Part shown: positions 1-36,896 of the stretch, piece after piece
How positions within the stretch are numbered: position 1 is the first letter of the stretch
Layout: each line of letters starts with the position of its first letter
From: a virus
Taxonomy: Duplodnaviria; Caudoviricetes
IMG/VR virus record: IMGVR_UViG_3300008255_000256
Span: 1-36,896 of that record
Direction: 5' to 3' (one strand)
Length of the DNA: 36,896 bases
Translations under genes and position numbers: made by a program
The notes under the pieces: generated by a model
The model's database searches: none
What the model saw: the letters and a program-made list of their open reading frames with translations, nothing else
Told to the model about the DNA's origin: nothing

Positions 1-2
1 AT

Positions 3-14
3 GGGGTGCGACCA
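3..14 (+). other. possible cohesive-end (cosN-like) site
   Basis: GGGGTGCGACCA matches lambda cos GGGCGGCGACCT at 9/12 positions; it lies at the window edge upstream of the terminase genes. Confidence 0.3.
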
Positions 15-73
15 CAAAAAAAAACATGGGTACCGTTTTTTGAAGTTGCGTTATATGGTTTGTTTTATTTTTT

Positions 74-81
74 TACATTTG
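74..81 (+). promoter_or_regulatory. Bacteroidota -7 promoter element
   Basis: TACATTTG matches TAnnTTTG, 21 nt before ATG 103. Confidence 0.55.
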
Positions 82-102
82 TAATAAAAAATCGAATGTT
101 CT

Positions 103-387
103 ATGAGTGAAAAAAAACGTTATTTGTTTGTATTGCTTGGGTTGCAGTGGTTGTGTATAGTTTTAGTTTTTATTATAACTTTTACTCAATTTTACTATGG
201 TTTTGACTTCAATTACATCATGTTTATACCACTTTTATTGGTTATTTCATATAAAATATGGATGATTAGGTTTGATTATTCAGCAAAAAAGAAGCTGGAA
301 AAGGCAAATAAAGACTTTCATGCCCTTGGACGTAGTGGTAGACGTAAGTATTTATACAAGAAAGGAATCAAAAAACACATTAAATGA
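103..387 (+). CDS. hypothetical membrane protein
   Basis: Two hydrophobic segments and a basic C-terminus; ATGA overlap with the next gene. Confidence 0.65.
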   Translation: MSEKKRYLFVLLGLQWLCIVLVFIITFTQFYYGFDFNYIMFIPLLLVISYKIWMIRFDYSAKKKLEKANKDFHALGRSGRRKYLYKKGIKKHIK

Positions 388-1079
388 GTGTGGATCGGTT
401 TCTTAAACCGGCTGATTTTGGTCGATTGTGTGGTATTCCTGGAAAAACTCCTGGTGTAAAGATTAGTGTTTACATAAAACGAGGGTTGTTAAAGGCTAAT
501 GACGCTGGATTACTAGATATTAAGAATATAAAAAACAAAAATTTCATTGCTAAATCTTTATCGGAAAATTCAGCAAGGGAGGAAAGTGTAGTTTCAGATG
601 CTCCGAAGAAAAACAAGCGTATTCAGAGTGATGAGAGTGAACAAGATAATAATTCTGGATTCAATTTTGATCTAAATGAAGATGGTTCAGTTGATATAAA
701 ATCGTTACAGGCGTATTCACTGACAGATATAAAGGCGATTGAGGATATTAGATTGAAGCAAATAAATATTCGATTAAAAAATATAGAGGAATCGAAGTTA
801 CTTGGAAAAATGATTGATTCTGATTTCGCATCAGAGTCGTTATTAGTTTTCGCTCAAACATTTATGAGAATGATGAACGATCATTTGAATGGTTGGATAA
901 TGGATTTTTCTCATAGAAATAAATTATCGAATGTTGAGCTTGGAAAATTGACTGGTGAAGCTAAAATGTACATTAACAAATCATACGATGATGCATTGTA
1001 TAGTGCTGAGGAGAAAATGGAGCAAGCTAAAAAAGAAACTGTAAAAAATGCCATACAAGAAAATGCAGATGAGGAATAA
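384..1079 (+). CDS. putative terminase small subunit
   Basis: Directly upstream of and overlapping the GpA-like terminase; HTH-like N-terminus and coiled-coil-like centre. Confidence 0.7.
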   Translation: MSVDRFLKPADFGRLCGIPGKTPGVKISVYIKRGLLKANDAGLLDIKNIKNKNFIAKSLSENSAREESVVSDAPKKNKRIQSDESEQDNNSGFNFDLNEDGSVDIKSLQAYSLTDIKAIEDIRLKQINIRLKNIEESKLLGKMIDSDFASESLLVFAQTFMRMMNDHLNGWIMDFSHRNKLSNVELGKLTGEAKMYINKSYDDALYSAEEKMEQAKKETVKNAIQENADEE

Positions 1080-3069
1080 TATTTTCAAGAAATTAAAATC
1101 TGTTGATTTGCATATTTCAGAATTATATCCATCTGAGTGGGCAGAAAAAAACAGAATAATGACCAAGGAAGTTTCTCCGATTTCTGGTCCATACAGTTAT
1201 GAAAATTCACCGTACATAAAAGAGTTGGTAAATACGTTGGACCAGCGAACACCTGGAAATGTTTTCGCGTTGATGGGTGGCGCTCAGATTGGAAAATCAG
1301 TTGGACTCATCGAGAATGGTATCGGTTGGATTATTGCGAATAATCCTGGTAACATTTTATTTTTAGTTGGTCATGCTGATGTATTTCAGGATTCAGTTCG
1401 GAAAATAGACATCATGATTGAAAATACTGGACTAATTGATTTTATAGGAAATAAATCCAAAACGAGAGGTAACGCCAAGACAGGGAACACGGATTCATCG
1501 AAAGAGTTTCCGATGGGTAAATTAAAAATGGGATTAGCGAACCATAAGATGTTACGGAATTTCTCAGCTCAATATGGTTTTATTGATGATGTTGAGGCGA
1601 TGAAAGGTAGTAGTGAGGATTCTGGTTCGACTGAGAAATTAATCGATCAACGTTTTGCTGCGTATTCGAAATCAAAAAAACTGTGGTACATATCGACTCC
1701 AGAGCTTGAGGACTCATCGAATATTTACGCGATTTACCTGAAGGGTGACCAGCGTAAGTATCACGTTGAATGTTCGTGCTGCAGTAAATTAATTGTTCTG
1801 GAGTGGGAAATTGAATCAAAAAAAGACGGAACCAGATGTGGGATAGTTTGGGATTTGAATGACCAAGGCGTTTTAATTGCAGGATCTGTAAGGTACAGAT
1901 GTCAGGAGTGCAATGGAGAGTTTGATGATAGAAATAAAAAAGAAATGTTGCAGTCTGGAAAATGGATTCCGACTGCAGTTCCGAAAATAGAAAATTATAG
2001 ATCCTATCACATTTCAGCGTTATATGCTCCAGTGTATATGGATGGATGGGAAAAATATGTCAATGATTATTTGGATGCGTGTCCTCCAGGTGGTGAACGA
2101 AACGAGGCTGCATATAAAACGTTTAGAAATTTAGTTTTAGGATTGCCATACAAAATGGTTAACTCGAAATTGGATTCAAAAAAATTAATGGAGTCTCAGC
2201 GAAATTACGAGCCGTTATTAATTCCTCAATCGATTTCAGAGAATGATGGAAATGGAAAAATTGTAATGGTTACGATGGCCGCTGATATTGGGGGTACTGA
2301 ATTGGATGCGCGTATTGATTACGAGATTATTGCCTGGTCAGAAAGTGGAGCGTCGTATTCGATAGATCACGGAAGTATTGGAACGTACCAACCAAGGGAA
2401 AAATTACACATTGACAGATTGAAGCAACCGATTGACCACACTAAGGAAAATAATGTGTGGGTTTCGTTTATGGAAATAATGTTGTTTGAATTTGACATTG
2501 ACAATGATGTTGAACGTAAATTAAACATAACTGCGGTTGGAGTCGATCATGGTCACATGGGGGATTACGTAGAGGAGTTTTATAATTACTACGAACACAA
2601 CTCAGATGGTGGTCCTGAGTTATTTATGGTGAAAGGTCTGGGAGTTGCTGAAAAAATACGAGTAGACAATGATGAATTTTGGTATAAAAACTCGAAAACA
2701 GATCCAGGTAAGTTATTTATTTTAAAGGTGAATGTTATAAAAACAGCGTTATCGAATCACATGAGTTTAATTTGGCGTGAGGTTGATGATAAACAACCGC
2801 CGTGGTATATGAATTTTCCGAAATCTGTAGATGGAAAGTATTCGTATGGTAATTTTTTCTCACACTTCGAAGCTGAGGAGCGTATTATTGATGGAAAAAC
2901 ATTTTTATATGTTTGGAAGAAAAAAAGCGGCCGAATAAACCACCAGTTTGATTGTCGTGTTTATAATATGGCGGTTCGTGAGATTTTCATAAATGAATTA
3001 ATTTTCAAACCACTTGGGTTAAAGAGAGGTAACTGGAATGATTATGTATCGATTTGGAATAGTTTATAG
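1048..3069 (+). CDS. terL: terminase large subunit, lambda GpA family (start may be 1063 or 1069)
   Basis: Walker A GAQIGKS, Walker B FIDDVE, ISTP, GDQRKYHVEC..C, YRCQEC, SYHISALY, FRNLVLGLPY, NHQFDCRVY. Confidence 0.93.
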   Translation: MPYKKMQMRNNIFKKLKSVDLHISELYPSEWAEKNRIMTKEVSPISGPYSYENSPYIKELVNTLDQRTPGNVFALMGGAQIGKSVGLIENGIGWIIANNPGNILFLVGHADVFQDSVRKIDIMIENTGLIDFIGNKSKTRGNAKTGNTDSSKEFPMGKLKMGLANHKMLRNFSAQYGFIDDVEAMKGSSEDSGSTEKLIDQRFAAYSKSKKLWYISTPELEDSSNIYAIYLKGDQRKYHVECSCCSKLIVLEWEIESKKDGTRCGIVWDLNDQGVLIAGSVRYRCQECNGEFDDRNKKEMLQSGKWIPTAVPKIENYRSYHISALYAPVYMDGWEKYVNDYLDACPPGGERNEAAYKTFRNLVLGLPYKMVNSKLDSKKLMESQRNYEPLLIPQSISENDGNGKIVMVTMAADIGGTELDARIDYEIIAWSESGASYSIDHGSIGTYQPREKLHIDRLKQPIDHTKENNVWVSFMEIMLFEFDIDNDVERKLNITAVGVDHGHMGDYVEEFYNYYEHNSDGGPELFMVKGLGVAEKIRVDNDEFWYKNSKTDPGKLFILKVNVIKTALSNHMSLIWREVDDKQPPWYMNFPKSVDGKYSYGNFFSHFEAEERIIDGKTFLYVWKKKSGRINHQFDCRVYNMAVREIFINELIFKPLGLKRGNWNDYVSIWNSL

Positions 3070-3080
3070 AAAAAAAAATG

Positions 3081-3088
3081 TAAATTTG
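3081..3088 (+). promoter_or_regulatory. Bacteroidota -7 promoter element
   Basis: Intergenic TAAATTTG upstream of the sheath gene. Confidence 0.5.
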
Positions 3089-3116
3089 AAAAAAATATTA
3101 ATTAAATTATAAAATT

Positions 3117-4658
3117 ATGGCGATTTCAACAGCGGTAGGATTAGACAGACGGTCCACCATTATTGGTTTTGGTTTGGGGGCTGGCAATTTTGCGACGGCC
3201 ACTCGTCATTTACCAATGTCGATTGTAGTTCTAGGTCAAGCGAATACAGACAAGGTGTCAGGTATCGATTTAGACAAAATAGAAAGGCACTTAACCGCGA
3301 AGGAGGTTGGTGAAAAGTACGGTTATGGTTCTCCGATGCATCGTGCGATGAGAATTTTAAAGCCGTTAGGTTCTGATGGAGTTGGCGGGATTCCTGTATT
3401 TTTTGCAGCGCAATCTGACGCTGGATTAACAGCAACTGTAAAAGAAATTACAGTAACCGGAACTGTTATTAAGAATGGTGAGATCATTATCGAGATTGGA
3501 GGTAGAAAAACTTTAGATGGTGCGTCGTTAGTTGTTCCGGTTTTAATTGGAGAAACTGCTGATGATGTGATGTTGAAAATTGCAGATGCGATTACGAATT
3601 GTACGTCATGTGAATATTCAGCTGGATTCGTAACGTTAGATACTGAGGTTGTATTGACTTCGAAATTTAAAGGAATTAATTCATTGGTTCGTTTAGATGT
3701 TTCGATTTCGGTTACAGGAACTGGATTAACGATTGCGACAACAGAAGTTCCAGGAACTGGTTCACCAACAGTTACAGCGTCGTTAAATGAAATTGGAGAA
3801 AAATGGATTCCGATGTTGTTGAATACGTATTCAGTAGAATCTGACTTGATTTTAGATGAGATTCAGTCGTTTAATGGAATGCCAGGAGATACACCTACAG
3901 GTAGATATTCAGGATTGATCATGAAGCCGTTTGTTTCTTTGACTGGAGTAATTACAGAAAATGATTTCACTGAAGCGTTAGCGTATGGAGCCGTAAACAT
4001 TGATGAGGTAACTCATAGTTTTGCACCAGTACCAGCATCGAAAGGTAGTTGTTATGAGGCGGCTGCTTGGGTTGCATTGAGAGAATCTGTTTTAGCGAAT
4101 AACGACCCATCGAAGGATATTATTAATATGTCGATTGAAATGCCAGAGCCGTTTGACTTATCACTCTCACAACCGAGCTATGACGTTCGTGATGTTTGGT
4201 GTCGATCTGGAGTATCTACATCGACATGGGATGAATCTACTGGTAAATATGTAATTAAGGATTTAATTACTACGTATCGAGTTGATACAGAGGTTGAGCC
4301 AGCGTTCAGATGGGTTCGAGATGTTTATATTGATTTCAACATGAAATTTAAATATTACTTGATGCAAGTAAATCAAGTAATTGGAAAAGTAATTGTTCCT
4401 GACGACGCAACAGTTCCATCGAATATTGCGAGTAATGTTATTTCTCCGAAAGTTTTCCGTTCATTGGTTTTAGATTTGATTGATCAAATGGAGGCTGATG
4501 GATTGATAACTGACCGTGAGTTTAGTAAAGCATCGTTGGTGGTTGAAATTGATTCAACTAATCCAAACAGATTTAATTGTACGTTTGATTACAAGCGAAC
4601 TGGAATTGCTCGTATTTCGTCTACGAATGTTAGAGCTGGTCACTTTTTTGGTAATTAA
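3117..4658 (+). CDS. contractile tail sheath protein
   Basis: 513 aa; YGYGSPMHR, LITTYR and C-terminal VEIDSTNPNRFN resemble Mu gpL-type sheaths; followed by tube, chaperone and tape measure. Confidence 0.85.
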   Translation: MAISTAVGLDRRSTIIGFGLGAGNFATATRHLPMSIVVLGQANTDKVSGIDLDKIERHLTAKEVGEKYGYGSPMHRAMRILKPLGSDGVGGIPVFFAAQSDAGLTATVKEITVTGTVIKNGEIIIEIGGRKTLDGASLVVPVLIGETADDVMLKIADAITNCTSCEYSAGFVTLDTEVVLTSKFKGINSLVRLDVSISVTGTGLTIATTEVPGTGSPTVTASLNEIGEKWIPMLLNTYSVESDLILDEIQSFNGMPGDTPTGRYSGLIMKPFVSLTGVITENDFTEALAYGAVNIDEVTHSFAPVPASKGSCYEAAAWVALRESVLANNDPSKDIINMSIEMPEPFDLSLSQPSYDVRDVWCRSGVSTSTWDESTGKYVIKDLITTYRVDTEVEPAFRWVRDVYIDFNMKFKYYLMQVNQVIGKVIVPDDATVPSNIASNVISPKVFRSLVLDLIDQMEADGLITDREFSKASLVVEIDSTNPNRFNCTFDYKRTGIARISSTNVRAGHFFGN

Positions 4659-4675
4659 TTTTTAATAATATATAT

Positions 4676-5077
4676 ATGACAGTAGGAGGAGATATACTGG
4701 ATATCGTAACCACGAATCCAGATTTACCAACACATACATGGTACCCAATGGCAACAGAAGCTGGTTCGATGTCACTTGGTGGTAACATCGTTCAATCAGA
4801 AGTCAACGGCGTTGCTGGTGGTGGTTCTGAAATGGTTTATAGCCGTCAAGGTGAACGAGCGTTTTTTGAAGTTGTTTGTGCGTGTGACACGGCGGTAAGA
4901 CAGGACAATGTAGTTTGGAAAAATTACCAGCAATCAGTTTCTGAAACAACGGCAACGATTACACTTAACAACGGTACGATTTATAAGTACACTGGTATGT
5001 TAGTTGGTCCAATGGAAATGGACACAATGGCAGCAACGTTTACGTTTAGAATAGAAGGTCGAGGAGAGAAAATTTAA
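4676..5077 (+). CDS. tail tube protein
   Basis: 133 aa, beta-rich, directly after the sheath gene. Confidence 0.7.
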   Translation: MTVGGDILDIVTTNPDLPTHTWYPMATEAGSMSLGGNIVQSEVNGVAGGGSEMVYSRQGERAFFEVVCACDTAVRQDNVVWKNYQQSVSETTATITLNNGTIYKYTGMLVGPMEMDTMAATFTFRIEGRGEKI

Positions 5078-5082
5078 TAAAG

Positions 5083-5113
5083 TTTGGTAAGTGTTTAAAA
5101 AACGTTACATTTG
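5083..5113 (+). promoter_or_regulatory. Bacteroidota sigma70-type promoter (-33/-7)
   Basis: TTTG (5083-5086), 19-nt spacer, TACATTTG (5106-5113). Confidence 0.7.
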
Positions 5114-5118
5114 CGTGT

Positions 5119-5186
5119 AAGGTTTCACTACCTGACATTTCGGTTTTCATAAAAGAAAAGCACATTAGAAATAGTGTGCTTTTTTT
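5119..5186 (+). ncRNA. candidate small RNA 1 (ends approximate)
   Basis: ORF-less unit between a consensus promoter and a terminator; contains CATTTCGGTTTT. Confidence 0.45.
5156..5186 (+). terminator. intrinsic terminator
   Basis: AAAAGCACA...TGTGCTTTT hairpin followed by a T-run. Confidence 0.75.
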
Positions 5187-5195
5187 ATTTTTACG

Positions 5196-5203
5196 TATAT
5201 TTG
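5196..5203 (+). promoter_or_regulatory. Bacteroidota -7 promoter element
   Basis: TATATTTG between the terminator and ATG 5220. Confidence 0.6.
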
Positions 5204-5219
5204 AAAAAAAAATATAATT

Positions 5220-5630
5220 ATGACTAAGAAAACAGAAATGGCAGTAACAGATGAAATGGCGTTTAACGATATGCGCGCATATTTCGAAACAATGAAATTA
5301 CCAACTCAAAGAATTGATGCGTATTTAAATGATCCGGTAGTTCAGGGATTTTTACCTAAATTCTTTCAGAATGGAGTGTTAAGATTAGAAGCTGAAACAA
5401 ATTGCTTAATCCAAACGTTAGATGATGGTAGGGAAATAAAAATCCATCCAGCACGTCCAACAATGAGAGATTTAAATTCTCTTAAGCCCAATAATTATGA
5501 CCGATTAGATTCTGAAAATAAGGACTTGGTTAAGGTTTGTTTTTTGACTAAATTACCATTTAGATCATTACAGGAGGATTATTTGGCATCAGATTTAGAA
5601 TTCGCTACAAATATGTGCGTTTTTTTCTAA
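5220..5630 (+). CDS. tail assembly chaperone (gpG-like)
   Basis: Lies between tube and tape measure; ends in slippery T TTT TTC TAA. Confidence 0.7.
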   Translation: MTKKTEMAVTDEMAFNDMRAYFETMKLPTQRIDAYLNDPVVQGFLPKFFQNGVLRLEAETNCLIQTLDDGREIKIHPARPTMRDLNSLKPNNYDRLDSENKDLVKVCFLTKLPFRSLQEDYLASDLEFATNMCVFF

Positions 5631-5812
5631 GCCTTGATATTTATAAGTCGCCAATTGACCATAAGTATCATACATTAGAACAGGCTTTAGAAATGTTGTT
5701 TATATCAAAAGGATGGGGACCAAAGGAAACAATGGATTTATATCTGGACGATAATATTGACGGTATATATTTTTACCTCAATGTAGTATTAAAAATGATT
5801 AAAAAGAAATAA
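5615..5812 (+). CDS. tail assembly chaperone frameshift extension (gpT-like)
   Basis: Open -1 frame overlapping the slippery site at 5621-5627 and ending at the tape measure start. Confidence 0.65.
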   Translation: MRFFLSLDIYKSPIDHKYHTLEQALEMLFISKGWGPKETMDLYLDDNIDGIYFYLNVVLKMIKKK

Positions 5813-7972
5813 ATGAGTAAGGAACTCGTAATACCATCGAAGTTTACAATTGACGATAAGTTTTCATCAGGCTTTAAAAAGATGATGAATTCTACGAATA
5901 GTCAAATGGAGGCATCTAAAGGTGAGATGAGTAAATTTAGTTCGTTTATTAAAAACAATCAGGATTCATTTAGAACGATGGGAAGAAATGCCACTCTTGC
6001 GGGTGGCATTATTCTTGGCACGTTCGGATTAATGGCAAATGAGGCCGTTAAATTCGAGGATAAATTATCAGATGTTGCCAAAACAACTGGCTTAAAGGGT
6101 AAGGCGTTAGATGATTTTGGCTCATCGATACTCGGAATGTCTGAAAATACAAGGACATCGATTGAAGATTTAGCCACCATTGGAGAAATGGGTGGACAAA
6201 TGGGTGTAGCTCAAAAGGATTTATTATCGTTTACAGATGCGGCCAATAAATTTAATGTCGCTTTGGGTTCAGATTTCGGATCTGTTGATGAGGCGGTTAC
6301 GTCAGTGTCTAAAATAAATTCATTATTTAAAGATACTAGAGATTTAGATGTCGCTACTAATATAACTAAAGTTGGTTCTGTAATAAATCAGTTGGGAGCT
6401 GTTGGTGCTGCAACATCTGCAAATATGAATGATTTCATATTAAGGGTTGGAGCTATGCCAGGCGCATTAAAGCCATCATTAACGGCAACGGCTGCGCTAG
6501 GTGCGTATTTGGAGGAGTCAGGTGTTGATGCTCAGATTGCATCCAGTGGATTTGCGAATTTCACAAAAACTGCAGCAACGAGTTTGGGTGCCATGGCGAA
6601 AGTCATGGGAATTACAAAAACTGAGGCTCAAGAATTGTTTAATGCAGATACGGTTGGTTTTGCGTCTCAATTTGCTCAAGCTACAAAAAGCATGAACGGA
6701 ACTGAGTTAGCGTCAATGTTTGAAAAAATTGGATTAAACTCGTTAGAAGTTCAGAAAGTTATTGGAGCGTTATCGAATGATGTTGTTGATGCTGGAACTG
6801 GAATGTCTAGGCTGGGTAAGTTGACATCTGAATCGAACGATGCATTCAAGATGGGTACATCGTTGATGGATGAGTACAACACGAAAAACAGCACGACCGC
6901 CGCTGAAATGGACAAGGCGAAAAACACGATTAAATCGTTATCGATTACGATTGGACAACAGTTGTTGCCAGTTATCGCTGATTTGATGCAGGATATTATG
7001 CCGATGGTTCACTCGTTCTCATCGTGGGCAAAAAATAATAAACCGTTAGTTGCGAGTATTGCGAAATTTGCGGTTGGGTTGGGTGCTACGTTGGCGGTTT
7101 TAGGTCCCGTATTGTATTTGGTTGGTAGTATCAGTAAAGTGATGAAGTCTGCCAGTATTGCAATTGGAATAGCTAAGGTTGCGATGTCAGCGTTTGGAAA
7201 TTCTGCCACAGCTGCGTTGGGTCCAATTGGATTAATACTCGCTGCTGTCGGAACTGGTATTGCGCTGTATAGTAGCTATGCGAATTCTATGAAAAAAGCA
7301 GCCACGAACGAAGAATTAGCAACTGAAGTTCGTAAACGTGCGTTAGATGCGACGGTCGAACAACGTGTTGAGGCGATGATGCTGTTCGATACGATGAAAA
7401 AATCGAAGCAAGGAACAGACGAGTACAGAGATGCGGTTCAGAAATTAGAAGAATTACAACCGGGTATTATTCAGAAGTATCGAGATAAAAATGGCGTTAT
7501 TCGTAATGCGATTGGACTTGAGAAAGAGTACATGAATACGATAATGGCACGTGCCATGGCTGAGGCTCAAGCTGAATTAGTAAAAGAAAAATACGCAGAA
7601 GGTATCAGGAGAAAACAGGAGGGTGTAAATTCTTGGGATGTTTTAAATTCACTGATGGATCAAGGTGTTTCTGGTTTATTTCAGAACCCATTAGATCAAG
7701 AGAATATGAAAACTACCATGAAAGGCGCAATGGGTTATCGAGACAAGGACGCCAATAGATTAATGAATGAAGGCGACCGTTTAGCTGCGATGAATTTATC
7801 TAGAGATAAAAAATCGATTTCACCAGAAATGTCAGAACAGATGAATAATATTACGAAATCAGAAGTTTTATTGAAAATTGATAATAACGGTTCGATTCAA
7901 AATGTTAATTTAACAGGCGGTTCGAATTTTGCAATGAATGTAATTCCCGCGGTTGGTAGCACAATGAAATAA
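5813..7972 (+). CDS. tape measure protein
   Basis: 719 aa, Ala/Gly-rich and helical; FEDKLSDVAKTTG core typical of TP901-family TMPs; hydrophobic central segments. Confidence 0.9.
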   Translation: MSKELVIPSKFTIDDKFSSGFKKMMNSTNSQMEASKGEMSKFSSFIKNNQDSFRTMGRNATLAGGIILGTFGLMANEAVKFEDKLSDVAKTTGLKGKALDDFGSSILGMSENTRTSIEDLATIGEMGGQMGVAQKDLLSFTDAANKFNVALGSDFGSVDEAVTSVSKINSLFKDTRDLDVATNITKVGSVINQLGAVGAATSANMNDFILRVGAMPGALKPSLTATAALGAYLEESGVDAQIASSGFANFTKTAATSLGAMAKVMGITKTEAQELFNADTVGFASQFAQATKSMNGTELASMFEKIGLNSLEVQKVIGALSNDVVDAGTGMSRLGKLTSESNDAFKMGTSLMDEYNTKNSTTAAEMDKAKNTIKSLSITIGQQLLPVIADLMQDIMPMVHSFSSWAKNNKPLVASIAKFAVGLGATLAVLGPVLYLVGSISKVMKSASIAIGIAKVAMSAFGNSATAALGPIGLILAAVGTGIALYSSYANSMKKAATNEELATEVRKRALDATVEQRVEAMMLFDTMKKSKQGTDEYRDAVQKLEELQPGIIQKYRDKNGVIRNAIGLEKEYMNTIMARAMAEAQAELVKEKYAEGIRRKQEGVNSWDVLNSLMDQGVSGLFQNPLDQENMKTTMKGAMGYRDKDANRLMNEGDRLAAMNLSRDKKSISPEMSEQMNNITKSEVLLKIDNNGSIQNVNLTGGSNFAMNVIPAVGSTMK

Positions 7973-8469
7973 TGGTAGATTTAAAATACATAGGATTCGA
8001 TTTTGAGTACTCTCCATCTATTGGAGTGTCTGAGGTTCACTCTGTGTTTAATATGCCGTTGTTAGCGTTGTTTGGTGGTAATGTTGAAGAATCAGAACCG
8101 TTATTCAGGGAGCAAGGCGAAATTGTTTTATCATGGTGGGGAAATTCATACGGATTGAATGAAAATTCAAGAACTGAGCGATTTTTAAGAGACATGGTTT
8201 TATCGACCAGTACGCCAGAAAAATTAAGAAAAGTTGTATTAAGTGATTTGGCGTTTCTTAGTGAATTTATGGATATATCCGTTAGTGTTACGATTCCTCA
8301 AGCGAATAGAATTCACATTGATATATTTTTAACTGATAAAAAAACAGGAAAAACGGAGGAAATAAATTATATTTGGAACTCGTTAATGAGCGATTTGAAT
8401 GATGAAGATTCGGATAATGGTTTTATTGGAGGTTTGGGATTTGATTATGTACTCGAATTTCCGTTGTAA
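7972..8469 (+). CDS. baseplate protein (Mu gp46-like)
   Basis: LALFGGN..SWWGN motif, size and position. Confidence 0.6.
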   Translation: MVDLKYIGFDFEYSPSIGVSEVHSVFNMPLLALFGGNVEESEPLFREQGEIVLSWWGNSYGLNENSRTERFLRDMVLSTSTPEKLRKVVLSDLAFLSEFMDISVSVTIPQANRIHIDIFLTDKKTGKTEEINYIWNSLMSDLNDEDSDNGFIGGLGFDYVLEFPL

Positions 8470-8479
8470 TAATTAGTAT

Positions 8480-8824
8480 ATGGCAAAAATAGCGTTTGAA
8501 GATAAGATATCATTAGTAACGAATGATTTACCGATTAATGGTAAGTTAACTGCTGATAATGCGAATGAGATTAAGAATTCGGTGAATGCGCTGTACGATA
8601 CAGCCGTTTGGACGGTTGAACTTGATAGCGGTTTAATACGTTCGTTTTCGTCGCCTGCGTCTATTAAGATAATGTCGATAGAAAGCAGTGTTGTTCAGAC
8701 GGTTTCGATTAAAGTTAATGCTGTTACGTACACGTTGGGCGATGATATTTCTCAGTGGGATGTAATCGAAATTACTGGAGAGTACGAATCGACTGTAAAT
8801 TTATTAATAGAATCTGCGTCATGA
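8480..8824 (+). CDS. hypothetical virion-associated protein
   Basis: 114-aa ORF in the tail operon. Confidence 0.55.
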   Translation: MAKIAFEDKISLVTNDLPINGKLTADNANEIKNSVNALYDTAVWTVELDSGLIRSFSSPASIKIMSIESSVVQTVSIKVNAVTYTLGDDISQWDVIEITGEYESTVNLLIESAS

Positions 8825-9471
8825 GTGTGAAAGACTTGTTTATACCTGCGGTTGGTGGTGGAGGCGGTGTTACTATTCCAGTTGGCGCTACATTAATGAA
8901 GACTGGAGCTATTTCGTCGGTTACTGGGGATGATGGAGATTTACAAAAGGGTAGAGAAGATGGTTTTTTAACGTTATCATCTGCGCCAGTTCATTTAGAC
9001 GGTTCGGCAACATTAAACACAACAACGTTCAGATTTACAGACACATTAGGTGGTCAAACGTATGCTGATAAAATATATTTGGATTGGAGTACATGGAATG
9101 GTGTTGATTTAAATGGATATTATTTTGACCCTGACACGTTAGGTTTTTATATATGGAGTGTATTTATAACTGCGTGTAATTCATTTTCTACGGTTGAATT
9201 CCCTACTGGTTGGTATCCTCCAAACGCTGGAGAAATGTTTTCATTGGCACACCAAGGAAAAAATCAAGCGTTAAATTACGCTCCTTTTAACTTGAACTCA
9301 GGTTATCAGTTTTGGACTTCTACGAGTTCATATAATGATCCCGACCCAATAACAGGTAGCGCAAAAATTATAGTGTCAGTTCGACAATCATTAGAGCAAT
9401 CTTCTAAAGCATCTAATTACTATTATATGCCATGTAGAAAATTCACGGTAACAGGAACAACTTTATCTTAA
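8821..9471 (+). CDS. DUF1566/Lcl-like (C-type lectin fold) protein
   Basis: GDDGDLQKG, W..FITACN, GWYPPNAGEMFSL, FWTSTS and terminal YMPCR; ATG 8821 overlaps the upstream TGA. Confidence 0.6.
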   Translation: MSVKDLFIPAVGGGGGVTIPVGATLMKTGAISSVTGDDGDLQKGREDGFLTLSSAPVHLDGSATLNTTTFRFTDTLGGQTYADKIYLDWSTWNGVDLNGYYFDPDTLGFYIWSVFITACNSFSTVEFPTGWYPPNAGEMFSLAHQGKNQALNYAPFNLNSGYQFWTSTSSYNDPDPITGSAKIIVSVRQSLEQSSKASNYYYMPCRKFTVTGTTLS

Positions 9472-9475
9472 AATT

Positions 9476-9709
9476 ATGAATTATAAATTCCCTCAATTTA
9501 ATGCTGAATTAATTGATCCTAAAATAGAGGATTTAAATGCGTCTTATAGTTTAAAATGCGAGAAAGTATTGATTACAGCAACATTAAATGCTAACGGAAA
9601 TAGAATTTACATGGTTAATCTTGGTGAAATGGAAAATTCAGACGAATGGAGTGATGCCGAGGTTTTGGATTTTGCAACCAAAGAACTAGAAAAATTTATA
9701 GTGAAATAA
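9476..9709 (+). CDS. hypothetical protein (possible fibre chaperone)
   Basis: 77-aa ORF tightly packed in the operon. Confidence 0.55.
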   Translation: MNYKFPQFNAELIDPKIEDLNASYSLKCEKVLITATLNANGNRIYMVNLGEMENSDEWSDAEVLDFATKELEKFIVK

Positions 9710-9717
9710 GATAAATC

Positions 9718-10824
9718 ATGAATGAAATTCCAACAACAGAGCATTTATATGCGTTAATAATGGCTGACTTCCAAAACAGGATGGGAACGTCATTACCGAA
9801 TTGGGGTAAATATTTCATTCGTGTTTTTGCAATGGTTAACGCTCATTTGTTTTATTTATTTTATGTTCGAATGTTTTTCGTTTATAAAAACATTCTGCCA
9901 GACACAGCTGATTCAGTTGCTAATGGTGGTTCACTCGAGCGTTACGGTTTATTATATTTGCAAAGATTACCATACAATGCAACTCAGAGTGTTTACGAAA
10001 TTCAAGGTGTTGGAATTACAGGTTCTACTATTCCGTCCGGGCGTACGTTTACAACGCAGAGAAATACAGTAAACTACATAAATGATTCAGCGTTTGTTTT
10101 TGCGCCCGGCGTGGATAGCTTTAATATACGGTCATTAACATCTGGAACGGCAACGAGATTACTTCCGGGTGATCAGGTTAATATTTCATCACCAGTTACT
10201 GGAGTTGAAAATACGTTTTTCGTTGTTTCTGAGGTTACAGAGCCAACAGATTCAGAGCCTTTGGAGTCGTACAGACAGAAAACAATTACAGCGATGCGTT
10301 ACCGTTCACGTGGAGGCGCTGCGACTGATTATAGATTCTGGAGCATTCAGGTTATTGGAGTGAGAAACGCGTATCCGTATACAGGTGTTCCGCTTCCAAA
10401 CGTTAATTTATTTATTGAGTCAGAAACAAACGATGGTGTTCCATCACTTGCATTATTATCAGATGTTGAGGCGTATGTTGAAACAAAACGAGAAATGGGT
10501 GTTTACATTAATTATTTGGCATGTACTCAGGTTGTAATTCAATTATACATACAAGGTGCGTTATCGCTTACGATTGCAGATAAACAGCAAATATTCACAG
10601 CATTAAAAGCATATTTATATAATAAACGTCCATTTATTCAGGCGATTGATGGGAGTTACAGAAATGACACGATTAATATTAATGAGATCATTGCAGTTAT
10701 TCAGTCTGTAAAACCGTCATTATTTCTAGGGAATATAGATATGACGGTTAATGGTTCGTCGCATGTAAATTATATGTTAGATTTAGGTAATATTCCGTTT
10801 TTGGATGAAATTTTCTACACATGA
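9718..10824 (+). CDS. baseplate J-like protein
   Basis: ILPDTAD..LERYG, TDSEPLESYRQK, GGAATDYRFW motifs. Confidence 0.88.
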   Translation: MNEIPTTEHLYALIMADFQNRMGTSLPNWGKYFIRVFAMVNAHLFYLFYVRMFFVYKNILPDTADSVANGGSLERYGLLYLQRLPYNATQSVYEIQGVGITGSTIPSGRTFTTQRNTVNYINDSAFVFAPGVDSFNIRSLTSGTATRLLPGDQVNISSPVTGVENTFFVVSEVTEPTDSEPLESYRQKTITAMRYRSRGGAATDYRFWSIQVIGVRNAYPYTGVPLPNVNLFIESETNDGVPSLALLSDVEAYVETKREMGVYINYLACTQVVIQLYIQGALSLTIADKQQIFTALKAYLYNKRPFIQAIDGSYRNDTININEIIAVIQSVKPSLFLGNIDMTVNGSSHVNYMLDLGNIPFLDEIFYT

Positions 10825-11573
10825 TTTCAAAGGTTATTCGAAAATTATTACCTACTGGTAGGGCGTATAAATTCAGAGCTGTTGGTAATTCGTTTATTGA
10901 TGGTAACGCTGATGAGTTTGATCGTGTTTTACTGGATATTGACCAGTTTTTAAACGGTATTATTCCAGACAATGAGGCGTTTGATGGTGGGTGGTTGGAA
11001 CGCTTTGAACGGTTTTTTGATATTCCTATAAATGAATTAGATTCTCAAGCGGTTAGAATGGCGCGCGTACGCGCTAGAATGACACCAGTTGATCCGAACG
11101 AATCTTTAATATCTATGAGTGCGTTACAAGCTGAAATTGATAACGCAGGATGGGGAGGAGTTTTATATTTGCATGAAAATCCATCAGGGTTTTTACCTCA
11201 AAATATTTTACCACCGTTATCTGTTGGTGTACAGTTGGATGATTATCAATTGGGAGATGAACAGCTCGGAGTGTTACCGCCAGAGAATGATTATCCAGAG
11301 TTATTCTCGTGGTATCAGTTAGATGATTCTCAGTTGGGTGATGCTCAGTTAATAGATGGCCCGATTTTTAACAATAAAATTGCGAATAGTTTAAACAGAC
11401 ATCGAGATACATTTGTAAATTTACAGCCGTTACCTCACACGTTTTATGTTTGTGGTGTTAATTTTGGAGAAATTGTCACGTTGCCATCATCGGATGAAAT
11501 TCCGTTAAGACAGTTATTATTGAACATTAAACCAGCGTCTAGCGTTGGGTTTTTATTAATTAAATACGTATAA
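10821..11573 (+). CDS. baseplate wedge protein (Mu gp48/YmfQ-like)
   Basis: Follows baseplate J; LLPTGRAY start, LERFERFFDIP, terminal IKPA. Confidence 0.7.
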   Translation: MISKVIRKLLPTGRAYKFRAVGNSFIDGNADEFDRVLLDIDQFLNGIIPDNEAFDGGWLERFERFFDIPINELDSQAVRMARVRARMTPVDPNESLISMSALQAEIDNAGWGGVLYLHENPSGFLPQNILPPLSVGVQLDDYQLGDEQLGVLPPENDYPELFSWYQLDDSQLGDAQLIDGPIFNNKIANSLNRHRDTFVNLQPLPHTFYVCGVNFGEIVTLPSSDEIPLRQLLLNIKPASSVGFLLIKYV

Positions 11574-11576
11574 ATT

Positions 11577-12122
11577 ATGATTAAGTTAGAAGATAAATCG
11601 AATGTGAATGCACCGTCAGTGTCGTTTCCGTATGGGTCGTTAAGAAATAATCCAGGAGACAACACAGGAACACCCGTAAATGTTAATTTAGTTGGTGACG
11701 TGATGCAGTTGATGGAAAAGATCATGGCAGAATCTGGAATTACACCTAACGGACTGCCAGATAACGAGGCGAACGGATGGCAGTTGTATGAGGCGTTGCT
11801 GCTTCTGACAGGTGGTGGAATTAGAAGGGAAATTATTAACATTGGAGATTGGGATATGGATGCTGATGGAATTGTAACAGTTGCTCATGGTCTTGCTGAT
11901 TATTCAAAGATTAAGAGAGTTTCAGTAATGATAATTCCAGATGCTGGGTCGATTATTTTACCGCTAGACTGTTTTGATGGAGTGTCAATGTCTGGGGGTA
12001 TTAATCAAATTGATGGTACAAATATAGTACTCTCCAGACTTGCTTCTGGACTATTTGACAGTACATCATTTGACAGTACATCATTTAACAGGGGTTATAT
12101 TTTAATCGATTATTTACCGTAA
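11577..12122 (+). CDS. short tail fibre / putative receptor-binding protein
   Basis: Follows the gp48-like gene; N-terminal GTPV...SGITPN...QLYEAL resembles Mu-type fibre anchors; beta-rich C-terminal domain. Confidence 0.65.
   Translation: MIKLEDKSNVNAPSVSFPYGSLRNNPGDNTGTPVNVNLVGDVMQLMEKIMAESGITPNGLPDNEANGWQLYEALLLLTGGGIRREIINIGDWDMDADGIVTVAHGLADYSKIKRVSVMIIPDAGSIILPLDCFDGVSMSGGINQIDGTNIVLSRLASGLFDSTSFDSTSFNRGYILIDYLP
12053..12091 (+). repeat. 15-bp tandem repeat (about 2.6 copies)
   Basis: ATTTGACAGTACATC twice plus ATTTAACAG; encodes FDSTS-FDSTS-FN. Confidence 0.85.
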
Positions 12123-12178
12123 CATTTATTAATTAGATATTTATTTGTAACTTAGCAGAAATAAATAAATCGAAAATT

Positions 12179-12541
12179 ATGAAAAAGTTAATCATTTTAT
12201 CAGTGGTTGCATTGTCGTTTATGGCGATTTCATGCAAAAAAGAAAATCCAGAACCGCAAGAAATTACGACTGGTCAAGTTGAAACGTTAAGTATTGGATC
12301 ATGGAACATGGATGCAATGCAAGCCGTTGAGGTGAATTTGGAAAATCCAGACGGAATTATTTCAGTTGATGTAATTATTTACTCTGACAATGGAAACGAA
12401 ACTCCATTGATTCAAGACGGTTCTTACATTAAAGAAAATGGAAGTATATTCTTGTTAAGAAAAGAAAACGGATATTTCGACCAAAGTGCGTTTTCAAATT
12501 CCACAATCAACCGTGGAATTATAACGATTCATTATCAATAA
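12179..12541 (+). CDS. lipoprotein, paralog of the tail-fibre C-terminal domain
   Basis: Signal peptide II MKKLIILSVVALSFMAIS-C, then KKE; IGSWNMDA and NRGIITIHY correspond to motifs in the upstream protein. Confidence 0.85.
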   Translation: MKKLIILSVVALSFMAISCKKENPEPQEITTGQVETLSIGSWNMDAMQAVEVNLENPDGIISVDVIIYSDNGNETPLIQDGSYIKENGSIFLLRKENGYFDQSAFSNSTINRGIITIHYQ

Positions 12542-12561
12542 ATCACATTTTACGTAAAATT

Positions 12562-12590
12562 AAGACCAGCATTGTATGTTGGTCTTTTTT
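12562..12590 (+). terminator. intrinsic terminator
   Basis: AAGACCAGCA-TTGTA-TGTTGGTCTT followed by a T-run. Confidence 0.75.
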
Positions 12591-12604
12591 AGTATTTTTA
12601 CCCT

Positions 12605-13330
12605 ATGATTAAGTTAGACAATTCTACATTTAAACGTTATTACACTGAGGTTAAATTGCTCGGTGAAAAGGACTTTGTTGATGTAGCTCGTGAGGCACTT
12701 AATGAAACGGCTAAATTCGCAAAGAAAACAACAATTCAGAAATCAGCTAACGACGCTTTTACTGTTCGTAATAAATCATTTTTCAAGGCGTTCACGCGTG
12801 TTGAATATGCAAAACGTGGACAATCATCAACGCTTGGTGGACTTCATTCATCGGTTGGGATGTTTAATAATAGTTCCAAAAAATCACTATCATCTACGTA
12901 TAATCCATTGGATAACATGGAAGAAATGGAGCATGGCGGTTCTATTAAACGTGAAATAACACCCCTTAATCAGTCTAGGATTTCAAAAACATATAATCGA
13001 GCCGTTTCAAAAACATCGTTGTTCTCAGGTAATTTAATTACTCAGTCTAAAATGAATGGTAAGCATGCAAAGCAACGTTTTAGAATTGCGCTTGAGACTG
13101 CGAAGAAAGAAGGTAAGAAATTTATACTTGCGGATGAATACAAAGCGATTTATGCAGTTTCATCTAGAAAAACACGCAGGATATTTGGTTACGATAAATC
13201 GAACACGAATAGAATTAAGGCTACTCATTTCATGGAGAAAGCAACCCGCGAAGCATCGGAGTTAATTCCAGCGTTTTTTATAAAAGAAGCGATTAAGAAG
13301 ATTGAATTTAGAGCATCAAAAATTAAGTAA
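12605..13330 (+). CDS. putative tail completion/neck protein (gpZ-like)
   Basis: Basic protein with ALNETA, MEHGG and C-terminal THFMEKA. Confidence 0.5.
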   Translation: MIKLDNSTFKRYYTEVKLLGEKDFVDVAREALNETAKFAKKTTIQKSANDAFTVRNKSFFKAFTRVEYAKRGQSSTLGGLHSSVGMFNNSSKKSLSSTYNPLDNMEEMEHGGSIKREITPLNQSRISKTYNRAVSKTSLFSGNLITQSKMNGKHAKQRFRIALETAKKEGKKFILADEYKAIYAVSSRKTRRIFGYDKSNTNRIKATHFMEKATREASELIPAFFIKEAIKKIEFRASKIK

Positions 13331-14505
13331 TGGAAGTAGAAAACGAAAAAGTATCAATAACAACTGGTGACAGTAAGAAATACGAGTTATCTTATGATTT
13401 GTCTCCGTTCGATGAGGATTTTCATCACACTAAATTTGATTTTCTTAATACTCCAGGGTCTTTAGTTGACCGTAAAGAAGTTCAGGCCACTCGTTACGAT
13501 CTTACTGTATATTTTACGGGTGCAAATCATTTAATTGATGCGAATGAATTCCGTAACTCAACACTGGACAAACGTCCTTGGCTAGTTGAGCATCCATTTA
13601 ACGGTACTCGTAATATGCAACCGTTGACAATTAAATACGATAGTACTAAAAAACTTCATACAGCTGTTACGATTGCACTTTCAGAGACTATAATGAATGA
13701 TGGTTTGTTAATCATTCAGGACCCACGATCACTTATTGAGTCTGGATCCGAAAACTTAAATGATGTAAACAATGAAACTTCATCTCAATTAATACAGGAA
13801 ACGCCAACTGAGGTGACAAATCTTACAGATACAGCGAATGGAATTAATTCAGATTTAAAAAATAAAATTTCAGGTCAAGATGTTGCAGATAAATACAGCG
13901 ATATATTTTTCAAATTAAATACATCCGTAGGTTCGTTTGGTTCAGATGCCATTCAAACGATGCGCCAAATAACGAACATGTTACTGATGCCAAGGCAGTT
14001 TGTTGATAATATAAAAGATCGTTTGGAATTCATTAAGTCTCAATTCGGTTCGTTTATAAATTTGGTTCAATCTTCATCTACGATATATACTGCTCAATAT
14101 TTAGGTGCTAGTGTTATTTCTGCCTATACAGTTACTGCTATTCCAAGCAGTACAGTAAAGTATAATACAGCCTCTGAAGTTGATGATGTTGCTTTGGATT
14201 TATGGGGTATGTTTACTTCATACGCTAACGGATTACAATCTCAGCAGACCATAAATGGTTTTGTTCCAAATTATGAAATTGCCAATCAGTTATACGAGCA
14301 AGTGGTTAACACGATTTTTAATCTATATCAAATTGCGTTAGATTTACCAACCGTTGTTGAGGACATTATGCAATCAGATACAATGGCTGTAATTTTAGCA
14401 CATACATACGGAATGGATTTCGATTTAATGTTTAAGGTTAACAACTGGAGTATTGCTCAAACGATGATAATTCCAAAGGATTCACCATTCAAATACTACA
14501 TTTAA
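13330..14505 (+). CDS. DNA circularisation/tail protein (Mu gpN-like)
   Basis: N-terminal F.F...G...LVEHPF.G pattern, helical centre, LysM-like end; precedes the hub gene. Confidence 0.7.
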   Translation: MEVENEKVSITTGDSKKYELSYDLSPFDEDFHHTKFDFLNTPGSLVDRKEVQATRYDLTVYFTGANHLIDANEFRNSTLDKRPWLVEHPFNGTRNMQPLTIKYDSTKKLHTAVTIALSETIMNDGLLIIQDPRSLIESGSENLNDVNNETSSQLIQETPTEVTNLTDTANGINSDLKNKISGQDVADKYSDIFFKLNTSVGSFGSDAIQTMRQITNMLLMPRQFVDNIKDRLEFIKSQFGSFINLVQSSSTIYTAQYLGASVISAYTVTAIPSSTVKYNTASEVDDVALDLWGMFTSYANGLQSQQTINGFVPNYEIANQLYEQVVNTIFNLYQIALDLPTVVEDIMQSDTMAVILAHTYGMDFDLMFKVNNWSIAQTMIIPKDSPFKYYI

Positions 14506-15593
14506 TGTTTGAAATTGTAATAAAGGACAGGTACGAACCTCGCAGAATTAGTAATTTCAATAAATTCAATATTGGATTAACTTTCGATAGTATAGGTGAT
14601 ACGTTTGGTTTTGCATGGTTATTTGATGAGAAAAACTATGATCACAAGGAATTATTATGTTTGTCTCATTTCCACCCTTGTGATGTTTATTATAACGGTG
14701 AAAAAATCGTCACCGGAAATATTATAAATAATGAGTTTGAACATAGTCCAGACCCAGCAATGATTCAGATTGGAGGTTATTCACGTCCAGGTATTCTTAG
14801 TAATTCGTGTGTATCGATTCAAGATTATCCACTCCAAACAAAAGGGTTGACGATTGAAAATGTAGCTAAAAAGTTGTGTGAACCAAAACACATAGTGGTT
14901 AAAATTGATGATTCGGTTAAATCTAAAATGCAGACAATAGTTACTGATGATGATATACAACCAACCGATACAATTGAATCGTATTTAAAAAAAATAACTG
15001 AAGTTAAACGGATAGTAATGACTCATAATACTGATGGTGAGTTGGTTTTTACTGAAGCGAAAACAAATGTTAATCCAGTGCGTGTATTTGACAACACAAC
15101 TGGATCATTTCCTGCAACTGGTTTTAAAATGAAATTTAACGGTGAGGGAATGCACCGATTTATCACCGTAACACAACAGGCGACTGGAAGTGGCACGAAA
15201 GGAGGTCAGTTTACGATTAGAAATCCTTTTGTAATAAACACTTACCCAAAGGACATTACAATAACATCATCGAGTGGAATAGCTGATGATATGAAAAGTG
15301 CTGCACGTCAGGAATTAGGTAAGGAATTACAAAATATTACGTTATCAGCTGAGATTTACGACTGGAAATTAGGTGATGATTTAATTCTACCAGGACAAAT
15401 GATAACTGTTTATGATGAAAAATTGTATCTTTACTTAAAAGTTGATTGGTTTATTAAGTCAGTCAATTATAATGCCGATGAAAAGGGAATAACTTGTTCA
15501 ATTAGTTGTGTTCTTCCGGAGGTGTTTAATGAAGCGGAAGTTTTGAATATTTTTAAGGATATAAATATACACGGCCAAATAAATGAATATTAA
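14505..15593 (+). CDS. baseplate hub protein (Mu gpP-like)
   Basis: 362 aa; FDSIGDTF.F, HNTDGELVF; lies between gpN-like and spike genes. Confidence 0.72.
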   Translation: MFEIVIKDRYEPRRISNFNKFNIGLTFDSIGDTFGFAWLFDEKNYDHKELLCLSHFHPCDVYYNGEKIVTGNIINNEFEHSPDPAMIQIGGYSRPGILSNSCVSIQDYPLQTKGLTIENVAKKLCEPKHIVVKIDDSVKSKMQTIVTDDDIQPTDTIESYLKKITEVKRIVMTHNTDGELVFTEAKTNVNPVRVFDNTTGSFPATGFKMKFNGEGMHRFITVTQQATGSGTKGGQFTIRNPFVINTYPKDITITSSSGIADDMKSAARQELGKELQNITLSAEIYDWKLGDDLILPGQMITVYDEKLYLYLKVDWFIKSVNYNADEKGITCSISCVLPEVFNEAEVLNIFKDINIHGQINEY

Positions 15594-16134
15594 TATTTTA
15601 AATACAATATTATCAAAGGTCGATGATGAGACTAAGAATTTATTGATTCAGGCGTACAGGTTTGGCGTTGATGATGTTATTGAAGTTTTAGAAGCTACAC
15701 CGTTCGGAATTGGAGGGAAGCCACCAAAAGAAACGCCATTGTTATCGGTAAAAACTGATCGTGGAACATACGTAATTGGAGCGTTGACGTTAAAAAAAGA
15801 ACTCAATGATGGTGAGTCTGTTTTGTTTGCGTTGAATGATAAGGGAAAAGAGATTAAATCGTTTGTTCATTGTTTGAATGATGGAACGATTAACGTTGGA
15901 GGTGATGATGATAATGCTGTTTTATATTCAAAATTAGAAGAAAAATTCAACGAATTAAAAGCTGATCACAACGCGTTAGTTCAGTTATTTAATTCTCATA
16001 TTCACATAACTACTGCGACGGTTGCAGCAACTCCAACACCCGGAGTAATTGCACCGACAACTACACAAGCTCAAAATTCGACTGTAGATATTTCGCCTGC
16101 TAAGTCAAATAAAGTTAAATTAGTAAAAAATTAA
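15583..16134 (+). CDS. baseplate spike protein
   Basis: PFGI...P, GESVLF and C-terminal HxH (NSHIH) metal-binding motif. Confidence 0.72.
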   Translation: MNINILNTILSKVDDETKNLLIQAYRFGVDDVIEVLEATPFGIGGKPPKETPLLSVKTDRGTYVIGALTLKKELNDGESVLFALNDKGKEIKSFVHCLNDGTINVGGDDDNAVLYSKLEEKFNELKADHNALVQLFNSHIHITTATVAATPTPGVIAPTTTQAQNSTVDISPAKSNKVKLVKN

Positions 16135-16136
16135 TT

Positions 16137-16448
16137 ATGATTTTCGTTGAAAAAATAGATGTTAATTTAGATGGAGCTCGTGATTATGCTGCGATTATAG
16201 CTATTATTGATGCTGCTATATTGGAGCTTATGCCGTATTTAGCTGAAAAGATGTTAAATTCTGAGGTTGTGGAGTATAGTTTAAATACTGGACCATCTCA
16301 GGTTACAACTAAATTAAAAACGAACGAAGATTTCACAAACGTAATTGGTAATCTGGAAAAATTACGTACTCAATATGTAATGTTGTGGAACAGACGTGAA
16401 GGAAATGGAGTTATCCAATTGCAGGATGCTCAAAATTTTATGAGATAA
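16137..16448 (+). CDS. putative head-tail joining protein (gpW position)
   Basis: Small ORF immediately before the portal; EYSLNTG hairpin-like motif. Confidence 0.55.
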   Translation: MIFVEKIDVNLDGARDYAAIIAIIDAAILELMPYLAEKMLNSEVVEYSLNTGPSQVTTKLKTNEDFTNVIGNLEKLRTQYVMLWNRREGNGVIQLQDAQNFMR

Positions 16449-18016
16449 TGGGGATATTAGATTGGTTTAAAAGAGATACGGAATTACAGGATAATTCAAT
16501 TACAGGTCAACGTCCTAATGTTAACGCTTCATTTTCATCGTACAGTCCTTATGGTGCTGATATTTTTGATGGTGAGAAGAATGTTGGAATGGTTGGTCCT
16601 ATTCGTAACATTAAGGTGAATAATGAACGAATGAGTGTTCGTGCTGAAAATTTATACCTTAAAAACGACATTGTAAAAACGATAATCAATCGATATACAA
16701 AATGGATTATTTCTACCGGTTTAGATTTGGAGATTAATCCGAGTCCAGATGTTCTGAAAATATTCGGTATAAACTGGAGTCGTGAGCAAATCGAAAATAG
16801 TAATCAGAACATTGAGATGTTATTTAGAACATGGAGCAGTTCAACGATGAGTGATTATAGAGGTCGTAGATGTTTCTATGATCTTCAAAAGATAGCGTTT
16901 AAGACAACTATTTTGACTGGTGATATTTTGGTTATTCTTAGAATCGATTCAAAAACGAAATCATTGAAAGTTGAGTTGGTTAAGTCTGATAGGTTGGTTA
17001 ATCCATTAGGTGCGAACACGAATGACTTAGATAATTGGACTGGTGGAATTAAGCTGAACGAAAAAGGAGAAGTAACTGATTTCTGTATAAAGGCTAAAAA
17101 TAAGGACGGTTATTTAATTATTCCAGCCAAAAATAAACTCGGATTAACTCAGGCGTATTTATTCAGTATGGATAATTTCCGAGGTGAGGATATTAGAGGT
17201 TTATCCGTTTTATCTGCATCGATGGATTCGGTTGCGTCCGCTGATAGATATAAAGACGCCACGGTAACAGGAGCAGAGGAGCGAGCAAAGATTGCGTTTT
17301 CTATTGAGCACGACGTTGAAAGCAATGGAGTTAATCCATTAGAACGATTAGGTAAAATGAAGGGGTCTAGTCCTGAAAAACCTATGGCAGAGGATATCAA
17401 TGGCGCGAAATTAACTGGAACTGTAGCGGCGACATTACAGAAATCTGTAGTTAACTTACATCCAGGATCTAAATTAGTAATGCATGAGGGGAAAACAGAT
17501 AAAGATTTCCCAGAGTTCATTGATAAGATATTCGAAATCACAGCGGCCGTTATCGGTATTCCGGTTAATGTTGCGATGATGATTTATAACGATTCGTTTT
17601 CAGCGTCTAGAGCAGCGATTAATGACTGGATGCATAGTATGAAAGTTGACAGAATGTGTGCGACTCGTTTATTTTTCAAACCGATTGTTGAATATTGGTT
17701 GTATGCTGAATGTGCGAATGGCAATATAGTAATGCCTCAGTATTTAAAGGCGGTTGTTGATGGTAACGAATACGTTAAATCTGCGATTGTTAAGTGTGAA
17801 TTTGTTGGAGAAATGTTCCCGCATATTGACCCAGATAAAGAGGCAAAAGCGTTGAGACGAATGTTAGGGCCTAAGTTTGATAATGTTCCGTTAACTACGA
17901 TCGAACGTGCTATTAGACAGTTAGGAAATTCAGATAGTGATTCGGTAATTAATCAGGCAAAATCTGAACATGATGAATATTTGGAGTATTTTCCTGATGT
18001 AAAAGAAAATAATTAA
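16448..18016 (+). CDS. portal protein, lambda family
   Basis: 522 aa; IRGLS.L, SFSASRAA, HIDPDKEAKA motifs. Confidence 0.9.
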   Translation: MGILDWFKRDTELQDNSITGQRPNVNASFSSYSPYGADIFDGEKNVGMVGPIRNIKVNNERMSVRAENLYLKNDIVKTIINRYTKWIISTGLDLEINPSPDVLKIFGINWSREQIENSNQNIEMLFRTWSSSTMSDYRGRRCFYDLQKIAFKTTILTGDILVILRIDSKTKSLKVELVKSDRLVNPLGANTNDLDNWTGGIKLNEKGEVTDFCIKAKNKDGYLIIPAKNKLGLTQAYLFSMDNFRGEDIRGLSVLSASMDSVASADRYKDATVTGAEERAKIAFSIEHDVESNGVNPLERLGKMKGSSPEKPMAEDINGAKLTGTVAATLQKSVVNLHPGSKLVMHEGKTDKDFPEFIDKIFEITAAVIGIPVNVAMMIYNDSFSASRAAINDWMHSMKVDRMCATRLFFKPIVEYWLYAECANGNIVMPQYLKAVVDGNEYVKSAIVKCEFVGEMFPHIDPDKEAKALRRMLGPKFDNVPLTTIERAIRQLGNSDSDSVINQAKSEHDEYLEYFPDVKENN

Positions 18017-18024
18017 TATATTTG
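18017..18024 (+). promoter_or_regulatory. Bacteroidota -7 promoter element (possible leaderless transcript)
   Basis: TATATTTG ends 6 nt before ATG 18031. Confidence 0.5.
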
Positions 18025-18030
18025 TAAGAT

Positions 18031-18996
18031 ATGGCAAAGAAGATAGTTCCGATTTATACAGAGATAAACGATTCAACGGCTGAACGTTTTGCTGCGTCCG
18101 TTAATGATGCGTCTCGTTTTGGCGACGATTTAGAGGTTCGATTGAGTAGTAATGGAGGGTCTCCAGAGCAAGGTTGGTCTGTTTTGTCGTTAATGCAGGA
18201 TTTTACAGGCGTTAAGACATTAGGTGTTGATGGTCGTGCATACTCAATGGCAAGTTTTTTGCCGTTATATGTAGATGAGGCAACAGCACTGGACGTTTCT
18301 CAATTTATGTTTCATCGTGCTGGTTTATGGTACGAAGGAACCGACATGTTTAATGAGGTTGATCAACAACGTTTGGACATGATTAATGGTCATTTGAAAA
18401 GTCAAATGAAATCCAAACTTGACGAAGATGAGTTTGAGAAAGCATTTGGAATTACGATTGACGCGATGTTTGAAGGTGAACGAAAAGATTATTTTTTCGA
18501 CGCTAAAACAGCAAAAAAAATAGGTTTAATATCAAGTATTAAAAAGTTAGATTCGGTTGCGAAATCTGATATTAATGCGTTATGTCGTACGATGGAAATC
18601 GCTGCGATATATGAAGATGAAACCCCAGTAAACAAGGATAATTTAAATACAAATAAAATGACGATTCAAGAGGTAAAAGCAAACCACCCTGATGTTGTAA
18701 AGTCAATTCAAGAGGAAACGATTGCGAACGTGAAAGCGTGGCAAGGTTTTATCGACATTGATAATGTTACTGCAACGGCTGGAATGCTAACAGGAAATGC
18801 TCCAACGTCCGCAGAGATTGCGACGATGCAAGCTAACTACATTAAGGCTCAAAAGCCAGAAACACCAGAAGCGCCTGCGGAAATTGCTGCGGTTGGAGCT
18901 GATGCGGGTGCAACTGAAGAGGCTACAGATGTAGAAGAAAAAAACCCTTATATGGCTGGGATAGAAGCTATGCATAGTAAAGAGTCTAAAAAATAA
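18031..18996 (+). CDS. ClpP-like head maturation protease with scaffold-like C-terminus
   Basis: SNGGS, DGRAYSMAS (catalytic Ser), FMFH, F.AKTA..IGLI; acidic Ala-rich tail. Confidence 0.85.
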   Translation: MAKKIVPIYTEINDSTAERFAASVNDASRFGDDLEVRLSSNGGSPEQGWSVLSLMQDFTGVKTLGVDGRAYSMASFLPLYVDEATALDVSQFMFHRAGLWYEGTDMFNEVDQQRLDMINGHLKSQMKSKLDEDEFEKAFGITIDAMFEGERKDYFFDAKTAKKIGLISSIKKLDSVAKSDINALCRTMEIAAIYEDETPVNKDNLNTNKMTIQEVKANHPDVVKSIQEETIANVKAWQGFIDIDNVTATAGMLTGNAPTSAEIATMQANYIKAQKPETPEAPAEIAAVGADAGATEEATDVEEKNPYMAGIEAMHSKESKK

Positions 18997-18999
18997 GAC

Positions 19000-19413
19000 A
19001 TGGCAACAAATCAAGTAAATGTAACTGCTGTTACACAGAAAAAAACGATTCAAATCGGAGACAACACGTTTCAGATGGGTAATTTTGCGAACAGTGCTAC
19101 TGGATCTGAATTACCAGTTGGTGCTATTTTAGCGCGAAACACAACTACTGGAAACATTGTAATTTTGGATATAGCTGCAACGACAACTAATGCGAATTCA
19201 CCAATTGGATTCAATACAGATGCTCGTGATTTCGGAATTAGTGAAGTAAAAAACATCACTTATGTTACAGGTGGAAAAATTGATGAGGATATGATTGTTT
19301 TTCCTGCGGGCGTAACGATGGATACGATCATTGAAACAACCGGAACTCCAGGCGCAAAAACATTGCGTGATTATTTAACAGGTATGGGATTTGAAATCTT
19401 CAAACCACAATAA
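19000..19413 (+). CDS. head decoration protein
   Basis: Lies between protease and capsid; GAILAR, LRDYL..MG. Confidence 0.7.
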   Translation: MATNQVNVTAVTQKKTIQIGDNTFQMGNFANSATGSELPVGAILARNTTTGNIVILDIAATTTNANSPIGFNTDARDFGISEVKNITYVTGGKIDEDMIVFPAGVTMDTIIETTGTPGAKTLRDYLTGMGFEIFKPQ

Positions 19414-19421
19414 TTTTTAAA

Positions 19422-20600
19422 ATGAAAAAATTAGGATTAAGTTTAGGATTGACGGCTGTAGTGTCGTTGTTGTTTGCTCCAATTGGTATTGCACTTGGAA
19501 TGTTTGTTTTGATGCTTACGGCTGGATTAATTTTCTCAGGAACTGCAGGTGTGGCAATGTCAACTTTACCGTTAACTCAGTTTGATGCTTTGCATGCTTC
19601 TGTATTGAAACGTAGTGATGCTAGAGAAAATGTTACTTACTTTTTAAGTTCGTTTTTCAAGTCTGAGACTGTTGACAACATTAATGTAGCGTTTAATACG
19701 AAGTCGAATAATAAGAAAGTTGCGATTGACATCAACTATCAGACGAATGGAGTATTACATAAACGTAGAGTTGAATCATCTGAAATGGTACAGATTCCAC
19801 AATACATGAAGTTTACGAATTTAACGTTATCTGACTTATATACAGGTGTTGCGTTAGCTCCGTTAGAACGAAATATATTTGAATTTGGACGTGTTATTTC
19901 GAATGACTTACATGATATTGCAGACGAAATCGACAGAGCGAGAGAATTACAAGCTGCTCAAGTTTTTGCGAATGGAATTGTATTATTGCAGAATAATGAC
20001 AATATCAATTACGGACGTTCTGGTTCATCTATTGTAACATCTGGAGCATATTGGACAGCGACAACAGGTGATCCAATAGCAGATTTAACGACGGGTGTTT
20101 CTTGGATTAGAAGTAATACCAACAATACGTCTGGCGTATGGAATGTTGTCCTTGGTGAATCAGCTGTTGCTGGATTCTTAGCGAATGATAAAGTTCTAGC
20201 AGCGTTAAACAATAGACGTGTTGAAATTGGTAAGATTGCACCAATGCAAGCGGAGGCCTCAGGAGGTAATTACATCGGTGAGTTTATCACTAATTCAGGT
20301 CAAACAATTCGAGTTTGGGGATATGATGGAAAATATACGAATGCTGCTGGTACGGATGTTGCGTTAGTTGATAAAAACAACGCAATTATAATTCCATCAC
20401 AAAACAACCTTACAATGGTTAAAGGAACGATTAAAACGATTCCTGGAACTATGAATGTTGGTTCGTTTAGAGGTAAAACTCAGTGGGAGGTTATGGATTA
20501 CAAAGCTCAAGCGCATGAGTATCACTTAGCTGAGAACTTCATTGCAATTCCACAGGAGTTGAATGAGATTTATACACTTAAAGCGACTAACGTAGCTTAA
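19422..20600 (+). CDS. major capsid protein (lambda gpE-like) with hydrophobic N-terminal leader
   Basis: FLSSFF, IDRARELQAAQV..NG, W....GDPIADL, YDGKY; follows the decoration gene. Confidence 0.82.
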   Translation: MKKLGLSLGLTAVVSLLFAPIGIALGMFVLMLTAGLIFSGTAGVAMSTLPLTQFDALHASVLKRSDARENVTYFLSSFFKSETVDNINVAFNTKSNNKKVAIDINYQTNGVLHKRRVESSEMVQIPQYMKFTNLTLSDLYTGVALAPLERNIFEFGRVISNDLHDIADEIDRARELQAAQVFANGIVLLQNNDNINYGRSGSSIVTSGAYWTATTGDPIADLTTGVSWIRSNTNNTSGVWNVVLGESAVAGFLANDKVLAALNNRRVEIGKIAPMQAEASGGNYIGEFITNSGQTIRVWGYDGKYTNAAGTDVALVDKNNAIIIPSQNNLTMVKGTIKTIPGTMNVGSFRGKTQWEVMDYKAQAHEYHLAENFIAIPQELNEIYTLKATNVA

Positions 20601-20613
20601 AAAACAATTTATT

Positions 20614-20934
20614 ATGCCGAATTATAAAGTAGAAGTTCATACGTTAACCGGGAGTGGTATAGCGAATGAGAAAGATTTAAAAGTTGGGGATATCATCGAT
20701 GGAAAAAGCATCGATGAATCTTCAGCTGCTAAGTTTGTAAAAATGGGTTGGATCAGCGAGGTTAAAGACGATATCGAAGATGATTATGAGAAGTCATGGA
20801 AATCAAATCACAAGACTATTGATGCGAAAGCTGAGGAGTTAGGAGTTGAATTTCCAGAAGATTGTACGGTTAAAGCCGATAAAATCAAATTCATTGAAGA
20901 TTCGTTAAACGAAGAAGAAGAAGAAGTTCTGTAA
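20614..20934 (+). CDS. hypothetical head-associated protein
   Basis: Acidic 106-aa ORF after the capsid gene. Confidence 0.55.
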   Translation: MPNYKVEVHTLTGSGIANEKDLKVGDIIDGKSIDESSAAKFVKMGWISEVKDDIEDDYEKSWKSNHKTIDAKAEELGVEFPEDCTVKADKIKFIEDSLNEEEEEVL

Positions 20935-20952
20935 TCTGAACTCAATAAATTT

Positions 20953-20987
20953 AAAAACCTCTCAATTAAATTTGGGAGGTTTTTTTT
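20953..20987 (+). terminator. intrinsic terminator
   Basis: AAAAACCTCTCAA...TTGGGAGGTTTTT followed by a T-run. Confidence 0.75.
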
Positions 20988-21001
20988 ATTAAATTTACAT
21001 C

Positions 21002-21406
21002 ATGAGTAGATTACTTGAGAAATCAATCGAAATGGCAGACAATGTTTTGTCTAAGTATGATCATTGGAAAACTGAATGTACGTTAAATTTTATGGATGTT
21101 GATTACGTTTTATTTGGTAGTTATATTCGTCACAATACCAAATTTAACGAGGTTGGAATGAGAGTTTCAGCCATTAATGCAACAATGACATTTCACGCTA
21201 GAGAGCTTAAACGAAATAACGTTCCATTTGTCAACGATGGTGGTGTTATTCAATTAACGAATGGCGCTGGTGCAATGATTACGGTTACTGATGAAATCGC
21301 CACTCGTGTTTATAGCGTTGCTCACGTTACGCCTGATGAAACTTTAGGTATAATCGTATGTGAACTTCAGTTAAAAAACAATAACAAAATAACAGTGATG
21401 CCATGA
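21002..21406 (+). CDS. putative head closure protein
   Basis: 134 aa, beta-rich, C-terminal PDETLGII.C.L; assigned mainly by synteny. Confidence 0.5.
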   Translation: MSRLLEKSIEMADNVLSKYDHWKTECTLNFMDVDYVLFGSYIRHNTKFNEVGMRVSAINATMTFHARELKRNNVPFVNDGGVIQLTNGAGAMITVTDEIATRVYSVAHVTPDETLGIIVCELQLKNNNKITVMP

Positions 21407-21942
21407 CGTTAAACGGAACACGAAATTTTGAATTATTAACGACTTATGTTGTTAATATTTTATCAGCGAATTTAGATCCTGGATTCGCAGTAAATATTTA
21501 CCGTGAATATTATCCCACAATGGATGAAAACAATGTGCCTGCATTGAATGTTTTATTAAAATCAGTTGATGAGATACGTAGAGATTCCAATACTACGGTT
21601 AATGAATGTGTTGTTTCTGTTATTGGATATTCAAAATGTAATGCTCAAGGTAATGCAAACTCATTAAAATCGAAAACAGATTTACTAAAAATGATCGGAC
21701 AGGTTAATAATATTTTCTCAAAGCGATCATCGTACTCCATGGTTCCAGATAATTTAATTCAGAATATTCAGGTAACGAATGGTTTATTTTCTACTCCAGA
21801 AGATTATAACGCGAATCAGATGATGTTAGGACAGCAAGAATTAATAATCACGCTTGCTGAATCTAATGATGATGTTTTTGCTGATTTTTTAACGTCGACT
21901 GATACGGTTATTAATGGAAACATTCAGATTGTATTGGAATAA
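21403..21942 (+). CDS. putative tail terminator protein
   Basis: VNIYRE....PALNV pattern; assigned mainly by synteny. Confidence 0.5.
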   Translation: MTLNGTRNFELLTTYVVNILSANLDPGFAVNIYREYYPTMDENNVPALNVLLKSVDEIRRDSNTTVNECVVSVIGYSKCNAQGNANSLKSKTDLLKMIGQVNNIFSKRSSYSMVPDNLIQNIQVTNGLFSTPEDYNANQMMLGQQELIITLAESNDDVFADFLTSTDTVINGNIQIVLE

Positions 21943-21969
21943 TTATTAATTTTGAAATTAAAATATAGA

Positions 21970-22233
21970 ATGACAACAATAGAAACAATCAAAGCAATAA
22001 AAGACTATGGATTACTTGCAGTAGCAGTTATAGTTTTTGTATGGATGAATGGACAGCTTTCTGAACAGAAGCAAGATATTAAAGAAATTCAGGGTATATT
22101 ATATGATTGTTTTGAAGATAGGATAAAGGAGAATATAAGACCTATATCATTTAATGAGACAACACCGGTATCGATATTTAGAGTTAAGTCGGTTTGTGTA
22201 TTGCCTGAAGAAATTAAAATAAAAAATTCATGA
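21970..22233 (+). CDS. small membrane protein in the lysis cluster
   Basis: One TM segment plus short coiled coil; ATG 21970 preferred over TTG 21952. Confidence 0.55.
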   Translation: MTTIETIKAIKDYGLLAVAVIVFVWMNGQLSEQKQDIKEIQGILYDCFEDRIKENIRPISFNETTPVSIFRVKSVCVLPEEIKIKNS

Positions 22234-22478
22234 ACGTTCAGAAGTTAATTGACGATACTTTAAAAGGTCCAGATAATAAATGGAGTAGAAAGTCGTTAAC
22301 GGCTTTTATTTCAATGGCTATCGCTGTTATCACTGGAGCGTATATTGTTGTTTCAGATTACTTTTTAGACCGTGAAATAAATCAGTATGCGATTATGGTT
22401 TTTTATGGCTTCCTTGGTTTGGGTGGTGGAACTCTAGGATTAACGGTAATTGATAAAATAAAAAATAAATCAGAATGA
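22230..22478 (+). CDS. putative holin
   Basis: 82 aa, two TM segments, overlaps the endolysin start. Confidence 0.65.
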   Translation: MNVQKLIDDTLKGPDNKWSRKSLTAFISMAIAVITGAYIVVSDYFLDREINQYAIMVFYGFLGLGGGTLGLTVIDKIKNKSE

Positions 22479-22921
22479 AACTATCAGAACACGTAAGTTT
22501 GTCAGAATTTGAACATTCGGAAACGGCAACAAGAAAGGGGTATGATCAAAGCATGAACGCTGAACAATTAGAGAGCGCAAAAGAACTTTGTGAAAAGATA
22601 TTTGAACCATTAAGAAAATTTCGTGGTTCTGCAATTTTCATCAGTTCAGGTTTTCGTGGTTTACAATTAAATAAAGCCATTGGAGGTGCTTCAAGTTCTC
22701 AGCATTGTAAAGGACAAGCAATTGACATAAAAATAAACGCTGAAGAGTTTCATTTCATAAAGGATAATTTAAACTTTGATCAGTTAATATGGGAGTTCGG
22801 AAACGACGATCAACCACAATGGGTTCATGTTTCTTATGATCGTTTTAAAACTAAACAAAGAAACCAAGTATTGAAAGCGATTAAAATTGGAGGTAAAACT
22901 AAATACATTCCGTTCAAATGA
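22475..22921 (+). CDS. endolysin, peptidase M15 family
   Basis: SSGFR...N..IGGASSSQH.KGQAID and WVHVS zinc-peptidase motifs. Confidence 0.9.
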   Translation: MKLSEHVSLSEFEHSETATRKGYDQSMNAEQLESAKELCEKIFEPLRKFRGSAIFISSGFRGLQLNKAIGGASSSQHCKGQAIDIKINAEEFHFIKDNLNFDQLIWEFGNDDQPQWVHVSYDRFKTKQRNQVLKAIKIGGKTKYIPFK

Positions 22922-23148
22922 AACTACTATTTAAAAACTGGGGATTCTGGTCTATAATTGGAAACGTTATTTTCATTTCCACCATTATAATAATGGCGGT
23001 TATTTGGAACGGTCACGAATGTCCAAAGCAGGAACTCCCAGAGATAACAGAAAAACACATACAACAAATTAAACGAATAGGAAATGCAGAAACTAAACAA
23101 GATATTGATAGTTTGCTTATTGAGCTTTACAACTTTGGCTCAAAATGA
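22918..23148 (+). CDS. membrane protein (spanin-like position)
   Basis: N-terminal TM segment; follows the endolysin. Confidence 0.5.
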   Translation: MKLLFKNWGFWSIIGNVIFISTIIIMAVIWNGHECPKQELPEITEKHIQQIKRIGNAETKQDIDSLLIELYNFGSK

Positions 23149-23392
23149 CAGTACTTTTTGCTTTACAAAATCTCAAGTAAAGGTATTTCTAACTACTAAG
23201 GTAGAATTAAACAACTGTAACGAACAGTACAATTTGATTTCAACGCAAAAACAAGCGATTTCAGACAGTTTAACCGCTGAAATGTTAAATACTACCAAAC
23301 TAGATAAAAAAGTCAAAAGAAACCGACGTATTGCAATTGGTGGTATTAGTGGATTTATCGCTGTTATTGTGTTGATGTTCGCAATTAAATAG
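23084..23392 (+). CDS. secreted/membrane coiled-coil protein (spanin-like position)
   Basis: Signal-peptide-like start, coiled coil and C-terminal TM; overlaps the previous ORF by 65 nt. Confidence 0.5.
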   Translation: MQKLNKILIVCLLSFTTLAQNDSTFCFTKSQVKVFLTTKVELNNCNEQYNLISTQKQAISDSLTAEMLNTTKLDKKVKRNRRIAIGGISGFIAVIVLMFAIK

Positions 23393-23442
23393 TATTTTCA
23401 TCGAGCCAAAGCCTTAATAAACTGGATTTATTAGTGCAAATT

Positions 23443-23473
23443 AAAACCCGTTAATTTATTTTAGCGGGTTTTT
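23443..23473 (+). terminator. intrinsic terminator ending the late block
   Basis: AAAACCCGTTAA...TTAGCGGGTTTT. Confidence 0.75.
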
Positions 23474-23496
23474 CTGTATCATCTAATGGTCAAACG

Positions 23497-23528
23497 TTTG
23501 ATAATTTAACTTATAAATAGTATTTTAG
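23497..23528 (+). promoter_or_regulatory. candidate promoter
   Basis: TTTG, 20-nt spacer, TATTTTAG (one mismatch to TAnnTTTG). Confidence 0.45.
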
Positions 23529-23532
23529 CACT

Positions 23533-23605
23533 TTCATAATGTAATTTTCGGTTAGGTTAGTTTAATTTTAGTTAAAAACCACTACGTTAATTCGTAGCGG
23601 TTTTT
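23533..23605 (+). ncRNA. candidate small RNA 2 (ends approximate)
   Basis: ORF-less promoter-to-terminator unit containing TTTCATAAT and TTTTCGGTTA. Confidence 0.4.
23574..23605. terminator. bidirectional intrinsic terminator
   Basis: AAAAACCACTACG-TTAATT-CGTAGCGGTTTTT at the convergence of the two gene blocks. Confidence 0.7.
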
Positions 23606-23781
23606 GAGTTTTTAATCAGTATGGAATCGGCTTCATTTTGCGGATCCAAAACCAGTCCAGATTTAGCGGTTATGGATTCACAGTATTTTTTCCATCTGTA
23701 TTTTAAATTAGCTCCTGAATTATCGAACTGGTAAACGCTTATTTTTCCGTTGCTCCATAGAATATACACGTCTGATTTCAT
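23587..23781 (-). CDS. hypothetical protein
   Basis: ATG 23781 in an A-rich context; the longer predicted start overlaps the tRNA-like element. Confidence 0.45.
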   Translation of the reverse strand: MKSDVYILWSNGKISVYQFDNSGANLKYRWKKYCESITAKSGLVLDPQNEADSILIKNSKTATN

Positions 23782-23798
23782 TTTCGTTTTTTTTTTAG

Positions 23799-23921
23799 TG
23801 GATAACACGGGATTCGAACCCGTAAATGTAGATTATTTTATTTCTTGGTCGCTTATCTTTATTACACGCCACCTACTAACATCCCTGCCGAGAGCTTGTC
23901 TACCAATTCCAACAGTTATCC
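23799..23921 (-). ncRNA. tRNA-like RNA A (no canonical anticodon loop)
   Basis: Acceptor GGATAAC/GTTATCC+A, D-arm TTGGAATTGGTAGACAA, T-arm ACGGG-TTCGAAT-CCCGT; 123 nt. Confidence 0.8.
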
Positions 23922-23932
23922 GTAAATTAATA

Positions 23933-23997
23933 ATTATAACGTTGTGTAAACGCCACTATGCGGACGTTTACACGGGCGTTTACACGGGCGTTATAAT
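23933..23997. repeat. long hairpin with a tandemly duplicated arm
   Basis: CGTTTACACGGG twice (23965-23988); inverted GTGTAAACGCC at 23944-23954; outer ATTATAACG/CGTTATAAT. Confidence 0.75.
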
Positions 23998-24746
23998 CAA
24001 TCCAATACCTCATTATCGTCACCTAATATCTCAGCTGAAATATCTTCAGTTTCATTATCCGGATAATCGAATTCATTGTTTTCTGCATTAATTATAACTG
24101 CCTGGTCTGCATTTATGGCCGTCTGCATTTCTAGTGACAATGGTCCCCATTTCGATAATATTTGTTTAAGTACCGTTTTCAATGCCTGGGAATCAAAATC
24201 TGTAACCCAATTTCCAACGCCTTTTTTAAAGGTCTGAGAATACGTTAAACCGTGTGTTTTCACTTTGTCTTTACTCCAGTATAATGTTTTCTCAAATCCA
24301 CCATTTAAAATGAAATACGCAACGTATCCAACAACATCTCCAGTTTCAGGCTTTGAGAAATCAGCTTTTAATTCCTCAGTTAATGTGTTGAATGATTCAA
24401 ACTGACTTGAATAAACTTTGATAACGTTTATTTTTTTGTACTGTCCTGATCTAAGTGCTAATTGAACGAGTCCTTTCCATCCTATTTGGAATTGCGCCTT
24501 TCCTTTATATGGTACAATGTATGCATGACCTATCGAAGTTAATATAGGCAAATCGAGCATCGCAGCAACTAAAGCAGACTGATAAATTGATTCAGTGGAT
24601 GCGTTAATCAGTAGATTATTTTGCGATGTTACCTGTAAAATTGAGGTTGCAAATTGTTTAGAGCGATTTTCACCCAGTAGTCCAGAGAATTTTGCAATTA
24701 CAGATGGACTATTGAAGTATTGCGCATGAAGTTGTAAATTACTCAT
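23997..24746 (-). CDS. recT: RecT-family single-strand annealing protein
   Basis: GHAYIVPY, AQFQIGWKGLVQLALRSGQY, VVGYVAYF, W..DFD..ALKTV motifs. Confidence 0.92.
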   Translation of the reverse strand: MSNLQLHAQYFNSPSVIAKFSGLLGENRSKQFATSILQVTSQNNLLINASTESIYQSALVAAMLDLPILTSIGHAYIVPYKGKAQFQIGWKGLVQLALRSGQYKKINVIKVYSSQFESFNTLTEELKADFSKPETGDVVGYVAYFILNGGFEKTLYWSKDKVKTHGLTYSQTFKKGVGNWVTDFDSQALKTVLKQILSKWGPLSLEMQTAINADQAVIINAENNEFDYPDNETEDISAEILGDDNEVLD

Positions 24747-24916
24747 TTTGAAATATTTTTGAAGTTAGAAAATGTGCTAAAAATTAGCGTGAAAAGAAAC
24801 ACAAAAAATAGAATAAATGATATCAATGTTTCATCTGAAAAAATAACGAACATCAAAGATAGTATTAATCCGATGAGTGATATTGTTGGTAATATTATGT
24901 GAATGATTGTTTTCAT
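24743..24916 (-). CDS. small membrane protein (57 aa)
   Basis: Read manually (MKTIIHIILPTISLIGLIL...); two TM segments; ATGA overlaps on both sides. Confidence 0.55.
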   Translation of the reverse strand: MKTIIHIILPTISLIGLILSLMFVIFSDETLISFILFFVFLFTLIFSTFSNFKNISK

Positions 24917-25068
24917 TTGATTCGTTTTAATGCCGTTTGATATTGGGCTGTATAATAATTAATTCGCCTGTGGTATTTACCGAAAGGATCTCCGTAATTT
25001 ATTGTTGATCGTTTCCAGAGTTCGATTTGGAATTTTAAATCGTTTGCTCGCTTAATTAAGTTTTTCAT
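24913..25068 (-). CDS. hypothetical protein (51 aa)
   Basis: Read manually (MKNLIKRANDLKFQIELWK...); fills the gap with overlaps on both sides. Confidence 0.5.
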   Translation of the reverse strand: MKNLIKRANDLKFQIELWKRSTINYGDPFGKYHRRINYYTAQYQTALKRIK

Positions 25069-25378
25069 AAATTATTTTTTCGTCTCCTGTTAAATCTTCA
25101 ATTGTTAGTTTATCGTAATCCGGTATAATCATTTCTGATTCTGTTTTCCAATACTGTTTTGGTTCTCTAAGTTGATTTATCTGCCTATTCTCATGTGCCA
25201 TTTGAGCCATAAACCAACTAATTATACGTGATGTTTTAGTATTATGGAGGTGTAATTGCTTTGATATTAAATAAATCGGAATATGATGAACAAAAAATTT
25301 ATCTCTAATTCTGTAAATTTTATCAATACTAATTTTCTCCTTATCGGCATATTCCTTAATAATCATTTGCTCAGCCAC
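25052..25378 (-). CDS. hypothetical protein
   Basis: 108-aa ORF in the leftward operon; possible HTH-like segment. Confidence 0.55.
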   Translation of the reverse strand: MAEQMIIKEYADKEKISIDKIYRIRDKFFVHHIPIYLISKQLHLHNTKTSRIISWFMAQMAHENRQINQLREPKQYWKTESEMIIPDYDKLTIEDLTGDEKIIYEKLN

Positions 25379-25632
25379 AAGACTGTAGTTTTACCATTCA
25401 ACAATCCTAGCGCCTTAATGAATTTACGTTTTGTCATTTGGCAATTATACCAGTCGACAAATGTAATGCATTCAAAATTGGCAACGGTTAACGACTTGCA
25501 TTTGTTACCCAAATCGTATGCGTAAATTTTTAATTTCAGAGGATTAATATCTTCTGGAAAATTCAAAAGTTGTTGGTGCTGTATTTTGCGTTTTACAGTT
25601 CCAATCATTTCGGTTTTTGGTGGTGTTATCAT
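25363..25632 (-). CDS. hypothetical protein (alternative start 25608)
   Basis: 89-aa ORF; second in-frame ATG preceded by AACCGAA. Confidence 0.5.
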   Translation of the reverse strand: MITPPKTEMIGTVKRKIQHQQLLNFPEDINPLKLKIYAYDLGNKCKSLTVANFECITFVDWYNCQMTKRKFIKALGLLNGKTTVLWLSK

Positions 25633-25644
25633 GTTTTATAATTA

Positions 25645-25863
25645 TTATAATTGTTTAATTTTTAGAATTTGCATAACATCACCTACAGGAACACTCAATT
25701 GTAGAGCACATTTTAAAACCTCAATTGTTTTGTCATAGCTGTTTGTTTTTGAATAAACATATTTAACAGTTTCAAAAGGGTAAATTGAACACCTAGTTAT
25801 AGTTTTCAATAGTTCTAACTGTAGATTGTTAAGTTCTGTTTTTGGGTTTATTTCTTCTGCCAT
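25645..25863 (-). CDS. hypothetical protein
   Basis: 72-aa ORF in the leftward operon. Confidence 0.5.
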   Translation of the reverse strand: MAEEINPKTELNNLQLELLKTITRCSIYPFETVKYVYSKTNSYDKTIEVLKCALQLSVPVGDVMQILKIKQL

Positions 25864-25966
25864 AATGTCAATTATTATCGTCGTTTAAAATCCGTTTCTA
25901 TTAAAATTAACTTTGTAATCATCCCATCTATCAAGCAACCAATCACAGACGGCCACCCCTATAAAT

Positions 25967-26212
25967 CTAAATACTTTTTTCATCTCCTATATATTTATAC
26001 ATTTCACTTCGTCTTAATTCCTCAGCCTTACTGTCATTACTCACATTCGATATACTGAACGCTAATAATCCAAGCAGTATCAAACAGAATATTATCATAA
26101 TTAAAGCATACTCATATTTCGACGGTTGATCCAATGGTGTATATTCGTTTTCAATCTCTGGTTTTTTAACTCCAAAGCTGTTAAATGCGTCGTTTATTTT
26201 TTTATCTGTCAT
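25967..26212 (-). CDS. hypothetical membrane protein
   Basis: Single central TM segment. Confidence 0.55.
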   Translation of the reverse strand: MTDKKINDAFNSFGVKKPEIENEYTPLDQPSKYEYALIMIIFCLILLGLLAFSISNVSNDSKAEELRRSEMYKYIGDEKSI

Positions 26213-26218
26213 GGTTAA

Positions 26219-26614
26219 TTATTTACGTCTTATTGTTGGATATTGACCTACATTTCCAGAAAACATCTGTCTTTTTTTAGGATAACCATACTTACTCATT
26301 ACGTTCTGATAATCTGATAGCGACTTCATGCCTAATCCACGTTGATTTGCTAAATATGATACGTGAGGGCAGTCTGATAATTTAGGTGCGTTAGACTCAA
26401 TGTTTTCAATTAACCAATTCAATAATCTACCGCGGAAAACTTCATAAATATACGGGTTTAATGAGGCTGGATTAATTGAGTTGTAATCTTTGATTAATTT
26501 ATCATTTTTAGCTGATAAATTAATTTCGTACATGTACTTATCAGACGTTCTCATTTCTTGAATTTCTGTAATGAACTCATCTAATAATTTCGCTTTTTGT
26601 TCGGTTGTGGTCAT
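26219..26614 (-). CDS. hypothetical protein
   Basis: 131-aa ORF. Confidence 0.6.
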   Translation of the reverse strand: MTTTEQKAKLLDEFITEIQEMRTSDKYMYEINLSAKNDKLIKDYNSINPASLNPYIYEVFRGRLLNWLIENIESNAPKLSDCPHVSYLANQRGLGMKSLSDYQNVMSKYGYPKKRQMFSGNVGQYPTIRRK

Positions 26615-26646
26615 GATATGAATGATTTTAATACGTTAGTTAATGA

Positions 26647-26820
26647 TTAACCTAAAATACGTTCAACGGTAGGACGGCTGTTAACATCATTGTATTGGTC
26701 AGTCCAATGCTCAATATATAAATCAATTTGATTTGATTCTAAAGCCTGTTTAGCTGCTATTCTCCAGATTCCAAATCTATCACGTTCGGAAATTTCTTCT
26801 GTAAATTCTTTTTTTGTCAT
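26647..26820 (-). CDS. hypothetical protein (57 aa)
   Basis: Read manually (MTKKEFTEEISERDRFGIWRIAAK...); preceded by a -7 element and AACCGAAA. Confidence 0.6.
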   Translation of the reverse strand: MTKKEFTEEISERDRFGIWRIAAKQALESNQIDLYIEHWTDQYNDVNSRPTVERILG

Positions 26821-26843
26821 TATTTCGGTTATTATTTACCTTA

Positions 26844-26851
26844 CAAATATA
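26844..26851 (-). promoter_or_regulatory. Bacteroidota -7 promoter element
   Basis: TATATTTG on the minus strand in an intergenic gap. Confidence 0.6.
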
Positions 26852-26950
26852 TAGATTATTTTATATATTAAATGTTAAAATATGTTAATTTTTAAAACGG
26901 AGCGTAACAGTCAATTAAATACATGCTAACGCACGTTTTTAATTTTGGTG

Positions 26951-27655
26951 TTACAACTCCATAACCTTACTCGTGTAACTATTCCAAACGCCTGTACGCA
27001 TACATTCAACGTAAACTGATAAATCCTCGTTTATTTCCAATTCTGCATACTGGTGCATTTCTTCATTGATAACATACAATCCATACGCATACGGTGGTTT
27101 TTTTTCAATCGCTAGGAATATGAAGTGATTTATTTTTATTCCATTTTGCTGTAAAATACGCTTATAGAACACGTCTTGAACGTGATAACGATATTTATAC
27201 GCTGAATGTTTAAAACCTCTAGGAGACGCGTCCTCTACGAATTTAGGGTCAATGATAATGCCTCTCGACTCGTCAATTAAATCAACTCTACATTTTATCG
27301 CAGCGCCCGTTTCTAAATCTCTTGATTTGTATGTTTTTTCAGTAATTCCATTCTTAAAAATACTCGCAAATTCAGGAATCGAATGTATTATTTTAGACTG
27401 ATTTTCCATGTGTTTAAAATCTTCCATATTTATATTTCCTTCAGATGTTTTTCTGTCCGAAACGGAATAATTTAAAAAGAAATCATCCTTTTCGAGTAAA
27501 TACATGTGTGACGCTTGACCTATAATTAACGGTTTTGTAGATGTGAAATCTTTGGCATCGAGTCTGAAATGCTTATAAAATATAGGCGCTTTGTGAACGA
27601 GGTCTAATCCAGATTTTGAAATGCTGGAAATATCCTTATGATAGTCTAACTCCAT
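26951..27655 (-). CDS. RecE/exonuclease VIII-like PD-(D/E)XK nuclease (DUF3799-like)
   Basis: YH....ISKSGL, G.A.H...LE, KCRVD, IIDPK, YRYHVQ..FY, F.F.AIEK.PPY. Confidence 0.85.
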   Translation of the reverse strand: MELDYHKDISSISKSGLDLVHKAPIFYKHFRLDAKDFTSTKPLIIGQASHMYLLEKDDFFLNYSVSDRKTSEGNINMEDFKHMENQSKIIHSIPEFASIFKNGITEKTYKSRDLETGAAIKCRVDLIDESRGIIIDPKFVEDASPRGFKHSAYKYRYHVQDVFYKRILQQNGIKINHFIFLAIEKKPPYAYGLYVINEEMHQYAELEINEDLSVYVECMRTGVWNSYTSKVMEL

Positions 27656-27747
27656 AACTTATAAATTACAAATACGAGTAAAATAAACGCTCCTAAAATA
27701 TAACGTGATGCATGTTTGTCTTGGTCTCTTTTGAATTTTCTTTTCAT
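27646..27747 (-). CDS. very small membrane peptide (33 aa)
   Basis: Read manually; ATGA overlap with the helicase stop; one TM segment. Confidence 0.35.
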   Translation of the reverse strand: MKRKFKRDQDKHASRYILGAFILLVFVIYKLWS

Positions 27748-28922
27748 TTTATTATGATTTTAAGTCCTTCAGGTGATACAACTCTCGATAACGCTACATA
27801 CATTTGCCCTTTTTGGAAACATGGGCGCGTTAAATCAACGGTCACCTCATCGAATGTCATTCCTTGGCTTTTGTGAATACTCATTGCATACGCTAATCTA
27901 ATCGGATACTGCTCTATTGATCCGATAGTGTTTAATTCAAGTTCTTGTTTTTCATAATTAAAAACATACTCCTTTTTATCGAACTCCTTTTTTTCTAGTA
28001 GATATTCAACGCCTTTTACTTTTATGAAATATCCATTTTTATTTGATATAAATTCTCCTATCGTTCCATTTCTTAATGGATTATTCGTTGAATTAATTAG
28101 GTGCATTATTTTTGCGCCGTGCTTTACTCTTAATTTACTTTCAAGGTTAAAATCTTCAGCGTTTATATTTCCTGTTACTTTAGCGTCAAAAATAAGAAGT
28201 TTAGAATATATTTTTGATAATCCATCTTCATTGTACTTCATAGCCGTTGAATTATGAGGAGCTAGAATTATTCCAGACGGATCATTCGACACAAACTGTT
28301 TAAAATATTCACTTTTACCACCGTCACGAATTATATTTAAATTCGATACAAACTCCTCATTTTTCTGCCTTAACACCTCATCTAATTCAATTACTAAAGG
28401 ATTGATTTCCGAGTAGATGAATGAGTCCATGAATGTAATCCCTTTATATCCTTTCTGAAACATCACAGCCTTTGAATTATCATCTAGCACAACGGGTAAT
28501 TGTTTCATGTCGCCTATAAATATAATTTGCTTAGTCGATAACGGTTTGCAATTATTCTTTAAAAGCGTCCAATTCATAGCGTCTAAAACGTCAGGGCGTA
28601 ACATCGATACTTCATCAATGAAAATTGTGGTCACTTCGTCGAGTAGTCTCCGTTTTTCTTTTTTCATAAAGTTACAGGTAGAAAAATCTAAAACTCCATA
28701 AGGAAAAAGTGAAAACATAGAATGAATAGTTTGTCCATTAATGTGATTCGCCGCCATTCCTGTTGGCGCAATTGCAACGATTCGTTTACCTCGTTTTTTC
28801 AATTCAGATATCGCATGACTAACGATAAACGATTTTCCAGTTCCAGCCTTACCAGTCAGAAATATATTTTGACCAGATTTTACAAGCTCTATAAATTCGT
28901 TTTGTTTTGAGGATAATTTCAT
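27744..28922 (-). CDS. PIF1/RecD-like SF1B helicase
   Basis: GKAGTGKS, APTGMAA, TIHS, IDEVSM, GDMKQLP, LAYAMSIHKSQG, GQMYVALSRV. Confidence 0.92.
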   Translation of the reverse strand: MKLSSKQNEFIELVKSGQNIFLTGKAGTGKSFIVSHAISELKKRGKRIVAIAPTGMAANHINGQTIHSMFSLFPYGVLDFSTCNFMKKEKRRLLDEVTTIFIDEVSMLRPDVLDAMNWTLLKNNCKPLSTKQIIFIGDMKQLPVVLDDNSKAVMFQKGYKGITFMDSFIYSEINPLVIELDEVLRQKNEEFVSNLNIIRDGGKSEYFKQFVSNDPSGIILAPHNSTAMKYNEDGLSKIYSKLLIFDAKVTGNINAEDFNLESKLRVKHGAKIMHLINSTNNPLRNGTIGEFISNKNGYFIKVKGVEYLLEKKEFDKKEYVFNYEKQELELNTIGSIEQYPIRLAYAMSIHKSQGMTFDEVTVDLTRPCFQKGQMYVALSRVVSPEGLKIIIK

Positions 28923-28927
28923 TTCGG

Positions 28928-29140
28928 TTATTGTTTTTTGAATAATTCAGGCTGTCTAATTTCTAACTCTGAATAGGCATCCTGTCTACCAACTGACTCG
29001 TGGTACCACCCTGGCATTACGATAATTCCAGTAAAGTAAACACCTCTAATACTTTGGACGTCTCTTATTATTTTGAACATTTTTTCAGGCCTCAACTGAC
29101 CTCTTCTAAAACTGTTTGTTGGTGCGAATACTGCTATCAT
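28928..29140 (-). CDS. hypothetical protein
   Basis: 70-aa ORF in the operon. Confidence 0.5.
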   Translation of the reverse strand: MIAVFAPTNSFRRGQLRPEKMFKIIRDVQSIRGVYFTGIIVMPGWYHESVGRQDAYSELEIRQPELFKKQ

Positions 29141-29142
29141 AA

Positions 29143-29373
29143 TTATTTAGGTTTATCGTTTTTCGTTTGTTTTGATATTAAATTCTTAACCATCAATAAC
29201 TCATGTTTTAATTCTGCTATTTGACGAACTAAAAAATGAAACGTTTCAGTTTCAGGTGTTGGAAATTCATTGATTTTTATACCACGCTTTATTGCCATGG
29301 TATTGTTGAAATCCTTTATTATTTGATTATGTAAACTTTCGGAGATATCTATTCCTTTTGATTCCTTACTCAT
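29143..29373 (-). CDS. hypothetical protein
   Basis: ATG 29373 follows the promoter and AACCGAAAT; the TTG start at 29397 overlaps the promoter. Confidence 0.55.
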   Translation of the reverse strand: MSKESKGIDISESLHNQIIKDFNNTMAIKRGIKINEFPTPETETFHFLVRQIAELKHELLMVKNLISKQTKNDKPK

Positions 29374-29394
29374 ATTTCGGTTTTTATTTTTTTT

Positions 29395-29443
29395 CAAATA
29401 TATGTAAAATTTTCTATGTATTACAAAATAATAACTATATTTA
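29395..29443. promoter_or_regulatory. divergent promoter region
   Basis: Minus strand: TTTG (29427-29424), 21 nt, TATATTTG (29402-29395). Plus strand: TATATTTA at 29436-29443. Confidence 0.65.
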
Positions 29444-29458
29444 CAGAAAAATTAATAT

Positions 29459-29644
29459 ATGAAACAATCAGTTTATCAGAATTTGCAAGCGAAGTGCAAA
29501 GAAAAAAATATTTCTGTACGTGAATTAACCAAACGTGCGGGCGTTAAATATGAACGTGTTGCAAATTGGAAACGTCAAGAACCTGCCGTATTCTCAGATT
29601 ATGCGAGATTATTAGAGGAACTTGAGAAAATCGAAACGGTATGA
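29459..29644 (+). CDS. Cro/XRE-like HTH regulator
   Basis: 61 aa; SVRELTKRAGV.YERVANWK helix-turn-helix; first gene at the divergence point. Confidence 0.75.
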   Translation: MKQSVYQNLQAKCKEKNISVRELTKRAGVKYERVANWKRQEPAVFSDYARLLEELEKIETV

Positions 29645-29820
29645 AAAATATAATGAATATTATTATAATTGTAGTGATAATAGGAGCGATAAGTATACCT
29701 ATTATATACAATTTTATTCATCCAGAACTAACCAGAATGCAGATATTTTTTAAATTTTGGTGGTTATATATTTTATTTATTTCAGTAGGAATGTTCTTTA
29801 AATATAAATCAAACACTTAA
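29641..29820 (+). CDS. small membrane protein (59 aa)
   Basis: Read manually; ATGA overlap; two hydrophobic segments. Confidence 0.55.
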   Translation: MKNIMNIIIIVVIIGAISIPIIYNFIHPELTRMQIFFKFWWLYILFISVGMFFKYKSNT

Positions 29821-29825
29821 TAAAT

Positions 29826-29946
29826 TCCGTTGTGGTGAAACTGGTAAACACGCTCTCGGCAGGGTAGTATGTAATGGCGTTGAATGTAGAGATACGCCCA
29901 GAAATAAAGTAATTACAATTTGCAGGTTCGAATCCTGTCAACGGAA
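29826..29946 (+). ncRNA. tRNA-like RNA B (no canonical anticodon loop)
   Basis: Acceptor TCCGTTG/CAACGGA+A, D-arm GTGAAACTGGTAAACAC, T-arm GCAGG-TTCGAAT-CCTGT; 121 nt. Confidence 0.8.
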
Positions 29947-29970
29947 CTAACAAATAAAAACAAATAAATA

Positions 29971-30363
29971 ATGGCTCTAATTACATTAAACGTGAACATT
30001 AATACATGGTCACCAGAAATCGTTAAAGGTGAATACCGACACATTGAATTGGAATGTACTGAGGTAAACAGTCAGTACCCTCAAACCTATAAGGTCCAAG
30101 TTCGTTCACAAAACTATGATAAGGTTAATCAACACCTTAAACAGAACGCTGTTTTATCGTTAAAATGCAACCTCTCAGGTCGTAATTGGACAAATCCAGA
30201 AGGTAAAACGATGAATTTTATCGGATTGGATTGTTTTGGAGTTGCAGAACAACCAGCACAATCAGCACCGCCAGTAAACGCTCCAGTGGTGAATAACACT
30301 CCAGCACCGTCAAACACTCCAGCACCTCCAGCGAACAACGCACCGCTAGATCCACCATTTTAA
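29971..30363 (+). CDS. single-stranded DNA-binding protein-like (DUF3127-like)
   Basis: QYPQ, NLSGRNWTNPEG...F; Pro/Ala linker and terminal DPPF. Confidence 0.75.
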   Translation: MALITLNVNINTWSPEIVKGEYRHIELECTEVNSQYPQTYKVQVRSQNYDKVNQHLKQNAVLSLKCNLSGRNWTNPEGKTMNFIGLDCFGVAEQPAQSAPPVNAPVVNNTPAPSNTPAPPANNAPLDPPF

Positions 30364-30374
30364 CATTAACACCG

Positions 30375-30403
30375 CCCCTCTATTAATTTAGAGGGGATTT
30401 TTT
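30375..30403 (+). terminator. intrinsic terminator
   Basis: CCCCTCTA-TTAATT-TAGAGGGG followed by ATTTTTT. Confidence 0.7.
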
Positions 30404-30412
30404 AACCGAAAT

Positions 30413-30652
30413 ATGAAAAACTGTAAAATTAAACGGGTGATAGTTCCGTATGCAAATATGCACGAATTTACGGATGTTGAATTTATTAAACTATTTGGTA
30501 AAATTCCTGATTTTAGAAAATTTATAACATGCGCTAACATTTCAGATGGATTAAAATATGAGAATTCAAATCCAGAAATAAAATATTTAGAAGGTCGTGT
30601 TAAATTCGTCAAATTCACACCTGAGCAATTCTTAAAACATTACCTGAAATGA
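30413..30652 (+). CDS. hypothetical protein
   Basis: 79 aa; ATGA overlap with the helicase. Confidence 0.55.
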   Translation: MKNCKIKRVIVPYANMHEFTDVEFIKLFGKIPDFRKFITCANISDGLKYENSNPEIKYLEGRVKFVKFTPEQFLKHYLK

Positions 30653-33102
30653 TAACACCGAGAGATTATCAATCTGTATTTATCAACAATACACGCAACG
30701 AATTAATTAATAATCGTTCGGTTCTTGGTGTTCTACCAACTGGTGGCGGTAAAACTGTTTGTTTCACCTACATCACTCAACTCGCTATGCAACGAAATTC
30801 AATCGTATGGATTATAGCACACCGCAAGGAATTAATTAATCAGGCATCTAAAACATTAAACTCATTTGGAGTAAAACACGGTATCATTTCACCAAAATTT
30901 ACACCTAATTACCACTCAAACGTTCAAGTCGCATCAGTTCAAACGTTAGCGAATAGATATCATAAATATGAAAATCCAAATATTATCATAATCGACGAGT
31001 GTTTTACAGGTGAAACGTTAGTAGATGGTGTAAGAATTGATTCTTTAGTTGTTGGAGAAGAAATATCATCGTTTAATCATGACTATTCTAAAATTGAAAA
31101 AAAGAGAATAGAGAAAATATACAATAGAGAATATACTGGAGATTGGTATAGAGTCAAGATGATGGACGGTACCGAAATAGTATGCACAGAAAACCACCCT
31201 TTCTATGTTGCTTCAAAAGGGTATATTTCTATAAAAGAAATAAAAAAAACAAGTGATAACTGCAACATGATGCCTATATTTGTTTCTAATGAAATAAACA
31301 ATGAAAGATATTTGTCAAAATTGCCAAAAATTCACCGAAAGGAGCAAACCCAAAAGACTGAAAAAGTTTTGCGATACAAAATGCAAGGCAGAATTTTACA
31401 ATCTAAGTCTGAGTCCACTTCCAGAATTGAGATGTTTAATTTGCGAAAAGAAATCGAACTATTACAAGACGAGAAAATCGCATTTAGAAGCATCAAGGAA
31501 AGGTCGATCATTTTGCTCAAAGGAATGTGTAAAGACATATCAAAAACAGTTGAGTTCAGAGACAATGTCCAAGACAAACCGAAAATATGCCTCAGAAAGG
31601 ATGAAAGTAAAAAACCCTATGTTCAACGAGAAATCATTAGAAAAAATGAAGAATTCAATGCAGGGAAAAACTTTCCTGTCTCGAGGCGGAAATGGTCAAA
31701 ATACAAGGCAACAAATATTATTAGCGAACGCTTTAAATCTACCAACGGAACATGCTATAACCTTAAAGTCTGTAAAACACTTGTTTCAAAGCGTCCCGAA
31801 CTGCTACAAGGTAGATATCGCCTATCCACAGATCAAGTTAGCAATAGAAGTGGATGGAAAGACTCACAGGCTGAAGAAATGGAAGTTCTTAGACAGAAGG
31901 AAAACGGAAATTTTATCGGAATTAGGGTGGACTGTATTGAGGTTTACAAACGAGGAAGTGGACAACGACCTGAATGGGTGCCTGGAAATAACACAGTCTA
32001 TAATATCCACGTTGAAGACAATCTAAATTATTTTGCAAATGGAATTTTAGTTCACAATTGTCATCACAGTACAGCTGGGCAATGGCGTAAAATAATCGAC
32101 CAATATCCAGATGCCAAAGTAATCGGAGTTACGGCAACACCTGAACGTTCTGACGGAATTGGACTCGGTGATATTTACGATTCATTGGTTATTGGACCAC
32201 AAATTTATGAATTAATCGAATTAGGGTATTTAGTACCTCCAATTGTGTATCGACCTCCAATGGTTGCTGAATTAAACGATGTTAAACGTCATAAATCCGA
32301 TTATGTTCGCGAGGATCTTGCAAGGGTAATGAATAAGCCAACAATTACAGGTGACGCGATTGAACATTACAAAAAACACGCTTATGGATTACCTACAATT
32401 GTATTCACAGCAAACGTTCAACACGCAAAAGATGTTGCTAAACAATTTAGAGATTATGGCTTTGCGTTCTATGCAATTGACGGCTCGATTGATGATAAAG
32501 AACGTGACCGATTAATTAACGGTTTGGGTGGTCCAGATGTAACAGGATTAGTTTCATGTGATTTGATTTCTGAGGGAACGGATATTCCTGCTGTTGGATG
32601 TTTGATTTTATTACGTCCAACTCAATCATTAGGTTTGTTTTTACAGCAAATAGGACGTGGACTAAGAACGATTGAAGGTAAATCGAATTGTATAATTTTG
32701 GACCATGTAGGAAATACATTGCGTCATGGAATGCCAACACAACATCGTGAATGGTCGCTTGAAGGGCGTAAAAAAAGAGGTTCGAAAGCAGTACAAGAAG
32801 ATGATATAAACATCACGACATGCACTGAATGTTATTTCACGTCAACGAAGTTCAGTATTTGCCCGTCCTGTGGATTTGAGGTTAAAATAATACCTCAATC
32901 TGAAATCGAAACTGTTGATGGTGAATTACAGTTAGCTGAAGAAATAGAACGAAAGGAAAAGGCAGAATTAAAACAAGCAGTTTACAACGCACGTGATCGT
33001 GAATCGTTGGAGGCGATAGCGAAGCAAAAAGGGTATAAACGCGGTTGGGTTGAACACATGTTGAAATCTAGAGCCGAAAAAGAATTAAATCGAGTATTAT
33101 GA
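30649..33102 (+). CDS. SF2 DExH helicase with intein (464 aa after splicing)
   Basis: PRDYQ, LPTGGGKT, IIDE^CHH, GVTATPER, SEGTDIP, QQIGRGLR and C-terminal CxxC..CxxC. Confidence 0.93.
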   Translation: MITPRDYQSVFINNTRNELINNRSVLGVLPTGGGKTVCFTYITQLAMQRNSIVWIIAHRKELINQASKTLNSFGVKHGIISPKFTPNYHSNVQVASVQTLANRYHKYENPNIIIIDECFTGETLVDGVRIDSLVVGEEISSFNHDYSKIEKKRIEKIYNREYTGDWYRVKMMDGTEIVCTENHPFYVASKGYISIKEIKKTSDNCNMMPIFVSNEINNERYLSKLPKIHRKEQTQKTEKVLRYKMQGRILQSKSESTSRIEMFNLRKEIELLQDEKIAFRSIKERSIILLKGMCKDISKTVEFRDNVQDKPKICLRKDESKKPYVQREIIRKNEEFNAGKNFPVSRRKWSKYKATNIISERFKSTNGTCYNLKVCKTLVSKRPELLQGRYRLSTDQVSNRSGWKDSQAEEMEVLRQKENGNFIGIRVDCIEVYKRGSGQRPEWVPGNNTVYNIHVEDNLNYFANGILVHNCHHSTAGQWRKIIDQYPDAKVIGVTATPERSDGIGLGDIYDSLVIGPQIYELIELGYLVPPIVYRPPMVAELNDVKRHKSDYVREDLARVMNKPTITGDAIEHYKKHAYGLPTIVFTANVQHAKDVAKQFRDYGFAFYAIDGSIDDKERDRLINGLGGPDVTGLVSCDLISEGTDIPAVGCLILLRPTQSLGLFLQQIGRGLRTIEGKSNCIILDHVGNTLRHGMPTQHREWSLEGRKKRGSKAVQEDDINITTCTECYFTSTKFSICPSCGFEVKIIPQSEIETVDGELQLAEEIERKEKAELKQAVYNARDRESLEAIAKQKGYKRGWVEHMLKSRAEKELNRVL
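31275..31282 (+). promoter_or_regulatory. candidate internal -7 promoter for the nested endonuclease
   Basis: TATATTTG ends 18 nt before ATG 31301; no clear -33 element. Confidence 0.55.
31301..32026 (+). CDS. Vsr/DUF559-like putative homing endonuclease nested in the +1 frame of the intein
   Basis: Two CxxC...FCxxxC repeats, NUMOD-like linker, YKVDIAYPQIKLAIEVDGKTH...DRRKTEILSELGWTVLRFTNEEV. Confidence 0.88.
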   Translation: MKDICQNCQKFTERSKPKRLKKFCDTKCKAEFYNLSLSPLPELRCLICEKKSNYYKTRKSHLEASRKGRSFCSKECVKTYQKQLSSETMSKTNRKYASERMKVKNPMFNEKSLEKMKNSMQGKTFLSRGGNGQNTRQQILLANALNLPTEHAITLKSVKHLFQSVPNCYKVDIAYPQIKLAIEVDGKTHRLKKWKFLDRRKTEILSELGWTVLRFTNEEVDNDLNGCLEITQSIISTLKTI

Positions 33103-33542
33103 AAAGAGAAATTAAATTTAAAGCGAAAAGATTAGATAACGGTGAATGGGTTATTGGCAACTTGATAAATTGGCATCCAAAATTAAACCCTAGAATAATT
33201 CATTTTGAGACGGTTATTGGAAATGACCAAAACGATGAACAATTTACAGAGACGAATAACGAAGTCCACCCCGAAACAGTTTGTCAATTCACAGGTTTAC
33301 AGGATAAAAATGGAATTGATATTTATGAGGGGGATGTTGTAAGATGGGATGACGGAACAAAAGGCGAAAAATGGAGGGTTGCAGTTGTTGAGATTAATCC
33401 AGATATTCAATTTAAAATAGTCCGAATTGAATGTGACTTTATTCAAAGCGCACAAGAAGGGTGTATTTTTAGATTTGGAAATTTCATTTATAAAGACACT
33501 CATAATCATTTTGAAATACTAAGCAACACACACGACAAATGA
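33099..33542 (+). CDS. YopX-family protein
   Basis: REIKFKAK...WV.G, TVCQFTGLQDKNGIDIYEGDVV. Confidence 0.88.
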   Translation: MKREIKFKAKRLDNGEWVIGNLINWHPKLNPRIIHFETVIGNDQNDEQFTETNNEVHPETVCQFTGLQDKNGIDIYEGDVVRWDDGTKGEKWRVAVVEINPDIQFKIVRIECDFIQSAQEGCIFRFGNFIYKDTHNHFEILSNTHDK

Positions 33543-33931
33543 AAGAAACGAACCTAATGCGACTAATTATGGTGTCGCTATCGAAACGTGGTTTTCGTAT
33601 GTTCAGAAACAATACGGGTAAGGCTTACGTCGGTAATTCATACGTGAGAATCGCTAAATCTGGTATGCACTTCATCGAACAGGGAGATATGATTATTAAA
33701 TCACCTCGTATTTTTCATGCTGGACTGATTAAGGGATCTTCCGATTTGATTGGATGGAAAACTACTGAAATAACTCAGGATATGGTTGGAAAAAAAATTG
33801 CTATATTCACAGCCGTTGAAGTAAAAACACCGAGAGGTAAACCATCCGACGAACAAATCAATTTTATTAATCAAGTGAACAACAACGGTGGCATTGCCAC
33901 AATAATGAAATCCGAAAACGACCCTATATGA
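33539..33931 (+). CDS. VRR-NUC domain nuclease
   Basis: FRNNTG, GSSDLIG, AVEVKTPRGKPSDEQ..F. Confidence 0.88.
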   Translation: MKETNLMRLIMVSLSKRGFRMFRNNTGKAYVGNSYVRIAKSGMHFIEQGDMIIKSPRIFHAGLIKGSSDLIGWKTTEITQDMVGKKIAIFTAVEVKTPRGKPSDEQINFINQVNNNGGIATIMKSENDPI

Positions 33932-36564
33932 AATACGAAATTTTAAACCGAATAAATATTATTGATGTTGTTTCTCAGTCTTTAGAACTTAAACCAAAGG
34001 GTAAAAACCATATTGGAAAATGTCCATTTCACGATGATAAAAAGGCCTCTTTAATCGTTAACGAAAACCGTCAGAAATATAAATGTTTCGCATGTGGTGT
34101 TGGTGGTGATGCAATCGATTTTATTTCCAATATAAAACATGTTGATTTTAAACAGGCAGTCGCAATTCTGGACGGTGACGATCGTTTAATTATTCCGGAT
34201 GATCAACTTCAAACGTTTCAGGAAAAACAAAAAAAATATCAACTCGATATATTACCAATTTCTGACCCTGAAATTAAAGCAACGTTTTTTCATAATCAAC
34301 TCGGAATGCCGAAAAACGTTTATCCATATAAAAATCTAAACAACGATTTAATCGGATACACGTGTAAATTCGTTCATGAGGACGGCTCAAAAGATGTTTT
34401 ACCTTACGTTTTCGTGAAATATCAGAACGAAAACACTGGATGGTGTTACGCTGGTTTTCCTTCGCCTCGACCAATGTACGGAATGGAGTTTCTCGGCGCT
34501 TATCCAGATGCTACAGTAATAACCGTTGAAGGTGAAAAATGTGCTGATTTCGGTAATTCCAAAATACATAATTCGGAATATCGTGGTAAATATGTTTTTG
34601 TTTCGTGGATTGGTGGAGCTGAAGCAATACAACAGACTGATTTTTCAGCCATTTCAGATAGAAATATTATTCACTGGCCCGATAATGATGATCCAGGGCG
34701 TAAGGCAATGACATCGATAGGAAAAATCGTTGGTGGTCGTTATCTAAATATTCCAACTGATAAGCCTGATAAATGGGATGTTGCTGATGAGGATTGGTCT
34801 GCTGATTCTATTATTAAATTCATCGATGAAAACACTCAGGTTTCACCACAAAAAAATAAATCTGAAAAACAAAAATCAGAACCTTTACCGCCTCCAGAAC
34901 CAATCGATAAACCTAATTTCGTTGATCCATTAGGTGAAAATTATTTTCGTGTACTTGGTTATTCTAAATCAGATAAATCACTATTAACATACTGGTTTTA
35001 TTCATACTCACATAAAATGACCGTTTGTTTTAACGCCTCATCGCTTACGAAGTCAAATTTAATGACGATCGCACATGTTCAATGGTGGGAATCAAAGTTC
35101 CCAGGTTCAGGAAATGCAAAAATAAATATGGATGCTGCAGTTCAGGCGTTAATAGATGCATGTAATCGAAAAGGTATTTTTAATGAGGATAAAATACGTG
35201 GTCGTGGTGCGTGGCAGGATGCTGATGATGTTGTTTTACATGTTGGTGATCATTTGGTTGTTAACGGTACCCGAAAGGAGCTATTCGAGTATAATTCGAA
35301 ATACATGTATGAGATCAACGATACAATCGAATACGGAGGGAACGAAGCATTGAAAATTGAAGATTCAAAAAAATTACTCGAGTTAATTAAATGGTTCGCA
35401 TGGGATCGTGACACAACTCCATATACATTCGCTGGATGGTTAGTCATTGCTCCATTTTGTGGTGTACTTGATAATCGACCTCATGGATGGTTAACATCTA
35501 CATCTGGAGCTGGTAAAACTTGGATTCAAGAAAATTTGATTCAGGCACTCGTTGGAGACATCGCGATAACGATGAACTCAGATACGACGTCTGCCGGTAT
35601 TCGTCAATCTCTACAGTCGGATGCGCGCCCGATTATATTCGATGAATCTGAAGCTGAAACACCTAGAGATCGTGAACGATTACAGGACACGTTAACGATG
35701 TTACGTGGTGCGTCAACGAAAAAGGGCGCCCGTATTATTAAAGGAACTCAATCCCAGTACGCGAAAACGTTTGTAATTAAAACGATGGCGATGTTATCCT
35801 CGATTGGTGTATATTTCACTCAAAGAGCCGATAAACGAAGATTCACAATATTCAGTCTGAAAAATGACCCATCGAAACGAGGTGAGGCGTTTGATGAATT
35901 CAAAAAACAGTTTTTCGAAGTGATTACAGAAGATTATGTAAAATCACTGCAGCAAAGAACTATAAAAATGCTCCCAACGATTATACATAACACGAAAATA
36001 TTCAAAGAGGCGTTAAGTATTGAAGTTTCTGACCGTTCGACTGGTGATTTACTAGGTGGATTGATCGCTGGAGCGTATTCGTTGATTTCGGATGATATTG
36101 TAACTGAGGAAACGGCTCGTAATTGGGTAAAAACGAATGATTGGACGCTCGAGAGAGAATTGAAAGATCAAAGTGACGAATTACTCATGTTTGATGAATT
36201 AATGTCTATGTCGGTAAGAATTGACCCTAGTAATTCGTACACGATTGGAGAAATGATAATGATTGAATTTGATCCTGCGATTCGAGTTACTGAATTATCT
36301 GGAAATTACGGTTTACACAAAGAAATAACTAGAAATTTATCCAGAATAGGAATTAAACAGGTTGGAAATCGTATCTGTATAGCTAATAATAATATTCCGT
36401 TAAAACGATTAATGCATCAGTCAACATGGGTTAATTCGATGGAGTCGTTGTTCCTAAGATTACCAGATGCAGAAAAGGATAACCCACGTGTCTACATGAC
36501 TGGACAATCATCAAAACGTGGTGTTTCGATACCGATTGAAATTTTAACAAATAATATTTTGTAA
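33928..36564 (+). CDS. DNA primase-helicase (CHC2 zinc finger, TOPRIM, P-loop domain)
   Basis: CPFHDD..S..C..C, VEGEKCAD, WPDNDDPG, SGAGKT, IIFDESE. Confidence 0.88.
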   Translation: MKYEILNRINIIDVVSQSLELKPKGKNHIGKCPFHDDKKASLIVNENRQKYKCFACGVGGDAIDFISNIKHVDFKQAVAILDGDDRLIIPDDQLQTFQEKQKKYQLDILPISDPEIKATFFHNQLGMPKNVYPYKNLNNDLIGYTCKFVHEDGSKDVLPYVFVKYQNENTGWCYAGFPSPRPMYGMEFLGAYPDATVITVEGEKCADFGNSKIHNSEYRGKYVFVSWIGGAEAIQQTDFSAISDRNIIHWPDNDDPGRKAMTSIGKIVGGRYLNIPTDKPDKWDVADEDWSADSIIKFIDENTQVSPQKNKSEKQKSEPLPPPEPIDKPNFVDPLGENYFRVLGYSKSDKSLLTYWFYSYSHKMTVCFNASSLTKSNLMTIAHVQWWESKFPGSGNAKINMDAAVQALIDACNRKGIFNEDKIRGRGAWQDADDVVLHVGDHLVVNGTRKELFEYNSKYMYEINDTIEYGGNEALKIEDSKKLLELIKWFAWDRDTTPYTFAGWLVIAPFCGVLDNRPHGWLTSTSGAGKTWIQENLIQALVGDIAITMNSDTTSAGIRQSLQSDARPIIFDESEAETPRDRERLQDTLTMLRGASTKKGARIIKGTQSQYAKTFVIKTMAMLSSIGVYFTQRADKRRFTIFSLKNDPSKRGEAFDEFKKQFFEVITEDYVKSLQQRTIKMLPTIIHNTKIFKEALSIEVSDRSTGDLLGGLIAGAYSLISDDIVTEETARNWVKTNDWTLERELKDQSDELLMFDELMSMSVRIDPSNSYTIGEMIMIEFDPAIRVTELSGNYGLHKEITRNLSRIGIKQVGNRICIANNNIPLKRLMHQSTWVNSMESLFLRLPDAEKDNPRVYMTGQSSKRGVSIPIEILTNNIL

Positions 36565-36590
36565 TATATTGAATATTTTATATATATTTG
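36558..36590 (+). promoter_or_regulatory. Bacteroidota promoter (-33/-7)
   Basis: TTTG (36558-36561), 21 nt, TATATTTG (36583-36590). Confidence 0.65.
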
Positions 36591-36616
36591 TCGTATTAAT
36601 AATTTAAAACCGAAAT

Positions 36617-36896
36617 ATGAAAATAGAAAAAGGCATTCTGATTTCAATAGAAGAATCAGACATTAAAAATGGAATTCTTAAATTACCAAAACGATTAAAA
36701 AAGATAGGTGATAATTTTGATAGCTTGTCTGCAAAATATATTCACGCGCCATCTGTGACAACAGTCGGAAATTATTCGTTTAGCTCAAATTCCGCGTTTA
36801 CTGGTGGCGATTTCCCCGCACTGACAACAGTCGGAAATGATTCGTTTAGCTACAATGACGCGTTTACTGGTGGCGATTTCCCTGCACTGACAACAG
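36617..36896 (+). CDS. BspA-type leucine-rich repeat protein (3' truncated)
   Basis: Read manually: MKIEKGILISIEESDI...PSVTTVGNYSFSSNSAFTGGDFPALTTVGNDSF; open to the window end. Confidence 0.8.
   Translation, partial: MKIEKGILISIEESDIKNGILKLPKRLKKIGDNFDSLSAKYIHAPSVTTVGNYSFSSNSAFTGGDFPALTTVGNDSFSYNDAFTGGDFPALTT
36756..36896 (+). repeat. 66-bp coding tandem repeat
   Basis: Units start at 36756, 36822 and 36888 (TGACAACAG...); 22-aa period. Confidence 0.9.

What the first reader, a model, noticed from the sequence alone, without database searches (positions are those of the whole stretch)
11826..12590. Lipoprotein that copies the phage's own tail-fibre tip: candidate receptor-masking superinfection exclusion
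Seen: the mature lipoprotein aligns colinearly with the C-terminal ~95 aa of the adjacent fibre-like protein: EIINIGDWDMDA vs ETLSIGSWNMDA; VSVMIIPD vs VDVIIYSD; IVLSRLASGLFDSTSFDSTSFNRGYILIDY vs IFLLRKENGYFDQSAFSNSTINRGIITIHY. The fibre anchor is replaced by a lipoprotein signal (MAIS-C-KKE). The gene has a promoter-like TAACTTAG (12148-12155) and its own terminator, like a moron. Known: phage lipoproteins such as T5 Llp and Cor block receptors but are unrelated to the receptor-binding protein. Inference: a duplicated receptor-binding domain displayed on the host membrane occupies the receptor, blocking superinfection or re-adsorption of progeny. A fibre-assembly role is the alternative.
Basis: partly seen in the sequence, partly recalled or inferred. 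Interest (0 to 1): 0.85.

Follow-up and report, generated by a model that had tools for sequence, protein, structure and literature searches.

The report
Exported copy of phage fibre tip
An uncultured phage carries, right behind its predicted tail-fibre gene, an optional gene for a predicted membrane-anchored copy of that fibre's tip domain, and relatives with an unrelated fibre tip carry an exported copy of that other tip instead, so these copies likely sit in the host envelope and occupy the phage's own receptor, although no blocking has been tested.

Summary
Observation confirmed. The 120-aa lipoprotein (12179-12541, Cys19) is homologous to the C-terminal ~95 aa of the upstream 181-aa fibre-like protein (35% identity, E 5e-9; profile probability 99.9%). 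Both models are beta-sandwiches with the same strand order, and the lipoprotein domain is predicted to trimerise (0.94, best control 0.01). The phage is Ficleduovirus-like; the fibre anchor swaps tips. Among 67 scorable relatives, exported copies track the tip family: tip-A copies follow only tip-A fibres (2/13 vs 0/54); copies of an unrelated tip B follow tip-B fibres (5/12 vs 1/55, p 4e-4, found blind). Most relatives lack the gene, which argues against an assembly role. Correction: here the copy is old, not fresh. Its own fibre ranks 163 of 279 tips, though lipoprotein and tip are co-inherited with relatives. Fresh ~50%-identical copies exist elsewhere (L079, L261, L279). Best reading (0.45): receptor occupancy giving superinfection exclusion or protecting progeny. 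It works like T5 Llp/Cor but is unrelated to them, and echoes retroviral receptor interference. Receptor, surface exposure and blocking are untested. Five literature searches found no phage precedent; this scan noted similar exported tips on other DNA (e1-6058970, e1-6471123).

The parts
9718..10824 (+). Baseplate J-like wedge protein (context)
   Evidence: Pfam Baseplate_J E 1e-18; phrog_6
10821..11573 (+). Baseplate wedge subunit (context)
   Evidence: phrog_4920 E 2e-21, phrog_203 baseplate wedge E 2e-6
11577..11825 (+). Fibre anchor domain plus helix (residues 1-83) of the 181-aa short tail-fibre-like protein; shared with Ficleduovirus FCV-1 gp34
   Evidence: phrog_5194/5221; tblastn to Flavobacterium phages FL-1 and FCV-1, E 2e-10 to 4e-10; slot between wedge and minor tail gene in FCV-1; BFVD matches to tail fibre proteins
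11826..12122 (+). Tip domain A (residues 84-181): swappable C-terminal beta-sandwich, predicted receptor-binding
   Evidence: AF2 model pLDDT 92; found at the C-terminus of many unrelated anchors; replaced by other tips behind the same anchor, e.g. P0012 with 85% identity over the anchor half; GC3 0.22 vs 0.46 in the anchor
12148..12155 (+). Bacteroidota -7 promoter-like element TAACTTAG (1 mismatch to TANNTTTG), ending 23 nt before the ATG
   Evidence: Sequence; consensus from PMC6847099 passages; not significant alone, p 0.003 pooled over 7 loci
12179..12235 (+). Lipoprotein signal peptide and lipobox Cys19, followed by KKENPEPQE (partial Bacteroidota export signal)
   Evidence: K at +2/+3 but not K-(D/E)2
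12179..12541 (+). 120-aa predicted lipoprotein: export leader + linker + tip-A domain (residues ~33-120)
   Evidence: AF2 pLDDT 88; predicted homotrimer 0.94 vs best control 0.01; dN/dS about 0.3 against the L185 homologue
12562..12592 (+). Intrinsic terminator-like hairpin with T run closing the lipoprotein gene
12605..13330 (+). Minor tail protein (context); directly follows the fibre in relatives that lack the insert
   Evidence: phrog_4688 E 1e-25

Best explanation
The gene is an optional add-on that joins a lipoprotein export signal to a homologue of the neighbouring predicted tail fibre's tip domain; the predicted trimer would be anchored in the host envelope and likely occupies the molecule that the fibre tip binds, which would reduce adsorption of the same or related phages to the infected cell or its debris. 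Shown: homology, adjacency, optional presence, purifying selection, and tip-family matching in relatives. Predicted: beta-sandwich fold, homotrimer, lipidation and export. Inferred: the tip binds the host receptor; the gene has its own promoter; the duplicate arose by local duplication plus capture of an export leader, repeatedly in this phage group. Untested: membrane face, ligand and blocking.
For: (1) Homology and same predicted fold; both models give the same top structural neighbours over the same chain ranges, including phage tail and baseplate domains, all Z<7. (2) The tip behaves like a receptor-binding module: it is swapped behind a constant anchor. In FCV-1 vs its host-range variant FCV-1.01 the second anchor-slot gene gp35 differs at 17 positions, all in residues 155-375, while J, wedge and gp34 differ at 0 (PMC7345892 and PMC9304149 passages link these ORFs to host range). 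(3) Co-variation: of 83 unique anchor loci, 67 could be scored; A-copies 2/13 behind A fibres vs 0/54 (p 0.035), B-copies 5/12 behind B fibres vs 1/55 (p 4.5e-4). Tips A and B show no profile homology beyond the signal peptide. (4) Repeated origin: the own fibre is the best match among 279 or 127 tips in 4 of 10 pairs; L261 and L279 pairs are starred sisters and monophyly of exported B copies is rejected, p-AU 0.023. One leader (23/28 identical) carries tip B in L279 and tip A in P0096. (5) Co-inheritance here: the window tip's best match among the 274 other fibre tips is the tip of L185 (different anchor), whose lipoprotein is also the window lipoprotein's best match; P0006/P0003 come 3rd and 2nd. 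(6) W42, M44, D70, R94, F100, N111, R112 and G113 are conserved in both fibres and lipoproteins and lie outside the predicted trimer interface. (7) Predicted homotrimer: score 0.94, best of 3 controls 0.01, runs agree in at least 92% of contacts, pLDDT at least 93; the mark was reached by 20 of 30 solved pairs and 1 of 23 single chains, counts that hold only roughly for this three-copy job. (8) Moron anatomy: terminator; pooled promoter signal p 0.003, with a hairpin before the promoter in L279. (9) RBP-adjacent exclusion lipoproteins are an established arrangement (PMC9586334 abstract, PMC11990801 passages).
Against: The window's lipoprotein is no closer to its own tip than to a typical tip A (rank 163 of 279; L185 135; the 42,690-nt contig pair 125), so it may no longer bind the same ligand. 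6 of 10 pairs are not best matches. One mismatch exists (L289: B-copy behind a non-A, non-B fibre). Monophyly of exported A copies is not rejected (p-AU 0.19). The two A-copy loci in the cross-table were found by looking for the lipoprotein, so only the B test is blind; loci are phylogenetically related, so the p-values overstate independence. Physical linkage alone explains co-inheritance in the window lineage. The strict export signal K-(D/E)2 is met by 7 of 27 homologues and not by the window's protein; three copies (L079, L253, L261) have a plain signal peptide and would not be surface-anchored. The same slot holds 7 unrelated exported proteins, so it may simply collect envelope genes. If the ligand is an abundant glycan, masking may be futile (argument by analogy from PMC11990801 passage on O-antigen modification). 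The genomic context of most of the 27 lipoproteins is unknown.
Confidence: 0.45

Rival explanations
1. Envelope lectin/adhesin conversion: the exported tip keeps glycan-binding ability but serves the infected or lysogenic host (adhesion, aggregation, vesicle cargo, nutrient capture) rather than blocking phage.
For: The tip resembles H-lectin/Gp53-like domains as a lead only (Atlas feature score 0.86; discoidin Z 4.7-5.1). The window lineage has diverged from its fibre yet is under purifying selection. The slot also hosts other exported proteins, including three HExxH lipoproteins.
Against: It does not predict that the copy matches the adjacent fibre's tip family (7 of 8) or that fresh ~50%-identical copies recur, except as a by-product of local duplication. 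No integrase among 48 window proteins (record 75% complete), so long-term residence is not shown.
Confidence: 0.22
2. Opportunistic capture: the slot behind the fibre carries a mobile export leader with promoter, and local recombination keeps fusing it to the nearest domain (the tip); the products are tolerated or have unrelated minor roles.
For: Same leader on tip A and tip B; 7 unrelated exported genes in the slot and 47 of 67 loci empty; one mismatch (L289).
Against: Intact ORFs with conserved core residues across 27 lipoproteins at 25-63% identity to the window's protein; dN 0.29 vs dS 0.95 (crude estimate); retained predicted trimer interface.
Confidence: 0.13
3. Decoy against host surveillance or competing particles: the exported tip titrates a host envelope factor that senses or inactivates fibre tips, or is shed at lysis (in vesicles or soluble) to coat debris and neighbouring cells.
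For: Matching to the own tip family fits equally well; soluble signal-peptide versions (L079, L253, L261) fit release at lysis; no terminator was found between fibre and lipoprotein, so late co-expression is possible.
Against: No such host sensor was identified here. The shedding variant overlaps with the best explanation and cannot be separated from it by sequence.
Confidence: 0.13
4. Virion or assembly role: a fibre-assembly chaperone, a capping subunit, or a spanin-like lysis lipoprotein.
For: The position directly behind a fibre gene is where P2 and Mu encode fibre-assembly proteins (recalled, no call); homologous domains could co-assemble.
Against: 6 of 13 tip-A and 7 of 12 tip-B fibres have an empty slot; an exported lipoprotein is separated from cytoplasmic assembly (established knowledge); the endolysin and its predicted membrane neighbours lie at 21952-23392; no Tfa or spanin family match.
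Confidence: 0.07

Closest known systems
T5 Llp and T1/phi80 Cor superinfection-exclusion lipoproteins (PMC9586334 abstract; PMC11990801 passages)
   Same: Small phage lipoprotein; exclusion factors of this kind are encoded at the receptor-binding locus (PMC11990801); proposed to disable the receptor against superinfection and adsorption to debris.
   Different: Llp is periplasmic and jams FhuA allosterically; that Llp and Cor are unrelated to their RBPs is recalled, not tested here. The protein here derives from the fibre tip itself, is a predicted trimeric beta-sandwich, and has no match to Cor/Llp families (Cor PHROG hits in relatives are weak, E 0.01-0.09, and mostly cover the leader).
Receptor interference by truncated retroviral Env, e.g. 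Refrex-1 (PMC9245640 abstract)
   Same: Signal peptide plus receptor-binding part of the virus's own attachment protein, secreted, competing for the entry receptor, with repeated independent origins.
   Different: Animal host-domesticated genes with no sequence or structural relation; here the gene is phage-encoded, lipid-anchored or periplasmic in a bacterium, and competition is untested.
Ficleduovirus (FCV-1, FCOV) tail-slot genes ORF35/36 (PMC7345892, PMC9304149 passages)
   Same: Same gene order (J, wedge, anchor-family proteins, minor tail) and anchor domain; changes in this region accompany host-range change.
   Different: FCV-1 has two longer anchor-family proteins and no gene between them and the minor tail gene; tblastn matched only the anchor, not tip A.
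Trimeric fibre-tip beta-sandwiches (Gp53-like_C PF21882, H-type lectin PF09458, R1 pyocin tip, phage K gp144 C-terminus)
   Same: Similar size, predicted trimer, C-terminal position on fibres; weak structural matches (Z 4.4-5.3, rmsd about 3-3.6 A over 75-88 residues).
   Different: No Pfam match, Z below 8, Atlas scores below 0.9 for named families: a lead, not membership.

Membership tests
Llp/Cor-type superinfection-exclusion lipoprotein | Lipoprotein signal with lipobox Cys | tested here: met
   Cys19 after a basic N-terminus and hydrophobic core; aligned in 27 of 27; pattern-based, no dedicated predictor run
Llp/Cor-type superinfection-exclusion lipoprotein | Encoded beside the receptor-binding gene and co-varying with it | tested here: met
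   Adjacent in all loci with context; tip family matches in 7 of 8 anchor-family cases; the receptor-binding role of the fibre is inferred
Llp/Cor-type superinfection-exclusion lipoprotein | Sequence homology to Llp or Cor | tested here: not met
   No Pfam or PHROG hit at E 0.01 and no such NCBIfam hit for the window protein
Llp/Cor-type superinfection-exclusion lipoprotein | Binds and inactivates the receptor; blocks adsorption | not testable with these tools
   Needs host, phage and binding assays
Bacteroidota surface-exposed lipoprotein | Export signal C-x-K-(D/E)2 or Q-A-(D/E)2 (PMC5080379) | tested here: inconclusive
   Window CKKENPEPQE has K at +2/+3 but one acidic residue at +4; strict motif in 7 of 27, K at +2/+3 in 22 of 27; the signal varies among Bacteroidota
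Phage tail fibre / receptor-binding protein (upstream gene) | Position after the baseplate wedge genes; conserved anchor with swappable tip | tested here: met
   BFVD tail-fibre matches E 6e-5 to 3e-4
Phage tail fibre / receptor-binding protein (upstream gene) | Present in the virion and binds the host | not testable with these tools
   Indirect only: FCV-1 gp35 variation
H-type lectin / Gp53-like C-terminal domain | Profile or clear structural match | tested here: inconclusive
   No Pfam hit; Z 4.4-5.1; Atlas 0.86
Tail-fibre assembly chaperone (Tfa) | Cytoplasmic, required partner of the fibre | tested here: not met
   Carries an export signal; slot empty behind 6 of 13 tip-A fibres; no family match

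The most novel reading that the evidence does not exclude
Bacteroidota phages have repeatedly invented receptor interference: they duplicate the receptor-binding tip of their own tail fibre, fuse it to an export leader and fill the host envelope with it, and when the fibre tip is swapped for an unrelated one the exported copy is remade from the new tip. This would be a self-updating class of superinfection exclusion, the bacterial counterpart of truncated retroviral Env, and each exported copy would label which virion domain is the true receptor-binder.
Probability: 0.4. Interest if true: 0.9.

Novelty: new variant of a known kind. Interest (0 to 1): 0.75.

Why it matters
Of the receptor-blocking lipoproteins read about here, Llp acts allosterically, and Llp and Cor are recalled as unrelated to their receptor-binding proteins. 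An exclusion factor made from the phage's own binding domain would be a new mechanism with automatically matched specificity. The copies are small natural stand-alone versions of two abundant, unnamed fibre-tip families (577 and 1657 database hits), so they are ready-made probes for finding the receptors of Bacteroidota phages, which are unknown even for F. columnare phages (PMC7345892 passage).

Tried and rejected
Pfam, PHROGs and NCBIfam name neither protein's tip. PDB sequence searches gave only leader matches or nothing. Foldseek against PDB had no match at E<=0.001; VIA-align best Z 6.9 and 6.6 is in the range of common arrangements. Atlas features for the lipoprotein stayed below 0.9. 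Tblastn of the lipoprotein against 50,697 phage records gave only a weak Gordonia hit, E 0.02, rejected. Lipoprotein-targeted DNA patterns were mostly noise: 2 of 53 viral loci and 8 of 64 metagenome loci held a tip-A domain, of which 1 and 3 held a lipoprotein copy (one is the window's own contig, one repeats L166); 0 of 30 prokaryote-genome loci held one. The pattern fits only part of the family, so this does not exclude host-genome copies. Among 120 loci of the generic tip-A scan only L079 and L047 showed tandem copies (only 80 had full flanks); among 120 loci of the tip-B scan the exported copies seen were re-finds of L253, L260 and L261. Other exported genes in the slot (L036, L046, L053, L248, L257, L283, L320, L003) are not copies of their fibre tips (scores below shuffle maxima). 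The idea that the window's lipoprotein is a recent copy of its own tip was rejected. L166's rank 1 may reflect a shared short loop; the tree does not pair it. The 279-row fibre set still held a few probable lipoproteins or fragments, removed (275 rows). Trees used subsets: 55 of 311 A domains and 41 of 133 B domains, about 100 columns, many forks unresolved; the full 311-row FastTree needed 16 label changes. Integrase search in four fragmentary relatives found none, uninformative. No RNA holder listed. Earlier-findings look-ups by sequence and place were blank. Literature searches for a phage precedent were judged from listings only; none named an exported copy of a fibre tip. The library lacks most subscription papers, and no supplements were read.

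Full report
Setting. The window is a 36.9-kb virus record, 75% complete, with a contractile-tail module (sheath, tube, tape measure, baseplate J), lambda-type portal and capsid, and RecT/helicase/primase genes. The 181-aa protein's N-terminal domain matches Flavobacterium (Ficleduovirus FCV-1, FL-1) and Cellulophaga phages among 98 records, and FCV-1 has the same order J, wedge, anchor-family genes, minor tail. A Bacteroidota host is therefore inferred. Near-identical contigs occur in runs labelled aquifer metagenome.

Observation. The two ORFs, the three quoted segments, the lipobox and the terminator are real. The similarity is far beyond chance: score 95 against a shuffle maximum of 64 in 5000, and profile-profile probability 99.9. 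Models built from separate alignments (27 lipoproteins; 91 fibre-type proteins) reach pLDDT 88 and 92 with the same strand order and return the same top structural neighbours over the same chain ranges, all below Z 7. I could not superpose them directly. Three copies of the lipoprotein domain are predicted to form a trimer: 0.94 against best control 0.01, runs agreeing in at least 92% of contacts, pLDDT at least 93; 20 of 30 solved pairs and 1 of 23 single chains reached this mark, counts that hold only roughly here. The promoter-like octamer is weak alone (p 0.61), but the pooled match over 7 fibre-to-copy intergenic regions gives p 0.003, with perfect TANNTTTG in L261 and L279 (consensus from PMC6847099 passages).

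The upstream protein. Tip A ends many unrelated proteins of phage contigs, and the same anchor carries other tips, e.g. P0012 with 85% identity over the anchor half and a different C-terminus. GC3 drops from 0.46 in the anchor to 0.22 in the tip. The whole model matches tail-fibre proteins in BFVD. In FCV-1 versus its host-range variant, gp35 differs at 17 positions, all beyond residue 154, gp36 at 3, and J, wedge and gp34 at none; the papers link these ORFs to host recognition (PMC7345892, PMC9304149, passages). A receptor-binding role for tip A is thus a reasonable inference, not a demonstration.

The lipoprotein family. A profile search of 1.84 billion representatives gave 577 hits; 24 of the best 150 are short lipobox-plus-tip proteins. 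With three more they form a 27-member alignment at 25-63% identity to the window's protein. W42, M44, D70, R94, F100, N111, R112 and G113 are conserved in both fibres and lipoproteins and lie outside the predicted trimer interface; from the strand order I infer that they cluster at the end far from the anchor. dN 0.29 and dS 0.95 against the L185 homologue indicate purifying selection (crude estimate). Context was obtained for three distinct lipoproteins (window, L166/L205, L185): all lie directly behind a tip-A protein. L079 has a signal-peptide copy behind its fibre. P0003 and P0006 share a 42,690-nt longest contig and are treated as a probable pair.

Co-variation, the key test. Eighty loci fetched by the anchor alone revealed fibres with a second tip family, B, that has no profile homology to A. 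Behind five B fibres sits an exported copy of tip B: lipoproteins in L260, L279 and L284, signal-peptide proteins in L253 and L261. Over 83 unique anchor loci, 67 scorable: A fibres 2 A-copies, 6 empty, 5 other inserts; B fibres 5 B-copies, 7 empty; other fibres 1 B-copy (L289, mismatch), 34 empty, 7 other inserts. Fisher p is 0.035 (A, not blind) and 4.5e-4 (B, blind); relatedness among loci makes these optimistic. Ranking each copy against all tips of its family, the own fibre is first in 4 of 10 pairs (L166, L079, L261, L279) and mid-table in 6, including the window (163 of 279). Trees on subsets pair L261 and L279 copies with their own fibres at SH-aLRT 98 and 96 and reject one origin for B copies (p-AU 0.023); for A copies one origin is not rejected (p-AU 0.19). 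The window's lipoprotein groups with P0002, P0003, P0004 and P0086 (support 90), and the three known partner tips group with each other (support 88): the window tip's best match among 274 others is L185's tip although its anchor differs, and L185's lipoprotein is the window lipoprotein's best match. So the window holds an old duplicate that travels with its tip as a cassette, while relatives show fresh duplications. One export leader, 23 of 28 identical, carries tip B in L279 and tip A in P0096, which suggests that the domain behind the leader is replaced.

Mechanism. An exported, optional, probably separately promoted, predicted trimeric copy of the attachment domain that tracks the tip family is most simply explained by competition for the tip's ligand in the host envelope, preventing superinfection or loss of progeny on debris (0.45). 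The membrane face is open: the window's CKKENPEPQE only partly fits the Bacteroidota export signal (PMC5080379 passages), and signal-peptide versions would be periplasmic or released. Against it stand the divergence of the window's copy from its tip, the unrelated exported genes in the same slot (7 loci, among them three HExxH lipoproteins) and the possible abundance of a glycan ligand. Rivals: lectin-like conversion of the host (0.22), opportunistic leader capture (0.13), decoy or shed protein (0.13), assembly or lysis role (0.07; the endolysin cluster lies at 21952-23392).

Comparison and novelty. It works, if the inference holds, like T5 Llp and Cor (PMC9586334 abstract and opening text; PMC11990801 passages) but is not a member of those families by sequence, and its logic resembles Refrex-1-type receptor interference (PMC9245640 abstract). 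Five searches (listings only) showed no phage precedent; the library is incomplete. Two earlier unchecked notes of this scan describe exported fibre-tip copies in other phages; sequence look-ups found no look-alike, and I did not test their claims. My reading was recorded before seeing them. Verdict: real, recurrent, function untested; new variant of a known kind; interest 0.75.

Noticed in passing
window 8480-9709 (+): Three genes inserted between the baseplate wedge gene and baseplate J; the middle one (8821-9471) has a weak Lcl_C match (E 7e-5, below cut-off) and a weak Lsa25 adhesin match. FCV-1 has no genes at this place. A second candidate attachment or decoration module.
   Followed up: no
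window 19422-20600 (+): The major capsid protein ORF begins with about 45 hydrophobic residues resembling a signal or membrane segment before the capsid domain.
   Followed up: no
window 30649-33102 (+), inner ORF 31301-32026 (+): The helicase carries an intein (Pfam Intein_splicing E 1e-11), and a 241-aa ORF in another + frame lies inside it.
   Followed up: no
L036 1680-2237, L046 2778-3203, L053 2757-3236: The slot behind tip-A fibres holds related lipoproteins with an HELGH metalloprotease-like motif, one on the opposite strand; possibly another envelope-modifying exclusion family.
   Followed up: partly
L257, L283, L305, L320, L248, L003: Further unrelated lipoproteins or secreted proteins directly behind fibre genes, several on the opposite strand.
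   Followed up: partly
L047 877-1779; L288 2887-4631; L336; L387: Tandem tip-bearing proteins without export signals: two short tip-A proteins (L047), three tip-B fibres (L288), two tip-B pairs.
   Followed up: no
L289 4072-4452: Tip-B copy with an N-terminal membrane-like segment behind a fibre of a third tip type: the one mismatch, possibly left behind after a fibre swap.
   Followed up: partly
window 12159-12198: Contigs in runs X2 and X3 match only this 40-nt stretch (5' region and first codons of the lipoprotein, 2 differences and 2 gaps) in another context; AT-rich and short, so possibly chance or a shared leader.
   Followed up: no

What the first reader, a model, noticed from the sequence alone, without database searches (positions are those of the whole stretch)
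29826..29946. tRNA-like RNA B: intact elbow and acceptor, anticodon arm reduced to a tetraloop, giant variable arm
Seen: canonical 7-bp acceptor, D-arm and T-arm, discriminator A, no encoded CCA. The anticodon arm is replaced by CTCT-CGGC-AGGG (4-bp stem, 4-nt loop). It is followed by a ~55-nt arm with TGTAAT/ATTACA and GGCGT/ACGCC helices and an A-rich bulge (CAGAAATAAAGTA). The D-loop and A73 resemble tRNA-Leu, whose synthetase largely ignores the anticodon. Inference: a non-decoding tRNA mimic, such as a decoy for tRNA-targeting defence nucleases or synthetases, or a stable scaffold RNA.
Basis: partly seen in the sequence, partly recalled or inferred. Interest (0 to 1): 0.75.

Follow-up and report, generated by a model that had tools for sequence, protein, structure and literature searches.

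The report
Anticodon-less leucine-tRNA mimic of phages
This phage carries two copies of a gene for a leucine-tRNA-shaped RNA whose codon-reading loop is replaced by a four-base cap and whose side arm holds a conserved 48-base domain kept intact across unrelated phages; it likely cannot read codons and likely uses the tRNA body as a host-processed carrier for that domain, whose target is not known.

Summary
Real and conserved. Window 29826-29946 is one of two copies (64% identical) in a phage genome, and one of 11 distinct sequences in about 7 lineages. All score 91-147 bits on a covariance model; plain tRNAs and other look-alikes score at most 51. Of 31 base pairs, 23 show compensatory changes, and 98.5% of cells pair. 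The body keeps the leucine identity set (A73, A15:U48, G18G19) while the acceptor sequence drifts freely. No single deletion restores a normal tRNA. The most conserved part is the variable-arm domain: a GGCG helix, an apical loop and a 13-nt bulge, each loop with an AGNNA motif. This partly fits the double T-loop module that docks tRNA elbows. No neighbouring gene is shared. Best reading: a non-decoding tRNA-Leu chassis that presents a compact binding domain to a host translation or defence factor. Expression, charging and target are untested. The closest precedent is T5 RNA1, which is not homologous.

The parts
29826..29946 (+). RNA B, whole gene (121 nt, G1-equivalent to discriminator A; CCA not encoded)
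   Evidence: 117.8 bits; B is in the model's training set
29826..29832 (+). acceptor stem 5' strand, pairs with 29939-29945; sequence free, pairing kept
   Evidence: 7 of 7 pairs with double changes, 100% paired
29835..29851 (+). D arm of tRNA-Leu type: 3-bp stem, A14, A15, G18G19, A20a
29853..29867 (+). shortened anticodon arm, 15 nt: 5-bp stem with one bulged base, GGCA loop at 29858-29861, no anticodon
29870..29875 (+). variable-arm basal helix 5' strand, pairs with 29912-29917
   Evidence: 5 of 6 pairs with double changes
29876..29898 (+). upper hairpin: nearly invariant GGCG helix and 13-nt apical loop with RGNNA at 29888-29892
   Evidence: G and last A of the motif 11 of 11, first A 10 of 11, purine two bases upstream 11 of 11
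29899..29911 (+). 13-nt A-rich bulge with AGNAA at 29900-29904 followed by UAAA-R-U; most conserved element
   Evidence: nine of its bases were in the pattern that found most members, but L428, A and B were not selected on it
29922..29938 (+). T arm, canonical UUCGAAU loop; U48 at 29921
23799..23921 (-). RNA A, second copy of the family (123 nt, 64% identical to B), downstream of the RecT-like gene
29459..30363 (+). host operon: small HTH gene (29459-29644), 59-aa hydrophobic ORF (29641-29820), RNA B, SSB-like gene (29971-30363), terminator-like hairpin at 30375-30396; context, not shared by other members

Best explanation
A phage gene for a tRNA-Leu-derived RNA without an anticodon that is likely cut out of a polycistronic phage transcript, CCA-tailed and possibly leucylated by the host's tRNA enzymes, and that likely serves as a stable carrier for a conserved variable-arm domain predicted to bind a host translation or defence factor in trans. 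Steps: (1) shown: intact acceptor, D and T arms, Leu identity set, capped anticodon arm, covarying extra domain, spread among unlike phages with no partner gene. (2) From established knowledge: RNase P and 3' trimming plus CCA addition act on such a body, and bacterial LeuRS needs neither anticodon arm nor variable-arm sequence. (3) Inferred: the 13-nt bulge lets the upper hairpin fold back on the basal helix so that the two purine-rich loops pack together, most likely as a double T-loop-like platform. (4) Inferred and untested: this surface, not the tRNA body, holds the specificity and binds its partner (a tRNA elbow or a host RNA-binding protein), to the phage's benefit.
For: Family sharply bounded: 11 sequences at 91-147 bits against at most 51 for all else scored; 5 of the 11 were not in the training set and score 91-115. 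Covariation in every helix. Conservation is highest in the bulge, the GGCG helix and three apical positions, and nil in the acceptor. Leu set kept in 11 of 11; among the class II tRNAs of a Flavobacterium genome only the 4 Leu tRNAs have A15:U48 with A73; identity rules from PMC9976931 (passages) and PMC2377443 (abstract). Members lie in sense orientation between unrelated genes: early operons here, beside terminase or portal genes in L053, L133 and provirus G159, in an array of tRNA-shaped genes in L055. Patchy: 0 of 9 loci with RecT relatives hold one within the DNA fetched. AG..A pattern with a purine at -2 in the apical loop: column-permutation P = 0.01 on 7 lineages, post hoc.
Against: No expression, processing, charging or binding data. 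The double T-loop consensus is AGNNA...UGNNA (PMC3664808); here both motifs start with A, so one defining feature fails. The looser pattern has P = 0.08, and L428 has a pyrimidine at the predicted platform position. Only about 7 independent lineages, and bulge invariance is partly circular. A 54-nt variable arm may block LeuRS or EF-Tu, and arm orientation matters for LeuRS (PMC2377443, abstract). No target is named by any result here.
Confidence: 0.6

Rival explanations
1. Plain decoy: the tRNA-like body soaks up a tRNA-targeting toxin or synthetase and cannot be cut at an anticodon; the extra arm only stabilises.
For: Elbow, acceptor geometry and A73 are intact in 11 of 11; no anticodon loop to cleave.
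Against: Acceptor sequence 0 of 14 columns invariant and anticodon stem replaced in L428, so no particular tRNA is imitated; single-stranded loops are the best-kept part.
Confidence: 0.15
2. Nuclease bait: the exposed bulge presents a cleavage word (GAAAU, the E. coli ToxN motif) and inhibits a type III toxin or similar endoribonuclease.
For: GAAAU lies in the bulge of 10 of 11, twice in 3; motif from PMC10853763 (passages).
Against: L428 lacks it; five bases in an A-rich loop are weak evidence; no antitoxin-like repeats; the host's toxins are unknown.
Confidence: 0.07
3. Miniature tmRNA-like RNA: a charged body with an internal short reading frame (ATG/GTG GCG ... TAA) used as template or for ribosome release.
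For: ATG or GTG followed by GCG in 11 of 11; the frame closes inside the bulge in 7 of 11 rows (6 of 7 lineages), giving 10-12 codons.
Against: Three different frames at the bulge, one lineage open; middle residues not conserved; the start is buried in a helix; the bulge has stops in two of three frames, so closure is expected often; D stem present, G3:U70 in only 1 of 10 checked, ARAGORN finds no tmRNA.
Confidence: 0.07
4. mRNA-processing signal: the tRNA shape only directs host RNase P and 3' nucleases to cut the phage operon in front of the next gene.
For: Always sense within operons, 14-29 nt before a start codon in B, L027, L055, L089 and L133.
Against: Ordinary phage tRNA genes lie the same way; neighbours differ in every lineage; does not explain the conserved loops.
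Confidence: 0.06
5. Intron-bearing or decaying tRNA gene, or an integration site.
For: 2 of 9 members tested pass the Rfam tRNA cut-off.
Against: 0 of 11 give a canonical arm after any single deletion; compensatory changes in every helix; in provirus G159 the gene is internal, about 19 kb from the integrase.
Confidence: 0.03

Closest known systems
Phage T5 RNA1 (AY543070 30501-30644, annotated 'tRNA-like stable RNA with unknown functions'); also T5 RNA2
   Same: Leu-type D arm and T arm around a structured insert with no anticodon, in a phage.
   Different: Different insert and length (144 nt); 32 bits on the model, like plain tRNA-Leu (33.7-37.7) and far below members (91 or more); RNA2 18 bits. 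Lies in a tRNA cluster, which most members here do not.
Phage T4 RNA C and RNA D (rnaC, rnaD; AF158101)
   Same: Small stable phage RNAs of 119-139 nt; rnaC has a tRNA-type T arm.
   Different: rnaC 21.5 bits, rnaD no match at E <= 1; no shared motif.
Bacterial class II tRNA-Leu (Rfam RF00005)
   Same: A73, A14, A15:U48, G18G19, A20a, 3-bp D stem, and in 10 of 11 also G26, C27-G43.
   Different: 4-nt loop in place of the 7-nt anticodon loop; variable region 54 nt; ARAGORN finds nothing.
Interdigitated double T-loop module of RNase P, the L1 stalk and T-box stem I (PMC3664808, PMC4919913)
   Same: Apical loop and bulge separated by a short helix, each with AG..A conserved at positions 1, 2 and 5; purine two bases before one motif and a central purine in the other.
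   Different: Second motif starts with A, not U; bulge lies 3' of the hairpin, the mirror of T-box stem I; no sequence likeness to Flavobacterium 23S rRNA or RNase P RNA; no structure.

Membership tests
decoding tRNA (RF00005) | 7-bp acceptor, D arm, 5-bp T arm with UUCRA loop | tested here: met
   100% paired in all three helices
decoding tRNA (RF00005) | 7-nt anticodon loop with U33 and a triplet | tested here: not met
   GGCA loop in 9 of 11, 5- and 6-nt unrelated loops in 2
decoding tRNA (RF00005) | detected by ARAGORN or above the Rfam cut-off | tested here: not met
   A and B: none; 2 of 7 other members pass the Rfam cut-off
LeuRS substrate | A73, A15:U48, G18G19, U8:A14, U54:A58, U55, C56 | tested here: met
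   11 of 11; rules from PMC9976931
LeuRS substrate | A20a in the D loop | tested here: met
   10 of 11; L089 has one extra U
LeuRS substrate | variable-arm orientation tolerated; actual leucylation | not testable with these tools
   needs an aminoacylation assay
intron-containing tRNA | removal of one segment yields a canonical anticodon arm | tested here: not met
   0 of 11
tmRNA | G3:U70, no D stem, conserved tag frame | tested here: not met
   G3:U70 1 of 10; D stem 11 of 11; frame varies
double T-loop module | one AGNNA T-loop with positions 1, 2, 5 conserved | tested here: met
   both loops
double T-loop module | partner loop of type UGNNA | tested here: not met
   partner is AGNNA (10 of 11) or GGNNA; a UGNNA at the loop's 5' edge in 5 of 11 uses a base that is paired in the helix
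double T-loop module | one purine:purine platform | tested here: inconclusive
   R:R in 10 of 11, R:Y in L428; the loops are purine-rich anyway
double T-loop module | interdigitated 3D fold that stacks on a tRNA elbow | not testable with these tools
   no RNA 3D tool
T5 RNA1/RNA2, T4 RNA C/D | homologous insert | tested here: not met
   at most 32 bits
phage tRNA-like stable RNAs (as a kind) | accumulates as a processed stable RNA in infection | not testable with these tools
   no RNA run to lay

The most novel reading that the evidence does not exclude
The variable arm folds into an interdigitated double T-loop, the module by which RNase P, the ribosomal L1 stalk and T-box leaders grip tRNA elbows. 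This would be a fourth natural instance and the first on an RNA that has an elbow of its own: a phage RNA that clamps host tRNAs, or chains head to tail with itself and its second copy.
Probability: 0.2. Interest if true: 0.88.

Novelty: new variant of a known kind. Interest (0 to 1): 0.58.

Why it matters
tRNA-shaped stable RNAs of T4 and T5 are still annotated as of unknown function. This family is small (120-124 nt), has a covariation-backed structure, and separates cleanly into a free chassis and a few invariant loop bases, so the question 'what is the body for and what is the insert for' can be tested with a handful of point mutants. Its presence in a virulent-looking myovirus (two copies), larger phage-like contigs and a complete provirus points to a portable function aimed at the host. 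If the loops grip tRNA elbows it would be a new way for a virus to handle host translation. Temper: this scan has noted several other tRNA-shaped phage RNA families, so the kind is not rare.

Tried and rejected
Pattern on the CTCGGCAG arm: 6 of 6 viral hits were chance or an ordinary tRNA. Patterns gave 8, 1, 53 and 24 loci and only the two known viral contigs. Five hits with a similar helix-bulge look lie between HNH and terminase genes of an unrelated phage and fold differently; rejected. GTDB pattern scan: 0 of 31 hits are members, most being the 3' end of one Bacteroidota protein gene; that pattern would miss the L133 and L428 types. 151 genomes of one Bacteroidota order: not found in those searched (pattern 2 hits, both non-members; model 0 of 151 with only 23 candidates scored per genome and no positive control). 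INPHARED blastn with B, A, B's insert, L133 and L089: no record covers 80% of the query. Sense or antisense likeness of the insert to Flavobacterium 23S rRNA and RNase P RNA: nothing within 3 mismatches, one local hit at the shuffle edge. Antisense target of the bulge in the window: 6 sites at up to 2 mismatches besides the two genes, no control, not pursued. Sigma-70 scan 8 against 7.0 expected; TAnnTTTG (recalled Bacteroidota motif) 62 against 51 +/- 7: neither is evidence. No RNA holder listed among 14 runs. Runs X3-X5 do not cover B fully. ARAGORN at lowered thresholds gave noise. Literature: 10 searches showed no paper on this family. In PMC10690425, 7 supplementary files held no hit for the motif or two contig ids; 2 large files could not be read and may hold it.

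Full report
Setting. The window is a whole viral record of 36,896 bases, estimated 75% complete. It encodes terminase, sheath, tape measure, portal, capsid, endolysin, RecT/RecE-like, helicase and primase proteins; none of the 29 ORFs scanned is an integrase. Terminase and sheath hit Flavobacterium phages best, at 35-39% identity, so a Bacteroidota host is likely but not shown. RNA B lies in sense orientation between a 59-aa ORF and an SSB-like gene; a second copy, RNA A (23799-23921, minus), follows the RecT-like gene. ARAGORN and Rfam find nothing in the window at their cut-offs, and a relaxed Rfam scan of 22000-32000 gives no match on B.

Observation. Acceptor, D arm, T arm, discriminator A, missing CCA, both variable-arm helices and the bulge are as described. 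One contig from run X2 spans the gene with no difference (same year and habitat label as the possible source, so perhaps one campaign).

Family. A pattern of the bulge plus T arm gave 2 members among 39 viral loci and 11 member loci among 120 metagenome loci (the scan stopped after 54 of 64 parts). Of those 11, two repeat the viral contigs, two are A and B on a longer contig of what appears to be the same phage, and L150 equals L148. A pattern containing neither the bulge nor the anticodon arm gave 3 members among 74 loci, one of them new (L428). The total is 11 distinct sequences in about 7 lineages at 61-73% identity between lineages. A model built from 6 of them scores members 91-147 bits and everything else at most 51. 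Three other members lie on IMG/VR records, one a 99% complete provirus; L133 lies near a terminase fragment; L083, L089, L116 and L121 are phage-like by my reading of their ORFs only. No neighbouring gene is shared, and 0 of 9 loci with RecT relatives hold a member.

Structure and constraint. On 11 sequences 98.5% of 339 cells pair and 23 of 31 pairs have double changes; no shuffle reaches this and slid partners give 37-46%. The alignment was fitted to the model, and RNAalifold gave the same structure on the 10-sequence version. The acceptor has no invariant column; the bulge has 11 of 13 on 9 rows. Nine bulge bases were in the pattern that found most members, so that count is partly circular. 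A, B and L428 were not selected on it and keep it (L428 with two changes), and the GGCG helix, the U-A pair at the helix junction and three apical positions were in no metagenome pattern. The body is tRNA-Leu: A73, A14, A15:U48 and G18G19 in 11 of 11, A20a in 10 of 11. Among the class II tRNAs of one Flavobacterium genome only the four Leu tRNAs combine A15:U48 with A73. PMC9976931 (passages read) lists these as the E. coli leucine determinants and reports that variants without anticodon arm and variable arm stay chargeable; PMC2377443 (abstract) adds that variable-arm orientation matters. No single deletion yields a canonical anticodon arm in any of 11.

The conserved domain. Both loops carry AGNNA. 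In the apical loop positions 1, 2 and 5 are kept (10, 11, 11 of 11) while 3 and 4 vary, and the base two before is always a purine. PMC3664808 (parts 1-3 of 5 read) defines the elbow-binding double T-loop by AGNNA...UGNNA with one purine:purine platform; PMC4919913 (passages) names such modules as worth seeking in viral RNAs. The fit is partial: the U-closed partner is missing, the post hoc permutation test gives P = 0.01 for the strict pattern and 0.08 for the loose one, and L428 has U at the predicted platform base. A further hint: columns 29-70 and 30-69 (base of the anticodon stem against positions 4 and 3 of the apical motif) covary in two lineages and are the only stacked pair among 12 covarying pairs outside the model. 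I had listed this helix before L428 was found; L428 met one prediction and broke the third pair. If real, the arm folds back to the core of the RNA. Two events are too few to claim it.

How it most likely works. Shown: anatomy, Leu identity set, loss of the anticodon, selection on the extra domain, independence of gene context. From established tRNA biology (my knowledge): such a body is matured by RNase P, 3' trimming and CCA addition, which frees it from the operon transcript and protects its ends. Inferred: it may be leucylated; it cannot decode; the function lies in a compact fold of the two loops that binds a host partner in trans. I put 0.6 on this carrier reading and 0.2 on the specific elbow-binding module. 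Rivals are a plain decoy (0.15), nuclease bait with GAAAU (0.07; absent in L428; motif from passages of PMC10853763), a miniature reading frame (0.07; start codon in 11 of 11, closed in 7 of 11, frames differ), a processing signal (0.06) and an intron, pseudogene or att site (0.03).

Comparison with what is known. T5 RNA1, annotated as a tRNA-like stable RNA of unknown function, has the same kind of body with another insert and scores 32 bits, like plain tRNA-Leu; T5 RNA2 scores 18, T4 RNA C 21.5 and RNA D nothing. Allo-tRNAs (PMC5389517, passages) have 8/4 or 9/3 branches and anticodons; this family is 7/5 without one. The review PMC7609411 (passages) does not mention phages. Ten paper searches and the readable supplements of PMC10690425 did not show the family; two large supplements were unreadable. 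Earlier notes of this scan describe other tRNA-shaped phage RNAs but no look-alike of this sequence; they are leads, not support.

Verdict. Interest 0.58.

Noticed in passing
L055 3017-3127, 3698-3823, 3947-4044 (minus): Array of further tRNA-shaped genes with unrelated inserts directly upstream of the family member; an RNA ligase gene (PF09414) lies 1 kb downstream and a metallophosphoesterase upstream.
   Followed up: partly
L037 1248-1384, 1522-1644, 1846-2050, 2057-2162, 2281-2419 (plus): tRNA cluster of a 123-kb phage contig with several tRNA bodies carrying long structured inserts in or in place of the anticodon loop; ARAGORN calls only two ordinary tRNA-Ser there.
   Followed up: no
L019 1990-2104 (minus); L011 1876-2049, L124 1419-1600, L152 173-270 (plus): Other Leu-type bodies with different inserts. 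L019 has a helix-hairpin-bulge arm with an apical AGNNA and the same bulge start, but 37 bits and discriminator U; possibly a distant relative. All four were selected on the bulge motif.
   Followed up: partly
L426 1486-1609 (minus): Leu-type body with a 6-bp arm closing a 5-nt loop and another long variable arm (41.9 bits); a different family.
   Followed up: no
window 30649-33102 and 31301-32026 (plus): The superfamily 2 helicase carries an intein (PF14890), and an out-of-frame 241-aa ORF with a DUF559 endonuclease domain lies inside the intein's DNA.
   Followed up: no
L116 376-498 (minus): This one member has G3:U70 with A73, the alanine determinant (recalled), unlike its close relatives.
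   Followed up: no
window 29380-29460 and 26840-26860: Divergent AT-rich region between the leftward and rightward early operons with TATATTTG on the minus strand at 29395 and 26844, like the recalled Bacteroidota -7 element; the motif is not enriched window-wide.
   Followed up: partly

Follow-up and report, generated by a model that had tools for sequence, protein, structure and literature searches.

An SF2 helicase gene of the phage window analysed here (36,896 nucleotides; IMG/VR record IMGVR_UViG_3300008255_000256, Caudoviricetes) is interrupted in its Walker B motif by an intein that is predicted to splice, and the same DNA, read in the +1 frame of the same strand, encodes a zinc-finger/Vsr-fold protein that is maintained by selection. 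This protein likely has its own start codon and is likely a homing endonuclease, a reading that, taken as a whole, is held here with considerable confidence.

The Walker B intein and its nested gene

The helicase ORF occupies positions 30649-33102 of the plus strand, as do all features discussed below, and is stop-free over 817 aa. Its N-extein (30649..30999; ResIII, 80.5 bits), which is that of a ResIII/DEAD-like SF2 enzyme, ends with the Walker B sequence IIIDE, and its C-extein (32059..33102), which begins with C+1 and HH, contains the Helicase_C domain. Between the two lies a contiguous class 1 intein of 353 aa (31000..32058). An earlier note, made from the sequence alone, had described an uninterrupted intein with intact splicing blocks, and this is borne out by C1, TENH in block B, VYNIHV in block F, the terminal HN with C+1, and a Pfam Intein_splicing match above the cut-off (44.8 vs 35.8 bits). 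The N-terminal splicing region with blocks A and B (31000..31275) also matched an IN profile and, in a sequence search, solved inteins in the PDB (intein residues 17-84, E 2e-4 to 7e-3). Additionally, the 353-aa insertion at DE^ is missing from homologues P0124-P0126, and the length of the intein equals the size difference to the empty 464-aa allele P0124. The middle of the intein was said to have no recognisable domain in the intein frame, and a Pfam search indeed found none further there. A single-sequence structure model of the intein frame (pLDDT 29) was uninformative on the Hint fold, and a search of viral contigs with the intein-frame protein returned no relative, as is expected because the filler is unconstrained.

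The nuclease gene (31301..32026) encodes 241 aa in the +1 frame, with zinc-finger-like repeats and a Vsr/DUF559-fold domain. Within the N-terminal part (about residues 5-80) are two CxxC...CSxxC zinc-finger-like repeats, and this Cys-rich part has weak matches to MYM/FCS/L24e zinc fingers (E 0.01-0.3); RMxxxNPM and RGGNG motifs are also present. The fold domain covers about residues 130-241 and includes D172, E183, D185, H189 and D198. Residues 154-230 match DUF559 in Pfam at 50.8 bits (cut-off 20.6), and a profile match for the C-terminal Vsr-like fold was obtained at E 0.0037; the Pfam search of the nuclease gave no NUMOD match, and PHROGs held no family for it. When the structure model of the nuclease (pLDDT 90) was compared by VIA-align, the top match was the uncharacterised protein 3hrl (Z 12.3), with I-Bth0305I (3r3p) at Z 11.0 (rmsd 2.4, 90 aligned) and Vsr (1cw0) at Z 9.9 (rmsd 2.2, 97 aligned); Foldseek returned nothing at E <= 0.001, its best match being 3r3p at 2.6e-3. 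The spacing of D172, H189 and D198 (+17, +9) is that of D196, H213 and D222 in I-Bth0305I and is invariant in 154/154 distinct elements of the family, as are D172 and D198 themselves, neither of which was part of the search patterns. For the first Glu of EDxHD (E170 of I-Bth0305I), the positions considered were Q138 (89 % Q) and E150 (92 % E). The earlier description of the +1 ORF as a Vsr/DUF559-like nuclease with Cys repeats holds, given the DUF559 match, the Vsr-fold model, and the conservation and selection of the frame; based on the model, the protein is a zinc-finger plus DUF559/Vsr-fold predicted nuclease.

Family survey and mobility

Loci were taken as the best 80 of each scan and were chosen by nuclease motifs, so that decayed or in-frame forms are under-sampled. 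With a close relative defined by a nuclease score of >=100 bits, 195 such loci were found among the matches listed, 174 of which are contiguous +1 inteins, representing at least 154 distinct elements at 95 % identity and 131 at 50 % identity. The other 21 comprise nine that are free-standing or without an intein match, seven with one half, four with stops and one N-half fusion. Homologues with an in-frame nuclease, which the earlier note had set against its own reading, were not found in complete form among the 195 close loci listed, nor were complete +2 or antisense members, and no antisense nuclease occurred in the 245 loci among the matches listed. The layout is thus fixed at +1 across the 154 distinct elements among the matches listed, and the same phase occurs in 5/5 cultured phage loci examined. 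Splicing motifs are retained across the family (C1 in 149/154, TxxH in 140/154, and a terminal Asn with Cys or Ser at +1 in all 154). The host genes encode SF2 helicases and AAA+ clamp loaders, and the family spans many ATPase genes and hosts. In all 40 cultured-phage records matched, the host CDS is the sole annotation over the element.

Comparison of alleles supports the homing-type mobility proposed for the element. The intein is 95.8 % identical between two cultured phages whose flanks are 67-81 % identical, and there are empty alleles 93 % identical to one of these two phages. Phages phi673 and phi674 share a 99 % identical gene that contains the intein in phi673 (DE^C) and is empty in phi674 (DE^V), and a single helicase clade contains full, partly deleted and mini alleles (P0156, P0160, P0178). 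Judged by these comparisons, the element has moved between divergent phage helicases. The three closest helicases to that of the window (80-93 %) are empty; they carry Ala at +1 (DE^A), not Cys (DE^C), which speaks against the cleavage target with Cys at +1 that had been envisaged. In the proposed cycle, the precursor would splice at C1 and HN/C+1, discarding the filler and rejoining the helicase, and, during co-infection, the nuclease would cut an empty Walker B-coding allele, whose repair would copy the intein in full and often also the neighbouring Cys codon. A role other than homing, such as repair, recombination or phage competition, for which the +1 protein would be made and selected while only sheltering in the intein, is very improbable. 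The patchy presence in near-identical genes, the greater likeness of inteins than of flanks, and the full, partly deleted and mini alleles of one clade all fit a homing cycle, and 154/154 elements interrupt the Walker B motifs of unrelated ATPases, even though repair enzymes are found among DUF559/Vsr folds, the top structural match (3hrl) is uncharacterised, and at least six distinct free-standing relatives are interspersed with the intein-borne ones.

Start of the nuclease and selection on the two frames

The nuclease ATG follows an A-rich leader without a Shine-Dalgarno sequence (31286..31300; A at -3, -12 and -13), and the +1 frame is closed by a stop two codons ahead of it. Across the family, an ATG lies <=8 codons from the first CxxC in 87/152 cases vs 36 expected (control 12/87), supporting the claim that the nuclease has its own ATG; a start codon of its own is, from these sequence comparisons, the most likely arrangement. 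Shine-Dalgarno-like words occur in 43/131 members vs a background of 14.5 %, and 88/131 are without one at the start chosen. The nuclease could instead be made by +1 ribosomal frameshifting or transcriptional slippage, as an N-extein/intein/nuclease fusion, and locus L064, where the N-half is fused in frame with the nuclease, encodes such a protein in DNA; the lack of a recognisable promoter or Shine-Dalgarno sequence in most members and an A-run at about 31239-31249 also fit. However, this route is very improbable: the +1 frame is interrupted by stops downstream of the A-run, the last of them two codons ahead of the ATG, ATG is enriched just ahead of the first CxxC, and the upstream k-mers contain no prominent shared non-coding slippery word. 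With initiation at its own start codon as the preferred reading, the nuclease would be translated separately, here probably via an internal Bacteroidota-type promoter.

The candidate for that promoter is TATATTTG at 31275..31282, the last base of which is 18 nt before the ATG. It fits the sigma-ABfr -7 consensus TAnnTTTG of Bacteroidota (PMC7366714). No TTTG lies at about -33 ahead of 31275; two other copies of the element in the phage do have one 21 nt upstream. The same source reports that the -33 motif was not detected in Flavobacterium (PMC7366714). There are 12 copies of the element in the window vs 4.1 expected, the other 11 being upstream of ORF starts (five) or inside genes (six), and matches to the loose promoter pattern are not in excess there (62 vs 51.5 expected). 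The element that the earlier note had singled out stands at this position, as a fit to a Bacteroidota promoter, and fails as a family trait, since it is present in 3/131 members, a count that rules out TAnnTTTG as a family-wide promoter. A DNA pattern search for the promoter context gave 120 loci; since a nuclease or intein match was absent from all of them, these are taken to be chance matches. Separately, P0127, the closest intein relative, shares the MMPIFV stretch (6/8 identical vs 65/199 in the filler), which hints that the TATATTTG DNA is conserved.

The helicase and +1 frames are both stop-free, whereas the third sense frame contains 29 stops in that interval and the reverse frames 7-20. 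For this nuclease protein and the codon usage of the phage, the expected number of intein-frame stops is 25.5 (P(none) = 1.4e-17), bearing out the claim that the double open frame is very unlikely to have arisen by chance; a 0/6814 stop-avoidance count was set aside as true by construction. Over nuclease residues 81-204, dN/dS is 0.15 in the nuclease frame vs 1.48 in the intein frame (13 independent pairs), as had been predicted of purifying selection on +1. In Vibrio phages 1.194.O and 1.088.O, the codon changes are 31 synonymous and 4 non-synonymous in the nuclease frame vs 5 and 29 in the intein frame. Purifying selection acts on the +1 frame. In the intein frame above it, nothing but freedom from stops is maintained until the last ~38 codons, which are constrained in both frames. 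The filler loop said to house the nuclease is thus real for 31301..31911, which is stop-free and otherwise unconstrained (intein-frame dN/dS 1.06-1.48). The nuclease stretch is not all filler, however, because its tail extends into the C-terminal splicing region, forming a dual-function overlap at about 31912-32026.

This overlap is 115 nt in the window and about 100-140 nt in most relatives shown, and in the window the nuclease tail overlies block F (VYNIHV, 31996-32013). There, dN/dS is 0.27 in the nuclease frame vs 0.93 in the intein frame, and third-position divergence drops from 0.42-0.50 to 0.24 (13 independent pairs for both). The nuclease motif GWTVLRF (from 31925) reads as RVDCIEV in the intein frame. 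The RVxxIE segment is probably a required Hint strand, judging by its position in mini-inteins. The Leu codon of the motif is TTR in 132/145 vs 907/1871 in the control, and its Arg codon is AGR in 117/148 vs 979/2375, both biases holding in both GC bins; codon choice in the last ~38 nuclease codons is shaped by both frames. The +1 phase would be locked because GWxVLRF, when shifted back by one base, encodes the strand that the splicing domain requires ahead of block F.

The check for assembly frameshifts that the earlier note had called for, done on contigs rather than raw reads, found no indel at the intein locus in 8/8 sequencing runs. Run X1, which may be the source of the record, spans the whole intein, and other runs cover 30966-31655 and 31735-32071 with zero differences. 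A contig joining across the intein, as an empty allele would give, was found in none of the eight runs, which is uninformative either way. The overlapping-frame layout is no artefact. The alternatives of an ordinary in-frame endonuclease intein altered by compensating frameshifts or by errors of assembly, and of a long ORF arisen by chance, are refuted by the family data, for although in-frame endonucleases are the rule (712/784 inteins; Gosselin 2025, bioRxiv 10.1101/2025.01.02.630785) and 79 nt of the intein (31656-31734) are covered by run X1 alone, there is no indel in any run, the phase is the same in the 154 distinct elements and the five cultured phage loci, selection on +1 is purifying, and the helicase frame needs no repair.

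Known systems and significance

The earlier note had presented the arrangement as an undescribed third architecture; however, the general kind of layout is already published. In the accessible portion of their preprint (bioRxiv 10.1101/2025.01.02.630785), Gosselin, Arsenault and Gogarten report contiguous inteins with an antisense VSR-like, an antisense LAGLIDADG or a same-strand endonuclease VII in another frame, and suggest that free-standing genes invaded these inteins and that there is a connection with split inteins. Their actinobacteriophage inteins are, like the present one, contiguous, with a stop-free unstructured filler, and include a VSR-like/EDxHD-like enzyme matching 3R3P. In that portion, however, the VSR-like gene is antisense and the same-strand case is endonuclease VII in frame 3, whereas here the Vsr-like gene is sense +1; the hosts there are DNA polymerase, minor capsid, terminase and thymidylate synthase, rather than the Walker B motifs of SF2 helicases and AAA+ clamp loaders; and zinc-finger repeats, at least 154 distinct elements and overlap into the splicing region are features of the present family. 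The cyanobacterial dnaX intein of Phillips, DeSimone and Gogarten (2026; bioRxiv 10.64898/2026.09.14.751524), analysed by per-frame dN/dS, likewise carries a homing endonuclease that overlaps it out of frame and has a start of its own; its dN/dS is low for the nuclease frame and high for the intein frame, and empty, mini and full alleles coexist. The enzyme there is a '+2' LAGLIDADG in one host gene, as against many ATPase genes and hosts here. Those authors call the layout rare and credit Gorbalenya 1998 for it.

Other relatives share parts of the design. Fractured genes (Dassa et al. 2009, PMC2677866) have a same-strand Vsr-like endonuclease gene between the N and C parts of an intein, with its 3' end over the C part; those inteins are in two pieces, and their arrangement includes a stop, a hairpin-containing spacer of 27-51 nt and a 6-69 bp overlap, in contrast to one open frame and about 100-140 nt here. 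I-Bth0305I, of the EDxHD homing endonuclease family (Taylor et al. 2011, PMC3239194), shares the C-terminal Vsr fold and the Asp/His/Asp spacing; its N-terminal part consists of two NUMOD2/HTH repeats, where the protein studied here has the zinc-finger-like CxxC...CSxxC repeats, and it resides in a group I intron. The ShiLan insertion (Arsenault et al. 2025, PMC11855218) is likewise a stop-free addition to a phage gene that conceals an out-of-frame nuclease, in this case an HNH enzyme, with no splicing domain and a methylase host. A literature search that covered sources outside subscription papers and bioRxiv supplements did not turn up this sense-strand Vsr-like family, its likely frame lock or the phi673/phi674 test pair.

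Split-form relatives in the same phase exist (L008, L149, L187). FastTree nested the split clade among contiguous forms; IQ-TREE (51/175 rows) did not resolve the backbone or reject monophyly of the contiguous forms (p-AU 0.106), and for that reason no contiguous-to-split direction is claimed. A broader proposal, tentative and rather doubtful, is that this is a large unannotated intein lineage in which nuclease and splicing domain are welded by dual coding, which invades the Walker B motifs of unrelated ATPases, brings its own Cys+1 along on homing into alleles with DE-Ala or DE-Val, and gave rise directly to the split inteins of fractured genes and to free-standing nucleases. In such a lineage, the nuclease could never slide in frame, since its catalytic-domain motif GWxVLRF, taken one base back, is an intein beta-strand.

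Published work treats out-of-frame intein endonucleases as rare, and the family described here, missed by annotation, has at least 154 distinct members. Because the nuclease is hidden under the host CDS, inteins filed as 'degenerate endonuclease' may be active homing elements. The portions of the literature compared held no direct expression, splicing or homing test for any out-of-frame intein nuclease; with the phi673/phi674 pair on Corynebacterium glutamicum, all three are directly testable. The element is also a clear natural example of an overlapping gene, 700 nt in length, whose zone of dual constraint can be measured, and is relevant to endonuclease gain by secondary invasion and to the origin of split inteins.

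The phage and its helicase intein

The window record (36.9 kb, virus, ~75% complete) includes terminase, portal, head, sheath and baseplate genes and probably derives from a contractile-tailed phage; its sequence is best represented in aquifer metagenomes. TAnnTTTG is the consensus of a Bacteroidota promoter element according to PMC7366714. Since SD-like words are absent (0/48 ORFs of the window), leaders are rich in A and TAnnTTTG elements are present, a Bacteroidota host is suggested. Other products encoded in the window are a PIF1-like helicase and a DnaG zinc-finger primase-helicase-like protein (27744-28922, minus strand; 33928-36564, plus strand), their genes adjoined by RecT-like and PDDEXK genes. 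A tRNA-like stretch was seen by eye at 29829-29950 (GGTGAAACTGGTAAACAC ... GGTTCGAATCC), and ARAGORN found no tRNA in the window. A AACCGAAAT-like word, possibly a translation or operator signal, recurs in the early/replication region, just 5' of several start codons (30400-30412 and 36604-36616; on the minus strand before 28922, near 29380 and near 26830).

The intein-bearing helicase gene is an open frame (30649-33102), and its intein (31000-32058; 353 aa) has C1, TENH, VYNIHV and HN/C elements and a Pfam score above the cut-off. Nested within it, one base off the helicase frame (+1), is the open nuclease frame (31301-32026), whose product matches DUF559 above the Pfam cut-off. From the nuclease alone and this phage's codon usage, 25.5 stops would be expected in the intein frame (P of none, 1.4e-17), and the third frame over the same stretch has 29; the overlapping pair described in the earlier note is real. 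Structure prediction of the +1 frame, built from a 36-sequence alignment (pLDDT 90), bore out the suggested Vsr fold, with the C-terminal domain matching 3hrl (Z 12.3), the homing endonuclease I-Bth0305I (3r3p; Z 11.0, rmsd 2.4, 90 aligned; best Foldseek hit, E = 2.6e-3) and Vsr (1cw0; Z 9.9). D172, H189 and D198 are spaced like D196, H213 and D222 of I-Bth0305I, a match that leaves the first Glu of EDxHD without an assigned counterpart. D172 and D198, neither of which was used in the search patterns, are conserved in 154/154 listed members without exception. The N-terminal part carries two zinc-finger-like repeats (weak hits), whereas I-Bth0305I has NUMOD2. The protein is a predicted EDxHD-like enzyme whose EDxHD membership is only partly shown.

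Selection in the nuclease frame and the shared segment

The expectation of purifying selection in the nuclease frame and not in the intein frame held across 13 independent pairs, with dN/dS of 0.15 versus 1.48 for residues 81-204 and 0.19 versus 1.06 for residues 1-80, in a sample that under-counts decayed copies because it was picked by nuclease motifs. Synonymous/non-synonymous codon differences between Vibrio phages 1.194.O and 1.088.O number 31/4 in the nuclease frame and 5/29 in the intein frame; for 159E43 and 103E44 they are 19/7 and 2/23.

Most of the nuclease ORF lies in filler, as had been proposed, but its last ~100-140 nt extend into the C-terminal splicing region, where third-position divergence falls to 0.24 versus 0.42-0.50 elsewhere. 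Read one base back, the nuclease motif GWxVLRF becomes R-V-E/D-S-V/I-E-I/V, a pattern found among listed loci in 109/148 contiguous members, 1/7 free-standing genes and 0/10 distant genes with the motif. The motif Leu is TTR in 132/145 (control 907/1871) and the Arg AGR in 117/148 (control 979/2375), biases that hold in both GC bins and indicate that the intein frame shapes codon choice in the overlap. Mini-inteins have VKIKSI before block F at the matching place, and we take the segment to be a strand that the Hint fold needs. The shared segment would then lock the nuclease phase at +1, contrary to the proposal in Gosselin 2025 (bioRxiv 10.1101/2025.01.02.630785) that ORFs on the same strand might move into frame.

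Distribution, insertion site and split forms

From the best 80 of each large scan, 244 loci were fetched and, with the window, classified by profiles made from the loci's own intein ends; of these 245 listed, 50 are distant DUF559 genes without an intein, which leaves 195. A contiguous intein with the nuclease in +1 occurs in 174 of the 195 (154 at 95% identity, 131 at 50%), the rest comprising nine without an intein hit, seven with a single half (most of these at contig ends), four with stops in the intein frame and one N half fused to the nuclease; no complete in-frame, +2 or antisense nuclease was found among the 195 listed. Insertion is at Walker B motifs, directly after DE in 126/153 listed loci and 2-4 residues later in 22, and 21/30 N-exteins scanned match Pfam families of ResIII/DEAD, SNF2 or AAA+ clamp-loader types. 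Six DnaX-like clamp-loader proteins (L050, L078, L126, L128, L171, L181) carry the same intein family at Walker B, which points to a jump between ATPase superfamilies. Two loci, L002 (4134 onward) and L246, have a second or third intein-like insertion in helicases beside the Walker B one. Forty cultured-phage records match, annotated over the region with the host CDS only, and 5/5 loci examined have the same layout; the genome paper for Corynebacterium glutamicum phage phi673 (PMC6132909) records the intein, in a passage that does not mention a nuclease inside.

In three loci, L008 (438-2666), L149 and L187, the helicase intein is naturally split and its halves flank the nuclease: a stop follows the N part, 15-30 stops fill the former filler, a Met precedes the C part and the +1 phase is kept. 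These candidate new trans-splicing pairs share the fractured-gene layout described in Dassa 2009 (PMC2677866) and form one clade (100/99); as to the direction between contiguous and split forms, an AU test did not reject monophyly of the contiguous ones (p-AU 0.106). L115 has a single stop, which may be a mutation or an error. In L064 (2356-3549) a single ORF joins the N parts of helicase and intein to a shortened nuclease, while the intein C part sits one base back in a frame that stays open beneath the nuclease, apparently a recent frameshift or assembly error. Four free-standing relatives (L060, L133, L137, L172), scattered among intein-borne members in trees, reach or run into the start of an SF2 helicase-like ORF (motifs by eye), a placement like that of a free-standing homing gene beside its target.

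Mobility, expression and precedents

The 120 helicase hits divide into 39 empty alleles, 33 with a large intein (the window's included) and 48 with a mini-intein; the three helicases closest to the window's (80-93% identical) are empty. One clade (P0156, P0160, P0178) includes full, partly deleted and mini alleles, and near-identical intein ends recur across such alleles there and in P0127 and P0128; the C-terminal segment derived from the nuclease is retained in deleted alleles, whereas minis have another strand in its place. The inteins of 1.194.O and 1.088.O are 95.8% identical against 67-81% for their flanks; the N-extein of 1.194.O shares 93% identity with three empty alleles. In phi673, with the intein, and phi674, without it, which share a host, the helicase gene is 99% identical, and the 78 nt that follow the site hold 7/17 of the differences (p 5e-4, codon counted once). 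That the selected nuclease has a role other than homing is improbable beside such transfer.

In three near-neighbour comparisons (window versus P0124-P0126, phi673 versus phi674, 159E43 versus 142E35) the +1 residue is Ala or Val in the empty allele and Cys in the invaded one, phi674 having Val and phi673 Cys. The pattern fits homing that brings in the Cys codon, and also survival of cut-resistant non-Cys alleles; Cys already at +1 in four empty Vibrio alleles and 10/39 empty hits counts against generality of import. The Cys-bearing target proposed earlier is one candidate only, because some empty alleles have Cys yet those closest to the window's have Ala.

The +1 frame is shut two codons 5' of the ATG. 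Among listed family members, 87/152 have an ATG no more than 8 codons from the first CxxC (36 expected; control 12/87), and SD-like words are enriched (43/131 members versus 14.5%). Despite the one N half fused to the nuclease, production as a frameshift fusion is, by a shade, less probable still. The TATATTTG upstream of the nuclease is over-represented in the window as a word (12 copies versus 4.1 expected; the other 11 comprise five before ORF starts and six within genes), with a post hoc chance of ~0.003 of falling in such a slot, but it is not a family trait; the candidate promoter is local, because only 3/131 members have TAnnTTTG. An artefact is scarcely credible: contigs from 8/8 runs lack indels, which answers the concern over assembly frameshifts, and runs other than the possible source run span 30966-31655 and 31735-32071 without difference. 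A manure metagenome run (X12) has a contig pair at window 30922-31346 with an intein closely related to this one, also without indels, in a helicase that is more diverged.

The general layout, an intein with its endonuclease in another frame, is already published, and the architecture is not new as first supposed: Gosselin 2025 describes, in genes other than helicases, endonucleases of LAGLIDADG and VSR-like type on the antisense strand and of endonuclease VII type on the same strand, and Phillips 2026 (bioRxiv 10.64898/2026.09.14.751524), crediting Gorbalenya 1998, treats a +2 LAGLIDADG in dnaX with per-frame dN/dS. The hidden HNH of Arsenault 2025 (PMC11855218) has no splicing domain, whereas the window's Vsr-fold nuclease lies within an intein. 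A search of openly accessible papers and preprint main texts found neither helicase inteins with a sense-strand nuclease family of Vsr/DUF559 type nor the proposed frame lock and the phi673/phi674 test pair.

At the level of sequence, dual coding, selection and transfer are established. We infer, with considerable confidence, a splicing intein and a separately translated homing nuclease: the intein would splice out of the helicase precursor, the nuclease would be translated apart from the intein frame and act in homing of the intein, and the shared segment would hold its phase at +1.
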